From: Macrostomum lignano
Lineage: Eukaryota
Length of the DNA: 29,590 bases
Direction of reading: 5' to 3'
Assembly (NCBI GenBank): GCA_002269645.1
Contig: NIVC01004979.1
Span: forward strand, 1 to 29,590
The notes under the pieces are model-generated. The model had not been told where the DNA came from. It saw only the letters and a list, made by a program, of their open reading frames with translations, and made no database searches. The position numbers and the translations under genes were made by a program. Below are positions 1 to 29,590 of the stretch, piece after piece. Numbering within the stretch: the stretch's first letter is position 1; each line of letters begins with the position of its first letter.

Positions 1-1245
1 GTTGGAAACGACAATATCAACACATTAACTTCTAATGAGTCCTTGAAGCAAAGCCTTAAAAGACTAAAATTGCCCTCTAGCCGTCGGGCCGCCGCCGATC
101 AAGCCAAAGTTAGAAGCGCCAGCTTGTTCTTTGAGTGGTTGGAGCAGAGAGCGAATTCAGAGCGCGAGCGGAGCATCTGCCGTTCTCTGACTCGACTGGA
201 AGCTCCAGTCTGGCTGGATAACCTTGCTAAAGACGCACCGGGACCACTAGATACGTCTCTCCGAGTCAAGGAGAACCGGAACTCATGGAGACCGTCAGCT
301 ACATCAATCGAGCCATCGTCATTGATAAAGGGCAGCGTTGATGATATTACTTGGAAAACGCGTCCGATACACGGCAGTCTCAGCTTACCAATGCGCCTGT
401 CCAAGCAAACCAATCGAAGCTCAGATCATGGAAAAGCCAGTAGCACTGATGGAAATTTAAGGATCAAGCAGACAAGTGCAGGGACCGATCGACTCGATGG
501 CAGCATCAGCAACCGAGCTCGCTTCTTTACAGAGAGCAGTCTCAGCCGGCAGGTGCGTCAGGCAGCGGCCGCTCAGCCAAGGCCGCCAACACTCTCAGAG
601 CTCGCGGCCAGATTGCACCGGCCGCCACTGTTGCCCGTGACTCTGACGCCTGAAGATTTCCAACCGAAAGCTCGGGCTCAAACTATGCCTGAGGAGATTC
701 AACCAATGAGCAGCTCCGACGCATCAGCAGGTCAAAAGCGGGACTCGGGCGCTTCTATGGCCTCGCTGACATCCTCGTCATCAACGACGTCGACATCCTC
801 AAATTCTCAGTCATCGTCTGCGACGACTAGTAGCGAGACAGGAAATTCGGAAGCAGCAGAGAAGACAGAGGAGTCCACAGTAGTTCAGACGTCAATAGTG
901 CAGGTGTACACTCGAGTCCTGCATCCCACTGTTAATCACGGACCAGTGACGCAACACTCGGATGCCGAGCTGCTGCCGGGGCTTCTAGCGTGCCAGGTAG
1001 ACCCGACGGGACCATCGACCGAGAACGATCTGATGACGGCACCGAAGCTGTTGAAGCTTGCTGAGGCTCAGATCGAGCGTCAACGCAGCAGACTTGCCGA
1101 GTGGCAGAACGATGCCGCCGAAGGTCGACCAACAACCGCACGTCAAGAGGAGCTGCTGGCCGTCAATGACGAAGTGCTACGCTACTTTCGTGTCAACAGC
1201 GGGGGCCTGACCGTGCCGATCGTCGTCCGGAGTCTCCTTCGCTAG
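1..1245 (+). CDS. Low-complexity Ser/Thr-rich N-terminal/central coding region, 5'-partial; probably the same gene as the AJM1-like C-terminus at 1170-2303
   Basis: The frame is open from base 1 to TAG 1243-1245 (the ORF-track start at 43 is only a TTG). GC-rich and coding-like. It overlaps the next frame, which is open from 1170. Confidence 0.6.
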   Translation, partial: VGNDNINTLTSNESLKQSLKRLKLPSSRRAAADQAKVRSASLFFEWLEQRANSERERSICRSLTRLEAPVWLDNLAKDAPGPLDTSLRVKENRNSWRPSATSIEPSSLIKGSVDDITWKTRPIHGSLSLPMRLSKQTNRSSDHGKASSTDGNLRIKQTSAGTDRLDGSISNRARFFTESSLSRQVRQAAAAQPRPPTLSELAARLHRPPLLPVTLTPEDFQPKARAQTMPEEIQPMSSSDASAGQKRDSGASMASLTSSSSTTSTSSNSQSSSATTSSETGNSEAAEKTEESTVVQTSIVQVYTRVLHPTVNHGPVTQHSDAELLPGLLACQVDPTGPSTENDLMTAPKLLKLAEAQIERQRSRLAEWQNDAAEGRPTTARQEELLAVNDEVLRYFRVNSGGLTVPIVVRSLLR

Positions 1246-2303
1246 CCTACGATGACGTCTTGCAGGTGCTGGGTGACTATGAGGCCTCCAGCAAACTTTC
1301 TCGTGTCCTCGTGGCCCTCAGCGGAACTAGAGAGCGGAAGTTGCAGCAGCCTCAGAGAAGTCTGGCCGAGGCCTGCCATGGCGTGATACGAGAAGGTCAG
1401 CACTACTTATTGGAGTGCGCCAACCCGTCTTGCGCTCGTCGCTGTGACCTTGACAGACGTCTTGCTAACGGCTTCCATTCCTGTCGAGAGTGCCGCACAT
1501 TTTACTGCAGCCAAAAATGCCGCTCCGATCATGCTAGAGCACATGGCCGCTCCTGCTGCTGGAATCGAAGAGTGGACGCCTGCAAGAGGGTCATCGCTGG
1601 CTGCCTTCTTGCCGACACTTCACCTGCAGTGGTGCTACTCTCGCGTCTGGCCCGCGCCTCCTCTCGGAGCTTCGGTTGGCGCGGATGTCTCCTGTTGGCA
1701 CTTCGCGATTCAGCCGCGGCTGCCCGATTCGTAACAACCGATGGCAAAGAAGGGCTGATGCGCCCTCCGGCGCTGCTCGACCTGTCAACTCTCTCCGGCG
1801 ACCTGGCCGACGCGAGCAAATCCTGCAATCCGGACGCCGCCTTTGTTGTCTGCGTTGTCGTTGGCACCGGCGTCAAGTGGGCGAAACTCCGTCTGTCGGC
1901 GAGGACAAAACCAGACGCGGATACAACCGAGGAGGACGCAGACGCGGACCGCCGGCGCCGCTGGGCCTACCTGTCGCGGGTGGAGCGATTGCTGCGCGAG
2001 CGCGGCGTCAGCCTTCGCCGCCAGTTTCCGCAGCTACGAGAGCGGCTCGTCGCCTACGCGGAGACCGGGGCGCCGTTCCTGCCAGCCGTGGTCTACCCCA
2101 CCGACAGGGCCACCGGGCGGGCGTTTGCGTGCCGCCTGGCGCCCGACCGCGAGCCGGAACTCGAATGGGTGCCTCTCGCCGTCGCCGTTGCGCCTGAGGA
2201 ACCAGCAAGTTCAGTCGGCGAAGTCGTGGGCGATGCGCCACGAGCAAAGCAGCGGCAGCCGCCGTTTTATCGTCGCCGGCGGGTTGTGTCCACCGACCTG
2301 TAG
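1170..2303 (+). CDS. AJM1: AJM1/C9orf172-like C-terminal region with MYND-type zinc finger
   Basis: CANPSC...CRECRTFYCSQKCRSDHARAHGRSC is a MYND-like pattern. LSRLARASSRSFGWRGCLLL and LLRERGVSLRRQFPQL...VVYPTDRATGRAFAC...LEWV match the AJM1 C-terminus as I recall it (LRLRGVFLRHEFP...IYPTDRRTGRPFMC...LDWV). The frame is open from 1170 (after TGA 1167-1169) to TAG 2301-2303. Confidence 0.78.
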   Translation, partial: RSATLLSCQQRGPDRADRRPESPSLAYDDVLQVLGDYEASSKLSRVLVALSGTRERKLQQPQRSLAEACHGVIREGQHYLLECANPSCARRCDLDRRLANGFHSCRECRTFYCSQKCRSDHARAHGRSCCWNRRVDACKRVIAGCLLADTSPAVVLLSRLARASSRSFGWRGCLLLALRDSAAAARFVTTDGKEGLMRPPALLDLSTLSGDLADASKSCNPDAAFVVCVVVGTGVKWAKLRLSARTKPDADTTEEDADADRRRRWAYLSRVERLLRERGVSLRRQFPQLRERLVAYAETGAPFLPAVVYPTDRATGRAFACRLAPDREPELEWVPLAVAVAPEEPASSVGEVVGDAPRAKQRQPPFYRRRRVVSTDL

Positions 2304-2347
2304 CTTACAGTTTCCTATGCAGATCATAGTTAATTATGCTTTTGTAG

Positions 2348-2353
2348 AATAAA
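2348..2353 (+). promoter_or_regulatory. Probable polyadenylation signal of the AJM1-like gene
   Basis: AATAAA about 45 nt after the stop codon, at the shift to AT-rich DNA. Confidence 0.5.
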
Positions 2354-4225
2354 AACTCTTATTTTGCTACTATTACTAGTAGACTGGCTAGTGAAAACCG
2401 AAAATGTTTTTAGCATATATCTTGATTCTGATAAAGCAAGAAAATAATTTGAGAGTTTGATGATGAGGATAAGGGGGGATGGTGACAATACCAGTCATAA
2501 AGGTCTTAGCATACTTTGTAAACAAGAGCTCTTAGAATCTCAGAAGCATATGCTTCATTTAAGCAAGGTAGTCATAAAAATCCGTAAATATTTATATTTT
2601 TGATAGCTGCGTCAAGTTACAAAAGTTTGCTATTTTTTTCTATCGCCGGATTTAGTCTTCTGCCATTTTTCATCGATCACTGCATCCGAAAGCATGAACT
2701 GTTGTAAGATTTTTATTGTTTTCATTTCATCATCTTATCTATATAATTTTCGAGATTCTTTTGCTATGAATAAAGTCGTTTTACCCCGCTGTGCGAAGAT
2801 TAAGTTATCTAAATAACAACATCAGTAATAGCAGGTGGCTAAATCACCATTTAGATTTTCAGCTGTTACGCAACAAGAGTGTTGGCTTCATTGAAAACCG
2901 TGATATGAAGATAAATAAACTGCGTTTTAAAGGCTGGCCAATTATTCAATACAGTATATAAAAAGGTCTTTTGATTTGAAAAGCGAGTTTCCGCTCCGTA
3001 AAAATGATATCTGGTGATTAAAACAAAATGATATGACATTTTACCGATTAACGAGCATTGAAAACAGCCACCAGCTGGACGAGACTTTTCACAGGTTTAG
3101 AACACCCATGAGGCTCACTGTGGGGCTCACGGATATCCAGCTGGTGGCTCGCATTCTGACATATGCTACTGAAGTTCTGATAAAGACTACGCATCTTATA
3201 ATCCTAGTGAAACTCTCGCGGCCAGAGACTTCTTGATGGCACTACTATAGATAACCGCAGTATTTGTCTATCTCAAGCTCGCTGTGACTAAAAGCCTTAG
3301 CCGCTGGTAGCTGATATATTTTTGTAATTTATAAATGAGTCAGTCTGAGTTGTACAGAGCTTTTCCTGTCGAGAATTATACCCACCAGCTTGAAGTCCTG
3401 ACGGCAATCCCTGAAGTTTATTCTGACCAAGCGAGTGCGCGCTAGCGCACGAGTGCACGATGTCCTTCACGCACGAGTGAACGTGAAGGAATTCCATTGT
3501 CGGATGATTCATCGTGCAGGAATGCACAAAACCGTGCAGGAATGCATTTCTGCGCCTAATGCTTTTTCAGTGAGATTTTACCATAGACATCCATTCCTGC
3601 ACGCAAAAGAGTGCAAGAATGCCATTCTTGCATGGAAAATCAGCCGACAATGGCTTTGCATAGCAGTGTCAGAGTGGCAGCGATAGTCTATGGCCAGCCC
3701 TGCTGACAAAGACAGCAGAAGCGGATTTTTTCATGCTTCGGCGTGAAGGAGATCTATTAGCACCATCTAGTCAGTGAAAAAAATATAAACCAGTTTAGAC
3801 TGGGCATACATTGTGTTTTGACACACTTTTTCAAACGGGCACCTTAAAATTTCAACAGTTGTGTCGGCTTTGCATCTCGATTATACTTGGCATCTTCGTA
3901 GGCTCTGTCACGAGACTGTCCTGACACCGAGTACGAATCGTCGGGGCTTTCAATGATTTCTGCGATGACTTCTCCCAGGCTTGAGTTTAGTAATCTTCTG
4001 AATGCCCTCAGCAGTGGATGACGCTGCTGTTCCCAGCTTGCTGTCTGGTTTCTTCGCTAAAAAAAGCATCCGTAGCTCGTATCAACTTTGCTGCTCGACT
4101 TCTCAAACAGGAACAGACGCAACCCATTGCGTTTAACTCGCTTAAATCGCCTTTGCAATGTTGGATCTGCACTCGGCTCGATCCAGGTGCAAACAAGTCT
4201 TTTCAATACGAGTGCAAGGGGTCTA

Positions 4226-4646
4226 CGATGTTTGCCTGCCGGACGTTTACCAGCCGACGTTTGCCTGCGGGACGTTTGCCAGCCGACGTTTGCCAGCCGA
4301 CGTTTGCCAGCCGACGTTGGCCAGCGGGACGTTTGCCAGCCGACGTTTGCCAGCCGACGTTGGCCAGCGGGACGTTTGCCAGCCGACGTTTGCCTGCGGG
4401 ACGTTTGCCAGCCGACGTTTGCCAGCGGGACGTTTGCCAGCCGACGTTTGCCTGCGGGACGTTTGCCTGTCGACGTTTGCCTGCGGGACGTTTGCCTGCG
4501 GGAAGTTTGCCAGCCGACGTTTGCCAGCGGGACGTTTGCCAGCCGACGTTTGCCAGCGGGACGTTTGCCAGCCGACGTTTGCCAGCGGGACGTTTGCCAG
4601 CCGACGTTTGCCAGCCGACATTTGCCTGCGGGACGTTTGCCAGCCG
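4226..4646 (+). repeat. Left arm minisatellite, mixed 14/15-bp units (GCCAGCCGACGTTT / GCCTGCGGGACGTTT), about 30 units
   Basis: Read directly from the sequence; near-invariant core GACGTTTGCC. Confidence 0.95.
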
Positions 4647-4897
4647 GACAGTCGCAGGCGGCAATTGGTTAAAGAAGTATGCCCTCTCTAGGCTTACAAC
4701 TTGCATTTGAAAACTGTGGACATAGCACTAATAATTCCACTTTGCTGCCTACTAACTGCTATTAAATATACAGGTTACTACGCTCGTAACAAACTACTTA
4801 GAACTTAGAACGCTCTTCGTCTTATTGATATTTTAGGTAGGTTTTAGTAACATGCATGTATGTACCAAAGCAACTGATGTAACCAAAACTAGCAGAA

Positions 4898-4937
4898 CTA
4901 GCAGAACCAAAGCGTCACTGACAATAAAGTCAGTGAC
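4898..4937 (-). mobile_element. Helitron-like 3' terminus (hairpin plus CTAG|T)
   Basis: Perfect 9-bp stem GTCACTGAC-AATAAA-GTCAGTGAC at 4914-4937. On the minus strand it is followed 12 nt later by CTAG (4901-4898) and then T. The 5' end was not identified. Confidence 0.4.
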
Positions 4938-5052
4938 ATTGTTCTACAATCTACATATATGTAGGCTTAGCCATGACATGCAAAAAAGTTAAAATTGACA
5001 TAATTCATGATTCATTAGGCTTAGGCCTACACCAGGGTTAAAAATTTAGACC

Positions 5053-5207
5053 TATACAGCTGTTTTTCTAGAAGATGCGAACCGATTCTGGTTCTGGAAT
5101 TGGTAATGTGAAGAGGCTTCAGGCCGGATCATAGAGGCTTTTCATAGGCCTATTACCAATTCCAGAATTAGAATTGGTTCGGATCTTCCAAGAAAAACAG
5201 TAGTATA
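5053..5207. mobile_element. Small MITE-like inverted repeat (~55-bp imperfect arms, TA-bounded) nested in the foldback spacer
   Basis: TATACAGCTGTTTTTCTAGAAGATGCGAACCGATTCTGGTTCTGGAATTGGTAAT (5053-5107) pairs with ATTACCAATTCCAGAATTAGAATTGGTTCGGATCTTCCAAGAAAAACAGTAGTATA (5152-5207). Confidence 0.7.
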
Positions 5208-5619
5208 ACTAGGGCCTATTTAATTCTGTTGAATGTTTGACTGCCTTAACAACCTCACTTAGCACTATTTTTCACTTTCTTCTTGGCGATTGTCATTCAA
5301 TAATAAAAACTTTATAGCATGTATCTCCCTCTAGTTATGGAGACAAAAAGTTATACTTCACAAATTGGTTCTGGTTCTGGGAACAGAACCAGACACCGAA
5401 CACAAACACAAACACCGAATTCAAATTTTCAAATTATTACGCACTACTCAAAACTCCTAATGTTGGTGTTTTATTTTTATTCGCAATCAATAAAATATTA
5501 TTTCGCCACTCAGCTGAAAATGGTGGGGCATACACGAAACTTTTTACGAGTATATATTTAGTTTTTATAATGTTACAACTGCTAAATATAGCATAAATAT
5601 ATATAGCTAAATATATAGC

Positions 5620-6116
5620 AGTTGGCTGGCAAATGTCGGCTGGCAAACGTCCTGCAGGCAAACGTCCTGCAGGCAAACGTCCTGCAGGCAAACGTCCCGC
5701 AGGCAAACGTCGGCTGGCAAACGTCGGCTGGCAAACGTCGGCTGGCAAACGTCCTGCAGGCAAACGTCCTGCAGGCAAACGTCCCGCAGGCAAACGTCGG
5801 CTGGCAAACGTCGGCTGGCAAACGTCCTGCAGGCAAACGTCCTGCAGGCAAACGTCCTGCAGGCAAACGTCCCGCAGGCAAACTTCGGCTGGTAAACGTC
5901 GGCTGGCAAACATCGGCTGGCAAACGTCGGCTGGCAAATGTCGGCTGGCTAACGTCGGCTGGCAAACGTCCCGCAGGCAAACGTCCCGCAGGCAAACGTC
6001 GGCTGGCAAACGTCCCGCAGGCAAACGTCGGCTGGCAAACGTCGGCTGGCAAACGTCGACTGGCAAACTTCCCGCAGGCAAACGTCGGCTGGCAAACGTC
6101 CCGCAGGCAAACGTCG
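5620..6116 (-). repeat. Right arm minisatellite, inverted relative to the left arm, 30+ units, includes a GCCTGCAGGACGTTT variant
   Basis: Read directly: GGCAAACGTC(G/C) units. Confidence 0.95.
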
Positions 6117-7270
6117 CTATCCCGTGCAAGGACAACTTAAGTAGTAGGACGCAACACTCGCGTATCGTGTAATTTTTATTGGAGGCATGGTCTTCACAAA
6201 TATGTAATTCGCGACTAGTTGCACGTAGAAAGCTAATTCTTTCGGTGTTAGGTCCAGAATTTTGTTCTTCGTTAAAATGTAAGTAAGCAACCTACAGCTA
6301 TAATAAGTATAAAATTTTTGCTTTGTTGTCTTGGTCTCTTGGTCTCTTGTTGACAATTGTAATATAAAGAAACCATGTTTGTCAGCAAAAAAGAAAACAA
6401 GAAAACCAGTATTTCACAAATCCAAACAAAAAAATGCATAATGTCATTGGCCATTAAAGGAACGTGATATAATTATTTTAATTAGTAGGTGAAGTCAGCT
6501 TATCAAGTTTAGTAAGAAATGAAAACCTGAATGGTTTATAACAACACACACAGTCCTGTGCTCTATTTGTAGCGGTCGAATCCTAGGCTTATGTACGTAG
6601 AACTTTATACGGCTTACGGGCCTCCAAAAAAATTTCCACGAAAGCTGAGTGTCGCGTCCTATATATAACGTAACTTCAGTTGTCCTTGTACTAGTGATGC
6701 AGCTCCATGGCAGGCTCTTCAAATACAATAAGTCTGACAGTCCTACAAATCAGAATAGGAAATGTACACACTTTGTGTGACATCAGCGACGAGCTAATTG
6801 ACTTTTTACTTAGGAAAACAAGTCATGGTGGTCGTGCATTGCGCAATTGCGTACACGTCCATTTTCACATGGATTTTTTGACATGACATTGAAGAACGTT
6901 CCGAGACTTATTAGTCTCTTCAAATTAGTTAATAAACATCTTTTAATCCTTTGTCGAGTAGTAAAAGAAAAAAAAGTCCATTGATTGTAAATACTCGTTC
7001 ACACAGCATCCAATTATTTTTAAGCCATCAGCCATCAAATTACACGACTGATATGTAATTAACGACGAAATATAAGCTGCATTATGACACGGAATTTGGA
7101 CTTCTTTGATTGAGGTGTGACGAGGTTCACAAAGTATCACAACGTTTTTTAGATGCACATAACGGTATAGAATTTCAAGGGGACCTTTAAATCGATACGT
7201 AAACCTTTTATTTGCAAAAAAAACCTGTCAAATATTTTTACGGCAGATCTATCCGCATGCTTTTAACCAT

Positions 7271-9067
7271 TTAAAACTTCTTGAAAACCGGATGAGTAAC
7301 CTCGACGACCACTCGACGTCTACAGCTGCCGTGAGACCTCACCTCGAGCCAGTGCTTGCACCGAAACACGAACCCGAAGTACCGAAACGTCTTCAATGCT
7401 GTCAGAAGTCGCAGCAGGTCGAAGGCCACATCGAAGTCGCTGATGCACCGCTGGAACGTCTCTGTGACGAACGCGATGAGAAAGTTCAGCAGGTTGAGGC
7501 CCACAAACACGAAGAACAGCACGTGGATGATGAGAACCATCACGCTGTCCAAGCTGAAGGTGATCATGTTGAGGATGACCTTGACCGACGAGTAGAGCGA
7601 CAACAGGCCGGTCTCGAAGTCGGGCGAGTCGACCAAGATGAAGAAGTCCAGGCTGAAGAGAATGATCCAGTAGAACAGCAGCGGCAGCGCGGCCAGGAAG
7701 CTGGACAGCATGCAGTGGAAGGTGAAGAAGAGCTTCCCGACCGACTTCGTCACGATCTCCATGTACTGCGCAAAGTGCAGCAGCGTGAACGCGATGAAGA
7801 GAGTGTTGGACCCAATTAAAAGCTGTTCCATTACACCTCTTGGCTCAAAGTATTCATAAAAATTTTTTAGTTGCAGTGCTGAAGCGAATATAAAAAAGCT
7901 GATGCCGCTTACGAAAGCCACCGCCTGATAGAAATCAAAAGTCGAGCGGCGCACAAAGCGCCCAGTTGAGCTGTCGATGGGCGCCACAGTCCTTATCTTT
8001 CGCTGGCACTCAACAAAATAGAGCACCAACTTGATGAGCATAATGACCATATGAAACACGGAGACAAATGTTATCATTAAATAGCTCAAAAGCATCGAGT
8101 CAAATAATTCACCGCAACTATAATTCTTTACCGACTGGCTGTTAAAAATCTCATGGTACAGCGTCGTGTTGGAAAGAGACGATGTGTTGTAGCCTGCCCG
8201 AAAAGCGGCGGCAAAGGTTGCTCGGTTGCAGTGAATGAGGTTGCCAAAACAGGCCACCGTCAGCATGATTGATTCGTTCACAGCTGTGAGAAGAAATACC
8301 GATGTTGGAACGCTCATCACCAGCAGCCTCAGAAATGTGATCGCTCGAGTCTGACGGTACGTCAACCGAAGCCACTGTCGGATGAGAGGGTCCTCCATCA
8401 GCTTGGACTTCTTGAGTGACTCGACCTGACTCGACGCTACATAGGTGAGCAGGTGCAGAGGACTCGAGTTGCACCGGCTCCCGTGACACAGGTCGTAGTC
8501 GGTGAGGTCGTAGAGACGGACGGCCCAGCCGCCGGATCGAGTCTCCGATTTCAACAGGTAGTTCGGCAGGTGCAACATCTTGCGGGCCAGTCGGAATGCA
8601 GCGAACTTCACGCACGCCTCCAGAGGTCGGAGACCGCTCGAGTCCTCCTGAGTGACCAGCCTGTCTAGCAGACGAGGCTCTCTACTCAGCGTCGAGAGGA
8701 GCGCCGTCTCCAGACGCTTGGCTCGCTTGAACCTCGGCGCGTACATCTGGCAGCGAGCCAGACTGTGTACAACGGTGCTGCCGTCGAGCTCGAGCTGAGC
8801 CGCGTGCTCGGAGCTGTCTTCCAACAGAGCCTCGAACACTCGCACGGACTGCAGCAGAATCGCCAGGTGGATCGCGTATCCGAACTGCAGACTGACGAAG
8901 CCCCACTTTCGGCGACTTCTCGGCAAGCGACACCGGATCTCGTGGCTTTCGGTCACGTCGACCAGAGGCTGGGCGAGCCTTCCCGACAGGTCCGGCTTCA
9001 AAGCTCGCATGAAGGCGTCAGGGTCGTCATCGACCAGAGCAGCCAGCGCCGCCTCTGCTGATTCCAT
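7271..9067 (-). CDS. Divergent TRPV-like ankyrin/6TM cation channel, copy 1 (ORF extends upstream to 9193; shared start MESAE at 9067)
   Basis: Ankyrin-like segments (GYAIHLAILLQ, DGSTVVHSLA, EDSSGLRPLEAC). TRPV-type linker W...LYDLTDYD. Six hydrophobic segments. Pore helix FETGLLSLYSSVKVILNM. S6 motif LNLLNFLIAFVTETF resembles TRPV LLNxLIAMMGxT. Uninterrupted 640-aa ORF. Confidence 0.75.
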   Translation of the reverse strand: MESAEAALAALVDDDPDAFMRALKPDLSGRLAQPLVDVTESHEIRCRLPRSRRKWGFVSLQFGYAIHLAILLQSVRVFEALLEDSSEHAAQLELDGSTVVHSLARCQMYAPRFKRAKRLETALLSTLSREPRLLDRLVTQEDSSGLRPLEACVKFAAFRLARKMLHLPNYLLKSETRSGGWAVRLYDLTDYDLCHGSRCNSSPLHLLTYVASSQVESLKKSKLMEDPLIRQWLRLTYRQTRAITFLRLLVMSVPTSVFLLTAVNESIMLTVACFGNLIHCNRATFAAAFRAGYNTSSLSNTTLYHEIFNSQSVKNYSCGELFDSMLLSYLMITFVSVFHMVIMLIKLVLYFVECQRKIRTVAPIDSSTGRFVRRSTFDFYQAVAFVSGISFFIFASALQLKNFYEYFEPRGVMEQLLIGSNTLFIAFTLLHFAQYMEIVTKSVGKLFFTFHCMLSSFLAALPLLFYWIILFSLDFFILVDSPDFETGLLSLYSSVKVILNMITFSLDSVMVLIIHVLFFVFVGLNLLNFLIAFVTETFQRCISDFDVAFDLLRLLTALKTFRYFGFVFRCKHWLEVRSHGSCRRRVVVEVTHPVFKKF

Positions 9068-11079
9068 GTTGAACAACTCTTTCAAGTTTGTATCGTTCTG
9101 ACTCGGCAGCACCCGATTACCTGCAAGAAGTGAAATTCTGTTGCTGGAGCGAACTCTGATAAAGTCGTTAGTAGCCGGGATCCCTTCGCCCATTACTTTG
9201 TGCAGCTGAACAGTTTGCCGCAGAATCAGTCCGATCTCTGTTAGTTTTCTGGTGCGCTGCTTTTATGAGCTTTGCAAAGTATAGCTGCCAGCAAATCAAT
9301 ATACAGGGAATCGCTGGTCACAAGTGTACATTTTTCTCCAAAACATTTGACCAGCCTGAACAAACAAAGGCCACTGAACTAGAGTCAGTTCTGGCGATAC
9401 AGTCAGGCAAGTATGGTCTTAGTTGTCCTTGGTATGGTCTCGAGGGCGCAGAGCAAACAACATTATCAAATGAATTGATTTGACGAAGAAAGTAGCCCAA
9501 TAGTGCTATGTAACTCATTTCTGCATAGCCTGAGTCTCTATTGCAGTGGAACTTTTTGGGAGCCAGTCTGAAAAGCAACGGCTCTCCAGCAAAAATTTGC
9601 ACGTATATGATATTAAAAACTATGGTTGAATTTTTTAGCCGTTGAATTGAGTAACGATCCGGTTCCAGAAAGGCATCTCCGTATTTGAGCTTTTTAGCAT
9701 GCAAATTTAAGTTTAAATCTCGATAATCAAGATTCAATCAAGGGAACTGGCAATAGCTCAAGTCTAGCAACAAATTTCTTGACTGTTTTAAAAACCGACG
9801 AAAACTTGTCTACGAGCTCCAATCTCCAAGCCGTGTTTGCAGCCATGGACATCTGTGCTGTGGTCTGCTCTTCCTTTTACTCCAGTCTTGAGGTCACTAT
9901 TGGTGGTCCTGTTTTCCTCTGTCATTTGAGCAAGTCACATGAAAAGCCGTGTTTTCCTGGAGTCCAAAAGTCCTGGAGTCCTGGAGTAAACATGTTTACT
10001 ACACTCGCTGGCCTGTGTTTACGGGGACCACGACCCCGGCCTTCTCAAAGGCGGGAGGTGACGTCAGTTCTAAAAATAGATACTGAGTCACGCTATCTGG
10101 CGCACAATGGTGCAATGGGGATTCCCAGCATATATGTACGGGCCCCCCTCACCCTTGTTTCCGTCAAGGATTTCACTTTCAGTTTCAGTTCTTCTGCTAC
10201 CATGTTTCCGTCTGTAATACGCCTGACTAAACATAGACGCCCAAGTCTAAAGGAGGCCTACATCGCCTTCCCAACCACCCACTGGGCCCAGCTGGATCTG
10301 CTGACCAGACGCCTTGTTCGTTAATCTTCAAATCTGCACGCGGTGCTGAGTTCGTTTACTTGTTTATTTTGTTCCGACGGGAAGCCCACCTCATCGAAAG
10401 CCGAGACCTGAAGGAACTGGTGGCAGCACTAGCTACGCTACGATTGAAGACTCCCGATCAAAAGGACGAAAAGTCAATTTAACTGTGCTGGCGCTGTCCG
10501 AGTAGGTAGCACAGGTACAACATTGGTGGCAGCGATGGGATTCTGAAGACCTACCAAACCACCCCGAGACAACCATCAATACAACACTTTCGATTGAGTG
10601 ATAAAGCATATTGTATTTCTGTCTCCAGATCCTAGTAACTTTCGACGAAGCCGATGTGTGTTAGTGGTAAATTCTACTTTAAATTTGAAAACGAACTCAT
10701 TCAATAGCTCGAGACTAATACGAGTTTAAAACTGAATATCGGACCCGTTCAACTGGAGCGCCTGAGAGGACAGCTGCTAAACTCAAGTCTAAATAGGAAG
10801 ACAACGCCCAGGGGTTGCCCAGGAATTCAGGGGAGCACTGCATTCAGAGCCGTTTGGGAAGTCAGCTGGGCTACTGACAGACGGGCTGAAGGCCAGGGAG
10901 CGGTTCTCATAGACCATGACTCTTATTCTCTTACACTGTTTCAAAGTGGAAAGGCAAATATAGTGGACGCAGATAAAACACTTCTGGCTGACTTCGGTAT
11001 GCGAGAAATTTTAAAGCAAATCGAAACGCAGCAGAAGGCACCAAAAAGTGCAAACATGATTCGGGAACGGAAACAAAGC

Positions 11080-12899
11080 ATGGAATCGGCAGAAGCGGCG
11101 CTGGCTGCTCTGGTCGATGACGACCCTGACGCCTTCATGCGAGCTTTGAAGCCGGACCTGTCGGGAAGGCTCGCCCAGCCTCTGGTCGACGTGACCGAAA
11201 GCCACGAGATCCGGTGTCGCTTGCCGAGAAGTCGCCGAAAGTGGGCTTCGTCAGTCTGCAGTTCGGATACGCGATCCACCTGGCGATTCTGCTGCAGTCC
11301 GTGCGAGTGTTCGAGGCTCTGTTGGAAGACAGCTCCGAGCACGCGGCTCAGCTCGAGCTCGACGGCAGCACCGTTGTACACAGTCTGGCTCGCTGCCAGA
11401 TGTACGCGCCGAGGTTCAAGCGAGCCAAGCGTCTGGAGACGGCGCTCCTCTCGACGCTGAGTAGAGAGCCTCGTCTGCTAGACAGGCTGGTCACTCAGGA
11501 GGACTCGAGCGGTCTCCGACCTCTGGAGGCGTGCGTGAAGTTCGCTGCATTCCGACTGGCCCGCAAGATGTTGCACCTGCCGAACTACCTGTTGAAATCG
11601 GAGACTCGATCCGGCGGCTGGGCCGTCCGTCTCTACGACCTCTCCGACTACGACCTGTGTCACGGGAGCCGGTGCAACTCGAGTCCTCTGCACCTGCTCA
11701 CCTATGTAGCGTCGAGTCAGGTCGAGTCACTCAAGAAGTCCAAGCTGATGGAGGACCCTCTCATCCGACAGTGGCTTCGGTTGACGTACCGTCAGACTCG
11801 AGCGATCACATTTCTAAGGCTGTTGGTGATGGGCATACCACCAGCAGCATTTTTGTTGACGGTGTTTAGCCAATATGTAATGCTACTTGTATCAAGTTTT
11901 GGTTTGCTGATTCACTGTAATCAAGCCACCTTCACAGCCGCAGAGAAGCTAGGCTTCAATGAGACCGTGTTGTTGAACTCAACCCTCTTTTGGAAAGTGT
12001 TTAATGATCAGACAGTTAAGCAGACTAAGTGCTCAAGAATCGGCGAGGCAATATTTGTAAACACCTGTGTGATTTTTGCGGTTCTGGTCTTCAAAGTCAT
12101 CGTAGCCTGCGTGAAGATTGTTCTGTGGCTCCTGGAGCGGAGTCAGCGGATGAAGCTTCTCACAGCCGACAACTGGCGACCCACCACGATTCGTCCGTAG
12201 AACCATGTTCGACGTTTACCTGGCAGTAACTATTGCAGCAGCTCCTGCTTCCTAGTTGTTCTGTTCACCAACTTTTGGGCGAACTACTCAGGGTGGTACC
12301 GGACACTGCTCCCCATCAACCAGCGGTCTGGCTGGGTCACCGAGCAGCTGTTTCTCGGCTCGAATGCTTTATTTATCGCATCCGTTCTCTTGCAGTATTC
12401 CCAGTATTTGGAGATTGTATCAAGAGGCATTGGGAAACTGTTTTTCATATTTCACAGCATGATGACAAGTTTCCTGGCTTCCATGCCTCTGCTTTACTTT
12501 TGGATAATTTTGTTTAGTTTGATTTTCTTCATCCTGGTTGACACGCAAGACTTTAGCACTGGTTCTCTATCTTTGTATTCATCCGTGAGAGTCATACTGA
12601 ACATGATCAACTTCAACCTAGACAGTTCCATCGTTCTCATTATTCATTTCGCATTCTTTATGTTTGTCAGCATCAACCTGTTGAACTTTCTCATAGCGTC
12701 TGTCACAGAGACGTTCCAGCGGTGCATCAGCGATTTCGACGTGGCGTTCGACCTGCTGCGGCTTCTGGCAGCGCTGAAGACGTTTCGGTACTTTAAGTTT
12801 GTACCCCGGTGCAATCACTGGCTAGAAGTGAGATCTCATGGCATCTGCAGACGTCGGGTGGTCGTTGAAGTTGTTCAACCGGCTTTTAAAAGGCAATAA
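11080..12899 (+). pseudogene. TRPV-like channel copy 2 with three frameshifts (pseudogene or assembly errors)
   Basis: The N-terminal block is near-identical to copies 1 and 3. Frame breaks at ~11242 (GTGGGC versus GTGGGGC in the paralogs), ~12186 and ~12241. The intervening pieces translate to RFVRRTMFDVYLAVTIA and CFLVV...EQLFLGSNALFIA, which align with copy 3. Confidence 0.75.
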
Positions 12900-13809
12900 T
12901 GTCCTAATCGTCTAAACCAGCGAATACCTTCGTGGCAAAATCCTTTGTTTGGAAGCTTGATTCGCGATGTTTAGCTGGATTAACTTGATTAGAGGCAGGC
13001 GATTCAGCTTTCCTAATATTTCTCCATACTGCTTAGTCATTGCGCAGAATGCTGTGTCGTTTACCTCGGTTTTCTCCCGTCTCAGTCCGTACATCTACGA
13101 GTACACTGCTTGAATATTTTGCATTCACGAATAAAACGTACTTTGAGCCAACATACGCTCGTATATTCAACTATTTAATCGTAAGTTTCTGTTGAGTACT
13201 ACGAGTAGTTTTCACCCGTGAGTGAAACCAGCTTCATTATAAGTTATATTACCCTGGAAGGCGAGTGTTCAGCAACTATTGCTACGAGCGTACGTACCGA
13301 CCAATTTGGAAGGTTACAAATGAAGGTTAGATAAAAGGCCGGGACGTTCAATATTTATTGGCAGTTTATAGCAATCAATTAAAGGTTGTCCCGAAATACT
13401 AAATGACGAAATTAGCACTTGCTCCTAGCGACTCTTGGATGCTTATCACAGAATCGCGCTTAGAATTTTTATAGTAGATTACGACGCTTGTACAATAATT
13501 TACCGATTGTAAAGGAATTACACGTAGTACAATAAGGGCCACTTCAAAGCAGCAGAGAAGTTAATCCAAGATTTAAAAGGTTTCCAGAAAAACTTTAAGA
13601 AAACACATTTGAAAGAGATATGGGATGGGACTTTTGCAAAGGAAAATAGTGCAAAACGAATGACGCATAAATATGAAACTGCAATATTGTTTTGCGCTCT
13701 AAGGTTCATGTTGTACTCGCGACTCTCAGGAATGGTGCACCTACGAGGGTCAGAGTACGCGGGCCCGTGCTGGCCTGCGTCGGGACGCGAGTGTCCGCAC
13801 GGGACCCTA

Positions 13810-13986
<177 letters not shown>

Positions 13987-14284
13987 TCACACGGACTGTC
14001 CCTGCTACAGCTCCCGAAATGAAGAGACAAGGCAGTGACTTACTTCGCGGATAGCTCGCCCTTGCGCGTGCGGTCAATAAATCGTAGCTGAGGTCTGCTC
14101 GCGGCTGGCGGACCCGATGGTAAACGTTTATTGCGTATGTGTTAGGGGAAGGACGGTCTAAAGACGCTGTAATCGGCGCTCTGGGCCTGCGTTGTAGAGT
14201 GCGGCAAACCAAAACAACCACGGGCCGACAGCCACCCGCCCCGGCCGCGCCTTAAAATGCCACGACCCTCCCGGACCGGGGGCT

Positions 14285-14340
14285 CCCCCCCGCCCCACCC
14301 CCGCCCCACCCCCGGCCCAGCCACCCACCGGCCAATCACG
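14285..14340. promoter_or_regulatory. GC-box pair/C-tract cluster (G-quadruplex potential on the minus strand) plus CCAAT box
   Basis: CCCCCCCGCCCCACCCCCGCCCCACCCCC at 14285-14313; GGCCAATCA with CCAAT at 14332-14336. Confidence 0.35.
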
Positions 14341-14540
14341 GCGCAGCTGGGGGAGGCCAGCCCGGGAGGAGGCCAAAAGGGCGGCCCAGCCAACCAGCGC
14401 GCAGACAACCCAAAGGGCTAAGCGGCTTACACCGCCGAGCCTATCACACCAAAAACAAATACGGAGCAGAGTGCACTTTGGCAGGGCAAGCGCACGGGCA
14501 CAACGTTCAGAAAGTCGTCGAAAATCTCTAAAAGAATGCA

Positions 14541-16433
14541 TTAAATATCCGGCAAAGATTCCATTTCTCGACTACAGGATCTAAAATTTTGCTGCTTCCG
14601 CTTGAATTCACTTTTCGAGTACAGCCTCTTGAACACCGGTTGAACAACCTCAACGATAACCCGCCGTCTACAGCTGCCGTGAGACCTCACCTCGAGCCAG
14701 TGCTTGCACCGAAACACGAACCCGAAGTACCGAAACGTCTTCAACGCTGTCAGAAGTCGCAGCAGGTCGAAGGCCACATCGAAGTCGCTGATGCACCGCT
14801 GGAACGTCTCCGTGACGAACGCGATGAGAAAGTTCAGCAGGTTGAGGCCCACAAACACGAAGAACAGCACGTGGATGATGAGAACCATCACGCTGTCCAA
14901 GCTGAAGGTGATCATATTGAGGATGACCTTGACCGACGAGTAGAGCGACAACAGGCCGGTCTCGAAGTCGGGCGAGTCAACCAAGATGAAGAAGTCCAGG
15001 CTGAAGAGAATGATCCAGTAGAACAGCAGCGGCAGCGCGGCCAGGAAGCTGGACAGCATGCAGTGGAAGGTGAAGAAGAGCTTCCCGACCGACTTCGTCA
15101 CGATCTCCATGTACTGCGCAAAGTGCAGCAGCGTGAACGCGATGAAGAGAGTGTTGGACCCAATGAACAGTTGCTCCACAGCTCTACCGTTGCTCTGGTC
15201 GCTTGGATACAAATTTTCATAGAAATTATCGGACCTCAGGAACGTCGCGACAACTAGAAAGCAGATGCCACTCGCGATTGCAACAAAGTGATAAAAATCA
15301 AAGATGGCCCGTCGAACAAATCTGTCAAGCAGCGACCAGTTGTCCGCAGTCAATATTTTTTTCTTATTTTCGTGTTCAAGCGCAGAGAATCCAGTCTTCA
15401 GAGCCGCAGTGACGCACATGAAGGCAGTCACGAGACTAATCACCAGAAAGTTTATGTCGATGGATTGAAGAAATTCTGCACAGCTTTTTGACTTTATTTT
15501 TTGCTGATTAAAAAACGTAAAATAAATGGTTAAATTGCTCAAAACGCTGGCATTGTATCCTGATGATTTTGCAGCAGAAAATGTTGCTCGGTTGCAGTGA
15601 ATGAGGTTGCCAAAACAGGCCACCGTCAGCATGATTGATTCGTTCACGGCTGTAAGAAGAAATACCGATGTTGGAACGCTCATCACCAGCAGCCTCAGAA
15701 ATGTGATCGCTCGAGTCTGACGGTACGTCAACCGAAGCCACTGTCGGATGAGAGGGTCCTCCATCAGCTTGGACTTCTTGAGCGACTCGACCTGACTCGA
15801 CGCTACATAGGTGAGCAGGTGCAGAGGACTCGAGTTGCACCGGCTCCCGTGACACAGGTCGTAGTCGGTGAGGTCGTAGAGACGGACGGCCCAGCCGCCG
15901 GATCGAGTCTCCGATTTCAACAGGTAGTTCGGCAGGTGCAACATCTTGCGGGCCAGTCGGAATGCAGCGAACTTCACGCACGCCTCCAGAGGTCGGAGAC
16001 CGCTCGAGTCCTCCTGGGTGACCAGCCTGTCTAGCAGACGAGGCTCTCTACTCAGCGTCGAGAGGAGCGCCGTCTCCAGACGCTTGGCTCGCTTGAACCT
16101 CGGCGCGTACATCTGGCAGCGAGCCAGACTGTGCACAACGGTGCTGCCGTCGAGCTCGAGCTGAGCCGCGTGCTCGGAGCTGTCTTCCAACAGAGCCTCG
16201 AACACTCGCACGGACTGCAGCAGAATCGCCAGGTGGATCGCGTATCCGAACTGCAGACTGACGAAGCCCCACTTTCGGCGACTTCTCGGCAAGCGACACC
16301 GGATCTCGTGGCTTTCGGTCACGTCGACCAGAGGCTGGGCGAGCCTTCCCGACAGGTCCGGCTTCAAAGCTCGCATGAAGGCGTCAGGGTCGTCATCGAC
16401 CAGAGCAGCCAGCGCCGCTTCTGCCGATTCCAT
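14541..16433 (-). CDS. Divergent TRPV-like ankyrin/6TM cation channel, copy 3 (ORF from 16454; MESAE at 16433)
   Basis: Same motifs as copy 1. Intact 637-aa ORF with a short C-terminal extension. Confidence 0.75.
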   Translation of the reverse strand: MESAEAALAALVDDDPDAFMRALKPDLSGRLAQPLVDVTESHEIRCRLPRSRRKWGFVSLQFGYAIHLAILLQSVRVFEALLEDSSEHAAQLELDGSTVVHSLARCQMYAPRFKRAKRLETALLSTLSREPRLLDRLVTQEDSSGLRPLEACVKFAAFRLARKMLHLPNYLLKSETRSGGWAVRLYDLTDYDLCHGSRCNSSPLHLLTYVASSQVESLKKSKLMEDPLIRQWLRLTYRQTRAITFLRLLVMSVPTSVFLLTAVNESIMLTVACFGNLIHCNRATFSAAKSSGYNASVLSNLTIYFTFFNQQKIKSKSCAEFLQSIDINFLVISLVTAFMCVTAALKTGFSALEHENKKKILTADNWSLLDRFVRRAIFDFYHFVAIASGICFLVVATFLRSDNFYENLYPSDQSNGRAVEQLFIGSNTLFIAFTLLHFAQYMEIVTKSVGKLFFTFHCMLSSFLAALPLLFYWIILFSLDFFILVDSPDFETGLLSLYSSVKVILNMITFSLDSVMVLIIHVLFFVFVGLNLLNFLIAFVTETFQRCISDFDVAFDLLRLLTALKTFRYFGFVFRCKHWLEVRSHGSCRRRVIVEVVQPVFKRLYSKSEFKRKQQNFRSCSREMESLPDI

Positions 16434-17711
16434 GCTTCGTGTGTTAGAAAGCATAAATGATTGACGGCTATATCTTGAACTTTTTAGCTGCTGCGTCAGA
16501 AGACGAGCTGCAGTCTGTCTCCTGAAGAATAACTATACCAACTATACCTAATATATGACAGAAGTGCTCACGGAGCAATTGCTGATTCAGTCTTCCTATC
16601 CCTATGGAACAGCGTTGTTGGAGGATTCGCTGAGTGGGCGCTCTCTAACCGCGTGCCTCCTATTTTGAATAATTCTGCCCGGGCCCTGTGCCGATCTCCG
16701 CAGCTCGTGAGCAAACATGCTGTTCTTGTCCCGCTGCGGGGGACGCTTCGAGGCTGTAGTCAACTTTCGATCGCCATGGCAACAAGCATTGATTAATCTG
16801 CGCCTGCGTGCTTGTCCCATTTCCTCACTAGGATTTCGTGGGGATTTCGATAACGATTTTACAAGGGGCCTAATAGGGAATCGGCAATAGACGAATCGGA
16901 TACAGTGTTTGAAGTGCTCTCCTTGCCCTTTAGCTATTGGAAATCTAAAATAAACAGTAAATGGCCGATATTTTGTTTAATCTGTGAGTTTACTGTTTCA
17001 CCCAGAGCTGATTGCTAATTTCATATTACTGTTTGCCCGCGTGAACAACCTGGTGGCCTGGAGTACTTTTGGCTCAGTGCTATATAGTTAATAACGAAGT
17101 ACCTGATGTTAAACTCAGAACAAGTTTTAGACTCGTGAGGTTCTGGTAGTCCGGGGGTTGCAATTTACTTTTATAGCTTCAACTTTCATGTCGGGGTTTC
17201 GCCAGTGAGTATGCGTTTTTAAGCGCAATAAAAATGCGTCAAGCTTATGTAAGTAAAGCTACAAGTCTCAAGCAGAAATTACGGTAAATACTGTTTAGGC
17301 GGTGAAAGCGGATTAATACATTATTATGTTGGGTAGGATAATTTATTACTGGCTTGTGCCAAATTTTTCTAGCAACAAAGGAGAAGGGAGGGCGAAACTA
17401 GCTCGGCTGCAATGAGGAAACGAACAATTTTTTTATACGGGAAAACTCTACGAATAGTAAGTAGTATGCTAAGCGCATGACAGGCATATATTATTAATCT
17501 CATTATAAAAGCTCAGTCGATCCTTCAATTAAATCGATGTTTTTGTTTCTTAAGAGCAAGCGAGGTGAGAAAATGCAGAACGGCGCTTATCATGAGCTTC
17601 TGTACAAATCCGATCGCGCCTTGGTCGGGGCGCGCTGATCCGAGGCAAAGCTAGGCAAGGATGACCGTGTGACGAAGGAAGCGAAGGAAGCCAGTAAACC
17701 AGGTGCTCAGC

Positions 17712-17907
17712 TCAGTTACCGCCGCCTCCGGTGAACAGCGACACCAGCTTGTTTGGCTTCAGCCGCGACGTCAACGAAGACATCTTTCTGCGCACCGGAG
17801 AGGTTGCCGCGGCAGCCGTCGACTTTGCAGCCGATGCTGCGGCACCCGCCGCCGACTGTTGCTGCTTTGGTGCCTCCTGAAGTCGATTGGCAACCTCTTG
17901 AGCGCGC
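17712..17907 (-). CDS. SCHIP1: SCHIP1-like terminal exon (R|RAQEVANRLQEAPKQQQ...LFTGGGGN*)
   Basis: Acceptor ATTCCAG|G at 17908/17907. Phase 2 matches the preceding exon. Open to TGA 17714-17712. Confidence 0.7.
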
Positions 17908-18389
17908 CTGGAATCAATGCGTGCTTGGATTCAAGAACGGTGCAGTATGGAAGCCCTCAGTTCGATGACCTCAGTTTGATTTGACCCCAGATTAAAAGAG
18001 AAATACGCATTCGACCTTTGCGCTGAACTGCCAGTTGAAATCTGCAGCCTTCCAGTCTACGCAGCTGCATCAAGCCCTATTAGATATTTTATTGGGCAAA
18101 TTGCAGCCGGCCCAATGCGCAGCAGTTAAAAAAACAATGGCCTGCTGTCATTCTGGACCCACCCCCGGCTGCAACTCTTTCCTGTGCAGATCACTTCCGA
18201 AGTGGTACTGGATGAATTGGAATTCCGGAATTACATGTTAAGCAGCCTGGGGCCGCCCCCCCCCGTAAGCCATTTGGATTGTAAATAAAAACTTCAAAGG
18301 AAGTGCGCACGAGTGAATAGAGAATGCATTGCACTCAAAAGCTACATTTAGGTGCATAACAGCTTCTCAGAGATTTGATGTTACAGGGG

Positions 18390-18444
18390 AGGCCCGTAGC
18401 CTAGTGGTCTAGCGCAAGCCCAGGCTCGATTCCAAGTGCAGCCA
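18390..18444 (+). mobile_element. Degenerate tRNA-like head (possible SINE remnant) in a SCHIP1 intron
   Basis: A-box-like TAGCCTAGTGG (18397-18407) and B-box-like GGCTCGATTCC (18423-18433). The spacing is too short for a functional tRNA. Confidence 0.3.
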
Positions 18445-18604
18445 AATTAATTTGGGGCTAAATTGGAATCTCGGCTTGGCTCTGCTCGTGCAATTAACGC
18501 CCTTGAGGGCCAACCTACCAAGGCCCAGTGAAGTGTACATGCCTAACGATAAATAAAGTTAAGGCCGCTGTACACTCTTGTGTGAGTGTGCCTGTGCGTC
18601 CCGG

Positions 18605-19060
18605 TACCCAGGCTAAGAAGCGCCCTAGAGTCAATTGTGTCGCCCCAGAGTCGTTTCAGAGTCGCTGCAGCTAACTCAGGTAAAATACGAAAGAAGCGAC
18701 TCTAGACGACTCTAAATAGACGAGATTTCACCGAGAAGTCGCCAAAAAGTCGTTAAAGAATCGTCCAAGAGTCAATTTGAAGCGTTCTATTGTCTGCGAC
18801 TCTGAAATGACTCTGTGGCGACACAAGTAACTCTGGCACGACGATATGACGAGCTTGGGCCGTAGGGTTATATTTGAGGCGTGCTAGAGTCGCTGTAGTT
18901 AAGCGCCAACACGACGACTCTTGGACGACTCTTTCGTGACTCTTACGACTCTACAACTCATGTGACGTGCTCGTGACGCAACAGTCGCATTAGGTGCGTT
19001 TGGGTCGTTAAAAAGTCCCGAGAGTCGATCCAGAGTCCCTAGAGTCACTAGTCAGCTGTT
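18605..19060. repeat. GAGTC/GACTC-rich element with nested inverted repeats (MITE-like)
   Basis: 18627-18665 pairs with 18796-18834 (39 bp, about 4 mismatches). 18756-18773 pairs with ~18915-18933. Many GAGTC(G) motifs in alternating orientation. Confidence 0.6.
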
Positions 19061-19230
19061 TGCAACGACCTTTTAGTGATTCTTTGTCACGGTATCGTTT
19101 TCAATGGGCGTATGACTGCGTACGTATCCGCACACTTGTGTGCCTCCTGCTCAGGGGAGTCGGTGGAATGGGCAATAATGGACACAGCCCTTCTGCCTCC
19201 AACAACAAATCGGATGTTGCAGAAACCTAC

Positions 19231-19324
19231 CTGGTGAGATCTTCAACCTCCACCAGCATAGAGTCCTGCTCCATGTGCAGATCGTCCCGCTCAATTAGGC
19301 TTTTAACCAGGTCCTCGTTGTGCG
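19231..19324 (-). CDS. SCHIP1: SCHIP1 coiled-coil exon (THNEDLVKSLIERDDLHMEQDSMLVEVEDLTR)
   Basis: Matches the recalled human [32 protein letters not shown]. Acceptor GCGCAG|, donor AG|GTAGGT. Phases 1 and 2 fit the neighbouring exons. Confidence 0.9.
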
Positions 19325-20730
19325 CTGCGCGAATGGGTGAGAGGCGGGTTTGAAGCGTTTGTTTATTTAGTGAACCGATTTGTTTAAATTAGCTTGTTAG
19401 GTCTTAGTGGCCAAAATCGCCGAAAGATAAAAGCGATAAAGGCTCTCGCTTTGTTTGTGCGTCCATCGTCTGGTTAAGCTAGCGATGTGACCGATGTCCT
19501 ATTCTGGCCTAATTTTCTTTCGCTGAGAAAATGAATGCCAGCCACTAATGGATCATCTCTATAGAGTCGCTCCTATAGAGGCTCTCTGTCAGCCTCTGGA
19601 GCTGTCAGATGCAGCAAAGCAACGCTTTAAGCCTGGAGGCTGTGCTGGAGGTCCAAAAATTCGAGGCTAAGAGGCGAAAAGGGGGAGAGCGAACAGCGGA
19701 AAGACGCGCGCGCGAAGCCTCGCCTTCGCCTTTGGAGAGGCTCGCGGGGCTTCAGGCGGGCGCAGATAATGGATGACGGCGGCGAGTGTTTTGGTCCCGA
19801 GGCCCGAGGGCTGCCCGGAATTCAAGACGGCTCGCCACGGGTCCCGTTGAAGGCCAAAATGGAGAGAAAACACACACGCAGCCGGGCAGACAGACAGCGC
19901 CAATGCTTCATTTTCTTCCCAACATATTTTTCCTTGCCCGGAAGAATTACCCGTATTTTCCCCCATTATAGTTCCCACTATACTGCTCCCATATTCGCCA
20001 AATAGAACTGTATACACTTTTGTGCATTACTGCATCCTGGCAGACTGGGGGAAAGGCCGATGGAGGCTTCCCGTTTTCACTTTCTCTGCAGTGATTACCC
20101 GAACGCCCACGGACGCTTGCGCAGCTACTGGGCCTCCCAAATCTCTTCATGCTGCAGAATATCATGGCCAATTCCATATGCCAGTTCCACGGCGTGGGAA
20201 ACAGGGGACCCCGATTCCTTCTGAGGTCGAACGGGACGGGACGGGACGAACTTTCGGGCCGAGGCGATGCAGGAGCAGCTGCTAAAAGTCGGACGTCATT
20301 ATCTTCTGGGCCGCAGTCTCGACGATGCGGCGCGACCCTCTTCCCCCCCTGGAATTCTAGGAAATAGTGCAGCTCGCTAGCGGCCGCTTATATGGTCAGA
20401 ATGAGGACTCTACACCAGCCCATCAGCGAAGCTTTATGATGGCCCAGTCGATCTTTACTGCCATTGCTGGCTGGCGCTTTTCGTTATATTTTTCCTAAGC
20501 TACCATCTATATAGTCAAAATAATAACGGATGATAATAAGCAATAGCAGGTGCGCTCGTTAAAACTGATGTGCAGGTGCTGTTTTACAGCCCAAAACAGG
20601 ACGGGACAAGTCGCCGCAAGCTACCGATGGGAGGGGCCTAATGAGCTGTCCAAAATGGCGCTGAATAGCAATGTAGCCCGAATAGTTCCGGCTAATCTGC
20701 GAGGAAGAAACTAGGTGTGTATACACTCAC

Positions 20731-20923
20731 TCTCAATGCGGCACAGCAGGTCATTGTGAATGACTTGCAGGGCCCCGAGGCTCAGCTGCTGCAGGTGGGC
20801 CCGGTGGAAACGGCGTGCTGCGGCTGGGCTGACGCCCATCAACTCGGCAACGAGATCGCGGCTGGCGCGGCTGCGCTGCTCGTGGCGTTCCACCTCCAGT
20901 TGCATGCGGGCCATTGGTCGGGC
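20731..20923 (-). CDS. SCHIP1: SCHIP1 exon (ARPMARMQLEVERHE...LSLGALQVIHNDLLCRIE)
   Basis: Matches the recalled AKPMAKMQVEVEK...MTIGQLQVIVNDLHSQIE. Acceptor CCTCCAG|, donor GAGA|GTGAGT (phase 1). Confidence 0.9.
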
Positions 20924-20968
20924 CTGGAGGTCGGTTGGTTGGTTTGTTAGGTTGCATATTGGAGCTTA

Positions 20969-21121
20969 GTGGGGTGGGTGTGCGGAGTGAGGTGGGTGTG
21001 TAGAGTGAGGTGGGCGTGTGGAGTGAGGTGGGTGTGCGGAGTGAGGTGGGCGTGTGGAATGAGGTGGGCGTGAGGAGTGAGGTGGGTGTGCGGAGTGAGG
21101 TGTGTGTGCGGAGTGAGGTGG
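20969..21121 (+). repeat. 18-bp minisatellite (GTGAGGTGGGTGTGCGGA), about 8.5 copies, intronic
   Basis: Read directly; lies inside the 20924-21237 intron. Confidence 0.9.
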
Positions 21122-21237
21122 TGAAGAGAAAGTGAGATGCAAGTCAAGAGTAGCGAATTGAACTTTCTACGATGGGACCCGGCTGTCTGGTACACCATAA
21201 ATTAATCTTGGATTTTTAAGGACAGAAGAGAACGCAC

Positions 21238-21465
21238 TTGTGCCAGGGCCAGCTGAGCTTCGGCCTGCAGTTGCGCCTGCCGAGTCAGCAGGCCATCGCT
21301 GGCTTCTGAGCAGCAGGTGCCGGCCGAAGCGGCGGCGCCAGCGGTAACAGCAGATGCGGAACCGGATGCAGAACCGGACAGGCTGCTGGTACTGCAGCAA
21401 CTGGTAGCTGCGGCGGTAGATACGCCAGTAATTTGACTGTCCGATGCTCCCGATGGGTTCAGCGG
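21238..21465 (-). CDS. SCHIP1: SCHIP1 exon (PLNPSGAS...GLLTRQAQLQAEAQLALAQ); alternative acceptor at 21471
   Basis: Matches the recalled PLSP...DFLTRQKKLQAEAKMALAM. Donor CAA|GTGCGT. Phase 0-0. Absent from the ORF track in this frame. Confidence 0.85.
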
Positions 21466-21617
21466 CTGAAGCTGTCGGATTCAGACTTTGAGGCTTATCT
21501 AATGATCATAAAACTTCTAATAAAATCGTAAAAGACTTTCTAAGACTCGAGGAAGACTTTCTAAGAATAAAATATGATGACAGCATCCCACAAGGATGCG
21601 AGTTCTCCATCTCTCAC

Positions 21618-21803
21618 CTCGGATTTGTAGGCATCGCAGATTCCGGAGTCGGAGACCAGCGTAGAAGAATTGGCGCTGGCGGCTGTTGAATCATCGGTGT
21701 CGGCCGCGTCGTCTTGGCGGGCTCCGTCGGCAGTGGCGCAGTCGCCGTCCTCTTCGTCGCTGGTGAGATCGCTGATGAAGCAAAGCTGCATGGGAGCAGC
21801 AGC
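21618..21803 (-). CDS. SCHIP1: SCHIP1-like exon (AAAPMQLCFISDLTSDEED...YKSE)
   Basis: Acceptor CATCAG|, donor GAG|GTGAGA, phase 0-0. Contains an LQICFVND-like motif. Confidence 0.75.
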
Positions 21804-22042
21804 CTGATGAGGGATTTCAAAGTGAGTTGAGTTGTTAGCGTGGTTATTTAACCTCAAGTTCTGTTGTTAAACTTCCAGATTTTTTTCAACAATAATTAAA
21901 AAATTTAGGTTACCATGGCAACGAAAAAACTCGTTTTAACGATGCTTCCTCTTCCAGCAGGTTTGACTAATCTATGGGATAAGCCTATGCTTGTGATTAC
22001 TCAACCCAGTTCTACTGCGAATGGTTTCTTCACCTGCGACAC

Positions 22043-22432
22043 CTGTGCTCGCCGCCGTTTTTGCTGCGGCCTGAAGCTCTGCTCTCTGTCAATCGCTGCG
22101 CCATGATTTTCAACACCGTCCGGCCCGTCGGCCGGGCTGGCGGCCTCCTCCGAGCAGTCCGAGTCCGAGGCGGCGTCGTTGCGGAAGCACATCTCCATGC
22201 CGTTCGACTGCGCCGGTGCCAGCGCCAGGCCGGAGCCCGCCATGGTTGCCGTGGCCGATGATGACGCGGTGGTGGCCGTTGACGAGGACAGGCCGACGCA
22301 GCCGGGAACGCCGTTGCCAAAGCAACCGGCTACGGCCGCCGAAGTTGAAGCCAAGCCGCTGTCCACATCGTCATCTTCGACCGACATGCTCAGTGCCTGC
22401 AGCACGCGTTCCCGCTCCGAGAGGCCGGCAGT
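22043..22432 (-). CDS. SCHIP1: SCHIP1-like exon (TAGLSERERVLQALSM...GMEMCFRNDAASDSD...RRRAQ); alternative donor at 22034
   Basis: Resembles the recalled NERESIRQKLAL...GMNLQICFVNDSGSDKDSD. Acceptor ACCCAG|, donor CAG|GTGTCG or CAG|GTGAAG, phase 0-0. Confidence 0.75.
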
Positions 22433-24153
22433 CTGGGTTATGGGGTGGGTTAAATGCTTTTGAATTCATTGTACAGACTTCTCTCTCCCTCTCTCCCACA
22501 CTGTACACTGAATGTACATAAAGCAGTCAATCTGTCGTCCCCCTAGGCCCTTCTTTCCAAACCAACCCCCCAATTTACACCCTGCCCCCTTGTTTCGCGT
22601 ACATTGATGTACACAGCGTCTGCCATATTAAGCTTCTTGGGTCTAAGCTCTCGATCATCATCTTCTCTTTTGTCAATTTCATGCCATCGTTTTTGTGTGC
22701 GTCATGGTTAAAGTACATGAACCAAACAGACTCTTTCTGACTTTTTTCGAATCGATTGAAATAAAATGTTAGAAAATTTTGGTCGATTTTATGTCAAGAA
22801 TTCATGCAGTACCGTCATTTCAATATTAAACTAGGATGGGAGATCTGCATCGTTGAAAATTACCACAGGACGAAAAGGCGTTGATGAAGCAAATGAAATT
22901 TACTTCGCAAAAAGCGAAAGAGCTGCGTAATTAACAGAGGAACGGAGGAGCCAAAATGAGCTTCAAGCAGACTACTTTTTCACGCCAGCTTGGCTTAGCT
23001 AGGCTTGACTTGACTTTTCACTCATTAGTGTTCCAGGCGGTCCCGATTCTCAGTTACTCTGCTTCTTTCCTTGAAGCTCAGTGAGGATTCAGGAAGACTT
23101 TTGCTGCTATTCTATTCTGCTGAAAAAACACACAAACTTCCAGAGCAAATAAAATGAGCCCTCGTGCTTGAATTAACTTGAGTTGAGAGATTTAAAGAGA
23201 AAAGGCAGACGAGGGAGAAGACTGGTAGCTCGTAGCGGCAGAGTGAGATGCGGCTGCTTCTCAGGACTTCTCCTAAGCTGAGTGAAGAGTTCTTAATTGC
23301 TGCTCCATCCGTCACGCCAGTTGGGTATAGCAAATGGCACTTCAACTTGACGATGGTAGCTTTGTTCAAGACAGCCGCTCGCTCCCGGTCCTCTCTCCTT
23401 CATCTTTATACACCAGCTCCCGTTCCTCGCCCGATTCCAGCGTCCGTGCTTCATCCTACTTCATCGCGACTCATAAAAATCGTCTTTACTGACGATCAAT
23501 CGATCCTGACAGACGGAACTTTGCATTCTGAGTAGTCAGAGGCTGTGACAGGAATTTTTTGTAGAGCCAAGTGCTACAGCAGGCGTCTAAGTCTTGGAAT
23601 CGAACACACCCGGGTTCGATTCCGCTCGATACGCGGAAACTGACCTGAGCCTTGTTAGAAGTACCGAGCTGGACGTTATCGTACGATTCACACTACCCAT
23701 GAGGGCCAACCCCCGAGGCACAGAAAGTGTACATGACTGACGATTGGAAAGTCGTCGCAGTCGAAAGAATTGCCGCATCGCTGGTTGTGTGACCATGTCG
23801 CTGAAGGTGTTGCGCCAGGGTGCACCCTTTTGTGCAAATATCTGTTATACTTTTATGCCCCGGATCCTAACCTTACTTCAAGAATATTTGATATGAGACG
23901 CAAAAAGTTGTTTTCGAGAACGGCCGACAAGCAAACTTATAATTCCTTCGCTCAGCCGGGCAATTTTCGCATAATTTTTCTCTCCTCAAGAGCTCTGTAA
24001 TTCTTGTCTCTTGTCTTTAAATTATACTCCTCGACGCACTTCAAAACGACAGTCGATCCGCAGCCAGAATAGAAGCAAGGGGTTTTGCCCATTCCGCCAC
24101 CCCCGAGCATGCGGGTGCACGCGGACGAGTACGCAGTCACGCACTCGCGCATA

Positions 24154-25105
24154 CAGTAGGCACGCTTTGGGGGCTCTTCAATGCGGCTTGAGTTGCCCAG
24201 CCTAATGACCAGTAGGCACGCTTTGGGGGCTCTGCAATGCGGCTTGAGTTGCCCAGCCTAATGACCAGTAGGCACGCTTTGGGGGCTCTTCAATGCGGCT
24301 TGAGTTGCCCAGCCTAATGACCAGTAGGCACGCTTTGGGGGCTCTTCAATGCGGCTTGAGTTGCCCAGCCTAATGACCAGTAGGCACGCTTTGGGGGCTC
24401 TTCAATGCGGCTTGAGTTGCCCAGCGTAATGACCAGTAGGCACGCTTTGGGGGCTCTTCAATGCGGCTTGAGTTGCCCAGCGTAATGACCAGTAGGCACG
24501 CTTTGGGGGCTCTTCAATGCGGCTTGAGTTGCCCAGCCTAATGACCAGTAGGCACGCTTTGGGGGCTCTGCAATGCGGCTTGAGTTGCCCAGCCTAATGA
24601 CCAGTAGGCACGCTTTGGGGGCTCTTCAATGCGGCTTGAGTTGCCCAGCCTAATGACCAGTAGGCACGCTTTGGGGGCTCTTCAATGCGGCTTGAGTTGC
24701 CCAGCCTAATGACCAGTAGGCACGCTTTGGGGGCTCTTCAATGCGGCTTGAGTTGCCCAGCCTAATGACCAGTAGGCACGCTTTGGGGGCTCTTCAATGC
24801 GGCTTGAGTTGCCCAGCGTAATGACCAGTAGGCACGCTTTGGGGGCTCTTCAATGCGGCTTGAGTTGCCCAGCGTAATGACCAGTAGGCACGCTTTGGGG
24901 GCTCTTCAATGCGGCTTGAGTTGCCCAGCCTAATGACCAGTAGGCACGCTTTGGGGGCTCTTCAATGCGGCTTGAGTTGCCCAGCCTAATGACCAGTAGG
25001 CACGCTTTGGGGGCTCTGCAATGCGGCTTGAGTTGCCCAGCCTAATGACCAGTAGGCACGCTTTGGGGGCTCTTCAATGCGGCTTGAGTTGCCCAGCCTA
25101 ATGAC
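24154..25105 (+). repeat. 56-bp tandem satellite, exactly 17 copies, intronic to SCHIP1
   Basis: Unit CAGTAGGCACGCTTTGGGGGCTCTTCAATGCGGCTTGAGTTGCCCAGCCTAATGAC; 952 bp = 17 x 56; only two variable positions. Confidence 0.97.
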
Positions 25106-25214
25106 AGCCGATTTTGTAATCAACTTTCGTCAGCAATGTTTAATCAGAGCTCGTTCTCGAGTCGCTGTCGTCGCTGAGCAGACACCTGTCAACGCCGCGG
25201 CTTGGTTGGCCTAC

Positions 25215-25355
25215 CTGGCTCTGCTCCGGCGCGTAGATCCATCGCACGCTGCTCAGTCCGAGCATGTCGGCCGGTCCGAGCCACAGCTCGCCAATGGCGG
25301 CCAAGAACCCGTAGCCGCTGTTGATGCCGCCTGCTCTGCGCGGGTCCAGCTGCAT
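25215..25355 (-). CDS. Candidate alternative first coding exon of SCHIP1 (MQLDPRRAGG...YAPEQSQ)
   Basis: ATG at 25355; 47 codons to donor CAG|GTAGGC. Phase 0 fits the 22432 acceptor. GC-rich upstream region. No homology recognised. Confidence 0.4.
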
Positions 25356-26696
25356 GGCAGGCAGCCCAGGCAGCGAGCGGACAGGCGGGCGGGCGGCCGG
25401 TCGGAGGGAAAGCTGGCCAAGCCGCGCGTCCTGCTGCTACTTTTCTGTCTGTAGCAGCGATCGGGGAGATTGGGAGGGGAGGAGCAGCTTTGCCGGCCGG
25501 GGATTCGGCGGGCGGGAGAAGAGAAAGAGCATGGGGATCATGGGTCGAGATTATTATTGGGGAGAAAGACGAGTTTGCAAACGAAACTGAATGAGGGGAG
25601 CGGAGCGGGTGAAGGCCGGTTGTTCCGGCCTAGAGAGAGAGGGAAGTTTATGCACGCTTGATGGCGGCCGCGTCTGGGCCAGCCTTCGATGCTGATTAGG
25701 AAGTTTCGTCGGTTCCTTGGAACTTTTTAGGGAAGTGAAAAAATGGTTGAAACTTGTTGGGCTTATTGGGCATCCGTAGCTCAGTGTTCCACAAGAATTC
25801 AACAGAAATGAATGCGGAAGACGTGGAGTTCTTGGCCTGGAATCCGGAATGGAGAACTCTGGAGAGAGAAATCCAGACATTGGGCTTCACACTCCCAGAT
25901 ATTGCAAAGCAGAAAGGATACAAGATAAGTAGAAGAAGCAGCGCAGAAAGCGAAGCGGCTGCGGATTATGAATTGATAAACAGTTCCGGGCTCACTGGAA
26001 CTTTTGGAGGGGCCAAAAAAAGCAGCGGCAGTCGAAAAATCGCAATGCAATTTTGTGTGCGCGAGGATCTGCGCTCCCAACCCTTGGTCGCTTCCTTCTC
26101 CGTCTCAGTGTTTTTTTGCCCCGTCGGCTGCAACGGGAACCAGGGCTGAGAAAAAGTTTCTAGGGAATGCCATCGCAGCTCGCCCCATAGTGGGAGAGAC
26201 AGATCAAACCTCCTCTTCTATTGCAGCAATTCAGTCAACTGTACGAGCGCACAGAACTTCTCTTCCTTCTCCAGCTCCGTCGGTCCTTCGGGCGGACGAA
26301 AATATTCCCAGTTTCTTTTCGCAAGTTGGAAGATGCAACAGCGACTCAGACAGTCGGATCCCATGGGGGGGGTCTATACTTTAGGGTTCAAGCACGGTCG
26401 GTAAGGCTTGAAGGAGAAGATTTACTAAGCTTCTCAGGCGGTTCAGAACCAATTGTGTTGAAAATTTTTCATTAATATTCTTTCCATAGTCGATTCAGTG
26501 CACCAAAAATAGCCGAGAAGTTATTGATTGCAAAATTTCTTTAAACAGAAATCTCCCTAAAATAGTTGAAAACGCTTATCCCAGTTTGCACTACTGTAGG
26601 AATAAGCAACAGTAGTATCATAAGAAAATTGGTTTTAAAATGAGTATTAACCCCAGTTCCTCAGTCCCCACCAGGCCTGCTCTCCGCCGAACTCAC

Positions 26697-27672
26697 CCTC
26701 CTCAGCGGCACAGCTGCCGACTCGCCATCGGCAGCAGCTCCAGCTGCCGCGGCAGTTAGCGAGCCGTGCCCGGCAGCGAAGAGACCCGCCAGCCGCTGCT
26801 GCCGCTGCTCGCGAGCCTCCGGCGCCGTCAGCATGGTCAGCGGCACCGGCACCAGGCTGTAGGTCTCGCCAGTCGTTTCTTCACCTTGTTCAGCATCTCC
26901 AGCCTCATCGCCCACGGTTCCGTCTTCATCATCCTCGTCGTCCTCATCCTCGGAGCCGGCGCAACCCAGCCGGTGCAGGTTGAACGGCAGGGCGCGGGCG
27001 TTGCGCCGCTTCAGCTCGGCGAACTCCTGCGCCAGGCTGAGCAGGTTGGCCTTCCGCTCCTCCCGCCTGGCCTCCTCGGCCGCCTCCTGCGGGTCTTCCG
27101 GCTGAGAGGCACCGCCGCCGCCGTCACCGCGCAACGACGACGCCGGCTGTTGAGCTCGACGCTGCGGCGAGGAAGTCGTCGAGGACGTCGGCTGCAGCGT
27201 CCACGACGACGTCGGAGTCGGTGGCGACGCTGGGGGATGCAGCTTGGGCCGGAGCAGGGCGTCCTGGCTGGCCAGCTGCTCCTTCATCAGCTTGCCGACC
27301 TCGCCCATGAGCTCGGAGCAGTCAGACATGATGGAGAGCGAGTCAGCCTCTTTCAGCTGTTCCAGTCGGCGGCTGCGCAGCGGAGTTGCCGAGGCCGCCG
27401 TTGGAACGTCGCTGGCCGCAGCGCCGCCCAGGTTGTCCTCGGTGTTGGAGGCGGAGACGCGCATCCAGTCGCTGAAGGAGTTGGAGTTGCGCATGATGTC
27501 GCTGCTGAAGCAGCTGCTGATGCTGGCGGTCATGTAGCCGGAAGTGGCCAGGGTTCGCTGGGCCACCTCCTCCTCGGCCGCCTCCTGATCGATCGGCCAG
27601 CAGCGACTGCTCGCGCCGATGCCGCCGCTGACACCCCGGTAGCCGCGGTACCGTCGCCAGGCTCGTTGAATT
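26697..27672 (-). CDS. IQ-motif exon (IQRAWRRYRGYR...) of a probable IQCJ-SCHIP1-like isoform, 5'-partial
   Basis: Acceptor TTTTCACCGTAG|A at 27673/27672. IQ motif starts at 27671, upstream of and in frame with the ORF-track ORF. Donor AGG|GTGAGT at 26697/26696, phase 0, compatible with exon 22432. Confidence 0.65.
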
Positions 27673-28556
27673 CTACGGTGAAAATAGTGAGCGATATATT
27701 CAGTTAAAATGCGAACTATGCTACTGAATTTATCGATTTATCAGTAGGCAACAGAGAATATTTATTAGTTCACATTTTTAACTACTATTGAAAAAATTGA
27801 AATAGCGGGCAAATTGAAGCAAATCTTTGCAAAATCCATTTAAGAGGAACCGAAATGTATTTTGAGCCTTGTGAGTGCGCCTTAGACAAAACACCGATAT
27901 TTGCAAATCGGAAATCCAGAAGATTAGAAATTGTGAATTTAGTGCTAAGAAACTGCAAGCTTCCTTTCTCGCAGGCGTCGCTTTGAGAGCAGCTCTGGAG
28001 CACCCTGAGACTGTCTTGAAAAAAAGTTAATTGCGCAACTTGCAAGCTGCAAGCCACCGGGAAAGCGAAAGCTGTAGCTAGTAGAAGTTTCCAAGGAGAA
28101 AAGTTTCTCAATATTGTTCAACAGGCAGCGCATGATTGATAGGTTCTGGGCCACTTTGGGTGCAGCTCGCTCCCAAACTCCCAGGAGGCTCGCGCACCAG
28201 TTTTCCTTCGCGTCAGGACTTTTTCCAGCGAAGAAGAATAAGTTTTCCCTGGGATGTGGCAGCCCGCAAACTCAGCTGTCTCAAGACTATGTTTGGGATT
28301 TTTTAATTGTCAACAAGAGAGGCTAGCGGCTCTGCGCATGTTTTTTGTGTGTACTTTTCGTGCTCCATCGGTGCTTCGGAATATTAATGAGTGTGTAGAG
28401 TCTGGCGGATTGCAGAAATTCTCCATTTCCTCGATTTCAGCTCATAACACATTTTGTTCAGTTCATCACGTTTTGGAGTTTGCACCGCACTAAAGACTGG
28501 ATCGCGCAAGGCCGCTCGCAAAAAACCTTTTTGGGGCCTGTTTATCGGGATTGCCC

Positions 28557-29590
28557 AGTTCCTGTTGTTGGCCTCAGTTCCTGTTGTTGACTGCCTAGTT
28601 CCTGTTGTTGGTTGCCTAGTTCCTGTTGTTGACAGCCTAGTTCCTGTTGTTGGTGCCTAGTTCCTGTTGTTGACTGCCTAGTTCCTGTTGTTGGTTGCCC
28701 AGTTCCTGTTGTTGACTGCCTAGTTCCTGTTGTTGGTTGCCTAGTTCCTGTTGTTGGTTGCCTAGTTCCTGTTGTTGGCTGCCTAGTTCCTGTTGTTGGT
28801 TGCCTAGTTCCTGTTGTTGGCTGCTCAGTTCCTGTTGTTGACAGCCTAGTTCCTGTTGTTGGTTGCCTAGTTCCTGTTGTTGACTGCCTAGTTCCTGTTG
28901 TTGACTGCCTAGTTCCTGTTGTTGGTTGCCTAGTTCCTGTTGTTGACTGCCTAGTTCCTGTTGTTGGTTGCCTAGTTCCTGTTGTTGACTGCTCAGGTTC
29001 CTGTCGTTGGTTGCTCAGTTCCTGTTGTTGGTTGCTCAGTTCCTGTTGTTGGTTGCTCAGTTCCTGTTGTTGGTTGCTCAGTTCCTGTTGTTGGTTGCCT
29101 AGTTCCTGTTGTTGGCTGCTCAGTTCCTGTTTTTGACAGCCTAGTTCCTGTTGTTGGTTGCCTAGTTCCTGTTGTTGATTGCCCAGTTCCTGTTGTTGAT
29201 TGCCCAGTTCCTGTTGTTGATTGCCCAGTTCCTGTTTTTGGCTGCTCAGTTCCTGTGGTTGGCCGCCTAGTTCCTGTTGTTGGCCGCCTAGTTCCTGTTG
29301 TTGGTTGCCTAGTTCCTGTTGTTGGTTGCCTCAGTTCCTGTTGTTGGTTGCTCAGTTCCTGTTGTTGGTTGCCTAGTTCCTGTTGTTGGTTGCTCAGTTC
29401 CTGTTGTTGGTTGCTCAGTTCCTGTTGTTGGTTGCCTAGTTCCTGTTGTTGGTTGCCTAGTTCCTGTTGTTGGCCACCTAGTACCTGTTGTTGGTTGCCT
29501 AGTTCCTGTTGTTGGCTGCTCAGTTCCTGTTGTTGACAGCCTAGTTCCTGTTGTTGGTTGCCTAGTTCCTGTTGTTGACTGCCTAGTTCC
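28557..29590 (+). repeat. 21-bp minisatellite (AGTTCCTGTTGTTGGTTGCCT), about 49 copies, runs off the window end
   Basis: Read directly; near-constant AGTTCCTGTTGTTG with a variable tail. Confidence 0.97.

Follow-up and report, generated by a model that had tools for sequence, protein, structure and literature searches.

The window analysed here, a stretch of 29.6 kb, raises the question of how adjoining genes can be nearly identical over most of their length, silent sites included, and differ heavily in one internal segment, and whether selection has kept that segment different. The window contains three TRPV-like genes only, copies 1, 2 and 3 (c1, c2 and c3), which adjoin each other and have no introns (Table 1). 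Copies c1 and c3 are intact and in direct orientation, and c2 is placed inverted between them. The MESAE methionine (9067, 11080 and 16433) is the likely start codon in all three copies: similarity among them starts 1-7 nt upstream of this ATG and fades near the stop codon, and the flanks of the copies do not align with each other in self-BLASTN. The mechanical open reading frame of c1 reaches upstream to 9193, an extra part absent from the other copies, and c3 carries a C-terminal tail of 32 aa missing from c1 and c2.

Table 1 Positions of the three TRPV-like gene copies and of their blocks within the window
Feature	Position	Strand	Description or basis of delimitation
Copy 1 (c1)	7271..9067	-	Intact intronless CDS, 598 aa from MESAE Met, plus stop
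c1 N block, codons 1-285	8213..9067	-	Ankyrin-like repeats, linker beta-hairpin, pre-S1, S1
c1 variable block, 132 codons	7817..8212	-	S1-S2 loop, S2, S2-S3 linker, S3, S3-S4 loop
c1 C block, 169 codons	7310..7816	-	S4, S4-S5 linker, S5, pore helix, S6, TRP helix, C-terminal beta-strand (RRRVVVEV); homogenised with c3
Copy 2 (c2)	11080..12899	+	Inverted copy, pseudogene
c2 N block, codons 1-251	11080..11831	+	Ends just before S1; 98-100% identical to c1 and c3
c2 S1 and own version of variable block	11832..12353	+	Synonymous sites saturated versus c1 and versus c3
c2 C block	12354..12860	+	About 73% nucleotide identity to c1 and c3
c2 patch, end of S6 and TRP helix (NLLNFLIA...TFRYF)	12675..12794	+	Synonymous divergence reduced
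Copy 3 (c3)	14541..16433	-	Intact intronless CDS, 630 aa from MESAE Met, plus stop
c3 N block, codons 1-285	15579..16433	-	Self-BLASTN, MAFFT windows, codon comparison
c3 variable block, 138 codons	15165..15578	-	MAFFT windows, chi-square breakpoints, codon comparison
c3 C block, 169 codons	14658..15164	-	Self-BLASTN, codon comparison, GC3

The three copies form a mosaic. In self-BLASTN, positions 8205-9068 of c1 and 15571-16434 of c3 were 98.7% identical without gaps (11 mismatches in 864 nt) and positions 7279-7830 and 14627-15178 were 96.9% identical; between these two blocks no alignment of c1 with c3 was found. A MAFFT alignment read in 50-nt windows gave c1-c3 identities of 0.98-1.00 within either block and of 0.44-0.66 between them, with breaks at about 8216 and 7815 in c1 and about 15582 and 15163 in c3. 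The middle segment of about 400 bp holds 210 differences in 420 positions versus 13 in the 1355 aligned coding positions outside it. A maximum chi-square test with two breakpoints yielded a chi2 of 702, the maximum among 100 permutations being 24.5, and the breakpoints are sharp on both sides of the variable block. Codons 1-285 of the c1 N block are homogenised with c3 and codons 1-251 with c2 as well. Accordingly, c2 is 98.1% identical to c3 over positions 11073-11852 (self-BLASTN), with identity falling at about 11830; its C-terminal half has about 73% identity to c1 and to c3 alike, with a 50-nt MAFFT window from 12709 reaching 0.94. A preliminary description of this DNA, made from the letters alone, had reported near-identical c1 and c3 blocks around a divergent segment of about 400 bp, an N block shared by c2 up to about 11830 and a short patch of renewed similarity, and BLASTN, MAFFT and chi-square reproduced the first almost to the base and the other two as well.

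Pfam and PDB sequence searches with the window proteins returned no match, so that the direct ankyrin and Ion_trans hits expected earlier were absent, and no relatives above about 30% identity were found in any collection searched. There are 188 distant homologues of like length (clusters at 50% identity, best phmmer E 1e-18), all from metagenomic eukaryotic contigs. Among 63 homologues searched against Pfam, 22 contained Ion_trans and 18 contained Ank_2. A profile of 86 distant homologues matched the PDB entries of TRPV6/5 (1e-51 to 1e-46), TRPV3 (1e-41) and TRPV4/2 (1e-36), aligning to TRPV6 in a single stretch over residues 164-614, from ankyrin repeat 4 to the TRP helix (E 3e-51). The top 50 PDB matches of an AF2 model (pLDDT 83, pTM 0.82) in Foldseek were TRPV1-6, Nanchung-Inactive and TRPA1, with TRPV5/3/6/1/2 ranked first and TRPA1 at lower TM. 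The model places helices at residues 227-275, 318-361, 374-400, 413-439, 446-484, 493-506 and 515-549, and hydropathy, AF2 and the TRPV6 profile alignment agree on six transmembrane helices and a re-entrant pore helix between S5 and S6. The S6 motif of the window copies, LNLLNFLIAFV, fits the LLNxLIAxM type. Strands 172-178 and 181-187 (putative linker beta-hairpin) and 593-599 (RRRVIVEV, after the TRP helix) were predicted by AF2 with high pLDDT. AF2 also predicted a helix after S6 (551-569), where the copies read FDLLRLL without Trp and the family consensus LQRL aligns to WRAQ of TRPV6. A six-repeat ankyrin domain was not found: about 240 aa precede S1, with about 3-4 ankyrin-like helix pairs in the AF2 model. 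The TRPV-like call of the preliminary description thus holds by way of the family profile against PDB and of AF2 with Foldseek. These indirect lines support an ankyrin-type N-terminus in the window proteins, followed by six transmembrane segments with a pore helix and by a putative TRP helix; by profile and structure, through distant homologues, the proteins are more similar to TRPV than to other TRP subfamilies. The products of c1 and c3 would function as cation channels of a very divergent TRPV-like type. The variable block spans the S1-S2 loop, S2, S3 and the S3-S4 loop, as originally proposed, and N-glycosylation sequons are present in the S1-S2 loop of c1.

In the shared blocks, c1 and c3 differ by 8 synonymous and no non-synonymous substitutions in the N block (dS 0.027) and by 7 and none in the C block (dS 0.061). 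That all 15 differences should be synonymous has a chance of about 1e-9, synonymous sites being about 25% of all sites. Copies c1 and c3 are under strong purifying selection and are real selected genes, not errors. Copy c2 is not intact but a pseudogene, with three frameshifting indels and an in-frame stop: a 1-nt deletion within a G run at about 11243-11246, further frameshifts at about 12187/12188 and 12239/12240, and a stop at 12198-12200 in the frame entered after frameshift. In principle these frameshifts could be assembly errors, and the one in the G homopolymer lies at a typical site of long-read error. It would be in line with the near-identical blocks themselves stemming from collapsed haplotypes or paralogues, or from polishing with mis-mapped reads. 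Such an artefact is, however, very improbable, as the blocks are not identical and their exclusively synonymous differences are unlike random errors, every copy has unique flanks, c2 is inverted, and along 3.7 kb c1 and c3 are free of indels.

Silent sites separate the blocks by age. Four-fold sites differ at 2-4 of about 135 positions in the N block and at 6 of 79 in the C block, and at 13/17, 17/19 and 14/20 positions in the variable block. Saturation of its synonymous sites shows that this last block is old and not evolving fast, and the term 'hypervariable' used for it earlier is not supported. Its pN is 0.40-0.45 in all pairs with a pS of 0.81-0.89, values that show no excess of amino-acid over silent change in the ligand-facing region. 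The resulting pN/pS of about 0.5 and a maximum likelihood omega of about 0.05, unreliable as dS is saturated, are of the low kind that the preliminary description had itself set against its proposal of diversifying selection, and that proposal is not upheld.

Across the family as a whole, too, no part is less constrained than the variable block. Over the 86 homologues, mean pairwise identity is 0.13 in this block versus 0.25-0.34 in the ankyrin region and S4-S6, and indels are frequent in its loops. In another organism, a tandem pair untouched by conversion (locus L002) has 27% identity in the variable block versus 65% in the pore block, comparable to the 32% versus 76% between c2 and c1, so that divergence of the block does not exceed the ordinary background among paralogues. 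Because the same region is least conserved both family-wide and in the unconverted pair, relaxed constraint is enough to explain it, and a special sensor cassette need not be invoked. Inside the block, sequons, Cys318, RFVRR and FD.Y remain conserved as anchors.

These data bear on the model originally put forward, in which selection keeps the S1-S4 sensor segment different and conversion preserves the compatibility of the assembly and pore parts, as in a chemosensory or immune-like repertoire. In its favour, c1 and c3 have both been kept under strong purifying selection, and the divergence peak takes in S2-S3 as well as the S1-S2 loop on the extracellular side, parts which in known TRPV channels contribute to ligand pockets. 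The peak moreover lies within otherwise converting duplicates, a pattern acknowledged as a mark of selection for divergence (Teshima and Innan 2008, reviewed in PMC3924837) and read likewise on theoretical grounds in a further source (PMC3728101). Selection against conversion of the variable block may thus operate. Nevertheless, we regard the model as unlikely, since an excess of amino-acid changes is lacking, the silent sites make the block old, the region is weakly conserved in the whole family and in the unconverted pair, and anchors persist within it. The repertoire, or 'undescribed system', is in the window represented by just three visible copies, one of them a pseudogene.

The reading that we consider probable is that the paralogues stem from ancient tandem duplication and that interlocus gene conversion has kept them evolving in concert in some regions only. 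The triplication appears ancient because synonymous sites are at or near saturation wherever the copies were not overwritten. As expected under concerted evolution, sharply bounded near-identity that includes synonymous sites lies beside deeply diverged sequence. Gene conversion, already suspected from the letters, is well supported as the best explanation of the near-identical blocks, given the sharp breakpoints, a dS of 0.02-0.06 in shared blocks against saturation elsewhere, the exclusively synonymous c1-c3 differences, the unalignable flanks and a raised GC3. All three copies have a GC3 of 0.76 in the N block; in the C block it is 0.88-0.89 for c1 and c3 (c1 0.88) versus 0.60 for c2, and in the variable block 0.47-0.66. 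Higher GC3 in converted blocks is compatible with GC-biased conversion, though not specific to it, and could instead reflect codon bias. The C block of c2 likewise speaks for an old duplication; against c1 and c3 the block has a dN of 0.157, a dS of about 1-3 and an omega of about 0.05-0.14, and within the patch pS drops to 0.33 versus 0.88 upstream. The patch probably represents an older, short conversion tract.

The sharp breakpoints at both edges of the variable block would equally suit a recent duplication giving rise to c1 and c3, followed by replacement of the middle segment of one or both from divergent paralogues elsewhere, possibly pseudogenes, and c2 shows that a pseudogene can share tracts with intact copies. 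Yet beyond the ATG and the stop no flanking sequence of c1 can be aligned with that of c3, unlike after a recent segmental duplication, the three variable blocks are mutually distant in every pair, and a donor was not found within the window; such an import is accordingly hard to credit.

Under interlocus conversion, non-allelic copying among c1, c2 and c3 would have left tracts of several ages. The first would comprise the cytoplasmic N-terminal block of all three copies (dS about 0.02-0.03), the second S1 and the block from S4 through the pore to the TRP helix, exchanged between c1 and c3 (dS about 0.06-0.13), and the third the patch of about 120 bp at S6 and the TRP helix involving c2 (pS about 0.33). 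The stretch that begins with the S1-S2 loop and ends with the S3-S4 loop would never have been affected by conversion, or would have ceased to be. This stretch diverged fastest because it is the least constrained part of the protein family, and at about 50% nucleotide identity it may now be too dissimilar for heteroduplex formation, so that tracts would end at its edges. The direction and ages of the tracts, like this homology-limited stop, are presumed from the pattern of divergence. Had the N and C blocks at any time diverged to the level of the c2 C block (about 73% identity), conversion would be hard to start in them, and we therefore assume that it has been near-continuous since duplication or was seeded from conserved patches.

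The phenomenon is real but ordinary, and no new mechanism or receptor system is revealed. The locus offers a clean, well-bounded case of concerted evolution confined to some regions of clustered ion-channel genes. It also hints at a deep branch of intronless TRPV-like channels that has been poorly sampled and may interest researchers of TRP channel evolution; Pfam sees the domains in only a minority of its members. For similar cases of a variable cassette between identical blocks, silent-site saturation and the family conservation profile should be checked before selection is invoked. Identical in their assembly and pore parts, c1 and c3 could assemble with each other into mixed tetramers, the peripheral S1-S4 bundle being the only part that differs. 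There is a slim chance that the triplet belongs to a larger family of short intronless TRPV-like channels, as yet unsampled among eukaryotes. There, conversion, pseudogenes included, would keep ankyrin/assembly and pore modules interchangeable for co-assembly and selection would keep the S1-S4 peripheries different, with combinatorial sensory channels as the outcome.

With TRPV1-6 and Nanchung/Inactive the window proteins share the same predicted fold, from the ankyrin-type repeats through the C-terminal beta-strand, and their S6 motif resembles the LLNMLIA of TRPV. Identity to solved TRPVs is only 12-16% in structural alignment. Unlike TRPV channels, they have a short N-terminus, where about 3-4 ankyrin-like repeats take the place of six, and a degenerate TRP box, their genes are intronless, and the position of the selectivity-filter Asp of TRPV6 is occupied by Thr in c1 and c3 and by Asn in c2. 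As in CYP21A1P/CYP21A2, a disabled neighbour has recent conversion tracts in common with intact genes; in contrast to that pair, c1 and c3 show no sign of c2 lesions or variants. The red/green opsins, RHD/RHCE and the protocadherin clusters are likewise near-identical tandem paralogues, silent sites included, with one sharply bounded divergent region (PMC3924837). Unlike in opsin-type peaks, the divergent region of the window is the least-constrained segment of its family, where selection for divergence is just a possibility, and with its extent of about 400 bp and its saturated silent sites it is far broader and older than the exon-5 peak of the opsins.

Three neighbouring copies of a TRPV-like channel gene, c1, c2 and c3, all fall within positions 7271-16454, and no fourth copy or fragment is present across the window. 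The inverted copy, c2, is interrupted by three frame lesions, and its uncorrected reading frame reaches a stop at 12198-12200. Because c1 and c3 are free of indels along their 3.7 kb, c2 is most simply read, from its sequence, as a pseudogene. A C-terminal tail of 32 aa distinguishes c3 from c1 and c2, since its stop lies further downstream. Directly 3' of this stop, a G+C-rich stretch (14158-14541) carries a threefold repeat of CCCCCGCCCCA at 14287-14319.

The window has a eukaryotic look. Across it, long ORFs are sparse and several minisatellite arrays are present. The inverted structure formed by the GGCTGGCAAACGTC arrays has the plus-strand ORFs to its left and c1, on the minus strand, to its right. 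The TTGCCTAGTTCCTGTTGTTGG array gives rise to a spurious repetitive ORF at 28982-29536. The two adjacent ORFs at the left end could represent exons of a single lineage-specific gene; the second showed a weak match to MYND-type zinc fingers (E 0.017, below the Pfam cut-off) and no homologue among 5.8 billion proteins. Searches of the window for tRNA genes, telomere-type repeats and relics of a dinoflagellate spliced leader were negative, and no Rfam family matched, whether at the gathering score or at E<=1. Its CpG observed/expected ratio is about 1, that is, not depleted.

Features of the window and of the comparison contig, with positions in each
Feature	Position	Strand	Remarks
c1 CDS, from the shared MESAE Met	7271-9067	minus	uninterrupted ORF, 598 aa
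c2	11080-12899	plus	inverted, between c1 and c3; needs three frame corrections
c2 lesion 1	~11243-11246		1-nt deletion in G run
c2 lesion 2	~12187/12188		indel
c2 lesion 3	~12239/12240		1-nt deletion
c3 CDS, from the shared MESAE Met	14541-16433	minus	uninterrupted ORF, 630 aa
Pore loop LNMITFSLD / LNMINFNLD	c1 ~7545-7556; c3 ~14893-14904; c2 ~12614-12625		read from alignments
Adjacent long ORFs	43-1245; 1260-2303	plus	different frames
Minisatellite arrays GGCTGGCAAACGTC	4226-4649; 5624-6116	mutually inverted	14/29-bp unit; about 1 kb apart
Spacer between GGCTGGCAAACGTC arrays	4650-5623		
Separate inverted repeat, mid-spacer (palindrome)	5063-5196		45-nt arms, 84% complementary
G-rich 18/54-bp tandem array	20968-21121		short, about 8.6 copies
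56-bp tandem array	24154-25105		very regular; 17 copies, 98% identity
21-bp tandem array TTGCCTAGTTCCTGTTGTTGG	28551-29590		about 50 copies, 88% identity; continues past window end
Homologues on metagenome contig L002 (GCA_013332975.1)	6080-8008; 10001-11932; 14882-16897	same strand	intronless, 642-671 aa

The triplet encodes proteins that add a new and very divergent member to the TRPV-like group. The ankyrin and Ion_trans domains expected from the preliminary description were not recovered in the window proteins (no Pfam family at E<=0.1), whereas some homologues do match. Protein c3 had no match in the PDB (phmmer, E<=10) or among 5.8 billion word-indexed proteins, against which the A2 profile also returned nothing useful; an exact search of public assemblies did not return c3, a metagenome locus scan with c3 yielded no relative, and none above about 30% identity was found in any collection searched. 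An exhaustive phmmer search of 1.84 billion cluster representatives retrieved 188 proteins at E<=1e-3 (best E 1e-18, identity about 25%, mostly 580-660 aa). In 63 homologues, Pfam assigned Ion_trans to 22, Ank_2 to 18 and PKD_channel to 10. A family profile built from the two intact window proteins and 86 homologues matched TRPV6, TRPV5 and TRPV3 with E-values between 1e-51 and 1e-40. The TRPV6 match is unbroken and leads from ankyrin repeat 4 by way of the linker and S1-S6 to the TRP helix.

An AlphaFold2 model of c3 based on the family alignment was confident (pLDDT 83, pTM 0.82) and of TRPV type; from the single sequence, the model was unusable (pLDDT 41). The confident model begins with helix pairs of ankyrin type, followed by a beta-hairpin (172-187) and a long helix spanning pre-S1 and S1. 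Next come S2-S6, including a pore helix at 493-506, and then a TRP helix (551-569) and a C-terminal strand (593-599). In Foldseek, its 50 best PDB matches were TRPV1-6, Nanchung-Inactive and TRPA1, the last with a lower TM-score. Taken together, profile and predicted fold indicate that the earlier label "TRPV-like" was right in substance, but that the proteins are far outliers. In contrast to the six repeats of TRPV, their ankyrin domain is short (about 3-4 repeats), and their TRP box is degenerate (FDLLRLL). The position of the Ca2+-selectivity Asp of TRPV6, where the family consensus reads 'NMvD', aligns with Thr in c1 and c3 and with Asn in c2, an Asp following four residues later; Thr or Asn at this position may confer a different ion selectivity.

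The similarity among the copies is a mosaic. In self-BLASTN, c1 and c3 aligned at 98.7% identity over 8205-9068 and 15571-16434 and at 96.9% over 7279-7830 and 14627-15178, with no alignment at all in between. The c2 segment 11073-11852 aligned with c3 at 98.1%, and the C-terminal half of c2 with c1 and c3 at about 73% each. In 50-nt windows over the three-way alignment, identity between c1 and c3 was 0.98-1.00 up to about 8216 (c1) and 15582 (c3), fell to 0.44-0.66 in the middle segment, and returned to 0.96-1.00 from about 7815 and 15163, respectively. A two-breakpoint maximum chi-square scan placed 210 of the 223 differences between c1 and c3 within 420 columns, leaving 13 for the remaining 1355 (chi2 = 702; maximum of 100 permutations 24.5). 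The block structure reported for c1 and c3 in the preliminary description is thus borne out, as is the course of c2, which departs from the shared part at about 11830 and climbs back to an identity of 0.94 in the 50-nt window that begins at 12709.

Mapped on the model, the first near-identical segment (N block, codons 1-285) extends over the complete cytoplasmic N-terminus and on through pre-S1 and S1; c2 shares codons 1-251 of it only, ending just before S1. The second (C block, 169 codons) begins with S4 and ends with the C-terminal strand RRRV(V/I)VEV. The variable block between them (c3 residues 286-423) was correctly described earlier as reaching from the S1-S2 loop to the S3-S4 loop, and includes S2, the S2-S3 linker and S3; its S1-S2 loop is modelled at low pLDDT and bears N-glycosylation sequons in all three copies.

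Codon-level counts (Nei-Gojobori) between c1 and c3 gave five synonymous changes in the first 251 codons (dS 0.027), three in S1 (dS 0.13) and seven in the C block (dS 0.061), and no non-synonymous change in any of them. With synonymous sites making up about one quarter of all sites, the chance of 15/15 synonymous changes is about 1e-9, so that these are real substitutions that have passed the filter of purifying selection. Both c1 and c3 thus appear to be functional genes. Sequencing error is unlikely, and so is a simple artefact of assembly, the latter having been named earlier as a possible source of the identical blocks. The variable block is deeply diverged in all three pairs (pS 0.81-0.89, pN 0.40-0.45), and its four-fold sites in shared codon families are fully saturated (13/17, 17/19 and 14/20 differ). 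S1 and the C block of c2 are likewise deeply diverged from c1 and c3 (C block: pS ~0.7, dS ~1-3, dN 0.157, omega 0.05-0.14). This divergence points to ancient paralogy as the underlying state of the triplet, in which the near-identical blocks are the anomaly.

Similarity among the copies sets in 1-7 nt upstream of the ATG and is gradually lost around the stop; the flanking sequences cannot be aligned. A recent segmental duplication was therefore rejected in favour of conversion within coding homology. Alternative-exon cassettes were also rejected, as each copy is a complete ORF. Within the C block of c2, a patch of about 120 bp that spans the last part of S6 and the TRP helix (pS 0.33, against 0.88 upstream) is probably an older, short conversion tract. 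GC3 is 0.76 for the N block common to the copies. In the C block it reaches 0.88-0.89 in c1 and c3 but 0.60 in c2, and the variable block has 0.47-0.66, a map such as GC-biased conversion would produce; codon bias is an alternative explanation for the high values.

We propose that c1, c2 and c3 are old tandem paralogues that would still exchange sequence by interlocus gene conversion where they are similar enough. The weakly constrained stretch from the S1-S2 to the S3-S4 loop would have drifted below the similarity required for heteroduplexes and been the first to drop out. Copy c2 would later have ceased to exchange along S1 and the greater part of the C block before it decayed, c1 and c3 remaining coupled on either side of the gap. 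These two encode identical cytoplasmic, S4 and pore parts and differ in the peripheral helices and the extracellular loop, so that their channels might co-assemble.

The preliminary description went further and regarded the variable block as a diversifying sensor cassette. A peak of divergence between converting duplicates is indeed an accepted sign that selection acts against conversion (PMC3924837), and silent-site saturation hides any site-specific signal of selection in this block. Yet there was no indication of omega >1; the ML estimate was low (about 0.05), a rough bound only because dS is saturated. Across the 86 distant homologues, the same block is the least conserved part: its mean pairwise identity is 0.13, whereas the ankyrin region and S4-S6 reach 0.25-0.34, and column occupancy in its loops is only 0.49-0.62. 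Conserved anchors (sequons, RFVRR, FD.Y and a Cys at least 90% conserved family-wide) are retained in it. For two tandem homologues of L002, identity is lowest in the variable block (27%), followed by S1 (37%) and the ankyrin region (50%), and highest in the pore block (65%); between c2 and c1 it is 32% in the variable block and 76% in the pore block. The divergence of the variable block is therefore that of ordinary paralogues of the family. Judged by the low dN/dS that the preliminary description itself named as refuting it, diversifying selection is not supported, although selection against conversion may have helped to hold the block apart.

The family comprises 188 clusters (50% identity) of intronless TRPV-like ORFs of similar length, about a third with channel or ankyrin domains detectable by Pfam; all members whose origin was traced derive from metagenomic or unnamed assemblies. 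Homologues at other loci, too, consist of one ORF each, on eukaryotic contigs with few genes; on one of these, L002, they form a tandem trio. No converted tracts were found in this trio, of which the pore block alone aligns at the nucleotide level (66%); hence tandem clustering recurs in the family, and the mosaic does not. Searches of the literature on conversion among TRPV paralogues brought up nothing relevant. The claim of an undescribed system is not upheld: the protein is a new member of the TRPV-like group, and the evolutionary pattern of the triplet is of the textbook kind already known from opsins, RHD/RHCE, protocadherins and pairs of a pseudogene and a gene such as CYP21.
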